A stretch of 64,000 bases of DNA from NCBI GenBank assembly GCA_015063885.1, contig SVTH01000007.1:41566-105565 (forward strand), written 5' to 3'. This DNA is from Oscillospiraceae bacterium. GTDB lineage: Bacteria; Bacillota; Clostridia; Oscillospirales; CAG-382. Shown one piece after another: positions 1-64,000 of this stretch. The notes beneath the pieces were generated by a model. The model searched no databases. It was not told the DNA's origin and was given only the letters and a program-made list of their open reading frames with translations. A program made the translations under genes and the position numbers. How positions within the stretch are numbered: the stretch's first letter is position 1; every line of letters starts with the position of its first letter.

Positions 1-424
1 GGGTAGCGGCTGTGCTATACGTAGCGTTTTCGCCCTTCACACCCCAGGACTGTCATTCTGAGCGGAGCCGCGGAGAAGGGCGCAAGGATAGAAAAGAAAA
101 GGCAATCCCGCGGCGGAGTCGAAGTTTTGCGGAGAAGGAAAGGTGCGTCAGCACCGTTCGGAGCAAAACCGAAGCCTGCGATAGCGGGCTGAGGGATATG
201 GTTGGGAGTTAGATCAACCTTTCTGTAACGTAAGAACTGTTTATAGTAACTGACGGAACGGGAAAAGACGGTATAGCAAATGTGTAACCATACCCTCAAA
301 AAATGCTTGGCATTTTTTGACTCTTATTCGGGCTCACGCCGCTCATAAGAGTTCGACTCGTGCGGGTTGTTTCCTTGTGCACCGCCGCGACGGCTCTATC
401 CCGCACTCGCTCAGAGTGACCATC

Positions 425-600
425 GGGCGCTGTAGCGGCCGATATAAAGGTTACGTTTCTTGCGTCCTATACAAAACGCCGCTAACGCGTCGTTTTGCGA
501 CTGCGGTGCTGTTTGCGAGGCGCTGTAGCGGCCGATATAAAGGTTACGTTTCTTGCGCCCTATACAAAACGCCGCTAACGCGTCGTTTTGCAACCGCAGT
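425..600. repeat. Two tandem copies of an ~83-bp non-coding unit (GCGCTGTAGCGGCCGATATAAAGGTTACGTTTCTTGCG.CCTATACAAAACGCCGCTAACGCGTCGTTTTGC...)
   Basis: Read directly. The unit starting near 428 recurs near 511 with a few substitutions, in the non-coding region upstream of coaX. Confidence 0.8.
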
Positions 601-795
601 ACCGTTTGAAGGGCGATTGGGTGCGGACTTAAAGGTAGCATCAGTACGCCGACTTGGTCATCTCTAAGCACACCAACCCTGCGGGTTGGCGACCCGCGGC
701 GTCTTCCATAGCGCTTTTATCCTTCAACCCCCACTTGACTTTTTCCCGAAAATATGCTACTATATCCCCGCAAGAAAAGGAAAGGACATCCCACC

Positions 796-1560
796 ATGAT
801 CCTCACCGTAGACATCGGCAACACCAATATCGGGCTGGGCGGCTTTTCGGAGGGCAATTTGACCTTCGTGGCAAAGATCGCCTCCAATCCTCACCTGACG
901 GGTGACGAATACGCCTGCAAGCTTTTGGAGATCCTGTCTTTGCACGGCGTGGAAAAGGACGCCGTGGAGGGTGCCATCCTCTCTTCCGTCGTCCCTCTCA
1001 TCACCGACGTGATGAAGCAAGCCCTTTCCATCGCCTACGGCGTCACCCCCATGACGGTGGGGCCGGGGATCAAAACGGGGCTGGGCATCCGTTGTGACGA
1101 CCCCGTTTCCGTGGGAGCGGATCTCATCTGCGCCTGTGTGGCGGCAAAACAGCTTTACGGCTGTCCCGCCTTGATCGTGGATATGGGTACCGCCACCAAG
1201 ATGATGGTGGTGGATAACAAGGGCGCCTTCATCGGCGTTTCCATCATTCCCGGGGTCTCCATGGGGCTGAACGCCCTGTCTGCGGGGACGGCACAGCTTC
1301 CCCAGGTGAGCCTCCAGGCACCGCCTGCCGCCATCGGCAAGAACACGGCGGACTGTATGCGCTCCGGGGTGGTGTACGGCAACGCCGCCATGGTGGACGG
1401 CATGATCCGCCGCATGAACAGGGAGTACGGCGAGACCCTCCCCGTCATTGCCACGGGAGGCGCCGCAGAAACGGTGATCCCTCATTGCGAAAGCGAGATC
1501 ACCTGTGATCGGCATTTGGTGCTGAAGGGCTTGCACCTTCTGTACCTGCGTAACAATTGA
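796..1560 (+). CDS. coaX: Type III pantothenate kinase
   Basis: N-terminus MILTVDIGNTNIGLG and a ...DMGTATK...ATGG... pattern typical of CoaX/Bvg accessory factor family. ATG at 796 was chosen over the 754 ORF start because of homology and an upstream AAAGGAAAGGA. Confidence 0.9.
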   Translation: MILTVDIGNTNIGLGGFSEGNLTFVAKIASNPHLTGDEYACKLLEILSLHGVEKDAVEGAILSSVVPLITDVMKQALSIAYGVTPMTVGPGIKTGLGIRCDDPVSVGADLICACVAAKQLYGCPALIVDMGTATKMMVVDNKGAFIGVSIIPGVSMGLNALSAGTAQLPQVSLQAPPAAIGKNTADCMRSGVVYGNAAMVDGMIRRMNREYGETLPVIATGGAAETVIPHCESEITCDRHLVLKGLHLLYLRNN

Positions 1561-1633
1561 ATCAAAAAAAGAAACATAAAAAAAGCGTTGTACCGCCTTT
1601 TGCGGCGGACGACAGCAAGGAGGAAACTTTTTT

Positions 1634-2221
1634 ATGCAAACACAAAAGAGGCAGAGAATGTCCACCGAGACCATGGTCTTCGGCGCCATCCTGACCGCAT
1701 TGGTGGTGGTTCTGCAGATGATGGGCTCCTTCATCCATTTGGGGATGTTTTCCATCTCCCTGGTATTGGTTCCCATCGTCATCGGCGCTTCCGTAGGGGG
1801 CGCAAAGCTGGGCGCCTGGCTTGGCGGCGTCTTCGGCATCGTGGTGCTGATCAGCGGAGACGCGGCGGCGTTCCTGGCCATCAACGTTCCCGGTACCATC
1901 ATCACCGTTATGGTCAAAGGCATCGCCTGCGGATTGGTGGCAGGGGTGGTGTACAAATGGCTCTCCAAGTACGACCGCTACGCATCCGTGATCATTTCCG
2001 CACTGGTCTGCCCCGTGGTGAACACGGGCGTGTTCCTGTTGGGTTGCAGCGTGTTCTTTATGGACACCATCAAGACCTGGGCGCTGGCAGACTTCGGCGA
2101 GAATTTTATGGCCTACCTGTTTTTGGGCCTGGCAGGCGTGAACTTCCTGGTGGAGGTGGCCATCAACGTTTTGCTGACCCCCGCCATCGTCAGACTGCTG
2201 GATCTTCGGAAAAAGAAATAA
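1634..2221 (+). CDS. ECF transporter S component (vitamin-type; the coaX neighbour suggests a pantothenate-related substrate)
   Basis: About 195 aa with a multi-TM small-protein pattern typical of ECF S components. AAGGAGG lies 9 nt upstream of the ATG. The substrate is an inference from context only. Confidence 0.75.
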   Translation: MQTQKRQRMSTETMVFGAILTALVVVLQMMGSFIHLGMFSISLVLVPIVIGASVGGAKLGAWLGGVFGIVVLISGDAAAFLAINVPGTIITVMVKGIACGLVAGVVYKWLSKYDRYASVIISALVCPVVNTGVFLLGCSVFFMDTIKTWALADFGENFMAYLFLGLAGVNFLVEVAINVLLTPAIVRLLDLRKKK

Positions 2222-2228
2222 ACAGAGA

Positions 2229-2261
2229 AAACCTTCCGTGTCAAAAACGGAAGGTTTTTTG
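2229..2261 (+). terminator. Rho-independent terminator after the ECF S gene
   Basis: ACCTTCCG-N9-CGGAAGGT followed by a T-run. Confidence 0.8.
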
Positions 2262-2586
2262 TGTGGATGAGGAGCCTCATCCACCGTCTGCAAGCATCCG
2301 GTTCCCCGAAAGTAATCGACCGAAGGGAGATTTCTTTTCCCCTTTGGGGAGGCAAGAAACTCCCTGCGGGAGTTGAGAATGATCGTATGCCCCTTCGGGG
2401 CGTGAATCGGATTTGCATATACGCTCGACAGATCATTGGCTACGAAGGATTGAAATCAATTTTTCGCACGCCGAAGGCGGGCTCTTACCTTCCCCTTTGG
2501 GGAAGGGGGACCATTGCGGGGATAAGTGAGTAAGAAAAACGGGTCTTGGCAATCTCCCCGCAATGGTGGATGAGGTTCTGTTCCCC

Positions 2587-3858
2587 TCACTTCACCCGCT
2601 CCCTTAACTTAAACAGCAAAAACAAATTGGGGAAGATCATCACCCCGCCCAAAACGTCCGCCAGGGTCAGCAGGCTTTCCAGGGGCAGCAGCGCCCCCAA
2701 AAAGGCGCAGACCACACTGCAAAGGGAATACACCGTCTCTCCTGCGGGGAGGCGCAGAAACTGCAGGCACACGCGGCTGTAATAGCACCAGCTGAGAATG
2801 GATGCGAAGGCAAACACCGCAGAAAGCAGGGCAAACAGCCCGCTTCCCCACCCCCAAAGCATGGGCGCAAACAGGGCGTGGATGCTGTTTTCTCCCGTCA
2901 CCAACAGCGCCAGCGCAGTCAAGGTGGACACCAAAAAGGTATCCGCAAACACCTCAAAGATCCCCCACTCCCCCTGACGGCGGGGATCCCCCTCTCCGGA
3001 GGCGGCGTGGGCAAGGGGAGAGGAGCCCACGCCCGCTTCGTTGGAGAACACCCCCCGGGCAAAGCCCTCCCGCATGGAGGCGGCAATGAGACTTCCGGAG
3101 ACCCCTCCCGCTAAGGGACGGATGCCGAAGGCGCCTGCAAGGATCCTGCCCAAGGCATCGGGCAGGGCGGAAGCGTGGGTCAACACCACCCACGCCGTGA
3201 CGGCCACGTACAAAAAGGAGGCCGCAGGCACCAATACCCCGTTCCACCTGCCGATCCGCTCCCTGCCTCCCCACAGGCAGTACGCCAACAGCAGTCCGCA
3301 CACCCCGCCGCACAGCAGGGGAGAGATCCCCATAGCGGAGGCGGTCTCCGTAAGGGCGCCGATCTGGGTGAGATTCCCCACCCCGAAGGATGCCAGAACG
3401 CACAGCAGGGCAAAGAACACCGCCGTTTTGGGGTGCCCCAGGTCCCGCAGGATGTAGGGCGCCCCGCCCACGTAGCCGTTCTTCGTCTGTTTGCGGTGCT
3501 TCACCGCCAAGAATACCTCGGCGTATTTCAGCGCCATACCGCCCAATCCGCTGACCCACATCCAGAACACGCTTCCCGCTCCTCCCACGGCAATGCCGTA
3601 GGCAACTCCCGTGATGCTCCCGATGCCTACGGTGCCTCCCAGGGCGGTGGCCACGGCACGGAGCAGGGCTTTTCCGTCCTTCCCACGGGGAAGACTGCCA
3701 ACCGTCCGCTTCAAGACCCCGCACAAACGCAAGGGCAGAAAGCGGGTCTTCACGGTGAAATACCCCCCGAAGGACAGAAGAAGCCCGATGAGGGGCATCC
3801 CCCAAAGGGCGTTACGAATCATATCCAGCATCCAAAAAAGCTCCTTTCGGGTTGACAA
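2587..3858 (-). CDS. Sodium:alanine (amino acid) symporter family protein (AGCS)
   Basis: 423 aa polytopic protein with AGCS-like motifs (GGAGSVFWMW, FSNEAGVGSSPLAHAA). Confidence 0.85.
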   Translation of the reverse strand: MSTRKELFWMLDMIRNALWGMPLIGLLLSFGGYFTVKTRFLPLRLCGVLKRTVGSLPRGKDGKALLRAVATALGGTVGIGSITGVAYGIAVGGAGSVFWMWVSGLGGMALKYAEVFLAVKHRKQTKNGYVGGAPYILRDLGHPKTAVFFALLCVLASFGVGNLTQIGALTETASAMGISPLLCGGVCGLLLAYCLWGGRERIGRWNGVLVPAASFLYVAVTAWVVLTHASALPDALGRILAGAFGIRPLAGGVSGSLIAASMREGFARGVFSNEAGVGSSPLAHAASGEGDPRRQGEWGIFEVFADTFLVSTLTALALLVTGENSIHALFAPMLWGWGSGLFALLSAVFAFASILSWCYYSRVCLQFLRLPAGETVYSLCSVVCAFLGALLPLESLLTLADVLGGVMIFPNLFLLFKLRERVK

Positions 3859-3912
3859 AGGGCGGAAAATATGCTACCATGAAGAAAATCGTGAAAGGAA
3901 ACCGCCGTCGAG

Positions 3913-4437
3913 ATGAGATCGTTGTACGTTGCGGAAGCCTCCCTGTGGCTTCCCACCCTGAAAGCAGGGGAGACCATTCTGCTGAGCGGCAGAGTATATA
4001 CCGCCAGGGACGCGGCGCACAAGCGCCTGGACGGACTGCTGGACGCAGGGGAGGCATTGCCCTTTGACCTGCAGGGCGCCTTCGTGTATTACGCAGGTCC
4101 CACCCCCGCCCCCGCAGGGAAGGTATGCGGCTCCTTCGGCCCCACCACCTCCTGCCGTATGGACGGCTTTGCTTCCCGCCTGTACCGCAGGGGGCTGGCA
4201 GGCACCATTGGCAAAGGGGGCAGATCTCCCGCGGTGGCGGACGCCATCAAGGAAACGGGGGGCACCTACCTCATCGCCGTAGGCGGTGCGGGCGCCTTCT
4301 GCGCCTCCAAGATCACCTCCTGCCGTGAGATCGCCTTCCACGACCTGGGGTGCGAATCCATCAAGGAGCTCACCTTCAAGGACTTCCCCCTCACCGTGGC
4401 CATCGACAGCAAGGGGAACGACCTCTTCGCCCGCTAA
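3913..4437 (+). CDS. Fe-S type hydro-lyase beta subunit (class I fumarate hydratase / L(+)-tartrate dehydratase C-terminal domain)
   Basis: LKAGE..LLSG.VYTARDAAHKRL and GPTTS.RMD...IGKG motifs. TTGACA at 3852 is a plausible promoter. Confidence 0.8.
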   Translation: MRSLYVAEASLWLPTLKAGETILLSGRVYTARDAAHKRLDGLLDAGEALPFDLQGAFVYYAGPTPAPAGKVCGSFGPTTSCRMDGFASRLYRRGLAGTIGKGGRSPAVADAIKETGGTYLIAVGGAGAFCASKITSCREIAFHDLGCESIKELTFKDFPLTVAIDSKGNDLFAR

Positions 4438-5654
4438 AGAATGGGATCCGGCGGCTTCACCTGGGGAGGCGGCTGCTCGCCCACCTCCAAGGGGAGATCC
4501 ATCCCGATATTTTCCAAAACCGTAGCGCTTACGTTCAATACGTAAGCGTTTTGTATTTTGTCAAAAAGAAAGGTCTCCTCCCAGGCAAGCACCTCTCCCA
4601 GGGAGGCCAGCCATTGCTCCCGCTCAAGCCTTGCGTCGGCTTTCAGCATGGCCTCCGTGAAGGGCACGGTCTCCTTTTTGTATTCCCGATAGGTCACCTT
4701 GGTCACCGTCACGGGGGTCTCGATAAAGCCCAACAGCATCACGGGGGTCTCTTCCACCACCGTATCGAACCGCAAATACGGGCTTTCGGAGCTGACGGCG
4801 AACTCCTTCCCCAAAACGGACACCACCCGCCGTACCTTTTCCCGCCCGGTGTAGTGCTTCACCTCCCTTTCCACGGGGAACACAGCGGAATGGGTCTCGT
4901 ACACCCGGGCAAGAACCTCTCCCCGTGCGTGGTGCACCCGATACACGTTCCGCTTCCCCACGGAAAAGGCGGAGATCAAAATCTGCCCCGCCTCCACCAC
5001 CTCCCCGGGGGAGACGATGACGGTGCCTGCGGCAGATTTTGCGGAGACGATGATCCCGTCGCGGGTGGCCGCCACGTTGCAGTACCCCGACGTGTCCTGC
5101 CGCGGGGGCTCGTGGACCCGCTCCAGAACCTCCACTTGAATATGGGTGCCCTTCACGTTGATGGCCACGGAGGAAAGGTCGTGAAACTGCAAAAGAAAAC
5201 GGTTCTGCACCTCCAAAACGGGGATGGCGGGGATGTAGCTCCCCACGGCCACCCCTTGGGCCTCCAGAGCGTCCAGAATGACTCCGTCGGGCACCGTCGT
5301 ATTGCCGTTCACCGTCACCTTCCAAACGAACAGCTCACTGTAAAACAAAAGGGCCAGCCCCAAAAACAGCCCCAGCAGGAGCCCGGGACGCTTTTTGTAT
5401 TTGGCCGCAAAGAAGGGGAGCCCCCGCGTCTTCACGATCTCCCCCGGGATCCCCGCCTCCCGTGCGTTGTTCAAAAGCAGCTCCCCGCAGGAAAGGGTGG
5501 TCTTCAGATACCAAACCCCGTCCCCGCCGCAGAGGCTCCAGAACAGCACCCGATGGGCGGTCAGCCGCCGCAGAAAGGGCAGGGGATCGACGCAGGACAG
5601 CTTCACGGTGTATTCCCCCGTGATGGGGCGTAACAGCTTATACACGATCGGCAT
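4434..5654 (-). CDS. yqfD: Sporulation protein YqfD
   Basis: 406 aa with one central TM segment. Typical YqfD layout, placed directly downstream of yqfC. Confidence 0.85.
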   Translation of the reverse strand: MPIVYKLLRPITGEYTVKLSCVDPLPFLRRLTAHRVLFWSLCGGDGVWYLKTTLSCGELLLNNAREAGIPGEIVKTRGLPFFAAKYKKRPGLLLGLFLGLALLFYSELFVWKVTVNGNTTVPDGVILDALEAQGVAVGSYIPAIPVLEVQNRFLLQFHDLSSVAINVKGTHIQVEVLERVHEPPRQDTSGYCNVAATRDGIIVSAKSAAGTVIVSPGEVVEAGQILISAFSVGKRNVYRVHHARGEVLARVYETHSAVFPVEREVKHYTGREKVRRVVSVLGKEFAVSSESPYLRFDTVVEETPVMLLGFIETPVTVTKVTYREYKKETVPFTEAMLKADARLEREQWLASLGEVLAWEETFLFDKIQNAYVLNVSATVLENIGMDLPLEVGEQPPPQVKPPDPIL

Positions 5655-5928
5655 CCTCCGGCAGGTAGCACACCTTGCGGATCTCTCCTTCGATCACGAT
5701 GCAGGTCTCGGAAAGAAACCGCATCTCCAGATCCTTCCCGAACACGCCGATGCGGTGCTCCCCGCCCCCCAGGGTCATGCGGGTGTCTCCGTATTCCAGA
5801 AGCCCGTCAATGCCCTCCGCCACCAAACGGTGAAAGCCCCGCCATTCCAGGAAGATCCCCGCGGATCTTTGGGGCAGGAGCTTTTGCGCCAGCCGTTCCA
5901 GGCTGTTTTTTCTTTGGTTTTCCATCAT
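5638..5928 (-). CDS. yqfC: Sporulation protein YqfC (YabP family)
   Basis: The C-terminal 96 aa of the long 5638..6993 ORF (MMENQRKNSLERLAQ...IEGEIRKVCYLPE) matches the YabP/YqfC pattern. The rest of that ORF is antisense to the ylbJ-like gene. Confidence 0.8.
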   Translation of the reverse strand: MMENQRKNSLERLAQKLLPQRSAGIFLEWRGFHRLVAEGIDGLLEYGDTRMTLGGGEHRIGVFGKDLEMRFLSETCIVIEGEIRKVCYLPEDADRV

Positions 5929-5971
5929 ATCATCCCCTGTAACACAAGTATATTGTAGGGGAGATGGTTTT

Positions 5972-6838
5972 ATGAGGCTTTTGAAGGGGCTTGCCCCCGG
6001 GCTGCCCTTGGCGTTTTTTGCCTTCCTGCTGGCGGAGCCCGCCTTCACGGCGGAGACGGTCTTACAGCGCACGGTGTTCTTTCTTTGCAAGGTGTTTCCC
6101 ACCCTGTTTCCCGCCCTGTGCCTTTCGGGGATGCTGGCGGAGTCCCCCTGGGCGGAAAAGCTGTACAGGCTCCCCCTGGGTGCGGAGCTGACGGTTTGGG
6201 TGCTGGGGATGCTCTGCGGCTTCCCCGTGGGGGCAAAATGCGCCTTCCGCCTGTACGAAGGGGGCAGGATCACCAAACGGCGGGCGGAGCTTCTCTGCGC
6301 CTTCTCGTCCCTCGCCTCAACCCCCTTTCTCCTGGGCGTGGTTGGGAGCTCCTTGTTCGGAGATCCTGCCTTCGGATGGCTTCTTGCGGCCTTACAGGGG
6401 GTCAGCTCCCTGCTGACGGCAGGGATCCTGTATACCGTCTTCCGCCCGGGGTGGCAGGGCGTCCTTTCCGTAGGGAGAGGGAACGCTTCCTTCCTCTCGC
6501 GGATCACCTCCGCCACCCGCACCGCAGGGGAGGTGGGAGGCATGCTCATCTTCTTCGGCACGGCGGCGGATTGCCTGGAACGGCTTTGCGGCTTGGAGGG
6601 CAAGGCGGGGGTGCTGGTCACCTCCTTGCTGGAATTTTCCGCAGGCTGCGGCAAGGCGGCGGAGCTGGGAGAGGGCGGGAAGCTGCTTGCCGTCCTGGCG
6701 GTGGGCTTTTCCGGACTTTGCGTCCTGGGGCAGGTGTCCGCCGTCACCAAGGGGAAGCTTTCCCTTTTGCCATATCTGGGGGGAAAACTGATCCACACCG
6801 CCTTGATGGGCGTGCTGTTTCTGACGGTCACGGGCTGA
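5972..6838 (+). CDS. Sporulation integral membrane protein, YlbJ-like (nucleoside-recognition-domain membrane protein)
   Basis: 288 aa polytopic membrane protein next to yqfCD. The family call is by resemblance only. Confidence 0.6.
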   Translation: MRLLKGLAPGLPLAFFAFLLAEPAFTAETVLQRTVFFLCKVFPTLFPALCLSGMLAESPWAEKLYRLPLGAELTVWVLGMLCGFPVGAKCAFRLYEGGRITKRRAELLCAFSSLASTPFLLGVVGSSLFGDPAFGWLLAALQGVSSLLTAGILYTVFRPGWQGVLSVGRGNASFLSRITSATRTAGEVGGMLIFFGTAADCLERLCGLEGKAGVLVTSLLEFSAGCGKAAELGEGGKLLAVLAVGFSGLCVLGQVSAVTKGKLSLLPYLGGKLIHTALMGVLFLTVTG

Positions 6839-6963
6839 AAACTTTTTCTCATAAAAATTCCGTAAAAGCCTTGACAAAACGGAATATTTGTGTATAATAG
6901 TTTTTGCGCGTTTGGAGAGTGACCTCGCTTTCCGCAAAAACAAAATGCGCAAAATATGGATCT

Positions 6964-7048
6964 GCGGCTGTGGCGGAATTGGCAGACGCGCACGTTTGAG
7001 GGGCGTGTGGAGTACTCCGTATGGGTTCAAGTCCCATCAGCCGCACCA
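6964..7048 (+). tRNA. tRNA-Leu (anticodon GAG), CCA encoded
   Basis: Hand-folded. Acceptor GCGGCTG/CAGCCGC, anticodon stem CACGT/GCGTG with loop TTGAGGG, long variable arm, T-arm TGGG-TTCAAGT-CCCA, 3' ACCA. Confidence 0.9.
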
Positions 7049-7050
7049 GT

Positions 7051-7086
7051 AAAAAAGAACGAAGCAAACGCTTCGTTCTTTTTTTA
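7051..7086. terminator. Bidirectional rho-independent terminator
   Basis: AAGAACGAAGC-AAAC-GCTTCGTTCTT flanked by an A-run and a T-run. Confidence 0.85.
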
Positions 7087-7132
7087 TCCAATCCAAAGAA
7101 AGAAACGGCTTGCCGCGGGCAAGCCGTTTTCG

Positions 7133-7534
7133 TTATTTCATCCATTCTTCCGTGAGCCGCAGGATCTCCGGGGCCACACGGGCTTTTTCTTTTTGCAGAA
7201 CACGGTTGTAGACAGGGTAGGCCAGGCAGATCAGAGCGATCCCCGGCAGAGCCACGGGGATCCCGATGAGCATTCCCATCTCACGGGTGAGCCCAAAGAA
7301 GTCCGCCAGTTCCGACAGGGCAAGGCTCATACCAAAGCCTAAGATCAAGGCCCCGATCACACCTAAGGTGAGGGCGATCACCCGTGCCTTGTTCCCCACG
7401 GAGGCGTCCAGACGGCGGATCCGCTGTAAGGGAGACTCCTCCTCGGCGGGGGCGTATTTCTTGCGGATGGCCCTGATCTCCGCTTGTTCCTTTGCGGAAT
7501 AGGTATAGGAAAAGGTCTCTTTTTCTCGGCTCAT
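7133..7534 (-). CDS. Small membrane protein, unknown function
   Basis: 133 aa from MSREKETF. Two predicted TM helices. Last gene of the RR-HK operon. Confidence 0.6.
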   Translation of the reverse strand: MSREKETFSYTYSAKEQAEIRAIRKKYAPAEEESPLQRIRRLDASVGNKARVIALTLGVIGALILGFGMSLALSELADFFGLTREMGMLIGIPVALPGIALICLAYPVYNRVLQKEKARVAPEILRLTEEWMK

Positions 7535-8412
7535 TTTGCTAAGCCTCCTTCTTTCAGCTTTTGAACGCTTTGAACGATCATAAACACCGCCATGGCAAGG
7601 ATCACCAAGGAAACGGCGCCTCCCGTCAGTCCAAGAAGCAGCTTCTTTCCAAACAGATCCATCTCCCCGCGGTCGAACACGGTGAGGAGGGTGGTGGTGA
7701 GGGTGAGCATGGAAACGCAGGCCGCCGCCAGGCTGACGCATTTGGAGGCGGTGAACACGGGGCTTTGATGCTTGCAGTAACGGATCAGGTTCACGATGGC
7801 CAGGGTCATGGCGGTAAAGGTGTACGCCGCCAGGGTGATGGCGGTGATCTCATGGTGGCGGAAGGTCCTGCCCCAATACACCATGAAGAAGATCATCAAG
7901 GAGATGGCCAGGTTCATCACCAGGAAGACGATGCCGCAGGCGCGGTATTTCTTCCATTCCAACAGCGGATTTTCCCCGGGACGGTTCTTCCCCATGTACC
8001 GCGCCAGAAAGAGACGCATGGCAGCAAGGGAGATATAGTACCCCGCCAGGGAAAAGAACCAAAAGGAACGGTGGGTGAACCCCAGCCCTACTTGCAATAC
8101 GGCGTAGGCCACGTTGATCCCCAAGGAGAACCAAAGGCTTATCCGTACCCGCAGTCTCGGATCGGCTTGCCACCGCAGAGCATACTTATTTCCCTGTTTG
8201 AAAGCCTTCCAGAACCCGATGATACGGGGGATACGGAAACACCAAACCGTGAGGGTATAGGCCGCCAGAACGTACGAGGGGACGGCATAGAGGGATTCGG
8301 GCCCCGCCAGGAGCATGGAAGCTCCCATCAAGCCTCCCCCGAGGGGAAGCAGTAGCCGGCAAAGCCACGTAGGCGGGAACAAAATTCTCCGCAGCAGCTC
8401 AGGCATCTTCAT
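7531..8412 (-). CDS. Polytopic membrane protein, unknown function
   Basis: 293 aa with multiple hydrophobic helices. Overlaps the stop of the histidine kinase gene, suggesting translational coupling. Confidence 0.65.
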   Translation of the reverse strand: MKMPELLRRILFPPTWLCRLLLPLGGGLMGASMLLAGPESLYAVPSYVLAAYTLTVWCFRIPRIIGFWKAFKQGNKYALRWQADPRLRVRISLWFSLGINVAYAVLQVGLGFTHRSFWFFSLAGYYISLAAMRLFLARYMGKNRPGENPLLEWKKYRACGIVFLVMNLAISLMIFFMVYWGRTFRHHEITAITLAAYTFTAMTLAIVNLIRYCKHQSPVFTASKCVSLAAACVSMLTLTTTLLTVFDRGEMDLFGKKLLLGLTGGAVSLVILAMAVFMIVQSVQKLKEGGLAK

Positions 8413-9490
8413 GGGGTGCTCTCCTGATCCGTACGGTGAAGGTACTGCCCGCGCCGGGAGTGCTTTCCACGGAGATCTCCCCGCGGAGAATGTCCACCAC
8501 CCGTTTTACCAGGGCAAGCCCCAGCCCGTTGCCCCGTGTGGCGCGGGAGGTATCTCCCTGGTAGAATTTCTCAAAAATATGGGCGCCCACCTCGGGGGTC
8601 ATACCGCATCCCGTGTCCTTCACCTTCACCACCGCGTGATGTGCCGTGGCGGTGAGGGTCACGGAGACCGTCCCTCCCGAAGGGGTGAACTTAAAGGCGT
8701 TGGAAAGGAGATTGTTCCATACCAGGGCAAGGAGCTCGCCGTCTGCCTTCACGGTGACGTTTTCTTCGATCTCCGTCTCGATGTGGATGTTTTCCTTTTC
8801 CCAAACGCTTTCAAACTGCAAAAGGCTTTCGCAAAGCTGTTCTCCCAGGTCGAATTCCGAAGTCTTCGGGAAGATCTGCTGGTTCTCCAGGCGGTTCAGC
8901 TTCAGAATGTTGGTCATCATATCCGCCATGCGGCGGGCGGCCTCCGTTACCCCTGCGGCGTATTCCTTCCGCTTTTCCTCGGAAAGATCCTCCGTTTGCA
9001 ACAGGGTGCCGTAATTCTGCATCACCGCCAAGGGGGTCTTCATCTCGTGGGACACGTTGGCGATGAAATCCGTGCGCAACGTCTCCACGCTGCTTAGCTC
9101 CTCCGCCATGCGGTTGAAGCAATCCGTCACCTGCCCGAAAGCGTCGTCGGAGCCCACGTGGGCAGGGCGGGGGATCCGTACGGAGAAATCTCCGCTGATG
9201 ATCTTTTCCGCCGCCTCGGTGATCCGCTTCACAGGGCGCTCCACCGTGAGCCTTCTGCGGATCAGATCCGCCCCGAAGAACACAAAGCTCAACAGCACCA
9301 CGTTCCAGAAGGTCAGCTTTGCCGCCGTGCCGATCATCTCGTCGGTGAAGACGATCCCCAGGGAATCTCTCAGCAGGGAAACGAACAGCATGGTACAGCA
9401 GGTGATCACGAAGGCCACCAGCAAAAAGAACACGAAGAACCCGCTGAGATACTTCAGCACCGTTCGGGTCTTGCTTTTTCTCTCCCTCAT
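8399..9490 (-). CDS. Sensor histidine kinase (TM-HAMP-HisKA-HATPase_c)
   Basis: H-box FIANVSHEMKTPL, N-box LLSNAFKFT, G-boxes DTGCGM and GLGLALV. Confidence 0.9.
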   Translation of the reverse strand: MRERKSKTRTVLKYLSGFFVFFLLVAFVITCCTMLFVSLLRDSLGIVFTDEMIGTAAKLTFWNVVLLSFVFFGADLIRRRLTVERPVKRITEAAEKIISGDFSVRIPRPAHVGSDDAFGQVTDCFNRMAEELSSVETLRTDFIANVSHEMKTPLAVMQNYGTLLQTEDLSEEKRKEYAAGVTEAARRMADMMTNILKLNRLENQQIFPKTSEFDLGEQLCESLLQFESVWEKENIHIETEIEENVTVKADGELLALVWNNLLSNAFKFTPSGGTVSVTLTATAHHAVVKVKDTGCGMTPEVGAHIFEKFYQGDTSRATRGNGLGLALVKRVVDILRGEISVESTPGAGSTFTVRIRRAPHEDA

Positions 9491-10158
9491 TTGATCACCG
9501 CCTTGTAGCCCAGCCCGTGAACGGTCTTGATCTCAAAATCGTCACAGTCCGCCAGCTTCCCCCGGAGCTTGGTCATATAGACGTCTACGGCACGGGGGGC
9601 GGTATCCGTATCCGCATCCCAGAACTCGTCCATGAGCTGAGTGCGGGTGAAGGTCTTCTTGGGGTAGGAGAGCAGCTTGTACAGAATGGAAAACTCACGG
9701 TTGGTGAGAGGGATCTCCTCCTCTCCCAGGTAAGCCGTATGCTCGTCGGCGTCCATCACGAAGCTTCCGATCTCCAGCTTGCGTCTGGAGGCGATCTTGG
9801 CACGGCGCAGCAACGCCCCGATACGCAAGAACAGCTCGTCCAGGTCGATGGGCTTCACCATATAATCGTCCACACCGATGCGGAAGCCCCTCTGCTTGGA
9901 GGCGATGTCGTCTCTGGCGGTCATAAACAGAATGGGGATGTCGCTGTTCAGCTCCCGCACGTTTCTTGCAAACTCAAAGCCGTCCACACCGGGCATCATA
10001 ATATCGGAAATAATGCAGTCGAACACCGTCTCGTAAAGGGCGTCGTAAGCCTCTGCGGCGGAAAGACAGCCCACGGCACGGTAGCCGCTGTGGTTCAGAA
10101 AGGAACAGACCGTTTTGTTCAGGTCCTTGTCGTCTTCAACGATGAGTATATGGAACAT
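9487..10158 (-). CDS. OmpR-family response regulator
   Basis: MFHILIVEDD...DIMMPGVDG...winged-helix C-terminus (TVHGLGYK). ATG at 10158 was chosen because of an upstream GGGAGGG. Confidence 0.9.
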   Translation of the reverse strand: MFHILIVEDDKDLNKTVCSFLNHSGYRAVGCLSAAEAYDALYETVFDCIISDIMMPGVDGFEFARNVRELNSDIPILFMTARDDIASKQRGFRIGVDDYMVKPIDLDELFLRIGALLRRAKIASRRKLEIGSFVMDADEHTAYLGEEEIPLTNREFSILYKLLSYPKKTFTRTQLMDEFWDADTDTAPRAVDVYMTKLRGKLADCDDFEIKTVHGLGYKAVIK

Positions 10159-10248
10159 ACTGCACCCTCCCATGGTATCGTTGCCTTTATCATAGCAGGC
10201 AAATGTTAAGATTTTGTTTCCGTTTTGATTTTTTGATAAAAAAAGACG

Positions 10249-10327
10249 CTTAAGAACCTTTCTTGAAAGAAAGGTTCTTAAGAATCTCCAAAGAACTTTT
10301 CGTGCCAAAAACTGACGTTTTTGGGAG
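10249..10327 (+). repeat. REP/MITE-like palindromic element, copy 1
   Basis: CTTAAGAACCTTTCTT-loop-AAGAAAGGTTCTTAAG AATCTCCAAAGAA ... CCAAAAACTGACGTTTTTGG. The same architecture occurs at 4 other sites. Confidence 0.85.
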
Positions 10328-10858
10328 TTAAAGAATACCTGCGTAGTCCTCTGCGCGGATGGCATCTCCCAACAGCTCCACCAGCTTGTCCGTGCTTTCC
10401 TCCACGGTTTCACCGTCCAAGGGCAAAATATAGTCTGCGTGGCGTTCATACAAGGGCGCCCGTTCCTCGTACAGATCCCGCAGGGTAAAGCCCTCCTGCA
10501 ACACCACGCCCCGGCGCTTGTAGTCTCCCAAGCGTTTTGCCATCTCCTCGTAGGAGATCTTAAGATACACCACCACGCCGTTTTTCTTCATCTTCTCGAT
10601 CACGTCCCCCCGGTAGATGGCACTGCCCCCCGTGGAGATCACACAGCTCCGCACGTCCAGGGAAGCGTTTACACGGGCCTCCAAGGCAAGAAACCCCTCG
10701 TTCCCCAGCTCCGCGATCAGATCGGGCAATAACTTTCCCGCCCCCGCCACGATGACGCTGTCGCTGTCGATGTAGCCGTAATGGATCTTTTTTGCCAACA
10801 GAATGCCCAAGGTGCTCTTTCCCGAGCCGGGCATCCCCACCAAAATAACGTTCTTCAT
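10328..10858 (-). CDS. aroK: Shikimate kinase
   Basis: MKNVILVGMPGSGKSTLG P-loop, DSD motif, about 176 aa. Confidence 0.9.
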   Translation of the reverse strand: MKNVILVGMPGSGKSTLGILLAKKIHYGYIDSDSVIVAGAGKLLPDLIAELGNEGFLALEARVNASLDVRSCVISTGGSAIYRGDVIEKMKKNGVVVYLKISYEEMAKRLGDYKRRGVVLQEGFTLRDLYEERAPLYERHADYILPLDGETVEESTDKLVELLGDAIRAEDYAGIL

Positions 10859-11105
10859 AATGACCTCGCAATTTTTCTGAAGGCAGTGTACCACATTTGA
10901 AGCAAAATGTCAACAAGCAGAGAAGGGTGTGATTGGATCCCTTTCCTTGATTCGGGCTTGTAGGGGGCGACGTCTCACCGCCGCAGGCGGTATCGGCGCC
11001 CCGCTTGCGTTGAGGGATCAAACGACTTTTTGCCGGCCGACCTGCGTGGGGTTTGCTTTGTTCTTTACGTAGATGATGTACCTTTTCCAAATGCTTTTCC
11101 TTCCT

Positions 11106-11189
11106 CTCCCGAAAACGACAGTTTTCGGCAATCGGTTTCTTTGGGGATTTTTAAGGGGTGTTTCTTTTTCCGAAAGAAACACCCCTTAA
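11106..11189 (-). repeat. REP/MITE-like palindromic element, copy 2 (inverted orientation)
   Basis: The reverse complement reads TTAAGGGGTGTTTCTTTCGGAAAAAGAAACACCCCTTAA AAATCCCCAAAGAA..TGCCGAAAACTGTCGTTTTCGGGAG. Confidence 0.75.
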
Positions 11190-11205
11190 ACGTTCTCTTA
11201 TTCTC

Positions 11206-11526
11206 TTATTCCAACCCCAAAGCCTTCAAAAGGTCTGCCTTGGGTAAGTACCCCACGGAGGTGGCAACGGTGCGCCCCTCCTTGATGAGCAACACCGTAG
11301 GAATGCTGTTGATGCCGAAGCGGGCCGCCAGGGTGCCCTCCTCGTCCACGTCCACCTTGCACACCTTCCACTCGGGATGCTCTTCTGCGATCTCTGCGAT
11401 CACGGGGGCGATCATCTTGCAGGGTCCGCACCAGGTGGCCCAAAAATCGATGATCACGGGTCTGTCACTGCAAAGCACCTCCGAAGAGAAGGCCTCTGCC
11501 GTCAGTTTTACTTCTGCCATTTTCAT
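11206..11526 (-). CDS. trxA: Thioredoxin
   Basis: WATWCGPCK active site, about 106 aa. Confidence 0.95.
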   Translation of the reverse strand: MKMAEVKLTAEAFSSEVLCSDRPVIIDFWATWCGPCKMIAPVIAEIAEEHPEWKVCKVDVDEEGTLAARFGINSIPTVLLIKEGRTVATSVGYLPKADLLKALGLE

Positions 11527-11539
11527 TTTCTCCTTTTCT

Positions 11540-11737
11540 TTATTTCTCTTTGTAATACAGCAAGCAGTGGCAGTACCCCTCAAAATCGGGATCCTTGATC
11601 TGCTCGCGGAACTCCTTGCACATACACTTGTATTCCTCTGCCTTGCCCATGCGGCAGGGGCAGTAGCCGTCCTTCTTCTCAAGCCCTTCCTTGATGGTAC
11701 GGACGATCTCTTCGTTTTCGTTCAATCGGATCTTCAT
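11540..11737 (-). CDS. Ferredoxin:thioredoxin reductase catalytic-subunit-like small protein
   Basis: 65 aa with CPC...CMC...CHC cysteine spacing, reminiscent of the FTR catalytic subunit. Lies directly upstream of trxA. Confidence 0.7.
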   Translation of the reverse strand: MKIRLNENEEIVRTIKEGLEKKDGYCPCRMGKAEEYKCMCKEFREQIKDPDFEGYCHCLLYYKEK

Positions 11738-11996
11738 ACCGTTTTCACATCCTTTCGACTCAGTATAGCACAGAGACAGGAAAAAAGAAAGAGAATCCTG
11801 TCAGCCTTTTCAAAAAATTCACATTTGTAACCGTCTTGTAAAACTGCGGTTTCTGCAACAGATGGGTGTCACGCAAACCCCTCTTTTTTTTACAAAATGC
11901 AGGGTTCTTAGGGGGATCATCCCCCTAAGCGGTTAAATCGTTCCTTCTCTCTAAAAGGGAAAGCACCCCCGAGGGAATCGGAGGTGCCCATAAAGC

Positions 11997-14591
11997 TTAG
12001 TTGCCGTAGTAAGCGTCCAGATACATCTGCTTCAGCTCGCTCATCAAGGGATAGCGGGGGTTAGCGCCGGTGCACTGGTCGTCGAAGGCCTGCTCCACCA
12101 TGTCGTCCAGGCGGGCAAGGAAGTCGGCCTCGTCGACGCCGTAGTCCTTGATGGTCTTCTTGATGCCTACCCTCTCCTTCAGCTCCTCCAGCTTGGCAAT
12201 CAGCTTCTCCAGCTTTTCGCCGTCGTCTGCGCCGGTGATGCCCAAAGCGGTGGCAACCTCAGCGTAACGAGCCAGGGTGTGAGGGTGATCGTACTGGGGG
12301 AAGGTACCCATCTTGACGGGAACCTCTGCGGCGTTGTACCGCATGATATGGGGCAGCATCAAGGCGTTGGCAACACCGTGGGGCAGGTGATGGAAGGAGC
12401 CCAGCTTGTGTGCCATGGAGTGGCAGATGCCCAGGAATGCGTTTGCAAAGGCCATACCTGCCATGGTGGCGGCGTTGGCCATCTTCTCACGGGCAACGGG
12501 ATCGTTGGGACCGTTGTCGTAGGCCTTGGGCAGATACTCAAAGATCATCTGCAAAGAGCGGATGGCCAGACCGTCGGTGTAATCCGTCGCCATGATGGAA
12601 GCGTAAGCCTCCAAAGCGTGGGAAACGGCGTCGATACCGGAAGCGGAGGTCAAGCCCTTGGGGGCGTTCATCATCATGTCCGCGTCTACGATGGCCATGT
12701 CGGGCATTAGCTCGTAGTCAGCCAGAGGATACTTGGTGTCGCCGTCGGTGATGACTGCGAAGGGGGTCACCTCGGAGCCGGTACCTGCGGAGGTGGGCAC
12801 CGCAATGAAGTATGCCTTCTCGCCCATCTTGGGGAAGGTGTAAACACGCTTACGGATATCCATAAAGCGCATCGCCATATCCTGGAAATCAGCCTCGGGA
12901 TGCTCGTACAGCACCCACATGATCTTGGCCGCGTCCATAGCGGAGCCGCCGCCCACTGCGATGATCACGTCGGGCTTGAAGGAAGCCATCTGTGCCGCAC
13001 CTTCCTTGGCGCAGTCCAGCGTGGGGTCGGGCATAACGTTGTAGAAGGTGGTGTGGACGATGCCCATCTCGTCCAGCTTACCCGTAATGGGCTTGGTGTA
13101 GCCGTTCTGGAACAGGAAGGTGTCCGTTACGATGAAGGCTCTCTTCTTGCCAAGCACGCTGCCCAGCTCGTCAAGAGCAACGGGGAGACAGCCCTTCTTG
13201 ATATAAACCTTTTCGGGAGCGCGGAACCAAAGCATATTTTCCCTTCTTTCTGCAACCGTCTTGATGTTGATCAAATGCTTCACGCCGACGTTCTCGGAAA
13301 CGGAGTTGCCGCCCCAAGAGCCGCAGCCCAGGGTCAGGGAGGGCGTAAGCTTGAAGTTGTAGATGTCGCCGATACCGCCGTGGGAGGAGGGGGTGTTCAC
13401 CACGATACGGCAAGCCTTCATCTTTGCGGAGAAGGCGTCCAGCTTTGCCTGCTGGGTGAGCACGTTGATATACAGGGAAGCGGTGTGGCCGTAGCCGCCG
13501 TCCTGAACCAGACGGTCAGCCTTTGCCATTGCGTCCTCAAAGTCGGAAGCACGGTACATGGCCAGAACGGGGGAGAGCTTCTCGTGTGCGAAGGCTTCTT
13601 CCAGCTCTACGCTTTCCACCTCGCCGATGAGCACCTTTGCGGCCTCGGGGCAATCAATGCCTGCCATGGTGGCGATCTTGTAAGCGGTCTGACCAACGAT
13701 GCCTGCGTTCAGCTTGCCGCCGGGCAGGATGGTGTTGCGGACAGCGTCCAGATCCTTTTCGGGAATGAAGTAAGCGCCTCTTGCGGCGAACTCTGCCTTC
13801 ACGGCGTCGTAAATGCTGTCAAGCACCACGACGGACTGCTCGGAAGCACAGATCATACCGTTGTCGAAGGTCTTGGAATGGAGAATGGAGCTGACGGCCA
13901 GCACGATGTTTGCGCTGTCGTCGATCACTGCGGGAGTGTTACCTGCGCCAACGCCTACGGCGGGCTTGCCGGAGGAGTAAGCCGCCTTTACCATGCCGGG
14001 ACCGCCGGTGGCAAGGATCAGATCCGCTTCCGCCATGATCATGTTGGTCAGCTCCAGGCTGGGCTGGTCGATCCAGGCGATGAGGCCCTCGGGAGCGCCT
14101 GCCTTCACAGCCGCCTCATTAACGATCTTGGCCGCCTCGATGGTGCTGGCCTTTGCACGGGGATGGGGGCTGATGACGATGGCGTTGCGGGTCTTCAGCG
14201 CCAAAAGGCACTTGAAGATGGCGGTAGAGGTGGGGTTGGTGGTGGGAATGACCGCCGCCAGAACGCCCACGGGCTCGGCGATCCGCTTCACGCCGTATGC
14301 CTTGTCTTCCTCGATGACACCGCAGGTCTTGGTGTTCTTGTATGCGTTGTAGATATATTCGGATGCGTAATTGTTCTTGATCACCTTATCTTCTACCACA
14401 CCCATGCCGGTCTCGGCAACTGCCATCTTTGCCAGGGGAAGTCTGGCCTTGTTGGCCGCCAGGGAAGCCGCCTTGAAGATGGCGTCCACCTGTTTCTGGG
14501 TAAAGGTGCTGTAGATCTGCTGGGCAGAGCGGACCTCTGCGAGAGTTTCCCGCAGGGTATCGGGCGTATTGACGATGCGATCCGTGCTCAT
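11997..14591 (-). CDS. adhE: Bifunctional acetaldehyde-CoA/alcohol dehydrogenase
   Basis: About 864 aa. N-terminal aldehyde dehydrogenase and C-terminal iron alcohol dehydrogenase motifs (GGGSAMDAAK, histidine cluster). The first ATG (14591) is preceded by GGAG. Confidence 0.95.
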   Translation of the reverse strand: MSTDRIVNTPDTLRETLAEVRSAQQIYSTFTQKQVDAIFKAASLAANKARLPLAKMAVAETGMGVVEDKVIKNNYASEYIYNAYKNTKTCGVIEEDKAYGVKRIAEPVGVLAAVIPTTNPTSTAIFKCLLALKTRNAIVISPHPRAKASTIEAAKIVNEAAVKAGAPEGLIAWIDQPSLELTNMIMAEADLILATGGPGMVKAAYSSGKPAVGVGAGNTPAVIDDSANIVLAVSSILHSKTFDNGMICASEQSVVVLDSIYDAVKAEFAARGAYFIPEKDLDAVRNTILPGGKLNAGIVGQTAYKIATMAGIDCPEAAKVLIGEVESVELEEAFAHEKLSPVLAMYRASDFEDAMAKADRLVQDGGYGHTASLYINVLTQQAKLDAFSAKMKACRIVVNTPSSHGGIGDIYNFKLTPSLTLGCGSWGGNSVSENVGVKHLINIKTVAERRENMLWFRAPEKVYIKKGCLPVALDELGSVLGKKRAFIVTDTFLFQNGYTKPITGKLDEMGIVHTTFYNVMPDPTLDCAKEGAAQMASFKPDVIIAVGGGSAMDAAKIMWVLYEHPEADFQDMAMRFMDIRKRVYTFPKMGEKAYFIAVPTSAGTGSEVTPFAVITDGDTKYPLADYELMPDMAIVDADMMMNAPKGLTSASGIDAVSHALEAYASIMATDYTDGLAIRSLQMIFEYLPKAYDNGPNDPVAREKMANAATMAGMAFANAFLGICHSMAHKLGSFHHLPHGVANALMLPHIMRYNAAEVPVKMGTFPQYDHPHTLARYAEVATALGITGADDGEKLEKLIAKLEELKERVGIKKTIKDYGVDEADFLARLDDMVEQAFDDQCTGANPRYPLMSELKQMYLDAYYGN

Positions 14592-14988
14592 AATGAATAA
14601 CTCCAATGGAAAAATTTCTTTTTTGAATCAAAAAACCTGTCTAATATTATTATATCGATTGTACCCTCCAAAAACAATGGTAAAAACCGAAAGTTTTCAC
14701 AAAACATAAGTCATGGTTTTGTGTATTGTGTCAAAAAACAAGGTATATCCCCGCTTTTTTGGCGGGGGAGGGGCGGCAAGAGATACGCCGCTTCTTGCAA
14801 AATGCCCGGGGCTGCGCTCCGAAACGAGCCTTGTGATCCATGAGAAATCCCGCCTCTTTTCCACTCTGAAAATGCAAGAAAACGGAAGTGTCTTGCAAAA
14901 ATACAATTTTCGTCAAAAATCTCCTTGTGCAATTTTACCATAACGAAAACGTCCCTCCCGCATGGGGAGGGAACGTCTTGCTTTTGTG

Positions 14989-17547
14989 TTATTGTACCAA
15001 GGTAACGGTGTAGCCCGCTTCCTTCAGTTGGTCGATGATCCCGCCCTCGCCGATGACGTGGGCAAGACCTACGGCAACGAATACCGTCTCCCCGGAGGAA
15101 AGATAGGCCTTGATGCCATCCACCATGATCTTGTCACGCCGGGTGATCATTTTGTCCGTGTATTCCTCGTAGTACGCCTTTTCCTCGGGAGTGGCGTCCT
15201 CAGGCAGGGGAGCGGACACAGCCTCTTTTAAAAGCTCTTCGTCCCCGCCGCACCAAAGCTGGTAAAGGTACCCGTTGGACATATAGCTTTCATACCGTCC
15301 CGCTTCTAAAGAGGATTTCAACAGGTAGATCTGAGTTTCCTTGGAGTAATCGGAAATTGCCGATAAATGTTCTTTGATATCTTCGATCTCGTAGATCTTT
15401 TTATCCTGCTCGTAGGCCAAGGTTAACAGACGCATATCTACCCCTTGCTCGGAGCTTATCAGATTGATGGAATCCAGATACCAGCTGTCCATGATTGAAG
15501 CGATGGCGGCCGGCTTCATGGTGTCTGTCTGCGCCCCATAGCCCATGGCAAACATGAGATCGGCTGTTCGTTGATAGAGCTCCTCATTCCCTAAATAAGT
15601 ACGTAGATCTGTGCCGTCGGAGAAGTAGTAGGAATTTTGGTAAATGTTATCAAGTTCCGGATTCTCTTCCAGAGCAGATTCAAAGGCTAACAGATCCATT
15701 TCCACTGCCATAGCATCTGCAGATTTCAAAGCACTGTAAATACTGTCCGGCAGGGCGGCTGTCAAGCCGTCTCCCACGTGGATGGTGCCAAGGAGGTAAG
15801 CTTCGTTCCCTTTGCCGTCAGTAACCTTATAGAACAAAGGCGCGGGTTTTTCCTCCTCGGGGAGTTGAGGATCGGCAGCAAACGTGCCGAATAGGGCGTG
15901 GTAAGCGGAGAGATCTCCTACTTCCGTATAGACATAACGTTCCATGGAAATATCCCCCTTGACTAGCCAGTGATCAAGAGTGGCTTCCATTACGTAATAC
16001 ATTGCGGTAAGATATCCGGTATCTTTATCCAAAGAAACTCTGCATTTAACGGTTTTGACGGACGCCGTTTGGATCACATGGTCGGACAAATCAAATTTGT
16101 CCCTCAGTGTCACCAAGCCTGCTGCGGCATATTGAGTGACCAGATCCCCCTCCAACAGAAGGAAATCTCCTAAGTCTTTGACGGTGAGGTTTTTAAATTC
16201 GCCGTATTGAGGAACGGGGATCGATGCTGCATGGTTATGCTCCAGATAATGCTTGAACATGCTTCCGAATGACGGAGAAATCTCTCCGGTTTCACTGATG
16301 GAGAAGCCTTGCCCGTTGAAATATGCCGAATAACTGACGGTGGGAGCATTGAAGGTAGAACGATTATGATAATGGGAACAGAACATAGCAAGGGATCCGT
16401 TTTCGTCGGGACAGGTGTTGACGGCGAGTTCTTCGTCTCTGGTCTCGCCATCGTGGTTGTGCAAATGGTCCGACATCACGGTGCGACCCACGGTGAATTG
16501 ATCCAGATGGATCGCAGCATACCGTAGCATGTATGGCAAAGAGAAGTCCGTTACGGAGATCGTTTCCCCCTCAATGGAGGTATGGAGCGTATTTGGATCT
16601 ATTGACTCCAAAGAAAGCGTTATGCGGTACGTCATCGTATAGCTGGCGGCTCCTTGGATGAAGGTGGCGGAGTATTCCATCTCCACATCAGAGTTTTTGG
16701 CGATCTGCAGCCACCCTTCGGCGCTGAAGGAGAACTCAGAATAGTCTTCTGTAATATAGGGCACCCAAAATTCGGGCGCATTGGCGTCTGAAAACAGGAT
16801 GCGGCCGCCACTGGATTCCATCACGCCGTATCGCTTTGGATCAAAGACACGGTAGGGGATCTGCCGCTCCATAAACTGCTCAAAGCTTTCCTCTGCTTGG
16901 TAGGTATAGTTCTCTCCTTCGATGTAATAGAGGGAGCTTCCGTTTTGATGGCATTCCGTGGCGGTGAATCCGGCGGATTCGACAGAAACGTTGGCGTATT
17001 TTGTAATGATTTGTGCGGTGGGTGTGTCGGTGTGCAAACCGGCAAATTTAGCGGTGGCGTTTGTCGTTTCGGTGATCAACGCGATTCCCACGTACTTTTC
17101 TGTGGAGACGGAGAGGGTCAAGGAAAAACTGTCTGCGTCCCGAAAAGCTTCAAAGGCCTCTTCATATGCTTGCAGAACCGCAGGGTCGTGGCTTACTTCC
17201 GGCAGGGAAACATCGTCTTCCTCTTCGGAAACGTCGCTTTCTTCTTCGGAAGTATCGCTTTCTTCTTCGGAAGTATCGCTTTCCTCGTCCGAGGTATCGC
17301 TTTCCTCGTCTAATGGATCGCTTACCTCTTCGGAAACGTCACTTCCTTCATCGGAGGGCTCGTCTGTTTCTGCAGGGAGAGAGCTTTCCGTGTCGGAGGG
17401 TTTATTTTCTTCGCGGGAGGTCAGGCTTTCCGCAAAGCTGCTTTCTCCCAAAGAGTCTTCTTGCTCGGGCTTTGCTTCGCAGGAAACCAACGCAAACAGC
17501 ATCAAGAGAGACAGAAAAAGTGCGAGTGATCTTCGGAACAGGCGCAT
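14989..17547 (-). CDS. Lipoprotein with a large unknown N-terminal region and a C-terminal TraB/GumN-family domain
   Basis: Lipobox LFALVSC. Acidic EESDTS(E/D) repeats. C-terminal YLLGTIHVGD...VAVGLAHVIGEGGI typical of TraB/GumN. AGGAGG RBS. Confidence 0.8.
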   Translation of the reverse strand: MRLFRRSLALFLSLLMLFALVSCEAKPEQEDSLGESSFAESLTSREENKPSDTESSLPAETDEPSDEGSDVSEEVSDPLDEESDTSDEESDTSEEESDTSEEESDVSEEEDDVSLPEVSHDPAVLQAYEEAFEAFRDADSFSLTLSVSTEKYVGIALITETTNATAKFAGLHTDTPTAQIITKYANVSVESAGFTATECHQNGSSLYYIEGENYTYQAEESFEQFMERQIPYRVFDPKRYGVMESSGGRILFSDANAPEFWVPYITEDYSEFSFSAEGWLQIAKNSDVEMEYSATFIQGAASYTMTYRITLSLESIDPNTLHTSIEGETISVTDFSLPYMLRYAAIHLDQFTVGRTVMSDHLHNHDGETRDEELAVNTCPDENGSLAMFCSHYHNRSTFNAPTVSYSAYFNGQGFSISETGEISPSFGSMFKHYLEHNHAASIPVPQYGEFKNLTVKDLGDFLLLEGDLVTQYAAAGLVTLRDKFDLSDHVIQTASVKTVKCRVSLDKDTGYLTAMYYVMEATLDHWLVKGDISMERYVYTEVGDLSAYHALFGTFAADPQLPEEEKPAPLFYKVTDGKGNEAYLLGTIHVGDGLTAALPDSIYSALKSADAMAVEMDLLAFESALEENPELDNIYQNSYYFSDGTDLRTYLGNEELYQRTADLMFAMGYGAQTDTMKPAAIASIMDSWYLDSINLISSEQGVDMRLLTLAYEQDKKIYEIEDIKEHLSAISDYSKETQIYLLKSSLEAGRYESYMSNGYLYQLWCGGDEELLKEAVSAPLPEDATPEEKAYYEEYTDKMITRRDKIMVDGIKAYLSSGETVFVAVGLAHVIGEGGIIDQLKEAGYTVTLVQ

Positions 17548-17568
17548 AAGCGTTCCTCCTTCTATAAG

Positions 17569-19875
17569 TTATTGTACCCGTGTAACGGTATACCCCAAGG
17601 CCGTCAATTGGTCCACGATGCCGCCTTCGCCGATGACGTGGGCAAGGCCGACGGCCACGAATACCGTCTCGCCGGACTCCAGGTAGCCGCAGATGCCGTC
17701 CGTCATGATCTTATCCCGTTCTACCACCATCTTTTGGCGGTATTCCTCGAAGTAAGCCTTCTCCTCGGGGGTGGCGTCGGGAGGAAGCTCCATGGCCACG
17801 GACTGCTTCAGATACTCCGGGATCCCGCTGCACCAGAATTGGTTCATAAATTCCGCGGAGAGGTAGTATTCATACCGCCCGCCTGCCAAAGCGGATTCCA
17901 GCAGGTAGATCTGCGTCTCGCGGGAATACCCGGAAAGGGCGTCGTAATGCTTGATGGGATCCTCGATCTCCAGGACCTTTATATCTTTCCCCATCGCCAG
18001 ATCCAAAAGGGTCTGATCCACACCCTTTTCGGGGGTGAACCAGTTGATGGAATCCAAATACCATTCCTCTATCACCGAGGCAACGGCGGCGGGCTTCATG
18101 GCGTCTCCGTACCCGCCGTAGCCCATGGCGAACAGCAGATTGGAGACCTTCTTGTACAGAGCGGGATCTTCCAAGTAGTCCTTCAACAGGGTGCCGTCGG
18201 AGAAGAAATAGGAATCGTCGTAGGCCTTGGCCAGCTCCTCGTCCTCCAAAAGCCGTTGCTCAAAGGTGTTCAGATCCAATTCCACCGCCAGGGCGTCGGA
18301 AGCGTAGAAGGCGTCCAGCACGTAATCGGGCAGATTGCTTGTGAGGCCGTTCCCCACGTGGATGGTGCCCAAAAGATAGGCGGTGTTGCCCTTGCCGTCC
18401 TCCACACGGTACAGCAAGGGGGAGGACTTGGGGCCTTGGGAGGGGTCGATCTCTCTGTAAGGCTCCCTATTGATGCGGTAGTAGGCGGAGGTGTCTCCCT
18501 TTTCCATGTACACGTTCCGCACCAGGTCAAAACCGCGGGGAGCATCGGTTGCGGGGAATGCGGCGGACAGGGCGTATTCCATGGCGGTGAAGTAGCCTGT
18601 GTCCCTGTCCATGGCAAGCCTGCAGGTGAGGCTTGAGACCACGGCGGTCTCGTAGCAGAATCCGTCGGAATCGTCCAGCTCCTCTGCCAAAGCGGTTCCG
18701 TAGGCGGCAAAGGACTCCTTCAGCTTTCCCTCCAGAATGAGGAATTCCCCTTCCTCCATAACGGCGACGCTCTCAAAATCCCCCAAGGTGGGGAGAGGGA
18801 TCTGCTGTAAGATCTCTCCGTTGAGATAGCGGTCAAAGTCCTCCGTCTGCTGTACGGGGGAGAAGTCCTCCTGCCCTTGGGCGTAATAGGCCTGCCCGTT
18901 TGTGTACTTACGGCGGGTGACCTCTGTCCTGACGCTTTCAAAGCCGGTATGGCGCTGAACCGTTTCCATGGAAAGCATGGAGGGGTTGCCGTCCCCATCC
19001 TTGCAGGTGTCCGTCAGCACTTCTCTGCTGATAAACCGAACGCCGCTGCCTGCGAATTGATCCAGGACCTGCACCCTCCCCCCGGAGAAAGCTTCAAAAT
19101 ATCCCGCGGCATAGGCCAGCTTGCAGGGCAGGGAAGCGTCTGAAACGGAGATGACCTCCCCCCGGGACGGGAGGGTCAGCTCCTCCGCCTTATGCTCGGC
19201 GGGGGAGAGGGTGACCCGATAGGTCATGGCGTAGTCAGCAGGACCCTGGGTAAAATTGACGGTGTATTCCATCTCTGCGGCCACGCCGTCCTTCAGCAGT
19301 ACCCATCCTTCTGCGGAGAAGGCGAAGATCCCCGCGGCGTATTCCGGGGTGATATAAGGCACCCAGGCCTCGGGGGCACTGCCTTCCGTAAAGAGAATAC
19401 GGCTGTCGTCCCTGGGATCCGGCTTGATCCTGCCGTAAAGATCCGGGTCAAGCATACGGTAAGGGATCTGCCGTGCCGAAAATTGGGCAAAGCTTTCCCG
19501 AGCCTGATAGGTGTACTCCTCCTCACTGATCCGACAGGTGGTGGTCCCCGATGCAAAATGCTCCTCGGTGGTCCATTCCTCGGGTGAGGTGTGATTCCCC
19601 GTGATCAGTACCGCAGGGGCATCGGAGGTCATCCCGCTGTACTTGGCGGTGTATTCCGACGTCTCCGTGAGATATTCCATCCCCACGCACTTCTCCGTGG
19701 TAACGGAAATCTCCATGGTGTAAGCGTCTGCCGTTGCATAATAGGACAGCCCCGCCTCATAAGCCTCCTCGGCGGCAGGATCCTTTTTGTATACCACCTG
19801 AGGATCGCAGGCGGACAAAGCAAGCAGTACCGCCAGCACCAAACAAATGGAAATCGTTCGTTTGAAAAGCTTCAT
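17569..19875 (-). CDS. Paralogous lipoprotein with a C-terminal TraB/GumN-family domain
   Basis: Lipobox LLALSAC. Collinear similarity to the neighbouring gene along its whole length (YLLGTIHVGNG...VAVGLAHVIGEGGI). Confidence 0.8.
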   Translation of the reverse strand: MKLFKRTISICLVLAVLLALSACDPQVVYKKDPAAEEAYEAGLSYYATADAYTMEISVTTEKCVGMEYLTETSEYTAKYSGMTSDAPAVLITGNHTSPEEWTTEEHFASGTTTCRISEEEYTYQARESFAQFSARQIPYRMLDPDLYGRIKPDPRDDSRILFTEGSAPEAWVPYITPEYAAGIFAFSAEGWVLLKDGVAAEMEYTVNFTQGPADYAMTYRVTLSPAEHKAEELTLPSRGEVISVSDASLPCKLAYAAGYFEAFSGGRVQVLDQFAGSGVRFISREVLTDTCKDGDGNPSMLSMETVQRHTGFESVRTEVTRRKYTNGQAYYAQGQEDFSPVQQTEDFDRYLNGEILQQIPLPTLGDFESVAVMEEGEFLILEGKLKESFAAYGTALAEELDDSDGFCYETAVVSSLTCRLAMDRDTGYFTAMEYALSAAFPATDAPRGFDLVRNVYMEKGDTSAYYRINREPYREIDPSQGPKSSPLLYRVEDGKGNTAYLLGTIHVGNGLTSNLPDYVLDAFYASDALAVELDLNTFEQRLLEDEELAKAYDDSYFFSDGTLLKDYLEDPALYKKVSNLLFAMGYGGYGDAMKPAAVASVIEEWYLDSINWFTPEKGVDQTLLDLAMGKDIKVLEIEDPIKHYDALSGYSRETQIYLLESALAGGRYEYYLSAEFMNQFWCSGIPEYLKQSVAMELPPDATPEEKAYFEEYRQKMVVERDKIMTDGICGYLESGETVFVAVGLAHVIGEGGIVDQLTALGYTVTRVQ

Positions 19876-19979
19876 GGAATCCTCCTTTTTCTCCCTTTTT
19901 TGACAGTATAACAAAAAAACCGCACCTCGTCAAGATTTTCGGGACGAGATGCGGATTTTAGGGGCGAAAAGTAAAAATC

Positions 19980-20771
19980 TTATTCCTCGGGAATATAATC
20001 GGGGTAGGGGTAGAACAGCATTTTTCCTTCGGAAATACGGTATTCAAAGATCCCCACGGCACAGCCGGTAAAATAACTGTCCCCAAGCTTCACAATGGAA
20101 TTTGGGCGCGCAATGCTCCAGATCGCATTGTCGTAAAGAACGGTGGTTTCCCCGGTGTTTACGTCTACGGTGATAAGTCCCTCGGACGCGGCGATTACAA
20201 GCTTGTCGTTGTCCAAAAGAGCGGCTTTGGGAAGGATATCAAGCTCAGCCACGATTTCCAGCTTCCAGCCCTCTTCTTTCAGATCGGTGAAACGGTAGAC
20301 CGTATGAGGCATGTAGACTCCTGACAAAATATACGCCACGGGGTCTCCCATTGCTTTTTGATACAGGCCGATGACTTCTTGCCCGGTGATGACGGTCTCG
20401 GGATTGAAGATCCCTTGGGAAAGCTCACTATAGAAATTCGCAGTGGCAACCCAGCCTCCCCATTCCCCAAGAGAATCCGCGAAAAGCTGACGATAACCGG
20501 TGTATATCGAAAGAGTCGACATGGAGTCGGATGCTCCGGGGTTCAGCCAAAGCTCTCCGTGGTCTTTGCATACGTAATATATAGGCCCCTTGTAGACGTG
20601 TTCGGTATTGTAGAAAGCACGTAGCAGCATCTGTTCCTCGGTGTACTCTTCGGCCGCCAATTTGTCAAAATTTCTCCCCTTGATGTGGAGGATCTCCCCT
20701 TTTTGACAGCCCTGCAAAAGCAAGCATCCTGCTATCAAAAGAAAAACCATTGCTATCCGTAAAGCTTTCAT
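19980..20771 (-). CDS. Lipoprotein, unknown function
   Basis: MKALRIAMVFLLIAGCLLLQGC signal/lipobox. 263 aa. Start set at 20771. Confidence 0.65.
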   Translation of the reverse strand: MKALRIAMVFLLIAGCLLLQGCQKGEILHIKGRNFDKLAAEEYTEEQMLLRAFYNTEHVYKGPIYYVCKDHGELWLNPGASDSMSTLSIYTGYRQLFADSLGEWGGWVATANFYSELSQGIFNPETVITGQEVIGLYQKAMGDPVAYILSGVYMPHTVYRFTDLKEEGWKLEIVAELDILPKAALLDNDKLVIAASEGLITVDVNTGETTVLYDNAIWSIARPNSIVKLGDSYFTGCAVGIFEYRISEGKMLFYPYPDYIPEE

Positions 20772-20885
20772 AAAACCCCTCCTTGTATTCTTTTCTTCAT
20801 TGTACCACGATTTGTATATTTTGTCAATAGGGGGGGTAAAAAAGCGAAGAGATGTTAGCACAAAAGACGAAAGAAGCTCCGAATC

Positions 20886-20936
20886 AAAAAGAAAAGACTC
20901 GCCAAGGAGTCTTTTCTTTTTGGAGCGGGCGACGGG
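20886..20936 (-). repeat. Duplicated terminator hairpin plus a 17-nt copy of the tRNA-Gly 3' end (non-functional fragment)
   Basis: TGGAGCGGGCGACGGGA at 20920-20936 is identical to 21019-21035. Both are preceded by AAAAAGAAAAGAC..hairpin..TCTTTTCTTTT. The period is about 99 bp. Confidence 0.8.
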
Positions 20937-21018
20937 AGATCAGAAGGGTCCGATTCCCTCCATTGTCATATTCCAAAAAGAAAAGACCCACCAAGGGTCT
21001 TTTCTTTTTGGAGCGGGC

Positions 21019-21092
21019 GACGGGAATCGGACCCGCACGGTCAGCTTGGGAAGCTGAAGTTCTACCACTAAACTACGCCCGCGTATGTAAGA
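21019..21092 (-). tRNA. tRNA-Gly (anticodon CCC), CCA encoded
   Basis: The reverse complement GCGGGCGTAGTTTAGTGGTAGAACTTCAGCTTCCCAAGCTGA...CGCCCGCTCCA folds as a cloverleaf. The anticodon loop is TTCCCAA. Confidence 0.9.
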
Positions 21093-21098
21093 GGCTTT

Positions 21099-21605
21099 TT
21101 ACGCCTCTTTTTTCAAAGTAACGAACCGATACCGCAAGCCGGAAACGGAGGTCTCCCACTCGGTGGTCTCTACCACCTGCCAGCCGTCCTCGGGGAGGAG
21201 GCGGGGGAAGAAGGCGTCCGCATCTTCGGTTTCCGCATCGATCTCGGTGAGAATGGCGCCGTCGCAAGCACCGCAGAAGGCCTTGTAAACGCTTTCGCCG
21301 CCGCAGAGATACACCGTTTTGCCCTGGGAATGCTGCTCCAACAGGGTGAACAGCTCCAAAGCACCTCTGGCAACCAACAGATTGTCGTAGCCCTCGGTAT
21401 TCTCATAACGGGAAGAAAGCACCACGTTCAAGCGGTTGGGGAGCGGCTTCCCCTCGGGAAAGCTTTCCAAGGTCTTACGACCCAGCACCACCACGTTGCC
21501 GGTGGTGAGCCTGCGGAAATTCTTCATATCCTCGGGGATGCGGTAGATCAGACCGTTGTTCTTGCCGATGGCACCCTTACGGTCCACTGCTGCCAAAATT
21601 ACCAT
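21099..21605 (-). CDS. folA: Dihydrofolate reductase
   Basis: IGKNNGL.YRIPEDMKNFRRLT..VVLGRKT motifs. Sits downstream of thyA. Confidence 0.9.
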   Translation of the reverse strand: MVILAAVDRKGAIGKNNGLIYRIPEDMKNFRRLTTGNVVVLGRKTLESFPEGKPLPNRLNVVLSSRYENTEGYDNLLVARGALELFTLLEQHSQGKTVYLCGGESVYKAFCGACDGAILTEIDAETEDADAFFPRLLPEDGWQVVETTEWETSVSGLRYRFVTLKKEA

Positions 21606-21623
21606 AGAAATCCTTCTGTATGT

Positions 21624-22466
21624 TTAAATTGCTACGGGAATGCCTTTGATCTGGGGATGGGTCACGTAATCCTCCAGCCACACGTCCTCAACCTTGAAGT
21701 CGTAGAAATCCTTCACCTCGGGGTTGATATGGAACTTGGGGGCGGGGAGCGGCTCTCTTTGGAGCATCTCCTTGATAAGATCCACGTGACGGTCGTAAAT
21801 GTGTGCGTCCGCAATGACGTGCACGAATTCCCCTGCCACCATGCCGGAGACCTGGGCAAACATATGCAACAGCACTGCGTACTGGCAAACGTTCCAGTTG
21901 TTAGCCGTCAGGACGTCCTGACTGCGCTGGTTCAGGATCCCGTTGAGCACCAGCTGTCCGTCCTCCTGGGTGACGTTGAAGGTCATGCTGTAGGCACAGG
22001 GATACAACGCCATGGAATGGAGATCGTGATGGTTGTAAAGGCTGGTCATGATCCGACGGGAAAAGGGGTTGTGCTTCAGATCGTAAAGCACACGGTCCAC
22101 CTGGTCGAACATGCCCTCTTTATACTGATGCTTCACACCCAGCTGATAGCCGTAGGCAGTGCCGATGGAGCCTTCCTCGTCTGCCCAGGAATCCCAGATG
22201 TGGGAATTCAGCTCATGGATGTTGTTGGACTTCTTCTGCCAGATCCACAGAAGCTCATCCACACAGTTCTTGAGGTTGGTCTTCCGCAAGGTCAACGCAG
22301 GGAATTCCTTCCGCAGGTCGTAGCGGTTCACCACACAGAACTTCTTGATGGTGTAAGCAGGGGTGCCGTCCTCCCAAACGGGACGCACCTTCTCCCCCTT
22401 GGTATCCGTGCCGTTTTCCAGAATGTCGCGGCACATATTGATGAATAGGGTATCTGCATAGCTCAT
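21624..22466 (-). CDS. thyA: Thymidylate synthase
   Basis: 280 aa ThyA-like (…LYPCAYSMTFNV…, NQRSQD…). Confidence 0.9.
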   Translation of the reverse strand: MSYADTLFINMCRDILENGTDTKGEKVRPVWEDGTPAYTIKKFCVVNRYDLRKEFPALTLRKTNLKNCVDELLWIWQKKSNNIHELNSHIWDSWADEEGSIGTAYGYQLGVKHQYKEGMFDQVDRVLYDLKHNPFSRRIMTSLYNHHDLHSMALYPCAYSMTFNVTQEDGQLVLNGILNQRSQDVLTANNWNVCQYAVLLHMFAQVSGMVAGEFVHVIADAHIYDRHVDLIKEMLQREPLPAPKFHINPEVKDFYDFKVEDVWLEDYVTHPQIKGIPVAI

Positions 22467-22558
22467 GGGGATACCTCCGAAGGTTTTCTGCCAACAAATG
22501 GTATTTTACCACATCCGTCGGGAATTTGCAAGGGGTTTTCGGAAAAAATCTTTCGACT

Positions 22559-23122
22559 TTATGCTTCCTTCTCCGGCAAAGGCTTCCGCTTGCCCCCGGC
22601 GTAATCCTTCAACAGCAGGGCAAGCATCACGCAGAAGGAGAGGAAAGCGCCGCCCGCCACCCAGATACAGGCAGGGTGATCGGTGGTGGTCTCTGTGAAA
22701 TCACGGTTGAGAATGGCGATCTTTTGCATCTCGGCGTAATCCTCTGCTCGTCCCCCTTCGGGAACGATCAGTAAGCCGGAGCCTGCGGGATCCTCTAAGG
22801 GATCCAGGAAATTGATGATCCCCGTGAAGGTCACGGGTTTTTCAAAGACCTCGTTATAATACTTCACGCGGGAGCAGACTGCCCCGCGGGAGCCGTCCTC
22901 CTGGGTGACCCAGTAGTAGTGCACCAAATTTTCCTTCATGTCGATCATGGAAAAGGCGTGGGTGATCTCCGTAAAGGTCACCTTCTGCATAGCGGTCTTT
23001 TCCCCGGTGGGGGAATAGGGCGCAAACTCCAAGGGCACGGGGAAAAAGCCCAGAACCATCCGCACCGCCAAAAATACCAGCGTCACTCCCAACGCGATCT
23101 TCACCTTCAACGTACGATCCAT
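22559..23122 (-). CDS. Membrane protein, unknown function
   Basis: 187 aa with N- and C-terminal TM helices. Confidence 0.6.
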   Translation of the reverse strand: MDRTLKVKIALGVTLVFLAVRMVLGFFPVPLEFAPYSPTGEKTAMQKVTFTEITHAFSMIDMKENLVHYYWVTQEDGSRGAVCSRVKYYNEVFEKPVTFTGIINFLDPLEDPAGSGLLIVPEGGRAEDYAEMQKIAILNRDFTETTTDHPACIWVAGGAFLSFCVMLALLLKDYAGGKRKPLPEKEA

Positions 23123-23257
23123 GGCTTCCCGTTCCTTTCGTTTCTTTCTTTTCTATTATAAAGCACCTTCCGCCGTTTGTCAAGAGGAAAAAGGTCTTGC
23201 ATTTTTTTGCGGATGCGGTATAATGATAAGGCATCCGATCACGAAAGGAGTCATTTT

Positions 23258-23776
23258 ATGACCTATTATATCGCCCAGGCTGTGGGCTTCGGGGGGATGA
23301 CCCTGGCGTTCATCTCCTTTCAGCAAAACAAGCGGGAAAGGATCACCTTCCTGCAAATGCTTTCCTCCATGGTGTGGACGTTGCACTTCGGGCTTTTGGG
23401 CGCCTATTCCGGCATGGCTATGAACGCCATCGGGGTGGCAAGGGGATTCGTGTATTCCAAGAAGGGTTCTGCCCCCTGGGCTTCCCGTTCCTTCTGGCCC
23501 TATCTGTTCTCTATCGTTTCCGCAGGGTGCTGTATCGCCACCTGGGAAAATTGGCTGTCCTTGCTTCCCACGGTAGCCATGGTGGTCACAAGCTTCGGGC
23601 TGTGGGTGGATCAGCCAAAGACCGTCCGCCGTCTCACCCTTCCCGGCTCCTGGATGTGGCTGGCGTACAATTTGGTGAAGGTCTCCTGGGCAGGGGTGAT
23701 CACCGAGTGCTTCAATACCGCCTCCATCTTCATCGCTATGTGGCGTTTTGACCGCAAGGGTGCAAAAAAGTCTTGA
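23258..23776 (+). CDS. YgjV-like inner membrane protein
   Basis: About 172 aa multi-TM protein. AAAGGAG RBS before the ATG at 23258. The family call is by resemblance. Confidence 0.6.
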   Translation: MTYYIAQAVGFGGMTLAFISFQQNKRERITFLQMLSSMVWTLHFGLLGAYSGMAMNAIGVARGFVYSKKGSAPWASRSFWPYLFSIVSAGCCIATWENWLSLLPTVAMVVTSFGLWVDQPKTVRRLTLPGSWMWLAYNLVKVSWAGVITECFNTASIFIAMWRFDRKGAKKS

Positions 23777-23830
23777 CATCCCCCGGCTTTTCCTATATAA
23801 TAAAGAAAAAGCAAAAACAAGAAGGAGAAT

Positions 23831-25153
23831 ATGAAAATGAAAAGATTTCTGACCCTGCTGCTGGCGGCTGTCATGGTATTCGCTCTGGCGGCCTGCGGTG
23901 AGACCGAGGAAACGAGCAACACCGCTTCCTCTTCCGCTCCCGTAAGCAGCGAAGCCCCCGCAACCTCCTCCGAGGCCGAGTCTTCCGAGGCTGAGTCCTC
24001 CGAAGAACCCTCCGAAGCACCTTCCGAAGCACCTTCCGAATCCCCCTCCGAGGACGTGTCCTCTGACGCCTCTACCGAGGAGCCCGATGACCAGACTCCT
24101 CCCGAGACCATTAACAAGTTCGTCTCCATCGGCACCGTTACCGTGAACGACCGCGCTACCGGCACCAACGCCATCCCCCTGACCGGTGTGGACGTGGAGC
24201 CCTCCTACGGCGCCGTGGTCCTCTACACCGATGAATACGGCCTGCTGGACGCAGAAGAGCTGGCTGACTTTGCCGTAGCGGTCTTCACCTACGACCACGA
24301 GTATTTCGGCTACGTCAAGACCGCCTTCTACGAGGTTGGCGAGGCCGAGGAGATCTCCGCAGACGAGGACGGCTTCCTCATCGCCATCCATTCCTGCCAG
24401 GAGACCTCCATCTCCCGCGCTAAGGGCATTGCAGACGGCACCACCGTGTTCCCCCACGGTCTCCACCTCTACGACGGCGTTGACTACGACGTAGAAAAGG
24501 CCGGCACCGCTCCCACCATCGACGGCGTGGTTACCGACGGCGAATGGGACGAGTATTTCATCGACCACATCGACGCCGAGAACGAGGCTTGGTCCTACGC
24601 ACAGTTCGAGAAGGACAACTACTACGCCACCGCAGATTACTACGTCACCTACGACGATACCTATCTGTACCTCTGCGTGGTGGTACAGTCTCCCTATCAC
24701 TATTGCCCCATCACCCAGGATAAGGCAGGGGATATGTGGCAGTACGAGTGCATCCAGGTGAAGTACTCTTCCGAGAGCCCTGCCGGGGACTACATCTCCG
24801 AGCATTTTGACCGCGTGATCGACAAGACTGCCGATAACGAGAAGGTGGTTATTTCCTCCGGCTTTGCCGTGAACGACAGCGGCGAGACCTGCTATTACGG
24901 CGTCACCGACGCAAAGGTTGCTTGCTCCCGTGACGACGGCGAGCAGATCACCGTTTACGAGGTTGCCGTTTCCTTCGCAGAGCTGGGTGTTACCCCCGAG
25001 AAGGGCACCGAAATGGGTCTGGCCTTCTCCGTCAACTCCACCAACGACGAAGACGTTGCCAAGAAGGTATGGAAGAACATCACTGCCCGTAACGGCGGCG
25101 GTATCATCGGCAGAAACGACTACGCCAAGATCCCCGTGATCACTTTGAACTGA
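23831..25153 (+). CDS. Lipoprotein with an S/E-rich linker and a carbohydrate-binding (CBM9/DOMON-like) region
   Basis: Lipobox ALAAC. TTGACA-17-TATAAT promoter at about 23774-23802. APTIDG..DGEWDEY motif. Confidence 0.7.
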   Translation: MKMKRFLTLLLAAVMVFALAACGETEETSNTASSSAPVSSEAPATSSEAESSEAESSEEPSEAPSEAPSESPSEDVSSDASTEEPDDQTPPETINKFVSIGTVTVNDRATGTNAIPLTGVDVEPSYGAVVLYTDEYGLLDAEELADFAVAVFTYDHEYFGYVKTAFYEVGEAEEISADEDGFLIAIHSCQETSISRAKGIADGTTVFPHGLHLYDGVDYDVEKAGTAPTIDGVVTDGEWDEYFIDHIDAENEAWSYAQFEKDNYYATADYYVTYDDTYLYLCVVVQSPYHYCPITQDKAGDMWQYECIQVKYSSESPAGDYISEHFDRVIDKTADNEKVVISSGFAVNDSGETCYYGVTDAKVACSRDDGEQITVYEVAVSFAELGVTPEKGTEMGLAFSVNSTNDEDVAKKVWKNITARNGGGIIGRNDYAKIPVITLN

Positions 25154-25220
25154 CACTTGTAATTTTTGCGGGGGAAGCCCATAGCTTCTCCCGCTTTTTT
25201 ATGGAAAGGAAGAATCCCTT

Positions 25221-25991
25221 ATGACAGCAAGAGAATTGATGGAACAGCTCATGGCAGGTGCCGACCTGGGCAGACCCACCGTGGATACCTGCAAGCACGG
25301 CGACCCGGAAAAGGAAGTCCGCAAGGTTGCCATCTGCATGACAGCCACCCCCGACGTGCTGAACCAGGCCAAAAAGTGGGGCGCCGACATGGTGATCACC
25401 CACGAGCCCACCTTCCACGACCATTTCGAAAACCCCAGAGAAGACGCCGTGACCCTGCAAAAGCGCGCCTTCGTTTCGGAAATGCCCTTCACCCTGTACC
25501 GTTTCCACGACTATATCCATTGGGGCGTGGATTTTGACCACATCAACGAGGGGTTCCTGCGCCTTGCGGGCTGGCAGGGCACCTTCGACGGCAGAAACAG
25601 CTTCGTTCTGGACACTCCTGCCACGGTGTACGACCTGGCAAAGAGCGTGCAGGACACCCTGGGCATCCGCCATCCCCGTATCATCGGGGACCCCGATCTC
25701 CTCGTGACCCACATCAATATGATGCTTGGGGCAGGGGGAAGCGGTGCGGCGGATAAGTTCCTTGGGGACGATAACCAGCTGATGATCACCGGGGAGATCT
25801 GCGAATGGCGGGACGGTGAGCCCATCCGGGATGCCTCCCAGCTGGGTATTCCCAAGGCCATGCTGGTGCTGGGACATTGTGCCTGCGAGGCCCCGGGTAT
25901 GGAGACCTTTGCTTCCGACCTGGCGGAAAAATACCCTGCGCTTGAGATCTGCTACATCGAAAGCGGCGATTTGTTCTCCTATGTGGACTGA
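25221..25991 (+). CDS. Nif3-like dinuclear metal centre protein
   Basis: 256 aa; ...GADMVITHEPTFHDH... NIF3 family pattern. Confidence 0.75.
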   Translation: MTARELMEQLMAGADLGRPTVDTCKHGDPEKEVRKVAICMTATPDVLNQAKKWGADMVITHEPTFHDHFENPREDAVTLQKRAFVSEMPFTLYRFHDYIHWGVDFDHINEGFLRLAGWQGTFDGRNSFVLDTPATVYDLAKSVQDTLGIRHPRIIGDPDLLVTHINMMLGAGGSGAADKFLGDDNQLMITGEICEWRDGEPIRDASQLGIPKAMLVLGHCACEAPGMETFASDLAEKYPALEICYIESGDLFSYVD

Positions 25992-27303
25992 CCTGCCAAT
26001 TCAGGTCACGGAGGCCTTGGAACGGCTGAATTCCCACGGACACCAAGGCTTTTTGGTAGGGGGCTGCGTGCGGGACATCCTGCGGGGGGTGAAGCCTGTG
26101 GATTACGACCTCACCACCTCCGCCACTCCCGAGGAAGTGAAAAAGCTGTTCTCCGACAAAAACGTGGTGGAAACGGGCATCCGTCACGGCACCGTCACGG
26201 TGTTTTCCCACCACCTTCCCTTGGAGATCACCACCTTCCGCACCGAAAGCACCTATTCCGACGGACGCCATCCCGACGGGGTGACCTTCGCCTCCACCTT
26301 GGAAGAAGACCTTTCCCGCAGGGATTTCACCGTCTGCGCCATGGCCTGGAGCCCAAAGACGGGACCGGTGGATCTGTTCGGCGGCAGGGAAGACCTGCAA
26401 AACGGGATCATCCGCTGTGTGGGAGAGCCCGCCCGCCGCTTTGAAGAGGACGCCCTGCGGATCCTGCGGGGGGCACGGTTTGCCTCCGCCTTGGATTTTA
26501 CCGTGGAGGAGGCCACAAAGACCGCCATGCTGGAGGGGATCCCCCTGCTGGCACATATTTCCATGGAGCGGATCTCCTCGGAGTTTCTCAAGCTCCTTTG
26601 CGGAAAGGGCGCCAAGAGGATCCTCTCGGAATACCGTGAGCTGATCGCCTTCTTCCTGCCGGAGATCCGCCCTGCCTTCGGGTTCGATCAGCAGTCTCCC
26701 CACCATCTTTACGACGTGTATACCCATACCCTGCAGGTGGTGGAAAATATGCCGCCGGATCCCATGCTGCGCCTTGCCGCCTTCTTTCACGATCTGGGCA
26801 AGCCGCAGACGGCCGACGGCGGCCGCTTCCCGGGGCATCCCGCCGTAAGCGCCCAAATGGCGGAGGCGGCCATGCACCGCCTGCGGATGGAAAAGAAGCT
26901 GATCCGCCCTGTCACCGCCTTGATCCGTGAGCACGATACCCTTCTGCGGAAGTGGGACACCCCTCGCGTGCTCCGCCTGCTTTCACGGATCACCCCGGAG
27001 CTGGCATTGCCCCTTTTGACCCTGATGGAAGGGGATGCCGCCGCCAAAGCCAACCCCGAAGCCTACCCGGCCGCCGCAAAGGAACGCCGTGCCGCCCTGG
27101 AGGCGGTGCTGGAAAGCAACCCCTGCCTGTCCGTTTCCCGGCTTGCCATCGGGGGCAAGGAGCTGTTGGAATCGGGCGTTCCCCCGGGGGAAGCGGTGGG
27201 GAAGACCCTGCAGCTTCTTCTGGAGGGCGTGTTCGACGGCAAGTGGCAAAACACCCCCGAAGACCTGCTTTCTGCCGTAAAAAATCAGCACACTCTGTGC
27301 TGA
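25981..27303 (+). CDS. cca: CCA-adding tRNA nucleotidyltransferase (with HD domain)
   Basis: GFLVGGCVRDILRG, DYDLTT, RDFT motifs. The ATG at 25981 overlaps the previous stop codon. Confidence 0.85.
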   Translation: MWTDLPIQVTEALERLNSHGHQGFLVGGCVRDILRGVKPVDYDLTTSATPEEVKKLFSDKNVVETGIRHGTVTVFSHHLPLEITTFRTESTYSDGRHPDGVTFASTLEEDLSRRDFTVCAMAWSPKTGPVDLFGGREDLQNGIIRCVGEPARRFEEDALRILRGARFASALDFTVEEATKTAMLEGIPLLAHISMERISSEFLKLLCGKGAKRILSEYRELIAFFLPEIRPAFGFDQQSPHHLYDVYTHTLQVVENMPPDPMLRLAAFFHDLGKPQTADGGRFPGHPAVSAQMAEAAMHRLRMEKKLIRPVTALIREHDTLLRKWDTPRVLRLLSRITPELALPLLTLMEGDAAAKANPEAYPAAAKERRAALEAVLESNPCLSVSRLAIGGKELLESGVPPGEAVGKTLQLLLEGVFDGKWQNTPEDLLSAVKNQHTLC

Positions 27304-27372
27304 AACCATTGACAAGGGCGGAAAATTGTGGTATACTGTGACTGCAAAACAAAGAGACAAGGAGTTTTTCCC

Positions 27373-28233
27373 ATGGCTGAATTTGTTATTTTTGCGGATT
27401 CCTCTGTGGATCTGCCTTTAGAAGAGATCAACCGCTACGGCTTGCAGATCATCAACCTGCACCTGTTCGTCAGCGGTAAGGAGGAAGATATCGATACTCT
27501 GGACAGCCACGCCTTCTATGAGCGTCTCCGCGCCGGGGATGTGGCCTCCACCTCCGCTCCCTCTCCCGAGGAATATTCCGAGAAGATGCTTCCCGTGCTG
27601 GAGAGCGGCAAGGACATTCTGTACCTTGGCTTCTCCGAGGGGTTGAGCTGTTCCTACAACAACGGCAAGCTGGCAATGGAAGAGCTGGCAGAAAAATATC
27701 CCCACCGTAAGCTGTACCACGTCAGCACCGGTTGCGCCTCTACCGGCCACGGACTTCTCACCGTGCTGGCGGCAAGAAAACAGCAGGCAGGCGCCACCAT
27801 CGAGGAGGTGCGGGATTGGGTCAACGAGAACCTGCCCCACCTGGTGCACTGGTTCACCGTGGACGACCTGATGTTCTTAAAGCGCGGGGGCAGAATCTCC
27901 GCCGTGACCGCCGTTGCGGGCACCATGCTGGGCATCAAGCCCATCCTCCACGTGGACGACGAGGGCCATCTCATCAATATGTCCAAGGTGAGAGGCAGAA
28001 AGGCCTCCCTGGAGACCATGGTGGATAAGGTAAAAGAATACGCCATCAAGCCCGAAACCCAGACCATGGCCATCTGCCACGGCGACTGCCCGGAGGAGGC
28101 TGAGTGGATCGCAGAGAAGTTGAAGGCGGAGCTGAAGGTTCCCGAGGTCATCATCTCTCCCACCGGTACCGTCATCGGCGCACACTCCGGCCCCGGCACC
28201 ATCGCCGTGTTCTTCCTGGGCACCCAAAGATAA
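27373..28233 (+). CDS. DegV family fatty-acid-binding protein
   Basis: MAEFVIFADSSVDLP... DegV pattern. Consensus promoter TTGACA..TGGTATACT upstream. Confidence 0.85.
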   Translation: MAEFVIFADSSVDLPLEEINRYGLQIINLHLFVSGKEEDIDTLDSHAFYERLRAGDVASTSAPSPEEYSEKMLPVLESGKDILYLGFSEGLSCSYNNGKLAMEELAEKYPHRKLYHVSTGCASTGHGLLTVLAARKQQAGATIEEVRDWVNENLPHLVHWFTVDDLMFLKRGGRISAVTAVAGTMLGIKPILHVDDEGHLINMSKVRGRKASLETMVDKVKEYAIKPETQTMAICHGDCPEEAEWIAEKLKAELKVPEVIISPTGTVIGAHSGPGTIAVFFLGTQR

Positions 28234-28341
28234 GAGAATACTTACCAAAAAGCTTCGGTGTTTTCCATCGGAGCTTTTTTCGTTGACAAGCGTGTGCATC
28301 TATGCTATAATAAACAAAATACTGTTTTTTGCGAGGTCTGT

Positions 28342-30261
28342 ATGAAAAGATTCCTTTCCGTCACCTTAACGGTTTTGCTGGTGTTGCCAATGCTTTTGTG
28401 CATTCAGCCTGCGGCGGCATCCAAGGTCCCCACCGCCGACGACCTGGAGGGCTACGAGAACGTCTGTCTCACCTACACCTTCCGCCGTTCGGGGGCTGAC
28501 AACGGCAGACATTACGAAAAGGACCTGCTGCCCTACACCGCTTACCTGGATACCAAGGGCAATATCAAGGACTTTTTCTTCGACAGCTACCTGTTCCTCC
28601 CCTGTATGGACTACGGTCCCTCCGGGGCGAGAATGCATTTGGACGAGAGCAACCCCACCAAAGCCATCGACTGGACCTCTTACGTGGACGACACCTTTGC
28701 AAAGGGTGCCAACGTGGACGCCCTGGAAAAGGCTTACGGCACCACCAAGGAGGCCTTGGGGAACACGGACAGTAAGGCGGGTGTGTTCTTTACCCTGCTG
28801 TACCCCGGCAAGAGAGCCACCGACTTCGGCACCCTGGGGGGCAGAAGTCTGAACTTCTCCAAAACAGAGGACAGAAAATACGCCGTCAAATGGATGATCG
28901 ACGAGCAGATGGCCCGCTTTGAGCAGGCAGGCTACAAGCACCTGGATCTGGTGGGCTTCTATTGGCTGGAGGAGTATATCGCCGCAGGGGATGACGCCGA
29001 GATCCTGAACTATGCCGCCGACTATCTCCATTCCAAGGGGCTGAAGTTCATCTGGATCCCCTGGTACAAGGCCAACGGCTACGAGCGTTGGGAAAGCTTC
29101 GGCTTCGACGTGGCCTGTATGCAGCCCAACCTGATGTGGATCGGCTACAACGACCCCACCCGTGTGAAGTCCAGCATCGCCGCCTCCGAGCAGTACGGCC
29201 TTTCCATGGAGATGGAGTGCGACGGCAGAGTTTACACCGACGAGTACTTTGCAAGATACCTGAACTATCTGGAGGGCGGGTTGAATTCCTCCATGATGAA
29301 CGCCGTGAAGATGTATTACCAGGACGGTAAGACCGCCGTGTATTACAAGGCCTGCTATTCCACCGATCAGCGTTACCGCCTGGTCTACGACCTCACCTAC
29401 AAATACGCCAAGAAGACTCTGACCCAATCGGATATCGACGCCGTCCGCCCGGAGCAGACGGAAAACAGCTATATCGTGGTGGACGACATCGGCAGAGACG
29501 CCCTGAAGGACCCCGAGGTGGATTGGATCTCCATCGGTAAGAAGTATACCGCCAGCAGATCCTACGTGGACGGCAACGGGGCAGAGTATCAGCAGGTGGA
29601 CGGTAAGGAGCTCACCGACGGTAAACTTGCCGATACCCCTCTCAGCACCGATTGGCACGCATACCACCACTCCCTGCTGGACAGCGACGGCAAAATGAGC
29701 GTCACCATCGACCTTGGGGAGGTGCGTAAGGACCTGACCCACTTCTACGCCCATTTCGACAACCGCCTGGAATACGGCATCGGCTCTCCCACGGGAATCA
29801 ACCTCTATATTTCCGAGGACGGCAGAAGCTTCCGTAAGCTGACAACCCCTCTGCACATCATGGATTCCAAGGATTCCTGCATCAAGTTCGAAACCGCACC
29901 CGTTACCGCAAGATACGTGAAGATGTCCTTCGGCGTGGCGGGAGGAAACTTCGTGTTCTGCTCGGAATTCCTGGTAGGCGTGAAGGAGGGCTTCGTTCCC
30001 GAGACCTCCGCCCCCGAGGAATCCGCCCCCGAAGAATCCACTCCCGAAGAGTCCGCCCCCGAAGAGTCCGCTCCCGAGGAGTCTACCCCCGAGGAATCCG
30101 CTCCCGCTGAGTCTCAGCCCGAGACCTCCGCTCCCGCAGGATCCTCCCCAGCAGCGCAGCCCGAGGAAGGCAATGCCCCGTGGCTTTGGATATCCATCAT
30201 CGCCGTGGTGCTCGTCGCGGCCGTGGTGCTCCTGCCTATCTTCAAGAAAAAGAAAGCATAA
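28342..30261 (+). CDS. Secreted, C-terminally membrane-anchored protein: glycoside-hydrolase-like domain plus discoidin/F5-8 type C-like domain and (PEES[A/T])n linker
   Basis: Signal peptide MKRFLSVTLTVLLVLPMLLCIQPAAAS. Seven copies of a 15-nt repeat at about 30003-30115. Terminal TM helix followed by KKKKA. Confidence 0.7.
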   Translation: MKRFLSVTLTVLLVLPMLLCIQPAAASKVPTADDLEGYENVCLTYTFRRSGADNGRHYEKDLLPYTAYLDTKGNIKDFFFDSYLFLPCMDYGPSGARMHLDESNPTKAIDWTSYVDDTFAKGANVDALEKAYGTTKEALGNTDSKAGVFFTLLYPGKRATDFGTLGGRSLNFSKTEDRKYAVKWMIDEQMARFEQAGYKHLDLVGFYWLEEYIAAGDDAEILNYAADYLHSKGLKFIWIPWYKANGYERWESFGFDVACMQPNLMWIGYNDPTRVKSSIAASEQYGLSMEMECDGRVYTDEYFARYLNYLEGGLNSSMMNAVKMYYQDGKTAVYYKACYSTDQRYRLVYDLTYKYAKKTLTQSDIDAVRPEQTENSYIVVDDIGRDALKDPEVDWISIGKKYTASRSYVDGNGAEYQQVDGKELTDGKLADTPLSTDWHAYHHSLLDSDGKMSVTIDLGEVRKDLTHFYAHFDNRLEYGIGSPTGINLYISEDGRSFRKLTTPLHIMDSKDSCIKFETAPVTARYVKMSFGVAGGNFVFCSEFLVGVKEGFVPETSAPEESAPEESTPEESAPEESAPEESTPEESAPAESQPETSAPAGSSPAAQPEEGNAPWLWISIIAVVLVAAVVLLPIFKKKKA

Positions 30262-30309
30262 CGTAAACAACGACCCCCGATGTGCTCCATCAGGGGTCGT
30301 TTCATATCC

Positions 30310-31557
30310 TCACAGCACGTAGTCCGTGATGCAATCGTACCAATGCACGTAGGTCTCGCCGTTCACGGTGAGCCGCTGATTATCGGGAAGTATTTCCGTC
30401 CAAAGCTTCCCGTAGCGGTCAAACTGCCAATCGTCCTTGTTGAACCGGCGCCACAACACCGTTCTTCCGTGAACGTCCAGGTAGTACTCACACAGCATCC
30501 CGCCGCCGCTTCCTACCTGGAAGTCCACAAGCTTCACCGTGTCGTAGCGTTTGCCGTCCAGCGCCACCGTATAGCGTCCCACCACGTCGGAAAGATCTCC
30601 CGTTCCCATGGCGATCTCTCCCGCCGAACTTTCGGTGATCAGCCCGCGGGGGATCCGTTCTACGGGGAAACCGCAGTTGTTCTCCCCGATGCCGTAGCTT
30701 TCCTCAAAACCCCCGTCCAGGAAGGTGGTGAGCTTGGTTACCCCTTGGCTGTCGGTATACATCCCGCCCAGGTACTTGCAATGGGTGTCCGACAGGGCGG
30801 CGTAAACCGTTTCGCAGGCGTATTCCTTGCCGTTTTCATAGCGCTTTTTGATGGCAACGCCCTCCACGCCGTGAATGCTGACCTTGCCCACCGCTTCCAT
30901 GGCGTACTTGCCGTTTTGGACCCTCTCGGGGAAGTCGTACATGGCAAAGCTGAGCTTTTCTCCCATGCAGGGGATGATAAACATCCCGGGGAGCTCCTCG
31001 TGGCGCAGGGGGAAGGGGGCGCCTTCTCCCTTTTCGATGGTGTATGCGGGCATCGTCTTGGGAAATTCCTTCATACAATTCGTTCCTTTCTCCGTGAAGC
31101 GTTCTTTGAACGCTTCTTTTGCGTGATGGAGGCGGCTTTTCACCGTTCCTACCGGGATATGAAGCCTTGCGGCGATCTCCTTTTGGGAAAGCTCTCCGAA
31201 ATAGGCGAGGTACAAGATCTGCCGATCCCTTTCGGGAAGCCGTTCCAGGGTGTCCCTCACGGGATTGCCGTGGGTCAGCCCTCTTGCGCCCGCGGCGAGG
31301 ACGCCTTCGCCTACCTCGTCTAAAGATACCTTCCCGGGCTCACCCTTTTTGCGGTAGTGATCGTTGCATTTGTTCCGCACAATGGCAAGCAGCCAACTCT
31401 TAAAGGCGGCAGGATCCTTCAAGTCGGGAAAATGCCTGTAAGCCGATAAGCACACCTCTTGCAAAACGTCCTCGCCGTCTGCGGGGTTGCCGATTTTGTA
31501 CTTCACAAAGCGTTCCAAAACGCCCATGTGCTGTTTCAGCAAATCTTCGAATTCCAT
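30310..31557 (-). CDS. ECF-type sigma-70 factor fused to a ~240-aa C-terminal domain of unknown function
   Basis: Region 2 (DVLQEVCLSAYRHF) and region 4 (LSQKEIAARLHIPVGTVKSRLHHAK) lie in the first ~170 aa. No TM segment afterwards. Confidence 0.8.
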   Translation of the reverse strand: MEFEDLLKQHMGVLERFVKYKIGNPADGEDVLQEVCLSAYRHFPDLKDPAAFKSWLLAIVRNKCNDHYRKKGEPGKVSLDEVGEGVLAAGARGLTHGNPVRDTLERLPERDRQILYLAYFGELSQKEIAARLHIPVGTVKSRLHHAKEAFKERFTEKGTNCMKEFPKTMPAYTIEKGEGAPFPLRHEELPGMFIIPCMGEKLSFAMYDFPERVQNGKYAMEAVGKVSIHGVEGVAIKKRYENGKEYACETVYAALSDTHCKYLGGMYTDSQGVTKLTTFLDGGFEESYGIGENNCGFPVERIPRGLITESSAGEIAMGTGDLSDVVGRYTVALDGKRYDTVKLVDFQVGSGGGMLCEYYLDVHGRTVLWRRFNKDDWQFDRYGKLWTEILPDNQRLTVNGETYVHWYDCITDYVL

Positions 31558-31643
31558 TTTGGCACGCCTCCGTTGTTTTTTTCTTTGAAAACGTTTTCAC
31601 CTATTAAGACGAAAAAAGGGGGAGAAAGGTTCATTTTTACAGA

Positions 31644-31710
31644 AAAATCCCCCGCGTTTTTTTGCACGGGGGAGAATTTGTTAGTAGAAGGTTGCTACGT
31701 AATATTTCTT
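31644..31710 (-). repeat. Degenerate duplicate of the tyrS 3' end plus terminator hairpin (direct repeat of 32742-32815)
   Basis: CACGGGGGAGAATTTGTTAGTAGAAGGTTGCTACGTAATATTTCTT versus CACGGGGGAGAACTTGTTAGCAGAAGGTCGCTACGTAGTACTTCTT. Confidence 0.85.
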
Positions 31711-31741
31711 TTTTGAAAAATATAGCCACAGCTACATATTA

Positions 31742-32548
31742 TTACGTTTGATAGATTGCTAAAACGATCAGCTGCGAAAATCCATCTTCAACAATTTTTA
31801 CAGAATACAAAATCGCCGGCAAATTATTACAATATGATAATATCTCTGACTGAATTGTATATTCTATGCCGTCAAGCGTATCGACTCCTAAATGTTCGCG
31901 GATCTTTTCTTCCAGCAATTCATCTCGTTGGTGAGAACTTATAAAGGATTTTATAGCTGTGCTTGGGCACGCTTCTGTTTTGGAGAAACTCGTTATCGAT
32001 CCTTCGGAGTTGATAGATATTTCTACTTTGATGTTGCACATCAATTCTCGCTTGACCTGCCATACCATATAATAATTAGATGTTGAAGAATCGGGGCGTG
32101 TCATTTCGAAGTGATTGTATTGTTCAAAATTGACCAACTCAGCGAGGGTTAACTCAGCGGCTTGTTTTAACTCTTCATCAGACAGCTTATTTATATTTTT
32201 AATTGCCGGGAGTGGGCTTATGTTGGAAAAACCAATGATTTCCCCCGTTTTGGCATTTACTTTGATGCGTTTCCATGTGAGAGTGGATGATTCCTCAGCG
32301 ATTCCGTAAATGTCAAATGTATCGTTTGTCAATTTTGATTTTTTGCTAGAAAGATATATTGTGTTGTATTTTGATTGCCCGATTTGCAGGACGTAATTTT
32401 GCGTGTTGCCTTTTTCGGAAGCAACGTCTATCGATTCGCTTTCGATAACTTCGCAAGCGTAAGCATGTTGAGAACAGCCAACGAAGGAAAAAGCCGGTAA
32501 TACACCAATGATTAACAGTATTAGTGAGCGTGCTAAGTTCTTCTTCAT
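31742..32548 (-). CDS. Lipoprotein, unknown function (AT-rich islet cargo)
   Basis: MKKNLARSLILLIIGVLPAFSFVGC lipobox. Codon usage is visibly AT-rich compared with the neighbours. Confidence 0.7.
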   Translation of the reverse strand: MKKNLARSLILLIIGVLPAFSFVGCSQHAYACEVIESESIDVASEKGNTQNYVLQIGQSKYNTIYLSSKKSKLTNDTFDIYGIAEESSTLTWKRIKVNAKTGEIIGFSNISPLPAIKNINKLSDEELKQAAELTLAELVNFEQYNHFEMTRPDSSTSNYYMVWQVKRELMCNIKVEISINSEGSITSFSKTEACPSTAIKSFISSHQRDELLEEKIREHLGVDTLDGIEYTIQSEILSYCNNLPAILYSVKIVEDGFSQLIVLAIYQT

Positions 32549-32784
32549 ATTGTTTTCCTTTCTCCCTTTTTGCATCCTTGTAATTACAGTATAACAAGTA
32601 AATAATGGGCTTGTCAATAATTAGTTATATAAAAAATGTGATCTTGTTTTGTACAAGCTATACGAAAAATGTGCGAGACAAAGAAGGCCATCCTCTCCCA
32701 AATATATATGTCGTAAATTGGCAAAATGTCTATTTGAAAATGAAAAACTCCCCCGTGCTTTTTTTAAACACGGGGGAGAACTTG

Positions 32785-34011
32785 TTAGCAGAAGGTCGCT
32801 ACGTAGTACTTCTTCTTACCTCTGCGGATGACGATGAACTTACCGTCAATGGCGTTTTCCTTGGTGAGCAATACGTTGCCGTCCTTCTCGATGTCGCCGT
32901 TGAGAGAGACAGCGCCTGCCTTCAGGAAATCGTTGCCCTCGCGGTTAGAGGATGCGGCACCGCCCAGCTTCAAAGCGTCCAGCAGACGGGTGCCCTCGGG
33001 AATCTCAAAGTGGGGAACGTTCTTCAGCCCTGCCAGCAGATCCTGGGGAGGGATGGACTTGATGTCCCCGGAGAACAGCTGCTCGCTGATGCGGACGGCT
33101 TCCTCGTATGCGCCATCGCCGTGGAGGTCGGTGATGATCTCCTTGGCCAGAGCCTTCTGTGCCAAACGGAGATGGGGCTGCTCGTTGTGCTGACGCTCGA
33201 TCTCCTCGATCTCCTCACGGGAGAGGAAGGTCAGACGCTTCAGATAGGGAACCGCCATCACGTCCTCTGCGTTCAACAGGAACTGATACAGCTCGTAAGA
33301 GGAGGTCTTGCTCTTATCCAGCCAAACGGCGTTGCCCTCGGACTTGCCGAACTTGTTGCCCTGGGAGTCGGTGATCAGAGGCATGGTCATGGCGTAGACC
33401 GTCTCGCCGGTGGTCTTGCGGATCAGCTCGATGCCGGTGGTGATGTTGCCCCACTGGTCGGAGCCTGCCACCTGAAGATCCACGTTCATATGCTCGTGGA
33501 GATACTTGAAGTCGTAGCCCTGGATGAGCATATAGGAGAACTCGGCGTAGGAGATGCCCGTCTCCATCTGACGCTTTACGTGATCCTTGCTGAGCATATA
33601 GCCCACGTTGATGAACTTACCGATGTCACGGAAGAAGTCCAGAACGTTCATATCCTTGATCCAGTCGTAGTTGTTTACCACGGGGTAGGGGAACAGCTTC
33701 TGTACCTGTGCCTTCAGCGCCTCAAAGTTGCGGAACACCACTTCCTTCTGGGAAAGAGCACGCTCCACGGTACCTCTGGGGTCGCCCACCAGGCCGGTGG
33801 CACCGCCCACCAGGATCAGGGGGTGATGGCCTGCCTCTGCCAGACGGCGGGTGATGAGGAAGGAGGAATAATGCCCCAAATGCAGGCTGTCTGCCGTGGG
33901 GTCGGTACCGATATAGAAGGTGAGACCGCCTTCGTTCAATTTGTCGATCAGGGCGGGATCGGAGATGCTCTCGATCAAGCCGCGCCACTGAAGATCTTCA
34001 TAGACTGTCAT
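32785..34011 (-). CDS. tyrS: Tyrosine--tRNA ligase
   Basis: HLGH (HIGH) motif, KFGKS (KMSKS) motif, C-terminal S4-like domain. Start at MTVYEDLQWRG. Confidence 0.95.
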   Translation of the reverse strand: MTVYEDLQWRGLIESISDPALIDKLNEGGLTFYIGTDPTADSLHLGHYSSFLITRRLAEAGHHPLILVGGATGLVGDPRGTVERALSQKEVVFRNFEALKAQVQKLFPYPVVNNYDWIKDMNVLDFFRDIGKFINVGYMLSKDHVKRQMETGISYAEFSYMLIQGYDFKYLHEHMNVDLQVAGSDQWGNITTGIELIRKTTGETVYAMTMPLITDSQGNKFGKSEGNAVWLDKSKTSSYELYQFLLNAEDVMAVPYLKRLTFLSREEIEEIERQHNEQPHLRLAQKALAKEIITDLHGDGAYEEAVRISEQLFSGDIKSIPPQDLLAGLKNVPHFEIPEGTRLLDALKLGGAASSNREGNDFLKAGAVSLNGDIEKDGNVLLTKENAIDGKFIVIRRGKKKYYVATFC

Positions 34012-34052
34012 AACAATTACCATTCCTTGTGTGTTACTGTTTATACCAAAGC

Positions 34053-34082
34053 AGTATACCACAGAAACAGGCAATTTGTCAA
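34053..34082 (-). promoter_or_regulatory. Sigma-A-type promoter for tyrS (TTGACA-N18-TATACT)
   Basis: Read on the minus strand. The short leader to the tyrS ATG leaves no room for a T-box. Confidence 0.6.
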
Positions 34083-34158
34083 CAGAAAATCGGAAAAACC
34101 CCTTGACGAACGGCGAAAAAAGGCGTATAAATGAGAGAATCCTTTTGGAGGTGGCAGT

Positions 34159-35472
34159 ATGCTCCTTACCGTTCTCATTGCCGCCGCGGCGTGTATCGCC
34201 ATGCTGGTGCTGGTATTCTTCTTCCCCTCGGTGTCGATCCGCCGTCATTTTATCAGTACCTATTGGTTCGCCCCCCTCGTCGGCGGGGTGCTTTTGTGGC
34301 TCCTGGGCAGGATCAGCGGGGGAGAGATCCTGGAGGGCCTTACCCAAAGCGGCGGGATCAATCCCATACAGCTTTTGGTGCTGTTCCTTTCCATGACCTT
34401 GCTTTCCGTATTTCTGGACCAGGCAGGCTTCTTCAGCTGGCTGGCCTCCAAGGTATTGCGCCGTGCGGGGAGCAGTCAGAAAAAGCTGTTTATCAGCCTG
34501 TACCTGATGGTCTCGGTGCTCACCGTCTTCACCTCCAACGACGTGGTGATCCTCACCTTCACCCCCTTCCTGTGCTTCTTTTCCAAAGGGGCCAAGATCG
34601 ACCCTCTGCCCTTCTTAGTGGCGGAGTTCGTGGCGGCCAATACCTGGAGCATGGGGCTCCTCATCGGCAACCCCACCAACATCTGCCTTTGCACCGCGGG
34701 GAACGTGGAGTTCCTTGCCTACCTACGGGTGATGTGGTTCCCAACCCTCCTTGCGGGGACGGTCTCCTTCTTCGTCCTGCGGCTGATGTTTCGTAAGAGC
34801 TTGCAAAAGCCCATGGAGCCCTGCGAAGAGGAAGCCCGCCTTTCCGACGTGCCTGCGGTGGTGGTCGCCATCCTTCACTTGGCGGTGTGTATTGTGCTGC
34901 TGGTATTCTCCAACTTCCTGGCGATGCCCATGTGGCTGATCACCCTGGTGTGCTTTATCAGCCTGTACGTTTCCATGACGTTGTACCTCCTTGCCCGTAA
35001 GAAGGGCTTACGGATGATCACCGATTCCTTCCGAAGAGCGCCCTGGGAGATCGTCCCCTTCGTGCTTTCCATGTTCGTGGTGGTGCTGGCGCTGGAAAAG
35101 GCAGGGGCGACGGAAGCCCTGGCCGCCCTCCTTTCCAAAGGGGAAAGCATCCTCACCTTCGGGGTCTCCTCCTTCTTTGCCGCCAATCTGGTGAACAACA
35201 TTCCCATGAGCGTGTTCTATTCCGCCGTGGTGGAGGCTGTGCCCTCCTCACAGACCGCAGGTGCCCTTTACGCCGCCGTGGCAGGGTCCAACTTAGGCGC
35301 CTATCTCACGCCAATCGGCGCCCTTGCGGGGATCCTGTGGATGAGCCTCCTTTCCCGCTACGGGGTGAAGATGTCCTTCGGCAAATTTATCCGCTACTGT
35401 GCCCCCGTGTCCCTCTGCTCCATGGCCGCCGCTTTGCTGGGGCTTTGGTTGGTGATTTATGGGGGCACTTAA
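34159..35472 (+). CDS. ArsB/NhaD-superfamily anion permease (citrate-transporter-like)
   Basis: 437 aa polytopic protein; ...NDVVILTFTP...NLVNNIPM... pattern. Confidence 0.75.
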   Translation: MLLTVLIAAAACIAMLVLVFFFPSVSIRRHFISTYWFAPLVGGVLLWLLGRISGGEILEGLTQSGGINPIQLLVLFLSMTLLSVFLDQAGFFSWLASKVLRRAGSSQKKLFISLYLMVSVLTVFTSNDVVILTFTPFLCFFSKGAKIDPLPFLVAEFVAANTWSMGLLIGNPTNICLCTAGNVEFLAYLRVMWFPTLLAGTVSFFVLRLMFRKSLQKPMEPCEEEARLSDVPAVVVAILHLAVCIVLLVFSNFLAMPMWLITLVCFISLYVSMTLYLLARKKGLRMITDSFRRAPWEIVPFVLSMFVVVLALEKAGATEALAALLSKGESILTFGVSSFFAANLVNNIPMSVFYSAVVEAVPSSQTAGALYAAVAGSNLGAYLTPIGALAGILWMSLLSRYGVKMSFGKFIRYCAPVSLCSMAAALLGLWLVIYGGT

Positions 35473-35550
35473 GAACCTTTCTTTTTAGAAGAAAGGTTCT
35501 TAAGAATCTCCAAAGAAAATCCAATGCCAAAAACTGTCGTTTTTGGGAAG
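35468..35550 (+). repeat. REP/MITE-like palindromic element, copy 3
   Basis: CTTAAGAACCTTTCTTTTTAGAAGAAAGGTTCTTAAGAATCTCCAAAGAA..TGCCAAAAACTGTCGTTTTTGGGAAG. Overlaps the permease stop codon. Confidence 0.85.
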
Positions 35551-35668
35551 AGAAACACAAAGAACCTTCTGCTTTTTGCGGAAGGTTCTTTTCACAGGAA
35601 AAGTTTTTGGGGAAGGGTACGGGGAACCCCTTTTTTCAAAAAGGGGTTCCCCGTCTATCGTTCCTTCT

Positions 35669-36430
35669 CTATCCCCTCGGTACCAGCGTAACCAAACACA
35701 GCTCCGGCGGGTTGCCGATGCGGGGAACGCGGGTGTTCTTCACAGCCAGCCCCCGGCTGACCAGAAGCTTGGTACCCTCCAGGTCGTAGACCCCGCCGGT
35801 GTACTTGGGGAAGAATCCCACGTCGGGAGCCAAAAAGCCGTCCTTCAGGAAGGGGAACCGCCATTGTCCGCCGTGGGCGTGCCCGGTGAGCACTGCGTCG
35901 AAGGGTGTACCCGTATACTCCTCCACCCGCTCGGGACGGTGGGTGATCAACAGGGAACAGCCGCCCTTTTCTGCCGCCTTGCAGGCGCTTGCCAACTGCT
36001 TGCGGTGGATCTCCTCCTGATGCAAAGGATCCTCCACGCCGCAAAGGAGCAGGGTGTTACCCTCTGCGGAGAACAAGGCGTTCTCTCCCGCCAAAAGGTA
36101 TGCCCCCGTGGAGGCGGCCGCCCGCTTCACCAGGCCGTAGCGCCCGGTCTTGATCTCGTGATTTCCCGGCACGTAAAAGGTGGGGTAGCGCCCTGAAAAG
36201 GCTGTCAGCGCCTCCAGGCCTCCCGTCAGAGGGATCCGTTCGTCGAAGGTATCTCCGCCGAAGATCACCAGATGGGGCTGAAACGCCTCCGTCAATTCCA
36301 GGCATTTTTCGTGCCCTTCTCCGTGAAGGTCGGAGAGAAACGCCAGCCTCACGGGGGACTGTAACCCTTTTACGGACAGGGAATAGGGAACCGCCATAAC
36401 CGACGGTTCCCAAAAAAGTCTGCCTATCAT
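35669..36430 (-). CDS. Metallophosphoesterase
   Basis: LSDLHGE, GGDTFDE, GNHE, GHAHGGQ motifs. Confidence 0.85.
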   Translation of the reverse strand: MIGRLFWEPSVMAVPYSLSVKGLQSPVRLAFLSDLHGEGHEKCLELTEAFQPHLVIFGGDTFDERIPLTGGLEALTAFSGRYPTFYVPGNHEIKTGRYGLVKRAAASTGAYLLAGENALFSAEGNTLLLCGVEDPLHQEEIHRKQLASACKAAEKGGCSLLITHRPERVEEYTGTPFDAVLTGHAHGGQWRFPFLKDGFLAPDVGFFPKYTGGVYDLEGTKLLVSRGLAVKNTRVPRIGNPPELCLVTLVPRG

Positions 36431-38970
36431 TTCTTGCGCAGGACCAGGATGACCACCACGGCACCTGCCAAAACCACTGCCACGCAGATCACGATGATGA
36501 TCGTGGTGGAAGAGCCGCCGTCATCGACGGGATCGATCAGCGTGCTTTCGGCGGTGGATTCCTCTTGGGAGGATTCCTCGGAAGGCTTGCTGCTTTCCTC
36601 GTCGTCCTCGTCCTTGCTCGTCTCGCCCGGGCCGGGCGCGGGATGAGGGTCAAAGGGCTCGCCCTCGGGCAGCTCCAGCTCCCCGTAAAGCTTGTTCTGA
36701 TCCACTCTGTAGGTCACGCAGGTGATCTGCTCCGCTCTGTAAAGGTCGCTTTCCAAAGCCGCCTTGGCCTTCTTGCCGGAAATGGCCTTCAGCGCCATAT
36801 GGAGCTCCTTCAGCTTCTCACCGTCCATTTTACCCTGAGAAACGGTTTCCTTCAAGCCGTCGATGAGTGCGGAGATCTTCTCTCCCTCGTCTGCGGTAAT
36901 GCCCTCGCAGGGAACCAAAACGTCCTTGATCCTGCCCTTCATGTAGTCCAGACAGGCCTTGATGGAAGCGTCGGGATCCAGGAAGGGAGAGATGGCCCGG
37001 TTGCGGTAAACGGTTTCCATCAGCGCAGGGCCTGCCATATCCTTCAGATAAGCGGAGCCCTCGAAGAAGCAATCGCCGTAAGCGCCGTTTTGGTTGTCCT
37101 CCGCCGCCTGGCGTACCATCTCGGTAGCGCCCAGCTCTGCCATGAACACGCCCAGACCGGTGACGATCATGCACTGATCCCCGGCCAGCTTCACCTGCTG
37201 ACGGATATCGTCACCGTAGCCGTCGCCGTAGGCCATGGGATGGAGGATATCCAGCCAATCCTTTTCCAGCCAGGTCACGAAGTCCTGGTAGTTGTATTCG
37301 GTAGCACCGTTCACGGTGGCAACCACGTCTGCGGAGAGAAGCACCTCGGGACGGACGCGGTCGATCATCTCGCGGACGGCCTTCACCATCTCGGTGACCT
37401 GGGACATACGGAACTTCTTCCAATCCTCCCAGTAGGCCGCCTTGGTGTCGTAAGTGGGGGTCACGCCGTAGTGGTACTGCTCCTCAAACTTCTTGAAGGC
37501 CGCTTCGGTGTAGCCGAAGTCCAGGTCGGAGCGGGAATAGTAACGGATGTAGTCCAGCTCAAAGCAGTCGATGTCGTAGTTGCGGATGATGTATTCGTAG
37601 AAATTCACCAGATATTCCCGTGCCTCGTCGTTGGCAGGATCGATCATCATGAAGTCGTCGGGGTTGTGAGGGGTGCCGTTCTGATTCAAAGAGAGCCACT
37701 CAGGCTTCTTGTAAGCGATGTTGTCGGAGTAATACTGCCCCTTGCTGTGGCCCACCTCCATGATGGCCATCCAAAGATGGCATTCCATACCGTACTTGTG
37801 GCAGGCGTCCACGTATGCCTGGAGCACGTCGTAGTTGAAGGTCTTGATCCGCTGGAACAGGCAATCCTTGGGGGTGTTCATGATCACGCCGTTGTTGAAG
37901 TTGCCCTCCACGCAGATGGTGTTGATCCCCGCATCGTGAAGCTCCTTCACGTAGGCGTCCACCTCTTTTGCGCTCTTCTGAGAGGGGCGTACCCAAACCG
38001 CACGGTACTGTACGGTGTAGCTTTCGGAGATGGAGCTGCGGATAACGGCCACCTTGTCGGTGACCACGTCGCACACCGTGGCAAACTCCCGGTCGGAGCC
38101 GTCGTTTTGGTGTGCCGCCAGAGCGTCTGCAAACAGCTTTTTCGCTTCGGCGATCTGCTGCTCCAGAACGTCATACTGCAGATACATGAAGTTTTCCTTG
38201 GCATCCTCCAGGGCAGGGGACAGGGATTCCAGAATCGCCGCCATACCCCGCTCCAGGCTTTCGGCGTTGTAGCTGAACTTGACGGTCTTTGCGGAAGCGT
38301 CGTAGGAAGCGGTCATGCCCAGCTGTACGTAGGTCTTCAGCCAGTCGATGGAAGAACCGTGGGCAGAGACCACGAAACCGTTCTTGGGGATAGCGGTATC
38401 GTTGCCCCCCAGGGAGACCACCAGGCCGTCCTCAACCGTCGCCTCGTAGCCGAATTCGTTGGTGCCGGTGGTTTTCCCTTTGGAAGGGGTGTAGACCACC
38501 AAAAAGTTCTCACCGCGGGTAACGTTAACGCCGTTGAAGGCTCTTTCCGCATCGTAGAACACCTCTGCGCTCATGTCGATGGGCTCGGTGGAAACGGTCA
38601 ACAGCATGGTGCGGTCGTTGTAGTAAACGTAATCGCCTACGTGTACGTTTTGCTGGATCCAGGTGCGCATCTTGCCGTCGGTGTCGGATTCGTGACCGGA
38701 GACCACAAACCCGCCTGCGGGGATGGCGTTATCGTTCCCGCCCACGGAAACGACCTTGTTGTCGGGGCCTACCACTGCCTCTACGCCCCATTCGTTGGTG
38801 TTGGTCTTGGGACCGTAGGCTTCGGTGTAGACGATCAGGTTGCCGCTGTTGCGGAAGCAGTCGAAGCCGTTGATCTTCACCGTCACCACCTCGGCGGATA
38901 CCGCAGTGGGCAGGGAAACTGCCAGCAGGATCACCGCCAACAGCGCAGGGAGAAGTCTTTTCAAATGCAT
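36427..38970 (-). CDS. Secreted, membrane-anchored glycoside-hydrolase-like family 10 (GHL10/DUF187-type) protein
   Basis: Signal peptide MHLKRLLPALLAVILLAVSLPTAVSA. TIM-barrel-like core (RAVWVRPS..., INTICVEG). C-terminal TM anchor. Confidence 0.7.
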   Translation of the reverse strand: MHLKRLLPALLAVILLAVSLPTAVSAEVVTVKINGFDCFRNSGNLIVYTEAYGPKTNTNEWGVEAVVGPDNKVVSVGGNDNAIPAGGFVVSGHESDTDGKMRTWIQQNVHVGDYVYYNDRTMLLTVSTEPIDMSAEVFYDAERAFNGVNVTRGENFLVVYTPSKGKTTGTNEFGYEATVEDGLVVSLGGNDTAIPKNGFVVSAHGSSIDWLKTYVQLGMTASYDASAKTVKFSYNAESLERGMAAILESLSPALEDAKENFMYLQYDVLEQQIAEAKKLFADALAAHQNDGSDREFATVCDVVTDKVAVIRSSISESYTVQYRAVWVRPSQKSAKEVDAYVKELHDAGINTICVEGNFNNGVIMNTPKDCLFQRIKTFNYDVLQAYVDACHKYGMECHLWMAIMEVGHSKGQYYSDNIAYKKPEWLSLNQNGTPHNPDDFMMIDPANDEAREYLVNFYEYIIRNYDIDCFELDYIRYYSRSDLDFGYTEAAFKKFEEQYHYGVTPTYDTKAAYWEDWKKFRMSQVTEMVKAVREMIDRVRPEVLLSADVVATVNGATEYNYQDFVTWLEKDWLDILHPMAYGDGYGDDIRQQVKLAGDQCMIVTGLGVFMAELGATEMVRQAAEDNQNGAYGDCFFEGSAYLKDMAGPALMETVYRNRAISPFLDPDASIKACLDYMKGRIKDVLVPCEGITADEGEKISALIDGLKETVSQGKMDGEKLKELHMALKAISGKKAKAALESDLYRAEQITCVTYRVDQNKLYGELELPEGEPFDPHPAPGPGETSKDEDDEESSKPSEESSQEESTAESTLIDPVDDGGSSTTIIIVICVAVVLAGAVVVILVLRKK

Positions 38971-39009
38971 AGTGTCTGTCTCCTTGTTTTTATTTGGATT
39001 GGAGGGACG

Positions 39010-39090
39010 CTTAAGAACTTTTCTTTGGAAAGAAAAGTTCTTAAGAATCTCAAAAGAAACTTCATTGCCGAAAACTGCCGTTTTCGGGAA
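39010..39090 (+). repeat. REP/MITE-like palindromic element, copy 4
   Basis: CTTAAGAACTTTTCTTTGGAAAGAAAAGTTCTTAAGAATCTCAAAAGAA..TGCCGAAAACTGCCGTTTTCGGGAA. Confidence 0.85.
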
Positions 39091-39167
39091 ACCCTTTATG
39101 ATTTCTCGAAATAGGGTTTCTTGGAGGGTGCGGGAACCTTCTTTTTCCGGAAAAGAAGGTTCCTGCG

Positions 39168-40262
39168 TCAAACGTTAAATCTAAAAAGAACGATGTCGCC
39201 GTCCTGCATAACGTATTCCTTGCCCTCGGAGCGGACCAGCCCCGCCTCCTTGCAGGCCACGTAGGAGCCCTTTTCCATCAAGGCGTCGAAGGCCACCACC
39301 TCTGCGCGGATGAAGCCCCGCTCAAAATCGGAGTGGATCTTACCTGCCGCCTGGGGCGCCTTGGTGCCCTTCACGATGGTCCAGGCACGTACCTCCGGCT
39401 CTCCCGCGGTGAGGTAGCTGATGTAGCCCAGCAGATGATAGGAAGCACGGATCAGCTTGGCCAAGCCTGCTTCGGTAACGCCCAGATCCTCCAGGAACGC
39501 CTGCTGCTCCTCCTCGTCCAGCTCTGCCAATTCCGCCTCGATACCGGCGCAAACGGTGATGATCTCCGCGCGTTCACCCTCAACTGCCTTGCACAGGGCG
39601 TTGTAGTAGGGGTTCTCCGTGGGATCCTTTGCCAGATCGCCCTCGGCCACGTTGGCGCAGTAGATCACGGGCTTCCAGGAAAGCAAGGGCAGGTCGAACA
39701 GCTCCGCCTTCTCGTCGTCGGTCAGCTCCACGCTTCTGGCAGGCTTGCCGTTCTGCAAAGCCTCCCCGATGCGCTCCAATGCGGGAAGAATGGCCAGGGC
39801 AGACTTGTCTCCCTTTCCCGCCTTCTTCACACGGTCCACACGGCGCTCAAGCAGCTCCATGTCGGAAAGGATCAGCTCGGTGTTGATGATGTCCACGTCT
39901 CTTGCGGGATCCACGCTGTCCTCCACGTGGATGACCTCGGATCCGCCGAAGCAACGTACCACGTGCACGATGGCGTCCACCTCACGGATGTGGGAAAGGA
40001 ACTTGTTCCCCAAGCCCTCGCCCTGGGAGGCGCCCTTCACCAGGCCTGCGATGTCTACGAACTCAATGACGGCGGGGGTCACCTTCTTGGGGTGATACAT
40101 CTCCGCCAGCTTATCCAGCCGCTCGTCGGGAACGGCAACGATGCCCACGTTGGGGTCGATGGTACAAAAAGGATAGTTTGCGCTTTCCGCACCCGCCTTG
40201 GTCAGGGCGTTGAACAGGGTGCTTTTTCCCACGTTGGGAAGACCGACAATGCCAAGTTTCAT
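39168..40262 (-). CDS. ychF: Redox-regulated ATPase YchF
   Basis: MKLGIVGLPNVGKSTLFNALT... with a C-terminal TGS-like domain, 364 aa. Confidence 0.95.
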   Translation of the reverse strand: MKLGIVGLPNVGKSTLFNALTKAGAESANYPFCTIDPNVGIVAVPDERLDKLAEMYHPKKVTPAVIEFVDIAGLVKGASQGEGLGNKFLSHIREVDAIVHVVRCFGGSEVIHVEDSVDPARDVDIINTELILSDMELLERRVDRVKKAGKGDKSALAILPALERIGEALQNGKPARSVELTDDEKAELFDLPLLSWKPVIYCANVAEGDLAKDPTENPYYNALCKAVEGERAEIITVCAGIEAELAELDEEEQQAFLEDLGVTEAGLAKLIRASYHLLGYISYLTAGEPEVRAWTIVKGTKAPQAAGKIHSDFERGFIRAEVVAFDALMEKGSYVACKEAGLVRSEGKEYVMQDGDIVLFRFNV

Positions 40263-40483
40263 AACAAAAAGATACCTCTTTTTCCTCTGTGTGCTTAAAA
40301 ATCTCTATCTTATACTATACACCATTTCCGCCGTAATTGCAATATACAATTTTATTTCACAAAACTTTTTGAATAAAATTTATCATATTTTTGAAAAACC
40401 TATTGACAATAGGCGAATTGTATGGTATATTGTTATCGAAAAGAGATCTGAAAATAACAAAAGTTTGAATAGGAGGCTTCTCT

Positions 40484-41173
40484 ATGGCAACCCGTATTCT
40501 TTGTATCGACGACGACAGCAATATTTGCGATCTTCTCTGTATGTATCTTCAGAAGGAGGGCTACGAGGTCCGCACCGCGCAGGACGGTATGGAGGGCGTC
40601 AGCCTGTTCCGCACCTACGAGCCCGATCTGGTGCTTTTGGACATTATGATGCCCCGTATGGACGGCTGGCAGGTCTGCCAGGAGATCCGCAAGCAATCCT
40701 CCAAGCCCATCATTATGGTCACCGCAAAAGGGGAGACCATCGACAAGGTTCTGGGTCTGGAGCTGGGTGCCGACGATTTCATCGTCAAGCCCTTTGATAT
40801 GAAGGAGGTCTGCGCCCGCATCAAGGCGGTTTTGCGCCGCTACGCCAAGCACGACAACGCCGACGGCGAGGTCATCAAGTTCGACAACCTGGAGATCTCT
40901 CTCCAGAAGTACGAGCTGAAGATCAAGGGCAAGGCCATCGACCTTCCCCCCAAGGAGCTGGAGCTGATCTACTTCCTGGCCTTCAATTACAACCGCGTCT
41001 TCACCAGAGACCAGCTGTTGGATAAGGTCTGGGGCTTTGATTACCTGGGCGACAGCCGTACCGTGGACGTACACATCAAGCGTCTCCGCGAGAAGCTGGA
41101 GGGCGCCTCCGAAAAATGGACGCTGAAGACCATTTGGGGCGTGGGGTATAAGTTCGAAGTGGCAGAAGAATAA
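40484..41173 (+). CDS. OmpR-family response regulator (no adjacent kinase)
   Basis: RILCIDDD...DIMMPRMDG...winged helix WGVGYKF. Confidence 0.9.
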   Translation: MATRILCIDDDSNICDLLCMYLQKEGYEVRTAQDGMEGVSLFRTYEPDLVLLDIMMPRMDGWQVCQEIRKQSSKPIIMVTAKGETIDKVLGLELGADDFIVKPFDMKEVCARIKAVLRRYAKHDNADGEVIKFDNLEISLQKYELKIKGKAIDLPPKELELIYFLAFNYNRVFTRDQLLDKVWGFDYLGDSRTVDVHIKRLREKLEGASEKWTLKTIWGVGYKFEVAEE

Positions 41174-41205
41174 GTTCTGCCCCGGGAACGTAATCTTGTT
41201 TTACC

Positions 41206-42705
41206 GTGCGGGGCATCTTTGGGGGTGCTCCGCATTTTTTCCTCAATGAAAGGGGAGTGTTGCCATTGTTTAAAACCTTTGCGGAAGGGCTATATGCTGC
41301 TTCCCCCTCGGCGGGTGTGGTGGTCTCCATCGCCGCCATTCTGTTCTGCGGCTTTGCCATGACCAGGCTCACCAAGCTTTGCCGCCTGCCCAACGTCACC
41401 GCCTACATCCTGACGGGGATCCTGCTGGGTCCTTATTGCCTGGCGCTCATCCCCGCTCCCGTGGCGGAGGGGATGGACTTTTTATCCGACGTGGCCTTGT
41501 CCTTCGTGGCCTTTTCCATCGGGGAATTCTTCCGCCTTTCCGTTTTGAAGAAAAACGGGGGAAGGGTGCTGGTCATCGCTTTGCTGGAGGCCACCCTGGC
41601 GTCCGCCTTGGTGTTCGTCTTATTGTATTTCGTTTTGAAGCTGCACTTAGCCTTCTCCGTGGTCCTTGCCGCCCTGGCGGCGGTGACGGCACCCACCTCC
41701 ACGGCGGTGACCATCCGTCAGACGGGGGCAAAGGGGGAGTTCGTGAACACTCTGCTTCAGACGATGGCGCTGGACGACATCATCGGATTGGCAGGCTACA
41801 GCGTGGCGGTCTCCCTGGCGCTGTCCCTGCTGTCTCCCGGGGGAGACGTAGCCCTTTGGGACGTGCTGTACCCCTTGCTTGCCAACCTGGGCGCCTTGCT
41901 GTTGGGCGGGGTGTTCGGGATCCTGATGAAATGGCTTATGCCCACAAAGCGCTCCACGGATAACCGCCTCATCATCTCCGTGTCTCTTTTGGCGGCCTTC
42001 TGCGGGGTGTGCGCCGTTCTGAACATCTCACCGCTTTTGGGGTGTATGTCCATGGGTACGGTGTATATCAACACCACCGACGACGGCAAGTTGTTCAAGC
42101 AGCTGGGGTATTTCAGCCCGCCCATCCTGCTGATCTTCTTCGTGGGGAGCGGCCTGCGCTTTGACCTGGGGGCCTTGCTGTCCCCCGTGGGAGCCGTGGG
42201 AAGCGTTTCCCTGTTGACGGTGGGCATCCTGTATTTCGCCGTGCGCATCCTTGGGAAATACCTGGGCGCCTTCCTGGGCTGTCAATTGGTGCACAGCTCA
42301 AAAAAGACCCGCAATTACTTAGGCCTTGCCCTGATCCCCCAGGCGGGGGTGGCCATCGGTCTTGCCGCCATCGGCGCCCGTGCCATCGGCGGGGAGGTGG
42401 GGAGTGCTTTGCACACCGTGATCCTGGCGGCAGGCATTCTTTACGAGCTAACGGGCCCTGCCCTGGCAAAGCTTGCCCTGTTCCTTTCCGGCTCCTATTC
42501 CGAAAAGCTGGAGGATCTGGTCCCCGCAGAGGAAGTGAACGGGGGAGAACAGCTTTCCGACGCAGAGCTTCTCATCCGCCGCATCCGCAAGATCCAGGAG
42601 ACCCTGCCGCCCCCCCACGAGGAGGAGCAGGCCTTCACGGAAGCCGCCGAGGAGCATTGGGAGGCTTACCGTATTCGCCGCAGAAACTTCGGCAGACTTC
42701 GCTGA
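41206..42705 (+). CDS. Cation:proton antiporter (CPA family) with a short cytoplasmic tail
   Basis: Polytopic protein; ...LPNVTAYILTGILLGP... The true start may be a TTG near 41266, after GGGGAG. Confidence 0.75.
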   Translation: MRGIFGGAPHFFLNERGVLPLFKTFAEGLYAASPSAGVVVSIAAILFCGFAMTRLTKLCRLPNVTAYILTGILLGPYCLALIPAPVAEGMDFLSDVALSFVAFSIGEFFRLSVLKKNGGRVLVIALLEATLASALVFVLLYFVLKLHLAFSVVLAALAAVTAPTSTAVTIRQTGAKGEFVNTLLQTMALDDIIGLAGYSVAVSLALSLLSPGGDVALWDVLYPLLANLGALLLGGVFGILMKWLMPTKRSTDNRLIISVSLLAAFCGVCAVLNISPLLGCMSMGTVYINTTDDGKLFKQLGYFSPPILLIFFVGSGLRFDLGALLSPVGAVGSVSLLTVGILYFAVRILGKYLGAFLGCQLVHSSKKTRNYLGLALIPQAGVAIGLAAIGARAIGGEVGSALHTVILAAGILYELTGPALAKLALFLSGSYSEKLEDLVPAEEVNGGEQLSDAELLIRRIRKIQETLPPPHEEEQAFTEAAEEHWEAYRIRRRNFGRLR

Positions 42706-42724
42706 CAAAAGGAGGAATTCATTT

Positions 42725-43429
42725 ATGATCGTAGATCCCATCGCCGATCTCTTGGGCACTTGGTCCACGGAGATCAATCTCTGTTCCGTACTGCTCCGTG
42801 TGGCAGTCTCGGTGATCCTGGGCATGCTCATCGGCTGTGAGCGCTCCAGCAAGCGTCACGCCGCGGGGCTTCGCACCTTTATGCTGGTGTCCCTGGCCAG
42901 TACCGTGGCCATTCTGATGGATCTGTACTTAGGGCGGGACCTGTTCCTGCTGTCCGCCGCTTCCGTCATCGGCATCGCCATCATCACCGTGAACTCCGTG
43001 CTGTTCACCTCCCGCAATCAGATCAAGGGGCTCACCACCTCCGTGGGACTTTGGGCCTGCGGGATCCTGGGGCTGGCCATCGGCGCAGGGCTGTATACCG
43101 TCACCATCGTGGCGTTTTTGGCCTTGCTTTGCAGTCTCTCCCTGTTCCCCCACGTGGAAGGGTATCTGAAAAACCGTTCCAACCACTTTGAGGTGCACCT
43201 GGAGCTGAAGAACGTGGCGTACCTGCAAAACTTCGTGGCCACCATCCGTGAGCTGGGGCTGACCATCGACGAGATCGAGGCCAATACCGCGTACCTGAAT
43301 TCGGGGCTGGCGGTGTACTCCCTGGCACTGACCATCACCGGCAAGGAGCTGCGGAAGTACAAGACCCACATCGAGATCATCCGTGCCCTGGGCTCTTTGG
43401 AGTACGTCAACCACATCGAAGAGATCTGA
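42725..43429 (+). CDS. MgtC/SapB family protein with a C-terminal ACT-like domain
   Basis: ...GMLIGCERSSKRHAAGLRTFMLV... MgtC signature. Confidence 0.85.
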   Translation: MIVDPIADLLGTWSTEINLCSVLLRVAVSVILGMLIGCERSSKRHAAGLRTFMLVSLASTVAILMDLYLGRDLFLLSAASVIGIAIITVNSVLFTSRNQIKGLTTSVGLWACGILGLAIGAGLYTVTIVAFLALLCSLSLFPHVEGYLKNRSNHFEVHLELKNVAYLQNFVATIRELGLTIDEIEANTAYLNSGLAVYSLALTITGKELRKYKTHIEIIRALGSLEYVNHIEEI

Positions 43430-43485
43430 AAAATATGCAAAACAAAAGCGACCTGCAAACGCAGGTCGCATTTTTTTGAAAACTT

Positions 43486-43959
43486 TTACGTGTTGGTGAA
43501 TACCGTGGAAAGATAGCACATCAATGCCAGAACCAGGGTAATCACGCCGGGCAGGTAGCTGAGAAGCTTCTTGTCCTTTTTGATGTAGTTACGCACCAAA
43601 CCCACGGCGGTGCTGATAAAGCCCAGTGCCAAAGCCACGATAGAGCAGAGGGAGGTGGTCAGGAAGGGGAGATCCCAAGCCTGCTCGGTCCACTCGGTGG
43701 TGACCTCGCCGGTCTTTCTGTTGGTAACCTCTTCAAACCAATGGTAGCTCAGGGAAGCGTAGCCTTCTTTATTGTTCATGGCATTCTGTCCCAGCAGAGC
43801 GAACAGCAGTGCAACCACGGCGATGATCCAAGCGGCGGCAAACAGAATGCTGTGGAGTTCTCTTTTATCCTTGCCTGCCTTCTTTTTCTTCTCCACTACG
43901 GGAGCAACGGCTTCATTCTGTTCCAGAACTTCCTCGGCAGCGACGTTTTTATTCTTCAT
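43486..43959 (-). CDS. Membrane protein, unknown function
   Basis: 157 aa with about 3 TM helices. A bidirectional terminator lies at about 43444-43477. Confidence 0.6.
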   Translation of the reverse strand: MKNKNVAAEEVLEQNEAVAPVVEKKKKAGKDKRELHSILFAAAWIIAVVALLFALLGQNAMNNKEGYASLSYHWFEEVTNRKTGEVTTEWTEQAWDLPFLTTSLCSIVALALGFISTAVGLVRNYIKKDKKLLSYLPGVITLVLALMCYLSTVFTNT

Positions 43960-44078
43960 GGCAAAATAACTCCTTATGATCGTTTCCTATATGTTACCAC
44001 ATTTCCCGCAGGATGTCAACCGTTATTTTGTAGAAACAGATGTCAAAAAATTGTCGGATTTGACGGAAAACCCCTGTT

Positions 44079-46382
44079 TTATTTCCCTTTCAGCTCCACG
44101 CGGCGGATCTTGCCGGAGATGGTCTTGGGCAATTCGGAGACGAATTCCACCACTCTGGGATACTTGTAGGGTGCGGTATGGGTCTTCACGTAAGTCTGGA
44201 TCTCCTTCACCAGAGCGTCGCTTTCTTGGGTCCCCTTGGTAAGGACGATGGTGGCCTTGACCACCTGGCCGCGGACGGGATCGGGAACGCCGGTAACGGC
44301 ACATTCCAGCACGTAGGGGAGCTCCATAAGGACGCTTTCGATCTCGAAGGGCCCGATACGGTAGCCGGAGGACTTGATGAGGTCGTCGGTTCTGCCCACG
44401 TACCAGTAGAAGCCGTCCTCGTCCTTCCAGGCGGTGTCGCCGGTGTGGTAGAATCCGTCGTGCATAGCGGCCCGGGTCTTTTCAAGATCTCTGTAATAGC
44501 CCATGAACAGACCGTAGGGCTTGTTGCCTTCCTCGTAGCGGATGCAGATCTCGCCCACTTCGCCCACGGCGCAGGGAGTGCCGTCCTCGTGGAAGATGTC
44601 CACGTCGTAAGCAGGGGAGGGAACGCCCATGGAGCCGGGACGGGGTGTCTCACCGTAAAGATTACCGATGGTGAGGGTGGTCTCCGTCTGTCCGAAGGCC
44701 TCCATGATCTTCAAGCCCGTAGCCTCGTGGAACTTGTTCCAAACCTCGGGGTTCAGAGCCTCGCCGGCGGTGCAGGCGTAACGGATGGTGGAAAGATCGT
44801 ATTTGGTCAGATCGCACTTGATCAGGAAGCGGTAGATGGTGGGAGGTGCGCAGAAGGTGGTCACGCCGCACTGTGCAAACAGGGGGAGCATCTTCTCGGG
44901 ATCAAACCGATCGTAGTTGTAAACGAACACAGCGCACTCGCAGAACCAACAGCCGTAAAGCTTGCCCCACAGCGCCTTACCCCAGCCGGTATCGGAGGCG
45001 GTGAAATGCAATCCCTCGGGATCCACGCAATGCCACCAGCGGGCGGTGATGAGATGCCCCAGGGCGTAGCCGTGGTCGTGGGTGGCGATGCGGGGGTAGC
45101 CCGTGGTACCGGAGGTGAACAGCTGGATCATAGGCTCCTCCAGCTTGGTGTCCACTCTGTCGAAATGCTTGGAGAAGCGGCGTACCTCGGTGTCGTAATC
45201 GTGCCAGCCCTCACGGCTGCCGTTGACCAGCACCAGGGTCTTCACCGTCTCGCACTTGGCGGCTGCGTTTTCCGCCTCTTCGGCAACCTTGCCGTCGGCG
45301 GTACAGCAGATGGCGGAGACGCCCGCCGCATCAAAGCGGTAAACGAAGTCCTTTTCCACCAGCTGATTGGTGGCGGGGATGGCAACCGCCCCCAGCTTGT
45401 GAAGGGCCAGAATTGCAAACCAGAACTGATAGTGGCGCTTCAGCACCAGCATCACACGGTCGCCCTTCTTGATGCCCAGGGACGCAAAATAGTTGGCGGT
45501 GCGGTTCACCTCGTCCTGGAGCTCCTTGAAGGTGAAATCTCTCCGGGAAAGGTCGTTGTCCACCCAGACCATGGCACGCTTGGAGGGGCATTTTTCCGCC
45601 AGGGCGTCCATGACGTCGTAGGCGAAGTTGAAGTTTTCGGGCGGGGTGAAGCGGATGTTCTTCAGCCTGCCGTTTTCGTCGATCTCCTCCTCCACGAATC
45701 TCTTGTAGATGCAGTTCTCGTATCTCTTGTTGTAGGCTACGGGATCCGCAAAGGAATCCACCTCTTTTGCAAGGAAGGGAGTCTCCTGCAAAACGGGCTG
45801 GTTTTCGGGGGTCTCCCCCTCCTTGTGGACGATGGCCAGGAACTTACAGTCTCTCCCCCCCATGGCAACCATACCGTGGGCGTGCTCGGACTCGTAGAAG
45901 ATGCTGTCTCCCTCGTTGAGGATGAATACGTGATCGTCCAGCTGGATGCGGAGCTGACCCTCCAGCACCATATCGAACTCCTGCCCGGGGTGGGTGGCCA
46001 GCTCGATGGGTGCGTTTTCCTTGGCGGCGTCGTATACCGCGGTGACCACGAAGGGCTCGGAAAGACGGTTCTTCAAGAAGGGCGCCACGTGGCGGTAATG
46101 GAAGCCGTCCCCCTTACGGATGGGCATGCCGCCTCCCGCACGGGTAAGTGTAAAGAAGCCCAGCTTGGGATCCGTGCCGGAGACCAGCTCGGAAAGGTCC
46201 ATCTGCAGCGTCAAAGCGCAGTTGTACAAAAAGTTAAAGTAAAAATCCTTTTCCCCTTTTTCCAGCTCCAGATACTCCTCTGCGGTGATCCCGCAGGCGG
46301 AGGCCAGGGCCTCGGGGGAGACGTCGGCGTTGATACGCGCCCACTTCAATCGTTCGGCGATGAGTTTGGTCTGCTGTTCCAT
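44079..46382 (-). CDS. Fusion protein: XRE-type HTH + cupin domain fused to an AMP-forming (medium/short-chain) acyl-CoA synthetase
   Basis: N-terminus IAERLKWARINADVSPEALASACGITAEEYLELEKG (HTH), then cupin (GDSIFYESEHAHG). This is followed by adenylate-forming motifs (FTSGTTGYPR, YGQTE, GDTAWKDEDGFYWYVGRTDD, ISGKIRR). Confidence 0.85.
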   Translation of the reverse strand: MEQQTKLIAERLKWARINADVSPEALASACGITAEEYLELEKGEKDFYFNFLYNCALTLQMDLSELVSGTDPKLGFFTLTRAGGGMPIRKGDGFHYRHVAPFLKNRLSEPFVVTAVYDAAKENAPIELATHPGQEFDMVLEGQLRIQLDDHVFILNEGDSIFYESEHAHGMVAMGGRDCKFLAIVHKEGETPENQPVLQETPFLAKEVDSFADPVAYNKRYENCIYKRFVEEEIDENGRLKNIRFTPPENFNFAYDVMDALAEKCPSKRAMVWVDNDLSRRDFTFKELQDEVNRTANYFASLGIKKGDRVMLVLKRHYQFWFAILALHKLGAVAIPATNQLVEKDFVYRFDAAGVSAICCTADGKVAEEAENAAAKCETVKTLVLVNGSREGWHDYDTEVRRFSKHFDRVDTKLEEPMIQLFTSGTTGYPRIATHDHGYALGHLITARWWHCVDPEGLHFTASDTGWGKALWGKLYGCWFCECAVFVYNYDRFDPEKMLPLFAQCGVTTFCAPPTIYRFLIKCDLTKYDLSTIRYACTAGEALNPEVWNKFHEATGLKIMEAFGQTETTLTIGNLYGETPRPGSMGVPSPAYDVDIFHEDGTPCAVGEVGEICIRYEEGNKPYGLFMGYYRDLEKTRAAMHDGFYHTGDTAWKDEDGFYWYVGRTDDLIKSSGYRIGPFEIESVLMELPYVLECAVTGVPDPVRGQVVKATIVLTKGTQESDALVKEIQTYVKTHTAPYKYPRVVEFVSELPKTISGKIRRVELKGK

Positions 46383-46443
46383 GTCTTTTGTTCCTTTCTG
46401 TTCCTTGGAGAGTTTTCCTGTGCTTGGCGTTGCCTGTGAGAGG

Positions 46444-46700
46444 AAAAAAGAAAGACTTTATCTGCAACGAGATAAAGTCTTTGAAACCAAAGGTACTTTA
46501 CAACCACTCATTTGACACGTCAACCAACGTTTTTCCCTTTCTACGGCGGAAACTCCGTCAACACCTGACCAAAAACAGGCTCGGCGTTGCGGCTCGGAGG
46601 TGATAAGCATCCACGTCGGCTCCTGCCTCGCACCAAACGGCAGGTCTCTGAAAACCGAAGAAGGCGAACGCCCTTGTCCTCGTCATAGCTTTTATGAAGT
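46444..46700 (-). promoter_or_regulatory. T-box riboswitch leader, candidate specifier AUC (Ile)
   Basis: GA/K-turn motif, AGAGA bulge and GGUGCGA distal loop. ..UUAUC-A-CCUC specifier context. UGGU-bulge antiterminator sharing its 3' arm with the terminator AAAGACUUUAUCU/AGAUAAAGUCUUU plus a U-run. Confidence 0.7.
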
Positions 46701-46707
46701 TGTGGAG

Positions 46708-46736
46708 ATTATAGCACGGCTTTTTTTATTTGTCAA
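46708..46736 (-). promoter_or_regulatory. Consensus sigma-A promoter (TTGACA-N17-TATAAT) driving the T-box leader
   Basis: Read directly on the minus strand. Confidence 0.8.
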
Positions 46737-46768
46737 TAGGTTTTCGTGAGTTTTCTATCATTTTTTTC

Positions 46769-48193
46769 TTATCGAACGTAGCCCATCCATTGATCCATGG
46801 CGGAAAGGCGGGTCTGGATATAGCGGGAGAGGGTCTCCGCCGTGACGGCGTTTTCCGCGATCTCCGGCTGCAAGGTGCTTTCCGTCTCCAAAAGCCCCGC
46901 TTCGATCCCCTTTTGCTGCTGCAGGAAGCTTTCGTAAAGGATGGCGGGGGAGCGGAGAACGGTGGCACGGAGCTGGGCGTAACGGGTCTTCAATTCCTCC
47001 CCGAACACCTTGCAAAGCCGTTGCCACAGCAGGCTGTCCCCTTGGTAGGACACGCCGCCCTCCCCATCGGGAGCGGGCACGCCCAGGGTGGCAGAGGTCT
47101 GCACGCCCTTCTCCGTCAGCCCGTAGGCGGTGTGGAGGGGGGAGAAGGAGGGGATCCAATGGACCCCGTCCGCCGTGGACCAAAGGGTACCCGTGGTATC
47201 TCCGTTGCCGGAGCCGAAGTATACCGTCAAAAGGAAATGATCCATCAAGGCGGTGACGTCGGTATATTGGGAAAGCTGTTTCTTCATTTCATCGTCGGAG
47301 GCCTGGCGGATAAAGCGGGAGAAGCCGCCGAAGCTCTCCTTGGCCCAATCTGCGCTTTCCGTGGAGCAATGGAGCACCGCAAAGCCGCTGTCCCCTTCGC
47401 CATAGGCGGGGTTTGCCAGGAACAGGGTTCCTTCGTTCTGCACGACGGCGGAAAGCACCGCCGTGGGACTGCCGTGGAAGCCGCTGAAGGCGCAGGCCCA
47501 ATCTCCCGGAGGCGGGGTCAAGCGGTAAAGACCCAGGTAGACCTCCCCGCTGTAGACCTGTACGGGGAAACCGCCCTGCAAGGGCGCGGCGTACCACTCC
47601 GGCGCATCAGAGGCGCTTTCACGCAGCTGCTTGCAGGCGTTCAAAACCACCTCTGCAGCGGCGGCACGGGCGTAGGTCAGGTCGGGAATACAGGGATCCA
47701 AGCGGTAAACGCTTTGCTCGCCCCAGCCCAGATCCACCGGGAAGGGGGCGCCGTTTTTAGAGAGGGAAAGGGTGATTGCAGGCTTGTCCGTGCCCTGCTC
47801 GGCGGCCGCACCGCTTTCGCAGGTGAACTGCAGGTCGCCGTGGGAATAGGAAAGAACGCCCTCGGCACCGAGATACACCTTGGGGAGTGCGGAGGTGCTT
47901 TCCGTGTCCTTGGTCTGGAGGTTCCCGCAGGTCTTGCAGATGCGGTAGGATTCTCCTCCGGAGGTCAACGTGGCCTCCACCCCTGCCACCCAGTCCCCGT
48001 AGGTGTGGGGCACCGTGGCGCGGTAATCGGAAAAATAGGTGTCTCCGCATGCACAGGTGTGGGCGGTGTAGCCCATTTCCGTGCAGGTGGGGAGGATCAC
48101 CGTATCGGTATAGGAATGCTCGTGGGGAGCGCATCCCGCCAACAGCAGGAGGCTCGCCAGCGTCAGGCAGGCAAATTTCTTCAAGGAGCTCAT
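46769..48193 (-). CDS. Lipoprotein with an N-terminal Cys-rich (C..C / TC..CG) module and a large domain of unknown function (faint CotH-like impression)
   Basis: MSSLKKFACLTLASLLLLAGC lipobox. About 474 aa. Confidence 0.65.
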   Translation of the reverse strand: MSSLKKFACLTLASLLLLAGCAPHEHSYTDTVILPTCTEMGYTAHTCACGDTYFSDYRATVPHTYGDWVAGVEATLTSGGESYRICKTCGNLQTKDTESTSALPKVYLGAEGVLSYSHGDLQFTCESGAAAEQGTDKPAITLSLSKNGAPFPVDLGWGEQSVYRLDPCIPDLTYARAAAAEVVLNACKQLRESASDAPEWYAAPLQGGFPVQVYSGEVYLGLYRLTPPPGDWACAFSGFHGSPTAVLSAVVQNEGTLFLANPAYGEGDSGFAVLHCSTESADWAKESFGGFSRFIRQASDDEMKKQLSQYTDVTALMDHFLLTVYFGSGNGDTTGTLWSTADGVHWIPSFSPLHTAYGLTEKGVQTSATLGVPAPDGEGGVSYQGDSLLWQRLCKVFGEELKTRYAQLRATVLRSPAILYESFLQQQKGIEAGLLETESTLQPEIAENAVTAETLSRYIQTRLSAMDQWMGYVR

Positions 48194-48212
48194 CCTTTCC
48201 TCAGAGTAAAAG

Positions 48213-48713
48213 TCAATTCTTTTTGCGCAGGGCACGCATCATCAAAAGCACCAAGGTCACCGCAATGGCAAAGGAGAGGAAGGCGATGACGTAGAAGGCC
48301 GCCCCCTGTACGGGATCCTGCGTCCCGTCCTGCTCCTCCTTGGAGACCATGTCCGCAATGGAGCCGGCCGTTTCCTCGTCCTCTTCGGCGTACAGGTATT
48401 CCAGCCCGCTGATGACGATGTTTTCACCGTTTTGCTCAAAGGGGAACACGTCGGCCTTGCCGTCCCCCACGGCGATGTAGATATTCCCCTCGTAAACGCC
48501 GTAGCGGATGGGGTTCACCGTACTGCCGATGAACTGATACCCGCCGCCGTCGGGGAAGAAGTTGTACCCTACGTTCAAACCCAAAACGGGGTTGGAATGG
48601 TACCAGGCGCCGTCCAGATAGGTCTCTCCCTCGTTGATGGGACCGGGGGCGCACCCGCAAAGCAAAAGCAGGGCGAATAGGGCAAGAAGTGCCGCAGAAA
48701 GGAATCTTTTCAT
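48213..48713 (-). CDS. Small lipoprotein with a C-terminal TM anchor
   Basis: MKRFLSAALLALFALLLLCGC lipobox. 166 aa. Confidence 0.65.
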   Translation of the reverse strand: MKRFLSAALLALFALLLLCGCAPGPINEGETYLDGAWYHSNPVLGLNVGYNFFPDGGGYQFIGSTVNPIRYGVYEGNIYIAVGDGKADVFPFEQNGENIVISGLEYLYAEEDEETAGSIADMVSKEEQDGTQDPVQGAAFYVIAFLSFAIAVTLVLLMMRALRKKN

Positions 48714-49345
48714 TTTCTTTTGAACTCCTGCAGGAAGGGATTGTGAGCGATCTCGTCGGAGAGGGTGGTTCTTTCGTCGTGACCGGGATAAACGGCGTAA
48801 TCCCCCGGCAGGTTGCAAAGCATCCGCAGGGTGGACCGCATATCCCCGGCGTCGCCTCCGAAATTCAAGGTGCCGATCCCTCCCTTGAACAGGGTGTCTC
48901 CGGTGAACAGATTGTCGTCAAAAAGGTAGCAAACGCTCCCCTTGGTGTGCCCGGGGGAAGGGATCACGTAGAAGGTAAACCCCGCCACGGTGTAGCTGCC
49001 CTCTTTATCGAACACGTAATCCGCCGCCTCAAAGGGACGGGGATCGTAAGGGATCAGCGTGGAAAACATATCCCGCTGTGTGAGCATATGGGCGTCCGAT
49101 TTGTGGATGCAAACGGGAGCACGCTCACTGCGGAGATCTCCCACCGCCAAAATGTGGTCGAAATGCCCGTGGGTCAGCAGAATGAGACGGCATTGGGTGT
49201 CCATACGGTGAAGCAGATCCTGGATCAGCGTCAGGTTGTCCCCCGGGTCGATGACGCAGGCGTCCCCCGTCTCCTTGTTTTTCACCACGTAGCAGTTGGT
49301 GCTCAAATCACCCACCGCCACTCTGCCGATCTCGTATCCGCTCAT
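48710..49345 (-). CDS. MBL-fold metallo-hydrolase (glyoxalase II-like)
   Basis: LLTHGHFDH motif. About 211 aa from MSGYEIG. Confidence 0.85.
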   Translation of the reverse strand: MSGYEIGRVAVGDLSTNCYVVKNKETGDACVIDPGDNLTLIQDLLHRMDTQCRLILLTHGHFDHILAVGDLRSERAPVCIHKSDAHMLTQRDMFSTLIPYDPRPFEAADYVFDKEGSYTVAGFTFYVIPSPGHTKGSVCYLFDDNLFTGDTLFKGGIGTLNFGGDAGDMRSTLRMLCNLPGDYAVYPGHDERTTLSDEIAHNPFLQEFKRK

Positions 49346-49487
49346 AAAAGACTTTCCTTTCCCGTTCCTGTATAGCCTGCCCAAAATAAGGCAAAGATAA
49401 AAGCAGGACGCTTTACTTCCTTAGTTTACCACAAAGGGAGCGGGGATGTAAAGAGGTTTTTGTAAATTTTTCAAAGGAGGACACTTC

Positions 49488-49661
49488 ATGAGCGAAAAAG
49501 AACTGCTGTATCTGGAGGACGCCCTGGGGCACGAGCAATTTCTCATGACCCAATGCACCGAGTGCGCCGCCAAGCTGACCGACCCCGGGCTGAAAAACTT
49601 CGTCAGCGGCCTGGCCGCAGGCCACGGAGAGCTGTTTAACGCCCTCTACAACGTACTGTAA
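49488..49661 (+). CDS. Small (57 aa) protein partnered with a CotF-like coat protein
   Basis: Found by hand, below the ORF-track cutoff. AAAGGAGG RBS. MSEKELLYLEDALGHEQFLMTQCTECAAKL... Confidence 0.6.
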   Translation: MSEKELLYLEDALGHEQFLMTQCTECAAKLTDPGLKNFVSGLAAGHGELFNALYNVL

Positions 49662-49684
49662 CATTTCATCGAAAGGAACCACAC

Positions 49685-49930
49685 ATGGACGACAAAAATC
49701 TCATGGAGAGCCTTCTCCTGACCACCAAAGGGGTAGGGGACCTCTACCTCCACGGCTCCATCGAATCCTCCACCGCCAAGGTGAGAGGGGTCTTCGATTC
49801 TTCCCTCACCCGTACCCTGCAGATGCAGAAGGAGATCTACGACAAAATGAAAGAAAAGGGCTGGTACCCCACCCAGAACGTGGAGCAGTCCAAGATCAAC
49901 CAAACCAAACAGAAATACGCAAGCAATTAA
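49685..49930 (+). CDS. Spore coat protein, CotF-like (Coat_F domain)
   Basis: DKNLMESLLLTTKGVGDLYLHGSIESS...R..F..SL pattern. Confidence 0.75.
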   Translation: MDDKNLMESLLLTTKGVGDLYLHGSIESSTAKVRGVFDSSLTRTLQMQKEIYDKMKEKGWYPTQNVEQSKINQTKQKYASN

Positions 49931-49937
49931 AAGAACG

Positions 49938-50034
49938 CTTAAGGGGTCTTTCTTATAAGAAAGGCCCCTTAAGAATCCCCAAAGAATTTTTGCTTTGGGG
50001 AACGAGAAAACGCCTCCTTGCCGGGAGACGTTTT
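49938..50034 (+). repeat. REP/MITE-like palindromic element, copy 5 (divergent second half)
   Basis: CTTAAGGGGTCTTTCTTATAAGAAAGGCCCCTTAAGAATCCCCAAAGAA... Marks the left edge of the AT-rich island. Confidence 0.7.
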
Positions 50035-50431
50035 TTATTTTCACTCCCGAAAACGGGCTCTTATCTATTTCGGGAGACCTATTGCAAAAAGATACAAAAC
50101 CGCCGTTTGCAAAGAAAATTAGCATTTGATTGTTTATCTTTTTGTCAATCTTCAAATACAAAACTGGCTAAAATTTTCTCTGCCCGTTTTTCAAAAACGA
50201 TTTGTATGCAAAAGTGCGCCGCAACAACACAATTGTGTAAGTTTGTTTGTATGCAAACGTCGAAAAATTATTATATACTTGAACTTTCGAAGGGGCGTAG
50301 CGAAACCGATACTTGTCAATAGCGTTAGCGATACAGAAATGTATTGTTAACGCTACTTTTTTGTGCCAGAATATTGAAATTCGATATTTTTGTGGTATAA
50401 TGTATTCGTAAAAAACTATTTGGAGGTATTT

Positions 50432-50857
50432 ATGAAATCTCGACTGGTTGAATACAAGGGTGCTCTTTCCCTTTTACTGCAAAACGGGAAGATATTACTT
50501 GTCAATATCGCAGAAGCGCGCGCCTATCTAATTGATTTTAACAATCCCGACTATTCAAACGTCCCCAACAAGTTGGGTCCCGAAGAGCTTGCGATGGAGT
50601 CCTATCCCGGAGATACGGTTGCCTACGTTTGCGACGAAGGCTTTTTGCACATTGTGCACGCAGAAAAGTATAAGGAACTTCTTTCGGATAAAGAGTGCAG
50701 ATATTTAACGGTTCCGGAATTTGCGGAACGCCACGGTAGACAAATTGCTATTGTTCGCCGCATGTGTCAAAACGGAAGAATTGAGGGAGCCATCCAAAAA
50801 GGCAAAACGTGGCTCATCCCTGCAACAAGTCCGTACCCGACAGATATAAAGTCTTAA
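50432..50857 (+). CDS. Small protein with a C-terminal excisionase/MerR-type HTH
   Basis: RYLTVPEFAERHGRQIAIVRRMCQNGRIEGAIQKGKTWLIP. GGAGG RBS. Promoter TTGAAA-N16-TGGTATAAT at 50374-50401. Confidence 0.7.
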   Translation: MKSRLVEYKGALSLLLQNGKILLVNIAEARAYLIDFNNPDYSNVPNKLGPEELAMESYPGDTVAYVCDEGFLHIVHAEKYKELLSDKECRYLTVPEFAERHGRQIAIVRRMCQNGRIEGAIQKGKTWLIPATSPYPTDIKS

Positions 50858-50881
50858 TATAAGTCTCAATGAGGTTTCAAC

Positions 50882-51457
50882 ATGGAAGAATGCTCACGTT
50901 TTAACCGCGCCATCGATTTTCATCCACTCTGTAATCCTCCCCTTAGAAAAGGAACTTGTTTTCCTACCTTATCATCCTTGAAACTTGAGCTTCGAAAACA
51001 GCGAAAGCATCTTTTGGGTTCTCACATTTCTTTACGTTCGTTCGTCTGCGATAACAATGGAGTAAACGAGGCTCTAATCGAGAAAATGTGCGACGTCCTC
51101 TCCGGATACACGCTTCTGTTTTGGATATACAGAAACAAAAACGCCGAGGAGTTTTGCCATCATTTTTACGACATAGTTATTCATTCCCTTACCTACGAAC
51201 ATTTGCGTGACGAATCTGTTGACGACATAATTGAGCTTGCCGGATGCCTATCTTTTTCTAAAGATGTTTTTGAAACCGTGATTAAGGAACTGATGCCCCC
51301 GGATAGAATCGGAGATTTGTTCTACTTCACGGAATCGTACGATGCAGCATTCTATACATCCGCCTTTGCTGATGCTGTGTTGGGCGCTGTATCTGTCTTT
51401 TTAGGAGCATTGAAGAATCCCATAGCGGAGAACTCTGGTAAGGAGGAGCACGTATGA
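50882..51457 (+). CDS. Hypothetical protein
   Basis: 191-aa ORF in an operon. Its stop overlaps the next start (ATGA). Confidence 0.6.
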   Translation: MEECSRFNRAIDFHPLCNPPLRKGTCFPTLSSLKLELRKQRKHLLGSHISLRSFVCDNNGVNEALIEKMCDVLSGYTLLFWIYRNKNAEEFCHHFYDIVIHSLTYEHLRDESVDDIIELAGCLSFSKDVFETVIKELMPPDRIGDLFYFTESYDAAFYTSAFADAVLGAVSVFLGALKNPIAENSGKEEHV

Positions 51458-52776
51458 GTTTGATTTACGACCAAGCCAGAGTTATCCTGCGTTCCGACGG
51501 AAGCGTACATATTGGTTTCCGAAGCAAGAGAACTATTTTCGCTACTGCGGAGAATATTCTTGCTTTGTTCGCCGACCCCAACGAGTTTGTCGAAACCGGA
51601 TATCTCTCATACGAAGATTCCACTTTCATTGCCAACCGCAAAGAATTTGAGTTGCGGGATATGTTGGGTTTAACCTTAGCAGCCGTTACCAACGACAAGC
51701 AAATCGTTTGTCATTTCCCCGAACTCTTCCGATATATCAATATTGCATGTTCCTCTGCTGAAACGAAAAATGCCCATTTGAATATGACGGATTTTGCATT
51801 TGAAGAGGTTTTGTCCGACGAGAAATCTTTCTTACTGAGGCACTACCTTGAACTTGCAGGAAGCGTGCGGGCTCCTTTGACCATCAAAAAGAATATTCAG
51901 CTGAGGGACGAGGTTCAGTTCGCAATCATTCGAGAAATTCTCAACGCCTTTTTTGACGAGGAGCTTCCCGAGCCCAAATCGTCAGATGACATTTCGAAAC
52001 GTATTGAAAACATACAGCAGGCATCTCTTTTGAAAAAGGAAATGGTTCCCGACGAAGAGTATGTAACCGTTCTTCAGTATGCGCAAATACATAATTTATC
52101 TGAGAATGCCGTACGAAGCCATTTGAAAGCCGGACATATAGCCGGTGCTAAACGAAACGAACGGGGACGTTGGTTGATTCCAAGGAACGTACAACCGGAA
52201 TCTCCCAATATGCTTATCGGCAGAACAAGGAAACAAAAAAACGAAGAAAAGGCTTATAGACGTCCGGCAAACGGCAGTGCCGCAGATGTGGAGGCGCACA
52301 TTATCAAGCAACGGCTGTTCACACACGCGATTGCTCCGTTTATACATACTTTCCAGGAGCTGGATTACTATACCAAACGAAGCTATCACGAGGTTAGGTG
52401 GAACGGACGCCCTTGCTTAATTATCGATGTCAATCCGGATTATCGGTGTACCATCGATAACAAAACCAATCGGGAGCGAATGATGGCAGGAGAAGCGCCC
52501 AGAGTGCCTCAAAAAAACAAAGAGGACCGCAGCTTTGACCTCCATCACGTAGGCAGAAACGCCGCTTCTCCCTTCGCTTGTATTCCGGATTACGACCACA
52601 ACGGCTCCGGTTTTTCCTCTATTTTTCATCAGGGGTCTCACGATAAAAATTTGCATGATACCGTCTTTGCCGGTGACCGCAAGCAATTTTGGCAGACCTA
52701 TATCGAAGAGTACGATAAGGCCGGAAGGTTTGAAAAAATTCCGTATTTGAATCCTCGCGCTAAAAGAAAGAAATAG
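51454..52776 (+). CDS. Multidomain protein: unknown N-terminal region, central excisionase-type HTH, C-terminal LHH-type HNH/EndoVII nuclease-like domain
   Basis: HTH: YVTVLQYAQIHNLSENAVRSHLKAGHIAGAKRNERGRWLIP. Nuclease-like: SFDLHHVGRN...IPDYDHNG..FH. Confidence 0.65.
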   Translation: MSLIYDQARVILRSDGSVHIGFRSKRTIFATAENILALFADPNEFVETGYLSYEDSTFIANRKEFELRDMLGLTLAAVTNDKQIVCHFPELFRYINIACSSAETKNAHLNMTDFAFEEVLSDEKSFLLRHYLELAGSVRAPLTIKKNIQLRDEVQFAIIREILNAFFDEELPEPKSSDDISKRIENIQQASLLKKEMVPDEEYVTVLQYAQIHNLSENAVRSHLKAGHIAGAKRNERGRWLIPRNVQPESPNMLIGRTRKQKNEEKAYRRPANGSAADVEAHIIKQRLFTHAIAPFIHTFQELDYYTKRSYHEVRWNGRPCLIIDVNPDYRCTIDNKTNRERMMAGEAPRVPQKNKEDRSFDLHHVGRNAASPFACIPDYDHNGSGFSSIFHQGSHDKNLHDTVFAGDRKQFWQTYIEEYDKAGRFEKIPYLNPRAKRKK

Positions 52777-52781
52777 TTTCT

Positions 52782-54752
52782 ATGGGACGAAAAAAGAAAG
52801 AAACGTTCACAACAGAACTGGAAGCTCGGAAACAAGACCTAATGAGACGATTTGCCGACGAATCACCCTTGATAAGGGATAGCCTGGTTAAGGATTTGCC
52901 GGCTTTTAACGCAGTGTTAAATATCCACGCCGAATCGTTCGAAGAAATCGCTTTGCGGTATCTGGCTAAGCGGCTAGACATTGCTTACAATCCGCAGAAA
53001 CCGCCCACTCCCCCTTGTCCGTTTTGTCACCAAACTGATACGGTAGGTAGAAAAACAGGGTTCATGTTCCGTTGCAAGCATTGCGAGAAAACCTTTTCTG
53101 CTACCCATGAAAGTATCGCTTCTGGAACAAAATGCGATGCGTTAACCTGGATGAAGATTTTGCAGAGCCTTTTAAATAATGTCAGTATCACCCAAACCTG
53201 CGAATACTGCGGAATATCGGAAAACACTTATTACAACATTCGGAACAGATTGTTTTACGCAATGTCTATTTTGCTAAAGGAATTGAGGCTGTACGGGAAC
53301 ATCGAAGTAGATAACACCTTTGTCCGAGTCAGTTACAAGGGAGTCAATTTGCAAGAAAGCGAATTTCCGGAGGACAGCATCTTTTTTGACGATACTTTTA
53401 AGCCGCGAGCTGCTAGGGACCGAGGCAGCGCGGTGCCATCGAGCGTAAAAAATGCTAATCACATCTGCATTTTCACCGGTATCGATGACCGGGGGCACGT
53501 TTTGGCTCGGTTTGTGGGCGTGGGAAACATCAGCTATCTTTCGTTGAAGCATTACATCCCGTCAGAGCTCTTCCTTTCTCAGGTGCCTCAAACAGACCCG
53601 TTTGCACTGGCTAAAAAGCAACGCAAGGATAAAAAAGAGCCCGAGACAAAGCCGTTGCAAAAGTCCAGGATAATTGCGGACAAAGAGGGGGCTATCCAGC
53701 GTTACGCCCAAACGCTCGACGTTGAATTCGAGTCTCACGTATATCGAAAGGACGGCATCCAGCGCCGATTGTCCAAGGATGCTTTGGGCATCCAACACGT
53801 TAACGCCCTGCATCGCCGTTTGAAAACCTTTCTTCGGATGCATGGATACATGTCTTCTAAATACCTTCCTGGTTTTTTAACGCTGTTTGAGTTTGTAGAA
53901 AACACGCGAGCCTCTCAGGAAGCAATCGCCGAATTGTTTCGGATTATTGCCTGCCCCGGCTTAGGAAAACCGCCTTCATTTTTCAAAAACATGTTTACGG
54001 TTCCCAACTACCTCGTGGAGTGGTTGCATAGCGAGCATCCTCTGAAGAAACTACCGCACAACAAAATGCTTGCGTTTTACATGATGGATATCATGAAGCA
54101 TCCGGACCTGTATCCGGATGAAAAGGTTACCATGGCGCAAATCGAGGAGGAAACCCAATATACGGCTCCAACAATTCGCAAAATATATCGAGAGCTCAAT
54201 GACGCCGGATACCGAGACTTGATTATTCAGTACTTCTCTCCTTCGAAGAAAAAGAAGGAGACGGAGAAACAAGGAAAGAAAAAGGCGCCTGCGCCGACCA
54301 CTATCAATCCAACGGTCCTTGCTATTTACGATGCGTATGCCGAGGTATGTAAAATCCCCCAGTGGAAACGGCCAACCTTCGAGCAATTCTTGGCAGAGAA
54401 AAACAAGGAGCTTAACACCAATTACAAACGAACCAACATGATGGCGAAATTCAAGTACATACAAAACAGCGGGTTGAGGCAGCCATTCGAAAAGCGTAAC
54501 AAGGAAGAGCCACGCGACTTAGCGTTTGAATTGCTTCGCGCTTATGAGGAACTGAGAGCGAGTTATCAGGAAAAAGGCGAACCATTGCCTCGTGTGGAGA
54601 GCATGACTGCCACTATTGGGGAGCGATATAATGTGTCTGCTCATACTGTTAAAGCTCAGGTTTCAACCGCCAGAGCTTATTTAAGCCGGCAAAGAGAACT
54701 TGATGCGCAATCCGAGACTACAGCGACGGTTGAGGCAGAGAACAAAAATTAA
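52782..54752 (+). CDS. IS1595-family (ISXO2-like) DDE transposase homolog with an N-terminal zinc ribbon and a ~250-aa C-terminal extension; operon-embedded
   Basis: CPFC..(N15)..CKHCEKTFSA zinc ribbon. IEVDNTF (D), IIADKEG (D), HVNALHRRLKTFLR (N..K), matching the DDNK arrangement of IS1595. No terminal inverted repeats seen. Confidence 0.65.
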   Translation: MGRKKKETFTTELEARKQDLMRRFADESPLIRDSLVKDLPAFNAVLNIHAESFEEIALRYLAKRLDIAYNPQKPPTPPCPFCHQTDTVGRKTGFMFRCKHCEKTFSATHESIASGTKCDALTWMKILQSLLNNVSITQTCEYCGISENTYYNIRNRLFYAMSILLKELRLYGNIEVDNTFVRVSYKGVNLQESEFPEDSIFFDDTFKPRAARDRGSAVPSSVKNANHICIFTGIDDRGHVLARFVGVGNISYLSLKHYIPSELFLSQVPQTDPFALAKKQRKDKKEPETKPLQKSRIIADKEGAIQRYAQTLDVEFESHVYRKDGIQRRLSKDALGIQHVNALHRRLKTFLRMHGYMSSKYLPGFLTLFEFVENTRASQEAIAELFRIIACPGLGKPPSFFKNMFTVPNYLVEWLHSEHPLKKLPHNKMLAFYMMDIMKHPDLYPDEKVTMAQIEEETQYTAPTIRKIYRELNDAGYRDLIIQYFSPSKKKKETEKQGKKKAPAPTTINPTVLAIYDAYAEVCKIPQWKRPTFEQFLAEKNKELNTNYKRTNMMAKFKYIQNSGLRQPFEKRNKEEPRDLAFELLRAYEELRASYQEKGEPLPRVESMTATIGERYNVSAHTVKAQVSTARAYLSRQRELDAQSETTATVEAENKN

Positions 54753-54804
54753 CCTCTCTGCCAAGAGGTTAAATTATAGATTTCGTGTTTTTTCGTTTTC
54801 CCTC

Positions 54805-54833
54805 TTGATTTTTACTGCGTTGCGTGGTAAAAT
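54805..54833 (+). promoter_or_regulatory. Promoter TTGATT-N17-(TG)GTAAAAT
   Basis: Read directly. Lies downstream of the hairpin TTAACCTCT..AGAGGTTAA that follows the DDE gene. Confidence 0.65.
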
Positions 54834-54839
54834 ACAGTC

Positions 54840-55053
54840 ACTGCAAGCGAACGGCTTGTAAATATACGCCAGACGTTGGCCAGGGTAAGACGCTATCAAT
54901 CGGCTCCCTTGAATGGGGCGTAGCTTACATGTGAGCCAACCTACTGAAATAGTAACAGCGCTGATTTAGGATTGAGTTTACAACTCTGAGTATTTGGCTG
55001 TGCGCTCGGAAACATAGATGCCATGAAACGTCTTATACGGTTGACGTTTTTTT
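54840..55053 (+). ncRNA. Candidate ~215-nt structured non-coding RNA (unknown class)
   Basis: Bounded by the promoter above and the terminator AAACGTC-N10-GACGTTT+T7. Has several internal hairpins and no credible ORF or RBS. Confidence 0.5.
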
Positions 55054-55095
55054 GGTGTGCTTGTTTCCAATCTCAAAAACATATTTATGGTTTCA

Positions 55096-55127
55096 AGCCC
55101 GATGGCATCTATGCTGTCGGGCTTTTT
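55096..55127 (+). terminator. Second terminator hairpin; its loop is complementary to 55013-55024
   Basis: AGCCCGA-N14-TCGGGCT+T5. ATGGCATCTATG (55102-55113) is the exact reverse complement of CATAGATGCCAT (55013-55024). Confidence 0.65.
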
Positions 55128-55213
55128 GTCGTTCGTATGCAGGGAAAGGAGGCACGATGCATCGCAGCGCAAATATGTATGCGCCCCACAAAAAGGATGA
55201 GGAATAAGGAAGC

Positions 55214-55771
55214 ATGAGCATTATAAGCAAAATCAAAGCCTTCTTTTCCGTAGGCGGAAACCAATTCTCATTGGACCTCAAATCTGCGGAAGTAAGGCAA
55301 GACAGGACGTTTTTACATCCTGCCGACAACGACAACGTGACTTACGTGGTAAAGGCAAGCAACGTACAGCTTCTTCTGAACGACGGAGAAGACATAGCAC
55401 CGGAGGATTTTATGGTGGTGGAAGGAGCCGTTGACCCGGCTACGAAGCCTAAGATTTTGCCTCCTACGACCCCGAAACCCCGTGGGCCCCAAACGCCGGA
55501 TTGTTTGCGGACACCGCGAGACCCCGAAGATACTCCGCCGCACCTTACCAAACGGAAAATCACCTTTACTGTCTATGAAGACGAGTTTTCTCTCATAAAC
55601 AGGTTGGTTAAGGAATCCGGATACAAACGCTCAATATTTTTCGTGGCTTGTATCCAGAACTCGCAGAAGAAGTCTGTGGCAGGTAGCTTATCCGTAGAAT
55701 GCAACCGCGTGCAAAAATCTTTAGAAAGGAGAGAGCAGGAGCAAAAAGAACGATTGCTGACTGACCGATAA
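55214..55771 (+). CDS. Protein with a Pro-rich linker and a C-terminal ribbon-helix-helix (MobC-like) domain
   Basis: KRKITFTVYEDEFSLINRLVKESGYKRSIFFVACI resembles RHH/MobC-type domains. AAGGAAG RBS. Confidence 0.6.
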   Translation: MSIISKIKAFFSVGGNQFSLDLKSAEVRQDRTFLHPADNDNVTYVVKASNVQLLLNDGEDIAPEDFMVVEGAVDPATKPKILPPTTPKPRGPQTPDCLRTPRDPEDTPPHLTKRKITFTVYEDEFSLINRLVKESGYKRSIFFVACIQNSQKKSVAGSLSVECNRVQKSLERREQEQKERLLTDR

Positions 55772-55842
55772 TACGTTATTTGTCAGGGACGCAATCACTC
55801 ATTCGTACATTTATATCTTATTTACTACAAAGAGGTGCAAAA

Positions 55843-57441
55843 ATGAAGAGAATTCGTTACCATTCCGCAACGGAGCTTTTGGAAAAGGCGCGCCAAAAGA
55901 TGGTTCCGTTGCCGAACCAATGGGCGGCACAGAAGAGGATTGCGTCCCTAATTGCCATGCACTTGAGCAAGCTGCAAGCCCTTGATAAAGGCGCAGACCC
56001 GGGGGAGCTGGTCAGCTGCTCGGCGTTCTTGGTTGGTCCCACCGGCAACGGGAAGACCTACATCATCAAATGTCTGGCAGAGGCCTGCGGTCTGCATTTC
56101 GCTGCCATTGACTGCACGTCCATCACCCAGGCAGGTGTCCGTGGGAAAAATCTGGGAGACAATCTGGCCGCCATCAAAAGCGAGAACCCTGCCTTTTTCG
56201 AGGGTGGAATTCTTCTCTTGGATGAAGCAGACAAGGCGTTCTACAAAGGCGACCCGCACTACGATGCCTACTCGCCGATGCAGGAATTTTTGAAGCTGAT
56301 GGAGGGCGGGGAGTACTCCTTCCGGTCGGATGGCATAAGTGGAACCGTCAATCTGGATAAGACCCTCATCCTATTGGCGGGCGCTTGCGCCAACATCGTA
56401 CATATTCTAAAAAGGCGGTACAATCCGCGCCCCGTCATTGGCTTTTCGTCGCAAAGCCCCGGGTCTGAGATTGACATTGAGAACTACGGCCCGTACGTCA
56501 CCCTTGATGACCTGATTGCTTACGGCATGATGCCCGAGCTTGCCTCTCGTATCAACACAGTCATTGCGATTCCCAAAATTGACGAGGCAGGGTATCAGCG
56601 GTTACTTATCGACACCGCTAAGACATCTGCGTTGAATCGTTTTCGCAATCAGTTCGCCATGCGGGGTGTCGCACTGGATATCGCTCCCGAGGCGGTTCAA
56701 AGGATTGCCGAACTGTGTGTTGAGAGAAACGTGGGGGCTCGCTCTATCAACGCCATTCTCTTCGAGAAGCTTTCTGAGGCTTACAGCGCCGTAGACGATA
56801 CCCCAACCCACGGCAGAGTCATTCTTCAAACAGACGAACTTGGAGAACTCCAAACAGTGTATCAGGAGGGGGAGCGTCTTTCCTTCCCGATGTTCACGGA
56901 ACGAGCCTGCTTTGATGGGGATTTCTCCATCAAGGACAAACTCCGGGATGAAGACTCCATCAATCGACTTTGCGATGATATATGCGCAAAGGCGTCCTTG
57001 GAAGACGTGTCTGCCGAGCCATTACTCTATTACTTCCTGCAAACAGCGTGTCGCTACATGGCGGAGGAGGTTCGCCCGGAGGACAGGAGCATGGTCAACC
57101 TATGCAGGCTCGCTGGCGCCACGGAGAAACCGGATAGTTCTAAAGCCGGTAAGTCTCCCTTTGACATCGTCTGCGAGGACTACCTTTTGAAAATCATCTC
57201 CAAGGCGGAGGACAGTTTGAAGCACCAAGAGGAGGAAGCTCCTCTGTCGCGTGTATCGAAAAACCGGATGTGGGCGACCTCCAAAGACCATTTCAAGTAC
57301 GCCATTTTTAATCATTATTACTCGGCGTTCTGCCGGACGGAGAGACAGCACGCAGACGTACCAAAGGTGTTGGCGGAAGCCATCGATACTGCAAGGAAAC
57401 ATTACATATCCAATAAAAAAGAAAAGAGCAGCACTATATAA
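55843..57441 (+). CDS. ClpX/HslU-like AAA+ ATPase lacking the zinc-binding domain, with a ~180-aa C-terminal extension
   Basis: Walker A GPTGNGKT, Walker B ILLLDEADK. PELASRIN...IPKIDEAGYQRLL and VGARSINAIL align with ClpX sensor and arginine regions. Confidence 0.75.
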   Translation: MKRIRYHSATELLEKARQKMVPLPNQWAAQKRIASLIAMHLSKLQALDKGADPGELVSCSAFLVGPTGNGKTYIIKCLAEACGLHFAAIDCTSITQAGVRGKNLGDNLAAIKSENPAFFEGGILLLDEADKAFYKGDPHYDAYSPMQEFLKLMEGGEYSFRSDGISGTVNLDKTLILLAGACANIVHILKRRYNPRPVIGFSSQSPGSEIDIENYGPYVTLDDLIAYGMMPELASRINTVIAIPKIDEAGYQRLLIDTAKTSALNRFRNQFAMRGVALDIAPEAVQRIAELCVERNVGARSINAILFEKLSEAYSAVDDTPTHGRVILQTDELGELQTVYQEGERLSFPMFTERACFDGDFSIKDKLRDEDSINRLCDDICAKASLEDVSAEPLLYYFLQTACRYMAEEVRPEDRSMVNLCRLAGATEKPDSSKAGKSPFDIVCEDYLLKIISKAEDSLKHQEEEAPLSRVSKNRMWATSKDHFKYAIFNHYYSAFCRTERQHADVPKVLAEAIDTARKHYISNKKEKSSTI

Positions 57442-57517
57442 TGCTACAAAACTTAGGAGGAGAAGCACACATCAGCCATCAATTTCCCCAAACAACCAAA
57501 CTTAAGCACGACAACGA

Positions 57518-57702
57518 TTGAAAAAATATGACGTTAGTTGTATACTGCGTACGCTACACAATTCTAATCTACAGTTGTCGGGAACCACTTTGGTAAAAGG
57601 TGCGTTCTCTTTTCGTCATACCCGGCAACTGGTACGAATTGTGTAGCAACAATGAGGAGAGCACTTTTTCGGTGTGCTCCCTCGTTGGAGCACACTTTTT
57701 TT
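57518..57702 (+). promoter_or_regulatory. Promoter plus riboswitch-like structured leader with alternative antiterminator/terminator
   Basis: TTGAAA-N17-TATACT. Nested helices GCTACACAATTC/GAATTGTGTAGC and AGTTGTCGGG/CCCGGCAACT. GAGCAC..GTGCTC overlaps the terminator GTGTGCTCC..GGAGCACAC+T7. Confidence 0.55.
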
Positions 57703-57727
57703 ATTCTCAAGAAAGGGACACCTAAGT

Positions 57728-59155
57728 ATGAACACCAAAAAAATGAAGAAACTGTGTTTTGCCGCTACAGCTTGCTTGCTATTCGCCTTCGTTACCCTGT
57801 TGGCAAGCTGTGCTCCGGATAACACTCCCGCCTCCTCTTCTGCGGAAAGCTCGAACAACGAAAATTCCGAGTTATCCAAACACGAAAGCACTATCTCTGA
57901 CGAAAGTTTTTCGCCATCATCCTCCGAAACCGAATCCGGCTCCTCCTCAGATGCTTCCGACGAGGAATCTTCTGAGCCTTCCGATGACATTTCAACAGAG
58001 CCATCGGCTTCTCCGGAAGAATCCGATGTCACATCTTCACAAGACAATTCACCGGAACCCTCCAGCGAACCCGGCGAACAGGAGAACTCAGAAGACATCT
58101 CAGAGCCTCCTGTACACGTGCACGAATGGGAAGAAGCCGATTGCGAAAACCCAAAAACCTGCGTGACGTGCGGCGAGACGACCGGCACTGTCGCAGGACA
58201 TGATTGGCAGATTGCTACGTGCACGTCTGCTAAGACCTGTGCGACCTGCGGAAAGACCGAAGGCTCTGCCAAGGGCCATAATTGGAAAGCCGCCACCTGC
58301 GTCTGTGCTAAGACCTGCCAGGTCTGTGGGGCAACCGAAGGGGAAGCCAACGGACACGATTGGCAAGGGGCCACCTGCACAATCGCAAAAACGTGCAAGA
58401 CCTGTCAACAAACAACCGGCAACGCGAACGGTCATCAATATCTCGACGGCGTATGTGAAACATGCGGTGAAAGGGACCCTGACTACCAAGAACCGATTAC
58501 ATATTCGCAAGGTTTGGCCTATCAAGTAAATGAAGATGGAAAAACCTGCTCGGTCAGTATCGGAACGTGCACCGACGCTGACATAAGCATCCCGCCGACA
58601 ATCGACGGATATATCGTTACTGAAATTGGCGAAGATGCCTTTGCAAACTGCGCAAACATAACAAGCATCACCATTCCGGATAGCGTGACCACTATCTCTT
58701 ATTATCCCTTTGCACGTTGCCCAAATTTGGTTTTTACGCAATACGAGCAAGGGCTATATTTAGGAACCAGCACCAATCCATACCATGCATTGGTGGGGAT
58801 TGCCTCTGATGACACGGGTTCTGTCGTTTCGTTTAAGGTTCACGAAGATACTAAGTGTATTGCCGACAACACGTTCGGCGGCTGCTTTAATATGGTGAGC
58901 ATCGAGCTTCCGAATGGCATAACTCGTATTGGACGCCGTATGTTCGAAGACTGCGAAAGATTAGAAAGCGTGCACGTGCCCGGCAACGTGACACAGATTG
59001 CAGCTGGAGCATTCCAGGGTTGCCGCAACTTAGAGCGTGTAACCTTTGAAGGAACGGTAACCCAGTGGGACGTCATCACCAAGGGCAATTTCTGGAACGA
59101 CAACGTTCCCGCCGCCGAAGTGGTTTGCTCTGATGGCACTGTGAGTCTGGCGTGA
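57728..59155 (+). CDS. Lipoprotein with an S/E-rich linker, four Cys-rich ~24-aa repeats and BspA-type leucine-rich repeats
   Basis: Lipobox LLASC. Repeats GH.W..ATC...KTC..CG.T.G at about 58112-58474. LRR segments (ITSITIPDSVTTI..., ITRIGRRMFEDC...). Confidence 0.75.
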   Translation: MNTKKMKKLCFAATACLLFAFVTLLASCAPDNTPASSSAESSNNENSELSKHESTISDESFSPSSSETESGSSSDASDEESSEPSDDISTEPSASPEESDVTSSQDNSPEPSSEPGEQENSEDISEPPVHVHEWEEADCENPKTCVTCGETTGTVAGHDWQIATCTSAKTCATCGKTEGSAKGHNWKAATCVCAKTCQVCGATEGEANGHDWQGATCTIAKTCKTCQQTTGNANGHQYLDGVCETCGERDPDYQEPITYSQGLAYQVNEDGKTCSVSIGTCTDADISIPPTIDGYIVTEIGEDAFANCANITSITIPDSVTTISYYPFARCPNLVFTQYEQGLYLGTSTNPYHALVGIASDDTGSVVSFKVHEDTKCIADNTFGGCFNMVSIELPNGITRIGRRMFEDCERLESVHVPGNVTQIAAGAFQGCRNLERVTFEGTVTQWDVITKGNFWNDNVPAAEVVCSDGTVSLA

Positions 59156-59226
59156 ATTTCCAGCTTCTGCTCACCATGACGCAAAAGCAATAGTCTTAAG
59201 AGCACACAATAAAATGGAGCACGTAT

Positions 59227-60168
59227 ATGAAAGAATTTTACATAGTTGACCTGGTCAAGAATCTGGTACACAACAAGAATCTCTTTGCGTTGACGTATCT
59301 GTTTTTGAATCTCTTCGTGGTTTGCGGGTTGTTTTTCGTGTTATTCGGCGAATCCTTTGCCGGCGTTATAATAGGATTGGTTATATATCTGATTTCGGCA
59401 TTGATTGGTCTGTCTCCCGTGGGGGAATGGTTCTTACGGCGTTCACACAAATGCATTCCCATAGAGCGTTATGAGGACCGAAGCGCTGGGAAACGGCTTT
59501 CTGCGCTTTTTGGCGAGGTTTGTTCTTCGGCTGATAAAAGCGGCATTTCTGTACGTGAGAAGGAGAAAATCTCTCTTTTTATTCACGAGGGCGATGACCT
59601 GAACGCCTTTGCGATTGGTCGCAAAACCATTTGCGTAACGAGCGCACTTTTAGAACTTCCTGATGATGAAATCAAAGCCATCTTCGGGCATGAGCTGGGG
59701 CATCTGACTACGCACGATACGGACTTGGTGCTCCTTGTCTCGGCAGGTAACTTTATCGTTTCTGCCATCGTGACAGTTTTCAAACTGTTCGTTATGCTTT
59801 TCCAGCTGATAGTTACTATCGCAATCGCTTTCTGCGGAGACGAGGGAGCGATAGTTAACGTCTTCACGAAAGTTGCGAGCTTCCTCTCGCTGGTTCTGGT
59901 TAACTTCGTGATGTTCGTTTGGACGAAAATCGGCATTTGGATGGTAATGAAAACCTCCCGTAATGCAGAATTTGAAGCAGACGCCTTTTCCTGTCGCCTT
60001 GGCTACGCCGACGGTTTGCTTTCATTCTTCCAGAGGATATATAATGACGAACCGACGTATAGCGTGAAAAAGGGCTCCGACCTCTTTGCTGCGCTTTCGG
60101 ATTCCCATCCCGCGACAGCCCACCGGGTACGGAAGGTGGTTGAATACGTGAAGCGTACGACAGTGTAA
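59227..60168 (+). CDS. M48-family (HtpX-like) membrane zinc metalloprotease
   Basis: HELGHLTTHD (HEXXH), four TM helices, downstream E...D motif (NAEFEADAF). Confidence 0.8.
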   Translation: MKEFYIVDLVKNLVHNKNLFALTYLFLNLFVVCGLFFVLFGESFAGVIIGLVIYLISALIGLSPVGEWFLRRSHKCIPIERYEDRSAGKRLSALFGEVCSSADKSGISVREKEKISLFIHEGDDLNAFAIGRKTICVTSALLELPDDEIKAIFGHELGHLTTHDTDLVLLVSAGNFIVSAIVTVFKLFVMLFQLIVTIAIAFCGDEGAIVNVFTKVASFLSLVLVNFVMFVWTKIGIWMVMKTSRNAEFEADAFSCRLGYADGLLSFFQRIYNDEPTYSVKKGSDLFAALSDSHPATAHRVRKVVEYVKRTTV

Positions 60169-60259
60169 CACGGATACTTGTTAGTCGGCGAAACGAACCA
60201 CCCCTAAAGATATTGCAAGCAAAAACAGGGCCGATTGCAACTCTACTTTCCCACTCCCG

Positions 60260-60343
60260 TTTTGACATAAAAACCCATTTTGCTTCATTTTCCTGTAAAA
60301 AATAGCGCCAGCTTGATTGAAAATGGGATTTTTATGTCAAACG
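60260..60343. repeat. Long imperfect hairpin (22-bp stem, 38-nt loop)
   Basis: TTTTGACATAAAAACCCATTTT ... AAAATGGGATTTTTATGTCAAA(C). One bulged base. Confidence 0.8.
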
Positions 60344-60384
60344 TTCTCTCTGAAAATCCAAAAAATGCCCCGAAAGGATTGACT

Positions 60385-60802
60385 GTGCGCCCAGCATGGG
60401 CGATAACTTGGTGGAGAAAGTCCACTATACGCTCAGTAGCAGGAAGTGTTAGCCGAAGCAAGGGTGTACATCGCAAGGTGGAATCCGAAGGAAGCCGTGT
60501 CGAAAGGCAGCGGTTGAGCTCGCAGAAGTCAGCTCCACTCGTAGTACCAAAGGAGTGACTAGCCACCACGAAGGGAGGGAAGAAGTTGTGTGAAATTAAA
60601 GTCGAAAGATTGTGCTTGAAAACAGTTGCTCTGCAGAGATTGAATGACTGAGGGTAGGTTGGGAACCGAGAGTCGAAGTCAAGAGTGTTTAGCAATCATC
60701 AAAAGAGGAGTCGCAAGCGACGACTTATCGAAGCACCGCGTACGGTTCCGTACGCACGGTGTTGCGGGAGGACGGGGGGAGTCGCCCCCCCACCAGCCCG
60801 AT
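60385..60802 (+). ncRNA. ORF-less group II intron-like ribozyme, class C (IIC)-like, ~418 nt
   Basis: 5' GTGCGCCCAGCATGGGCG. Domain I-like GTTAGCCGAAGCAAGGGTG...GGAATCCGAAGGAAGCC. Domain V AGCACC-GCGTACG-GTTC-CGTACGC-AC-GGTGTT at 60732-60763 (AGC triad, AC bulge). A G6/C6 domain VI-like hairpin with an unpaired A. No room for a reverse-transcriptase ORF. Confidence 0.75.
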
Positions 60803-61342
60803 TGGCGTTTTTTCTTCGTCACACTTCATGCGCACCTCATACTCGCTCGACTTCTGTTGCTTTTTATCGGATGGCAATCTTTCAAAAAACAACCATCGGC
60901 TTTTTATAAGTGGAGGGATTTCTACAGAACTCTTTCGACCATCTGCTCGTGCTGTCTATTAAGAGCCGGGGCATAAGAAAATTGCCATTGTCGCAAGGTC
61001 TGATATATTTCGCAACAAACTTATGGTATAATCCAGCATTCGTATAATATAGCAAAATACGTTTCGATAAAGTTTCTTAAAACAGGTGATTTTTTGTCAA
61101 AAAAACACAAAAATGAAAAAAATGGTCAGCGCCTATTGAAAACGAAAAAGTATTATGATAAAATAGTACATCTGGTGTTATATCGTGAAGCAACTCAAAT
61201 ATACATAAAATTACACTTTAGCACAGGCTTCGACAATATGGGGTCGAAGATGTTGTCCAAACGAAAGTTCCTGTCTAACCGGTGTCTTTCTAAAACAACA
61301 TCTCTGCATTTGTGCAGCCATGAGCAAGATTGTGAGGAGAGA

Positions 61343-61924
61343 ATGAATTTACCTGCTATTGAAGTCGCGAAATACCTTATACGTTTGTATTTTCAGTCGA
61401 GTATTCGATATCATTGCACATTGACAAAAATTGAGAAGCTGATGTTTATTGCAGAATTGGTATGTTTAAAGAATGATGCCAGTCTATTTTCCGAAGATAT
61501 TTTAGACAAGAATTGTGGTGTCGGGATTGACGGGTTGGAGCTCGAGTTGCCAAACGAAATTTTAAATATTCGGGAACAAAACCAAGACAATGACACAGGC
61601 GAAACGGATATCCCCATTGGAGATGTTACATTTTGCGGAAATTCTGTTCCGGATTTGTTTCAAATTGGCGCGGATATTTCGTTTGAACCGTCTGTTGAAC
61701 GTTTGTTGGTTGATGTATTCAGATATTTTGGGAATTATAAAGCGAGAACATTGGGTAGTCAAATCGATGAACTTAAGCCTTACATAATCAGAACCTTAGA
61801 CCCGTTGACCCAAAACAAAAGCATCGACAGAAGTATAATCAAAACCGGCTTTGATACTATTCCAGTCTCAAAACTCGAGAATAATGAAATTTATATCTTC
61901 GCAAAAAACATTAAGGAACTTTAA
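61343..61924 (+). CDS. Hypothetical protein with weak Panacea/DUF4065 (SocA-type antitoxin)-like N-terminus
   Basis: AIEVAKYLI...CTLTKIEKLMFIAELV resembles the (A)KYFL..ITNLKLQKLLYYAQ motif. GAGGAG RBS. The listed 61094 TTG start was rejected. Confidence 0.5.
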   Translation: MNLPAIEVAKYLIRLYFQSSIRYHCTLTKIEKLMFIAELVCLKNDASLFSEDILDKNCGVGIDGLELELPNEILNIREQNQDNDTGETDIPIGDVTFCGNSVPDLFQIGADISFEPSVERLLVDVFRYFGNYKARTLGSQIDELKPYIIRTLDPLTQNKSIDRSIIKTGFDTIPVSKLENNEIYIFAKNIKEL

Positions 61925-61927
61925 ATT

Positions 61928-63046
61928 ATGGCTACTTGTTCCGCCAACGATTCTCTCTTGAAATTTTGCAATTGCGTCTTTGAAGTTATGGATACCTGTT
62001 CTTCAATTAGTGAATTGCCAAAGTGTTGCAAAGATTTTATTGACACATGCTACGTTTCGTTCGGAGAAATCAACCAGCGCTTTGATGCCGCAGCGTACTT
62101 GTCGCTATCTCTTTACATAGATGAATTATTCAACAAGCAAATAAACACAGATATTCGTGACAAAAATGTTTCTACTTTAAGATTTGATACCGATAGTTTG
62201 TACGACATGACTTTGTTCATGGAGGAATACTGCAAAGCCAATCAAATTTGCGATTTTCCCAAAACCATTTTAGAGGACATTTGTTCATTGATTCTTCAGC
62301 GGTTTCGCTCTTTCAAGAATATGGTTCTTTACTCTCAAAATGTGGCTAATAAGCAGTCTAGGGCGCATGTTGCCTCTATGACTCGTATTGTTGAATCTCG
62401 CCAGAACGAGTTGCTGAAACAAATTGACACTCGTTTTAAAGACACACAACAAGCAGTCGATGTTTTGGAAAGCGAACTGGCGGCTCGGGAAAAAGATGCG
62501 CATGACCATAGCATTACTATTCTTGGTGTTTTCTCCGCAATTGTCTTAGTTTTTAATGCAGCAGTTAGTTTTTTTACGTCTGCATTTGGTGCATTCAGCA
62601 ACGCCAGTATATATAAAATACTGACGATTCTCTTGATTATCGGCGTGATTTTTGTTGGCGCAATGATGGGGCTGTTTTTCTATCTTGATAGAATTCGCCC
62701 TTCCGACAAATTCGAGTTTCTTAAGAACAAAAAAGAGAAGCAATCCTCAAGTGAAATGATATATGTTGTAGATAAAGCCGAAAGCGGCGTTAGAATATTA
62801 AAACTGCTTTTGCCTTTTTTGATTACATTAGTGATATTGATAATAATGCTTCTTATCGTTCTTTACTCGTGGGAAGTAGGCTTAGTAGAGGCAAGGAATC
62901 AATCTCTTTTTGCACAAGAATCTAAAACGGATTCTGAAACGGGTTTTGAAACGGATTCTGAAACGGATGTAGTAACATCCATTCAAGAAGAGTTGTCGCA
63001 GCCGGAAGACGAATCTGAAGAGACAACTTCTGCAATTGCCGAATGA
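61928..63046 (+). CDS. Membrane protein (coiled-coil region, 3 TM helices, acidic tail), unknown function
   Basis: 372 aa. Starts 4 nt after the previous stop, suggesting coupling. Confidence 0.6.
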   Translation: MATCSANDSLLKFCNCVFEVMDTCSSISELPKCCKDFIDTCYVSFGEINQRFDAAAYLSLSLYIDELFNKQINTDIRDKNVSTLRFDTDSLYDMTLFMEEYCKANQICDFPKTILEDICSLILQRFRSFKNMVLYSQNVANKQSRAHVASMTRIVESRQNELLKQIDTRFKDTQQAVDVLESELAAREKDAHDHSITILGVFSAIVLVFNAAVSFFTSAFGAFSNASIYKILTILLIIGVIFVGAMMGLFFYLDRIRPSDKFEFLKNKKEKQSSSEMIYVVDKAESGVRILKLLLPFLITLVILIIMLLIVLYSWEVGLVEARNQSLFAQESKTDSETGFETDSETDVVTSIQEELSQPEDESEETTSAIAE

Positions 63047-63070
63047 CAAGTAAAACTATCTTTCAAAATA

Positions 63071-63234
63071 TTGACAAAGCATCCCGAATATGGTAATATA
63101 CCCCTGTAATCCAAATAAAGTAGGTACGAAGCATGAAGGAAAGGTGTTTAAGCTCCGCACCGTATAAGCCAATCAATCGAATCAAACAAATTTTTAGCAC
63201 GAGGTTGCCCCAAGGGGTCATCTCGTGCTTTTTC
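63071..63234 (+). ncRNA. Candidate small RNA with its own promoter and terminator
   Basis: TTGACA-N17-(TGG)TAATAT. Terminator AGCACGAG..CTCGTGCT+T5. Only an 11-codon ORF lies inside. Confidence 0.45.
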
Positions 63235-63323
63235 GTTGTCCGCAAACAACAGGATAGGTCAGGCTTGTCACCTTGCCCTATTTGACATAGAAAAACAAAA
63301 AATAAAATAAGGAGATTTACGCT

Positions 63324-64000
63324 ATGAAAACCACGACAACCAGACTTTTGTCAGTGCTTCTCTGCCTTGCCATGATTTTCGTGACTATTCCTCATTCAAT
63401 CCTGGCGCAGATTTCCGAAACACTGAACGACACCACTGATGCCGAAGCAACCGAAACGGTTGCCCAGGACGTTTACGTCCTCGGCGAGGTCATCGACAAC
63501 CGAACCGAAACCAGCAAGACCTTCCGCATGTCAGACGGCAGCTTCATTGCCGCCGATTACGGACAGGTCATCCATTACGCTGGAGAAGACGGCACATGGA
63601 CCGATTACGACAACACCCTGACCTTCTCCGAAGCGTCTGCCAGAGATGTCGACGATATGGCGGGGTACGGCAATACCGGTTCCGACCTTCGCATCAAGCT
63701 GGCGAACAACTCCAACTCCAACAACCTTGTGAAGCTCACCATGGGCAACTACAAAATCAGCCTGCACCTGGTAGGCGCAGACAAGAGCAAGGCGTTGGAA
63801 GTTTATCCCGCTATGGAAGACCCGGAGGGCAACGACATTGACTCCGCGGCTACCCTTCATAAATTCTCTTCTGGTGCTATCTATGAGGATATCCTGCCCG
63901 ACGTGGACCTGGAATACATTATTTCCGGTGGCACCGTTAAGGAAAACATCATCATCAAGGATACCGCCGACAGCTATACGTATACCTTCGAGCTGAAACT
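63324..64000 (+). CDS. N-terminus of a large secreted RHS/wall-associated polymorphic-toxin-type protein (runs off the window)
   Basis: Not in the ORF track because there is no stop. Hand translation gives MKTTTTRLLSVLLCLAMIFVTIPHSILAQ...NRTETSKTFRMSDGSFIAADYGQVIHYAGEDGTWTDYDNTL. GGAG RBS. Confidence 0.65.
   Translation, partial: MKTTTTRLLSVLLCLAMIFVTIPHSILAQISETLNDTTDAEATETVAQDVYVLGEVIDNRTETSKTFRMSDGSFIAADYGQVIHYAGEDGTWTDYDNTLTFSEASARDVDDMAGYGNTGSDLRIKLANNSNSNNLVKLTMGNYKISLHLVGADKSKALEVYPAMEDPEGNDIDSAATLHKFSSGAIYEDILPDVDLEYIISGGTVKENIIIKDTADSYTYTFELK

What the first reader, a model, noticed from the sequence alone, without database searches (positions are those of the whole stretch)
54805..55127. 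Promoter- and terminator-bounded ~215-nt structured RNA immediately downstream of the DDE-like gene
Seen in sequence: TTGATT-N17-TAAAAT (with upstream TG) at 54805-54833, then about 215 nt with no RBS or ORF but many local hairpins (for example CAAGC/GCTTG, GCCA/TGGC, GAGTT/AACTC). It ends in an intrinsic terminator at 55026-55053. A second terminator at 55096-55127 has a loop (ATGGCATCTATG) that is the perfect complement of CATAGATGCCAT inside the first RNA, which suggests alternative long-range pairing. I do not recognise it as any standard RNA (not tmRNA, 6S, SRP or RNase P by eye). Inference: the position between a transposase-like gene and an AAA+ gene recalls guide or bridge RNAs of IS110, TnpB and IscB systems. 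That link is pure speculation from context.
Basis: partly seen in the sequence, partly recalled or inferred. Interest (0 to 1): 0.75.

Follow-up and report, generated by a model that had tools for sequence, protein, structure and literature searches.

The report
Attenuator-type leader RNA in a mobile island
The promoter, the two terminators and the 12-base complementarity are real, but together they look like the regulatory 5' leader (a transcription attenuator) of the next operon in a gut-Clostridia mobile element, not a guide RNA for the neighbouring transposase-like gene.

Summary
The promoter (54805-54833), terminator T1 (55025-55053), terminator T2 (55095-55127) and the 12-nt complementarity (55013-55024 / 55102-55113) are all present. 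The complementarity is far above chance.

The RNA body is not special. The first ~146 nt fold no better than shuffles (z -0.9) and are unrecognisable in the one divergent homologue (L007). The conserved, strongly structured part is 54986-55130 (z -4.6; L007 -5.6), and it spans both terminators.

It can adopt two mutually exclusive folds. One has a long imperfect stem around T1 plus the T2 hairpin. The other has a 21-nt long-range helix (55004-55024 : 55102-55122). L007 keeps both through compensatory changes.

No second promoter precedes the downstream genes: a 16-codon sORF, a 185-aa orphan gene, then AAA+, LRR and M48 genes. These genes therefore depend on read-through.

The RNA does not travel with the 656-aa IS1595-like gene. 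Relatives keep the promoter but carry other leaders or none. Some relatives sit beside VirD4/TraG, PcfJ and integrase genes, so the setting is an ICE/IME.

Best reading: a cis-acting attenuator leader, similar in logic to pLS20 cATT but with a different topology. It has no Rfam match. The guide or bridge RNA idea is not supported. Covariation rests on 3 distinct sequences, and no transcript data exist.

The parts
54749..54772 (+). Hairpin TTAACCTCT-CTGCCA-AGAGGTTAA that overlaps the stop codon of the 656-aa gene. It is the probable end or insulator of the upstream four-gene operon.
   Evidence: reported on the - strand; kept in L001, L006 and L008. Its role is inferred.
54805..54833 (+). Promoter P1: a T-rich upstream stretch, -35 TTGATT, a 17-nt spacer and an extended -10 TGgTAAAAT. 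The transcription start is inferred near 54840.
   Evidence: Conserved in window, L006, L008, L009, L001, L010 and L007 (A6). Homology with L001 stops at 54829, inside the -10 box.
54840..54985 (+). Variable 5' segment of the leader (~146 nt). It is not conserved and is no more structured than chance.
   Evidence: z -0.94 in the window and -0.38 in L007. blastn aligns L007 only from ~54980 onward.
54986..55009 (+). Weak upstream hairpin CUGAG(54986-90) / CUCGG(55005-09). Its 3' strand overlaps the base of the next two helices.
   Evidence: U.G in the window becomes C-G in L007. Its role is inferred.
55008..55068 (+). Long imperfect stem-loop around T1. It is built from GGAAACA(55008-14):UGUUUCC(55062-68), AUGCCA(55018-23):UGGUGU(55053-58), and the T1 core GAAACGUC(55025-32):GACGUUUU(43-50) followed by a U run to 55053.
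   Evidence: Minimum-free-energy and centroid folds. In L007 the outer helix grows to 10 bp, AUGC:GUGU becomes GUGC:GCAC, and the T1 stem is replaced by CGUAAUC/GAUUACG.
55004..55024 (+). 5' arm of the long-range helix (GCUCGG-AAA-CAUAGAUGCCAU). It competes with the lower part of the long stem-loop.
   Evidence: I2.
55095..55127 (+). Terminator T2 (13-bp hairpin plus UUUUU). Its inner 5' strand, loop and 3' strand (55102-55122) form the 3' arm of the long-range helix.
   Evidence: A ~40-nt block is almost identical in L007.
55145..55207 (+). Shine-Dalgarno sequence AAAGGAGG (55145-52) and a 16-codon sORF (55157-55207, MHRSANMYAPHKKDEE). The sORF contains the hairpin GCGCA[AAUAUGUA]UGCGC (55167-84) and ends 6 nt before the 185-aa gene.
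   Evidence: In L007 the SD is identical, the start codon is TTG, the ORF has 22 codons, and the hairpin has the same loop on a different stem. L020 has an 8-codon sORF with AAAUAUG in a loop.
55214..55771 (+). The 185-aa orphan gene, the first long gene controlled by the leader.
   Evidence: Only three relatives among 5.8 billion proteins. No family or PDB match. AlphaFold2 pLDDT 43.
55844..57441 (+). ClpX-like AAA+ ATPase gene. The probable true start is the ATG at 55844, after the SD AAGAGGTG. The same operon continues to the LRR and M48 genes.
   Evidence: Homology with L001 resumes at 55829.

Best explanation
Proposal: this is the cis-acting 5' leader of the operon that follows the 656-aa gene in an integrative mobile element of a gut Clostridia-type genome.

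Proposed mechanism:
- P1 fires near 54840.
- After ~165 nt of poorly constrained RNA, the transcript enters a ~145-nt attenuator.
- In the 'local' fold, the segment 55008-55024 is locked into a long imperfect stem around T1, and the T2 hairpin forms. Transcription then stops at T1 or T2 and releases short RNAs of ~215 or ~290 nt.
- In the alternative fold, 55004-55024 pairs with the inner 5' strand, loop and 3' strand of T2 (55102-55122). This removes the T2 hairpin.
- The balance between the two folds sets how many polymerases reach the sORF, the 185-aa gene and the AAA+, LRR and M48 genes.

Shown: the elements, their conservation and the compatibility of both folds in a divergent homologue.

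Inferred: that they switch, which fold allows read-through, and what signal shifts the balance (a protein, translation or an RNA). None of these was identified.
For: 1. P1 is conserved at the -35, spacer and extended -10 positions in seven loci.
2. T1 is kept as a hairpin plus U run with a completely different stem in L007. T2 is kept almost base for base.
3. The 3' 145 nt fold far better than shuffles in both lineages (z -4.6 and -5.6), while the 5' part does not.
4. Both folds are 100% paired in all 3 distinct sequences. Every one of the six differences between the window and L007 in the two arms is structure-compatible: G-C to A-U, an A/U co-insertion, A-U to G.U, and G.U to G-C in T2.
5. 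The helices contain several G.U pairs, and the + strand folds 8-21 kcal/mol better than the - strand. U runs follow both hairpins on the + strand.
6. The two folds are energetically close: -51.3 against -45.0 kcal/mol in the window, and -59.4 against -48.7 in L007.
7. No other conserved promoter lies between P1 and the sORF or the 185-aa gene.
8. The same design recurs elsewhere:
   - L001/L010 keep P1 but have another ~330-nt leader with its own terminator before the AAA+ gene.
   - L012 has a ~330-nt leader plus terminator before a VirD4/TraG gene.
   - The window has a second promoter-leader-terminator unit at 57518-57700 before the LRR gene.
9. Published precedent exists for attenuator leaders in Gram-positive conjugative elements: pLS20 cATT (PMC13401043).
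Against: - There are only 3 distinct sequences, so column shuffles do not discriminate (170/500 and 165/500 reach the observed values).
- There are no transcript data.
- The long-range helix also pairs the 3' strand of T2 directly before the U run. It could therefore itself act as a terminator stem rather than an antiterminator.
- The T1 core hairpin is unaffected by either fold, so a switch would control only T2.
- No sensor or ligand is identified, and the 5' domain that could host one is not conserved.
- The window itself shows no conjugation genes. The mobile-element context comes from relatives.
Confidence: 0.55

Rival explanations
1. It is a stand-alone trans-acting small RNA of ~215 nt, running from P1 to T1. 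It would regulate element or host genes by base pairing, and the downstream genes would be expressed independently.
For: - The unit is bounded by a promoter and a terminator.
- Terminated leaders can be stable and can act in trans.
- The fast-evolving 5' part could be a specificity region.
Against: - The body of the RNA is neither conserved nor structured above chance.
- The conserved block extends beyond T1 to T2.
- No complementarity to the rest of the window exceeds chance.
- No second promoter exists for the downstream genes.
Confidence: 0.15
2. It is a processive antitermination RNA of the put, EAR, conAn2 or canT type. The nascent leader would bind RNA polymerase and make it ignore T1, T2 and later terminators in the operon.
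For: - A strong promoter is followed by tandem terminators and then a long operon with a further internal terminator at 57671-57696.
- Cis-acting antitermination RNAs are documented in Gram-positive conjugative elements (PMC8191782, PMC11658703) and are poorly conserved in sequence.
Against: - The segment upstream of the terminators is unconserved and unstructured.
- No ConAn1-type (PF17362) protein is present.
- No Rfam antiterminator family matches.
- The conserved long-range pairing involves the terminator itself, which is the signature of a local attenuator.
Confidence: 0.1
3. It is a DNA-level element. The nested inverted repeats would be an origin of transfer, a single-strand origin, or operator sites for an element-encoded DNA-binding protein, rather than RNA structure.
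For: - Relatives lie in ICE/IME contexts with VirD4/TraG, PcfJ and integrase genes.
- The repeats are dense and nested.
- The T2 hairpin is conserved in sequence, not only in structure.
- By eye, the C-terminus of the 185-aa protein resembles a ribbon-helix-helix fold. This was not confirmed.
Against: - U runs follow both hairpins on the + strand.
- Several helices depend on G.U pairs, which would be A.C mismatches on the other strand.
- The A-to-G change in L007 breaks the DNA-level symmetry but keeps RNA pairing.
- A conserved promoter sits directly upstream.
- A + strand ssDNA hairpin (an sso or the transferred strand) is not fully excluded.
Confidence: 0.1
4. It is a guide or bridge RNA used by the adjacent DDE-like protein to choose its DNA targets.
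For: Only its position next to a transposase-like gene, and the absence of a match to any known RNA family.
Against: - The protein is IS1595-like (72.5 bits). That family is not known to use RNA guides (established knowledge).
- Relatives that are 50-90% identical lack this RNA.
- There are no terminal repeats and no complementary target in the window.
Confidence: 0.03

Closest known systems
Zipper-type transcriptional attenuator cATT of the pLS20 conjugation operon (PMC13401043, NAR 2026)
   Same: - A long leader after a strong element promoter.
- An intrinsic terminator just upstream of the SD of the first gene.
- A long imperfect stem-loop upstream of that terminator.
- An upstream segment complementary to the terminator's 5' stem and loop, which gives two mutually exclusive folds of similar energy.
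- A mobile element of Firmicutes.
   Different: - The complementary segment here lies inside the 5' strand of the long stem, not in a separate upstream SL-2. The alternative helix therefore competes with the long stem instead of extending it.
- The helix also pairs the terminator's 3' strand.
- The long stem is itself a terminator (T1).
- The first gene is not conAn1 (PF17362).
- There is no sequence similarity.
pCF10 prgQ leader / IRS1 terminator (Qs versus QL RNAs) and pIP501/pT181-type antisense-driven attenuation
   Same: A constitutive promoter produces a short terminated RNA by default. Read-through into the element's functional operon is the regulated step.
   Different: Those systems rely on a countertranscript. 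No conserved antisense promoter was found here. No peptide pheromone ORF lies in the leader.
Processive antitermination RNAs of mobile elements (Tn916 canT, pLS20 conAn2, HK022 put, B. subtilis EAR)
   Same: A cis-acting RNA encoded between a promoter and terminators in a Gram-positive mobile element. It is large and poorly conserved.
   Different: The conserved part here is the terminator-overlapping switch, not an upstream RNA domain. No partner protein of the ConAn1 family is present. Processivity was not tested.
Bridge RNA (IS110) and omega/reRNA (IscB, TnpB)
   Same: A non-coding RNA next to a transposase-family gene.
   Different: - The protein family is different (IS1595-like DDE).
- The RNA is not co-inherited with the protein.
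- There are no target- or donor-matching loops.
- No Rfam hit.

Membership tests
Intrinsic (Rho-independent) terminator | G+C-containing hairpin immediately followed by a U run on the transcribed strand | tested here: met
   T2: 13 bp, 7 G-C pairs, then TTTTT, -20.5 kcal/mol. T1: a 7-8 bp stem with a 10-nt loop, then 7 U, -7.4 kcal/mol. L007 keeps T1 with a different stem followed by UUUUU.
Transcription attenuator (terminator/antiterminator leader) | Lies between a promoter and the first gene, with no other promoter downstream | tested here: met
   P1 at 54805-54833. No further conserved promoter before 55157 or 55214, even with relaxed criteria.
Transcription attenuator (terminator/antiterminator leader) | A conserved alternative pairing that is mutually exclusive with the terminator hairpin | tested here: met
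   55004-55024 pairs with 55102-55122. All cells are paired in 3 distinct sequences, with one double change, a co-insertion and one G.U change. Statistical power is low.
Transcription attenuator (terminator/antiterminator leader) | Read-through actually changes with the fold or with a signal | not testable with these tools
   Needs reporter assays, in vitro transcription or Term-seq.
Zipper-type attenuator cATT (pLS20 family) | Precedes conAn1 (Pfam PF17362) at the start of a conjugation operon | tested here: not met
   The 185-aa protein and the sORF have no Pfam hit even at E<=1. PF17362 is named as the ConAn1 domain in PMC8191782.
Zipper-type attenuator cATT (pLS20 family) | The 3' strand of a separate weak upstream stem-loop (SL-2) pairs with the terminator's 5' stem and loop and so extends the long central stem | tested here: not met
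   The complementary segment (55013-55024) lies within the 5' strand of the long stem (55008-55068). The alternative helix crosses that stem rather than extending it.
Bridge RNA / omega RNA guide systems | The partner protein belongs to the IS110, IscB or TnpB families | tested here: not met
   The best family is the IS1595 transposase (NF033547, 72.5 bits, against a cut-off of 75), plus HTH_23.
Bridge RNA / omega RNA guide systems | The RNA is co-conserved with the protein across relatives | tested here: not met
   L001 (89% aa identity) and L010, L012, L014 and L018 lack it. Only the window, L006, L008, L009 and L007 carry it.
Bridge RNA / omega RNA guide systems | RNA loops complementary to the element's ends or targets | tested here: not met
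   No match within the window beyond chance (best E = 0.22). No terminal inverted repeats. External targets were not searched.
Any curated RNA family (Rfam 15: riboswitches, T-box, 6S, tmRNA, EAR, HEARO and others) | Covariance-model score at or above the gathering threshold | tested here: not met
   No hit in this region at gathering threshold. The best hit at E<=10 is 17.4 bits against a threshold of 52, and it is driven by the terminator.
oriT / single-strand origin | A nic site recognised by a relaxase, or a primer-RNA promoter formed in ssDNA | not testable with these tools
   No recognisable relaxase gene is in the window. The inverted repeats exist, but strand asymmetry and the U runs favour RNA.

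The most novel reading that the evidence does not exclude
The elements that carry the conserved four-gene module may use promoter P1 as a fixed socket, behind which different structured leader RNAs are exchanged as cassettes together with their cargo operons. Four types were seen: the window type, the L001/L010 type, the L012 type and the L020 type. The window-type leader could then be more than a passive attenuator. It could be a sensor or a polymerase-modifying RNA, and its abundant ~215/290-nt terminated product could also act in trans to report the element's state. That would make it a new class of mobile-element riboregulator.
Probability: 0.12. Interest if true: 0.6.

Novelty: new member of a known kind. 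Interest (0 to 1): 0.32.

Why it matters
If the reading is right, the AAA+, LRR-lipoprotein and M48-protease cargo of a gut-commensal mobile element is held behind an RNA switch.

This would add a topologically distinct example to the recently recognised use of attenuator leaders in Gram-positive conjugative and mobilisable elements.

The analysis also shows that homology blocks between related islands break exactly at promoters (54829 and 57550). This suggests promoter-anchored modular exchange of leader-plus-cargo units.

The finding does not open a new mechanism class. The family is also very rare in current databases, with about five loci.

Tried and rejected
- Rfam at gathering threshold and at E<=10: nothing.
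- blastn of the intergenic region against E. coli genomes, plasmids and phages: no match.
- Viral contigs: no relative of the protein and no copy of the T2 motif.
- Genome and metagenome scans with the 656-aa protein: only 1 and 4 loci, none with this leader.
- Search for more homologues through the 185-aa protein: only P0085, P0086 and P0087. The P0087 loci lack the attenuator.
- The idea that the 5' ~146 nt is a structured aptamer or guide: rejected, because z is about -0.9 and -0.4 and it is not conserved.
- The 64-codon ORF at 55023-55217: rejected, because it has no SD and is 19 codons with different residues in L007.
- A second promoter between T1 and T2 using the conserved GCTTGTTTCC as a -35: rejected, because the -10 is not conserved. 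That motif is explained instead as the 3' strand of the long stem.
- An antisense promoter for a countertranscript: only a weak match, in L007 and not in the window.
- The 185-aa protein as a ribbon-helix-helix/MobC or ConAn1 protein: no family or PDB support, and the AlphaFold2 model is unusable (pLDDT 43).
- Terminal inverted repeats around the DDE-like gene: none.

Full report
WHAT IS IN THE SEQUENCE

The finding lies in the 461-bp gap between two genes. Upstream is a 656-aa gene (52782-54752). Downstream is a 185-aa ORF (55214-55771).

The promoter-like site TTGATT-N17-TAAAAT with an upstream TG is at 54805-54833.

T2 is a 13-bp hairpin at 55095-55124 followed by TTTTT.

T1 (GAAACGUC, a 10-nt loop, GACGUUUU, then U's; 55025-55053) was missed by the scanner only because of its loop size.

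The 12-mer ATGGCATCTATG occurs exactly twice in the 64-kb window, once on each strand, at 55013-55024 and 55102-55113. Chance expectation is 0.08. The repeat finder extends this pair to 21 nt (55004-55024 / 55102-55122).

Rfam finds nothing here, at gathering threshold or at E<=10. The best 'hits' are terminator-driven, at 17 bits.

CONTEXT

From about 50045 onward the window drops from ~57% to 42-50% G+C. This stretch is an island.

The gene order, all on the + strand, is:
- a 155-aa HTH (excisionase-like) protein;
- a 191-aa protein;
- a 440-aa HTH_17 + LHH-nuclease protein;
- the 656-aa protein (zinc ribbon, HTH_23 and an IS1595-like DDE core at 72.5 bits, just under the cut-off of 75);
- the gap that holds the finding;
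- the 185-aa orphan protein;
- a ClpX-like AAA+ ATPase;
- an LRR_5 lipoprotein;
- an M48 peptidase.

The 656-aa protein has at least 84 relatives (33-95% identity). In every locus examined it is the last gene of the same four-gene module.

What follows that module varies:
- a VirD4/TraG coupling protein plus a tyrosine integrase (L012/L013);
- giant LRR proteins (L014-L017);
- an oppositely oriented PcfJ gene inside an element that also has an M23 peptidase and TraG (L018).

The setting is therefore an integrative mobilisable or conjugative element of gut Clostridia. The closest genome hit is a Eubacteriales MAG. There are no relatives in viral contigs.

WHO ELSE HAS THE RNA

L006 and L008 are ~96% identical copies. 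L009 (70% protein identity) matches the first 45 nt before its contig ends. L007 is the only divergent copy; its flanking proteins are 62% and 56% identical.

L001 has an 89% identical protein. Its DNA homology with the window stops at 54829, inside the -10 box, and resumes at 55829 just before the AAA+ start. L001 and L010 keep the promoter but carry a different ~330-nt leader with its own terminator, and they lack the 185-aa gene.

P1 is conserved in all seven loci that could be aligned: a T-rich upstream stretch, TTGA[T/C], a 17-nt spacer and GTG[G/A]TAnnnT. The promoter is therefore real, and it belongs to the downstream operon. The RNA is not tied to the DDE-like protein.

WHICH PART IS UNDER CONSTRAINT

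They have no detectable similarity between the two lineages.

The next ~145 nt (54986-55130) give z -4.61 (window) and -5.62 (L007). They are as conserved as the flanking coding DNA, or more so. The + strand folds 8-21 kcal/mol better than the - strand.

TWO FOLDS, BOTH CONSERVED

Local fold:
- GGAAACA(55008-14) pairs with UGUUUCC(55062-68).
- AUGCCA(55018-23) pairs with UGGUGU(55053-58).
- Together with the T1 core these make one long imperfect stem-loop.
- T2 forms separately.

In L007 the outer helix is 10 bp, AUGC:GUGU becomes GUGC:GCAC, the T1 stem is entirely different (CGUAAUC/GAUUACG with a GUAA loop), and a G.U pair in T2 becomes G-C.

Long-range fold: GCUCGG-AAA-CAUAGAUGCCAU (55004-24) pairs with AUGGCAUCUAUG-CUG-UCGGGC (55102-22).

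L007 differs from the window at six positions in the two arms, and all six are compatible with this helix:
- G-C becomes A-U at the outer pair (two of the six changes).
- An A inserted in the 5' arm is matched by a U inserted in the 3' arm (two more).
- One A-U becomes G.U.
- One change falls in the internal loop.

The two folds cross each other, so they exclude one another. Their energies are -51.3 against -45.0 kcal/mol in the window and -59.4 against -48.7 in L007.

Limitation: with only three distinct sequences, the shuffle controls of the count of structure pairs are uninformative (170/500 and 165/500). The support is qualitative.

DOWNSTREAM OF T2

Eighteen nt after T2's U run lies a perfect SD (AAAGGAGG, 55145-52) and a 16-codon sORF (55157-55207). 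The sORF ends 6 nt before the 185-aa gene.

L007 has the identical SD, a TTG start and 22 codons. Inside the sORF, a hairpin presents the same loop AAUAUGUA on a different stem: GCGCA/UGCGC in the window against UGAUGUA/UACAUCG in L007. L020, a distant relative of the 185-aa gene, has an 8-codon sORF with AAAUAUG in a loop.

No promoter conserved between the window and L007 lies between P1 and these genes, even with relaxed criteria. Their transcription must therefore pass T1 and T2.

INTERPRETATION

The best-supported reading is a cis-acting leader with a transcription attenuator.
- By default, short RNAs end at T1 or T2.
- The alternative long-range helix removes the T2 hairpin and changes read-through into the sORF, the 185-aa gene and the AAA+/LRR/M48 operon.

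The same promoter-leader-terminator design recurs in several places:
- the L001/L010 and L012 leaders;
- L020, upstream of its 187-aa gene;
- inside the window at 57518-57700, before the LRR gene. [quoted passage not shown]

The closest published system is the zipper-type attenuator cATT of pLS20 and related plasmids (PMC13401043). The shared features are a long leader, a long imperfect stem, a terminator just before the first SD, and an upstream segment complementary to the terminator's 5' stem and loop.

It is not a member of that family, for three reasons:
- The first gene is not ConAn1 (PF17362).
- The complementary segment sits inside the long stem rather than in a separate SL-2.
- The long stem is itself a terminator.

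OPEN POINTS AND RIVALS

- The long-range helix also pairs T2's 3' strand right before the U run. I cannot say which fold is 'on'.
- T1 is untouched by the switch.
- The input signal is unknown.
- A stand-alone trans-acting sRNA, a processive antitermination RNA (compare canT and conAn2; PMC11658703, PMC8191782) and a DNA-level oriT, sso or operator role remain possible at lower probability.
- The guide or bridge RNA idea fails on four counts: the protein family, the lack of co-inheritance, the absence of element-end repeats and the absence of complementary targets.

VERDICT

This is a real, conserved, strand-specific RNA regulatory element that is not in Rfam. It is very rare in current data. 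It is most likely a new member of the known class of attenuator leaders in Gram-positive mobile elements. Interest is moderate to low.

Noticed in passing
window 57518-57700: A second promoter-leader-terminator unit lies between the AAA+ gene and the LRR lipoprotein gene (ATG at 57729). It has the promoter TTGAAA-17-TATACT. Two nested long-range helices follow: CTACACAATTC/GAATTGTGTAG and AGTTGTCGGG/CCCGGCAACT. [quoted passage not shown] Homology with L001 starts at 57550, right after the -10 box.
   Followed up: partly
L001 8066-8410 and L010 5146-5497: A different ~330-nt leader sits behind the same P1 promoter, directly before the AAA+ gene. It has a conserved core (GTGCGGATGTCTGT..TTCCGCACGGCG, CTGAAAGAG, CCGGGG..CCCGG) with 8 compensatory pairs between the two loci. 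An inner hairpin plus T run is enclosed by an outer long-range helix (GCGAGCGTATGTAT / ATACATATGCTCGC in L001, with a longer covarying version in L010), and a T run follows that helix. No Rfam hit.
   Followed up: partly
L012 10090-10460 (same in L013): About 330 nt of G+C-rich non-coding leader sit after a promoter-like site. The leader ends in a strong terminator (GAGCGTATTCCACTTACTTTCC..GGAAGTAGGTGGAGTGCGCTC+T6) just before a VirD4/TraG coupling-protein gene.
   Followed up: no
L020 7070-7277: The promoter TTGACT-17-TATAAT is followed by two direct copies of GTGTGAGGGTAACAC(N)TAT..AAAGAA(A/G)TCCCCATT. A terminator (CCCTTGTGTT..AACACAAGGG+T) follows, immediately before a 187-aa gene. This looks like a protein-binding attenuator leader.
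   Followed up: no
window 50390-54752; L001, L006, L009, L010, L012-L019: A conserved four-gene module: a 143-155-aa HTH protein, a ~190-205-aa protein, a ~440-aa HTH_17+LHH nuclease, and a ~650-aa protein with a zinc ribbon, HTH_23 and an IS1595-like core. In the ~650-aa protein C79, C82, C98, D177 and D300 are invariant and C101 is nearly invariant. The genes are tightly packed, with no terminal inverted repeats. The 'transposase' therefore looks like a domesticated or element-level function rather than an autonomous IS. There are no relatives in viral contigs.
   Followed up: partly
window 54829 and 57550 (against L001): Homology blocks between related islands begin or end exactly at -10 boxes or transcription starts. 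This suggests that leader-plus-cargo cassettes are exchanged at conserved promoters. Leader type does not follow the phylogeny of the 656-aa protein: relatives at 95% and 70% identity carry the window type, and relatives at 89% and 64% carry the L001 type.
   Followed up: partly
window 51259-51275 (-), 53981-54002 (+), 55073-55092 (+): There are three copies of TCAAAAACAT[G/A]TTTA(YGGTT). One lies in the T1-T2 spacer and two lie inside coding regions of the module. The motif is not conserved in L007, and its significance is borderline (E about 0.9).
   Followed up: no
window 50320-50401: At the island's left edge, a 16-bp terminator hairpin (50320-50355) is followed by a near-consensus promoter (TTGAAA-16-TATAAT with TG). 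This promoter drives the four-gene module. The G+C drop and the homology with L001 both start at ~50045.
   Followed up: no
window 54931-54941; L004 ~4176-4186: The 11-mer GTGAGCCAACC is shared between the variable 5' part of this leader and a promoter-proximal leader in the distant locus L004/L005. This is probably chance.
   Followed up: no
window 55780-55843: The mechanical ORF call for the AAA+ gene starts at a TTG at 55780. However, the SD AAGAGGTG plus the ATG at 55844 aligns with the start codon in L001, and L008 has the same 72-nt gap. The true start is therefore probably 55844.
   Followed up: partly

Follow-up and report, generated by a model that had tools for sequence, protein, structure and literature searches.

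The window, by which we mean the whole 64-kb stretch of DNA analysed, carries at 55780-60168 a conserved, co-oriented trio of genes encoding an AAA+/ClpB-D2-small ATPase (553 aa), a BspA-type LRR_5 protein (493 aa) and an M48 peptidase (59227-60168; Pfam PF01435). The same AAA+/LRR_5/M48 order is found in contigs L003-L010 and, in part, in L141. The element described here occupies positions 60385-60802 of the plus strand (418 nt). It starts 217 nt past the stop of the M48 peptidase gene, on the same strand, and was recognised by blastn, nhmmer and Rfam comparisons as derived from a group IIC intron. Rfam was run over the whole 64-kb window at gathering thresholds and, in a permissive search, over 60100-61100. 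At gathering thresholds the whole window returned two tRNAs only and no group II family; these two, tRNA-Leu(GAG) at 6964-7048 (+) and tRNA-Gly(CCC) at 21009-21082 (-), are the only RNA genes that Rfam and ARAGORN place in the window.

A first-pass annotation had read the segment as an ORF-less, compact IIC-like ribozyme and had seen no reverse transcriptase (RT) gene anywhere in the window. The absence of an RT was borne out, as a tblastn search of the 64 kb with a IIC RT gave a best E value of 0.43 and no other group II element was found with Rfam. A coding explanation of the segment was also considered and rejected: three open reading frames overlap the element, Pfam matches none of them, and the metagenome gene callers called none.

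Group IIC ancestry and termini of the element

Nucleotides 1-113 of the element share 77-90% identity with the 5' ends of group IIC introns (blastn, E down to 3e-34), and matches to this part were found in at least 299 plasmid records and four phage-labelled contigs. The closest 5' match (87-90% identity over the first 113 nt) is L001, a canonical ltrA-encoding IIC intron of the Peptoclostridium acidaminophilum plasmid NZ_CP007453.1, which lies directly after a terminator hairpin and has its annotated ltrA about 300 nt downstream. An nhmmer profile built from 37 distinct canonical IIC 5' regions aligned 60385-60498 with profile positions 1-116 (91.2 bits, E = 1e-29), placing the GTGCG at 60385 on profile position 1. 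At the opposite end, nt 366-405 of the element match domains V and VI (DV-DVI) of the metagenomic intron L136 (88% over 41 nt, E = 8e-9, blastn), the terminal CCCGAT at 60797-60802 aligns with 32-36 relatives, and the first 3'-exon base is T in the element as in its IIC relatives. Both ends chosen in the first-pass annotation, GTGCG at 60385 and GAT at 60802, thus align with bona fide IIC termini, and the IIC ancestry proposed there is upheld by the 5' identity, the profile match and the DV-DVI match. The parallel that it had drawn with the Oceanobacillus iheyensis intron is consistent with the L001-type introns, which are the sequences compared here. At the level of sequence, the element is of group IIC ancestry and belongs to an O. 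iheyensis-like clade. The plus strand folded more stably than its dinucleotide shuffles (z = -2.55), which was not the case for the minus strand (z = -0.71). The likeness in length between the 418-nt element and the engineered O. iheyensis delta-ORF construct was dismissed as coincidence only.

The two permissive Rfam matches of the element are collinear on the plus strand and lie below threshold. One is to RF02001 (group-II-D1D4-3) at 60467-60514 (+), where 122 of 170 model positions are skipped and the score is 24.1 bits (gathering score 32); the other is to RF00029 (domains V-VI) at 60731-60802 (+), with 22.2 bits (gathering score 40). RF01998 (D1D4-1) gave no match at E <= 10 in 60100-61100. 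Full-length relatives score 130-153 bits with RF02001, which covers the ID arm (L001, L136, L137 and L139), 48-68 bits with RF01998, which covers domains II and III (DII-DIII), and 44-49 bits with RF00029. The intron L135, described below, has no RF02001 hit and scores 57.6 bits with RF01998 and 49.3 bits with RF00029. The comparison set comprised about 100 canonical RT-encoding introns obtained from a pattern scan of genome contigs.

Two observations concern other introns met during this comparison. In L001 from about position 4843 onward, and likewise in L138 and L069, DV is followed by GTGGTG and then GTGTGCCATGAAAGGCA..., after which come an RF01999 (D1D4-2) match and another ltrA. A further group II intron thus begins at the expected DVI of the first, giving a tandem or nested arrangement. 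IIC 5' fragments also occur in two phage-labelled human faecal contigs, at L013 884-969 (MT836030.1) and L014 3001-3207 (MT837010.1), with neither an RT nor a DV within 3 kb. Both are further fragmentary intron copies, and in L014 the ID arm is complete (RF02001, 62 bits).

Loss of a domain I-II block

The retained 5' part of domain I (DI) extends over 60385-60497 (+) and comprises GUGCG, the basal 5' strands, IA-IC and the ID(i) hairpin (blastn, nhmmer), with the kappa/zeta motif GGAAUCCGAAGGAAGC at 60480-60495 (+). Forty canonical 5' sequences define 52 columns with a conservation of at least 95%; the window departs from four of these (60415 T>A, 60468 C>A, 60475 G>A and 60486 T>C) and L135 from none. 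Beyond this part, approximately 216 nt of domains I-II are absent from the element according to nhmmer, MAFFT and junction comparison, a feature that lay outside the first-pass annotation. The nhmmer alignment passes directly from profile position 116 (window 60498) to 317 (60511), so that about 200 canonical positions are set against 12 nt of the window. A second, collinear nhmmer match follows, in which profile positions 317-358 correspond to window 60511-60552 (E = 1.3e-3).

Alignment by MAFFT with L135, L136, L137, L138 and L001 placed the deletion junction at approximately 60497/60498, where the window reads GAAGGAAGCCG joined to TGTCGAAAGGCAGCGGTTGAGCTCGCAGAAGTCAGC. The stub hairpin GCCG-UGUC-GAAA-GGCA-G-CGGU occupies 60494-60514 (+). 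This GAAA-capped stub is the apical hairpin of DII; its part UGUCGAAAGGCA is homologous to that hairpin in full-length relatives, and the junction strings of the window compared with those of L139 and L136 are consistent with the assignment. The 3' strand of DII and the J2/3 motif CGCAGAAGUCAGC follow at 60515-60533 (+; nhmmer, blastn), with the AGC at 60531-60533, and the J2/3 region is 80% identical to L139 over 45 nt (E = 1.4e-5, blastn).

In the relatives, the block that is missing from the window holds the ID distal arm, the 3' strands of the basal DI helices and the 5' half of DII, as well as a loop of the form CUGC-NNNN-CAAG. The NNNN of this loop is complementary to the last four nucleotides of the 5' exon (AAAA/UUUU in L136, CAAA/UUUG in L139 and UGCG/UGCA in L138), and the loop is therefore identified as EBS1. 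This EBS1-IBS1 covariation is clear across the closely related L136, L138 and L139 at three different insertion sites, which shows that the clade is actively mobile in these communities. The element itself has no complete domain I, that is, no ID distal arm with EBS1/EBS3 and no closed basal helices, and no ID-arm homology was detected elsewhere in it, including the spacer at 60559-60730, by nhmmer even at E <= 1000. The string AGUC at 60527-60530 was considered as an EBS1 for the 5' exon ...GACU and was rejected because it is part of the universally conserved J2/3 motif GAAGUCAGC.

Domain III and the domain IV position

The J2/3 motif is followed at 60534-60558 (+) by a degenerate domain III (DIII) remnant, UCCACUC-GUAGUA-CC-AAA-GG-AGUGA, assigned by alignment and giving no RF01998 match. 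This remnant keeps an AUAGUA-like motif (GUAGUA) and is without the GAAG partner strand and the long stem. Between it and DV, in the position of domain IV, lies an unassignable spacer of approximately 170 nt (60559-60730, +) with a small hairpin GAGUCGCAAGCGACGACUU at about 60708-60726; the domain IV of only a few tens of nucleotides described in the first-pass annotation is thus an underestimate. Comparison of the spacer with full-length introns by blastn gave noise only, as did tblastn of 60541-60740 with three related RTs, and the candidate explanations of the spacer as a rearranged ID arm or an RT remnant were rejected on these nhmmer, blastn and tblastn results. Three likenesses noticed by eye fell below significance and were discarded: a Shine-Dalgarno (SD) sequence plus 'VKLKSKDCA' resembling an RT N-terminus in the spacer, a second J2/3-like string at 60675-60700, and a CCCAG/UUGGG closing helix.

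Domains V and VI

A DV homologue with damaged catalytic features is located at 60732-60763 (+), and the DVI homologue with the 3' end (...CACCAGCCCGAU) at 60764-60802 (+), including a GC-rich apical hairpin at 60773-60790 (+). These assignments come from the RF00029 match and a column comparison with 32-36 relatives for DV, and from the blastn match to L136 together with 32 relatives for DVI. Domains V and VI were extracted from 32-36 distinct relatives with a strict-set filter that accepted either an AGC or a CGC triad. The triad is CGC in 36/36 sequences of the strict set, and also in every in-register sequence of the permissive set. It is followed in the relatives by five more base pairs below the bulge, a 2-nt bulge (AC, AT or TT), a 3-bp upper helix and a loop of GAAC or GATC. 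Their DVI ends in CUCCUAC[CU]CGAU, with a bulged A 7 nt from the end in 32/32.

The 3' strand of the window DV, its AC bulge (60752-60753) and its overall length fit the register of the relatives without gaps. In this homologous register the triad is CAC (60734-60736, with A at 60735) rather than CGC, a C x A mismatch occurs at 60739 x 60756, and the loop (60745-60748) is GUUC rather than GAAC or GATC. The 'textbook' DV of the first-pass annotation is therefore not confirmed: the AC bulge agrees with the family, but the RF00029 score, triad, mismatch and loop all depart from it. That annotation had placed an AGC triad at 60732-60734, which represents C>G and G>A changes relative to the ACCGC of the relatives; in the Watson-Crick register that it implies (a 6-bp lower helix, the AC bulge and a 7-bp upper helix) the triad is 3 bp, not 5, from the bulge. 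Judged from these alignments, neither DV register reproduces the conserved geometry. In the DVI strand CACCAGCCCGAU, the invariant branch A is replaced by G at 60796, and U has given way to A at 60792 and 60795. The A one position upstream of G 60796 faces another A, so the unpaired A formerly assigned to DVI is not present as such. Of the catalytic core (the DV triad, J2/3 and DIII), only the J2/3 AGC survives.

A deletion junction shared with other introns

A scan of metagenome contigs for the short architecture returned one further locus, L135. The same pattern had 0 matches on viral contigs, and a pattern consisting of the kappa/zeta 16-mer, a 215-245 nt gap and a loose DV mask likewise had 0 matches on viral contigs. 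The 119 genome-contig matches to that pattern were considered as ORF-less IIC introns and rejected; all are chance mask matches in J2/3-DIII of ordinary RT-encoding introns, with a best DV pairing of 9/13.

L135 is a IIC intron on the minus strand of its contig (1766 to 65) with an intact 461-aa RT, canonical DV and DVI, a branch A and an upstream hairpin. Full-length relatives found by protein search and contig look-ups include L139 and L140 (RT 99% identical to that of L135) and L136 (RT 87%). L135 is 96-98% identical to L139 but lacks exactly 216 nt of it. The missing block is bounded by GAAGGAAGCCA and GTATCGAAAGGTAC, which repeat each other imperfectly in direct orientation (CC[AA/CG]TA[G/T]CGAAAGG). 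The window shares its junction, GAAGGAAGCC(A/G) joined to (G)U(A/G)UCGAAAGG, with L135 and with two further copies, L144 and L145. An assembly artefact was rejected as the source of the L135 deletion, as the same junction is present in L144 and L145, two independent k141 assemblies from other samples. All three copies (L135, L144 and L145) have the same 5' flank. The sequence of L145 is 1.5% divergent from that of L135, and its 3' flank is not the same. Their flanks gave no evidence of movement of the short form.

L135 and the window copy are only about 79% identical. Given this value and the 96-98% identity of L135 to L139, independent and recurrent deletion at a repeat-flanked hotspot is more parsimonious than a single event, and the direct-repeat junction may mark a site at which introns of this clade are prone to deletion. 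Between the two deleted copies there are 7 synonymous and 9 non-synonymous changes, giving a pN/pS of 0.35 from 16 differences only, compared with 0.08-0.09 when they are set against full-length copies. These ratios hint weakly that constraint on the deleted form is no longer complete.

Insertion site and surrounding cassette

A terminator-like hairpin is a known target of IIC introns (PMC4424553), and each of the six relatives examined is preceded, at a distance of 0-7 nt, by a hairpin of -19 to -37 kcal/mol. No strong hairpin was found within 43 nt 5' of the element; the nearest (arms at 60261-60281 and 60321-60341) stops 43 nt short of it, and the fold of the final 60 nt of the 5' exon is weak (-8 kcal/mol). 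The upstream inverted repeat at 60261-60341 has 21-nt arms (TTTGACATAAAAACCCATTTT / AAATGGGATTTTTATGTCAAA) and a 39-nt loop, and its left arm is 77% complementary to 61081-61102, the start of the next gene. The region 60317-60367 additionally resembles 61077-61115 (71-72%). This likeness could reflect a repeated operator- or promoter-like motif, or chance similarity of A/T-rich DNA.

Ten metagenome contigs from different samples encode an identical M48 protein, and in all of them a 932-nt region, the element included, is 100% identical to the window. There is therefore no population variation with which constraint could be tested, and since the identity is equal in the flanking DNA it is uninformative on selection. 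The 88.5%-identical contig L141, with a 90% M48 orthologue, matches the window collinearly as far as the M48 stop and again from 63071. Between those points L141 (2437-4238) has different genes on the opposite strand and no copy of the element. The corresponding part of the window, approximately 60164-63070, contains the hairpin region, the element and two genes (276 and 372 aa) without a confident Pfam family, and from about 60850 onward it is AT-rich (32-42% GC against 45-58% in the flanks). This break in collinearity therefore assigns the intron remnant to a swapped cassette. The cassette is located upstream of an RHS/YD-shell protein gene. No empty site, that is, no clean presence/absence pair, was found among the contigs compared: the ten contigs are identical, L141 has the swapped cassette, and 62-64% M48 orthologues are unrelated downstream.

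Probable origin and inactivation of the element

We consider the element very probably to be an inactivated copy of a mobile group IIC intron of the O. iheyensis-like type. What is observed directly is the homology to IIC introns, the absence of parts and the substitutions at invariant positions; from these we infer the course of events given next and the loss of activity. A full-length RT-encoding IIC intron would have inserted here or in an ancestor of the gene cassette. One deletion would have removed the 216-nt block reaching from just after the kappa/zeta motif of DI to the apical hairpin of DII, taking with it the exon-binding loop EBS1 and the strands needed to close domain I. Another would have removed essentially the whole RT/maturase ORF in domain IV, and point substitution would then have taken the DV triad G, a DV stem base pair, the DVI branch A and most of DIII. 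Two internal deletions followed by point decay would be the simplest account, and the remnant would now be passed on as non-coding sequence that separates the M48 protease gene from its downstream neighbour. As the element has no exon-binding site, closed domain I or maturase, and its active site is damaged, it would be expected neither to splice nor to retrohome.

Among the possibilities raised in the first-pass annotation, a decaying intron agrees with the missing block, the lost RT and the changed invariant positions. A compact self-splicing ribozyme, either trans-mobilised or co-opted, is not supported, given the absence of the DI/DII block, the unrecognisable DIII and the substituted triad G and branch A. 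No covariance-model match rose above threshold, and domains I-VI could not be folded consistently, both of them outcomes that the first-pass annotation had named as refuting its reading. On this comparison the element is no compact, complete ribozyme and is ordinary in kind. Some observations do count against simple inactivation. The same junction occurs in the otherwise intact L135, L144 and L145, and the short form could thus be a defined variant rather than random damage; in addition, the 5' 113 nt are well conserved (87-90% to L001) and the plus-strand fold is stable.

Several other explanations were weighed against the same evidence. A functional ORF-less compact IIC ribozyme, either HYER-like or mobilised in trans by a maturase/RT elsewhere in the genome, would account for the lack of an ORF, the IIC ancestry, the correct termini, a length near that of minimal IIC ribozymes and the plus-strand z score of -2.55, and HYERs provide a precedent as natural ORF-less IIC introns (PMC11754743, PMC12990946). 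Such a ribozyme is nevertheless extremely improbable here, as the element is without an ID arm, EBS1 or target-recognition site and has no DIII match, its triad G and branch A are mutated, the three Rfam modules fall far below threshold, and its 5' junction has no terminator hairpin. HYERs, by the account given in PMC12990946, require their 6-nt target-recognition site to pair with the substrate. The identical junction in the window, L135, L144 and L145 would be expected if the deletion had happened once and the short form had then spread as a heritable 'mini-intron' lineage, mobilised in trans by full-length relatives, and L135 does keep an intact 461-aa RT, a canonical DV and the branch A. 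We regard such a lineage as very improbable. On either side of the deletion L135 and L139 agree at 96-98%, but L135 and the window copy are only about 79% identical, so descent from one deletion would need extensive gene conversion. Moreover, L135, L144 and L145 lie on one 5' flank and so show no sign of movement, the pN/pS of 0.35 against 0.08-0.09 hints at relaxed constraint (16 differences), the scans gave one further metagenome locus and none on viral contigs, and reverse splicing is not expected without EBS1.

Two proposals assign the short RNA a role other than splicing. The position of the element on the M48 strand, 217 nt after the stop, its several stable helices, the GC-rich DVI hairpin with a T-run 17 nt later, and the 100% conservation of the region in all contigs with this M48 allele would suit a co-opted structured RNA that acts as a 3'-end stabiliser, terminator or regulator for the M48 transcript or the downstream cassette. 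This proposal appears quite unlikely, because a terminator scan found no plus-strand terminator in or just after the element, the 100% identity reaches the flanking DNA equally, and the 90% M48 orthologue in L141 is without the element and has its own terminator hairpin. The 216-nt DI/DII deletion may alternatively be regarded as a recurrent structure- or repeat-directed event that makes a 'mini' IIC RNA, kept for a non-splicing role, although we judge this improbable. The event would be, for example, RT template switching or slippage between two CGAAAGG-containing hairpins, and the role might be that of a decoy or regulator of the family's RT/maturase, or of a structured 3' UTR.

An inactivated intron copy remains our preferred explanation, and it carries a caution for annotation: a 418-nt ORF-less IIC-like element resembles a minimal ribozyme or HYER candidate until its relatives reveal a gutted copy. 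For annotation of this genome, the element marks a former retroelement insertion in a swapped, AT-rich cassette, which adjoins the AAA+ / LRR / M48 gene set and an RHS-type toxin gene. Its wider interest lies in the same deletion junction in two lineages only about 79% identical, which points to a deletion hotspot.

Comparison with known systems

The element shares with O. iheyensis-type IIC introns (L001, L136 and L139) the GUGCG...CCCGAU termini, the DV 3' strand, the AC bulge and the shape of DVI. It differs from them in having no RT/maturase ORF, in the absence of 216 nt of DI/DII, in its degenerate DIII, in CAC for CGC and G for the branch A, and in not lying directly after a terminator hairpin. 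The same junction unites it with L135, L144 and L145, yet L135 keeps the 461-aa RT, DV, DII-DIII, the branch A and the upstream hairpin, none of which the element retains.

HYERs are described as IIC introns without an ORF that cleave DNA or RNA by hydrolysis (Liu et al., Science 2024, as presented in PMC11754743 and PMC12990946). In these accounts their catalytic core is complete and a 6-nt target-recognition site is retained; HYER1 is 637 nt long. The element is likewise a natural IIC derivative of a few hundred nucleotides with no protein-coding region. It is set apart, as far as those descriptions go, by having no target-recognition loop of the EBS1/EBS3 type, which falls within the deleted block, and no intact DV or DIII.

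Truncated or inactivated bacterial group II intron copies have reportedly been catalogued in the surveys of Dai and Zimmerly. Such copies are common in bacteria (Zimmerly & Semper 2015, PMC4424553), and the element combines the clear homology and the lost splicing and mobility parts that define them. Like them, it keeps recognisable ends and core motifs, has lost the intron-encoded protein and essential ribozyme parts, and is intergenic in a variable, mobile-looking region. The usual copy is truncated at its 5' or 3' end, whereas the loss in this element consists of two internal deletions with both termini kept.
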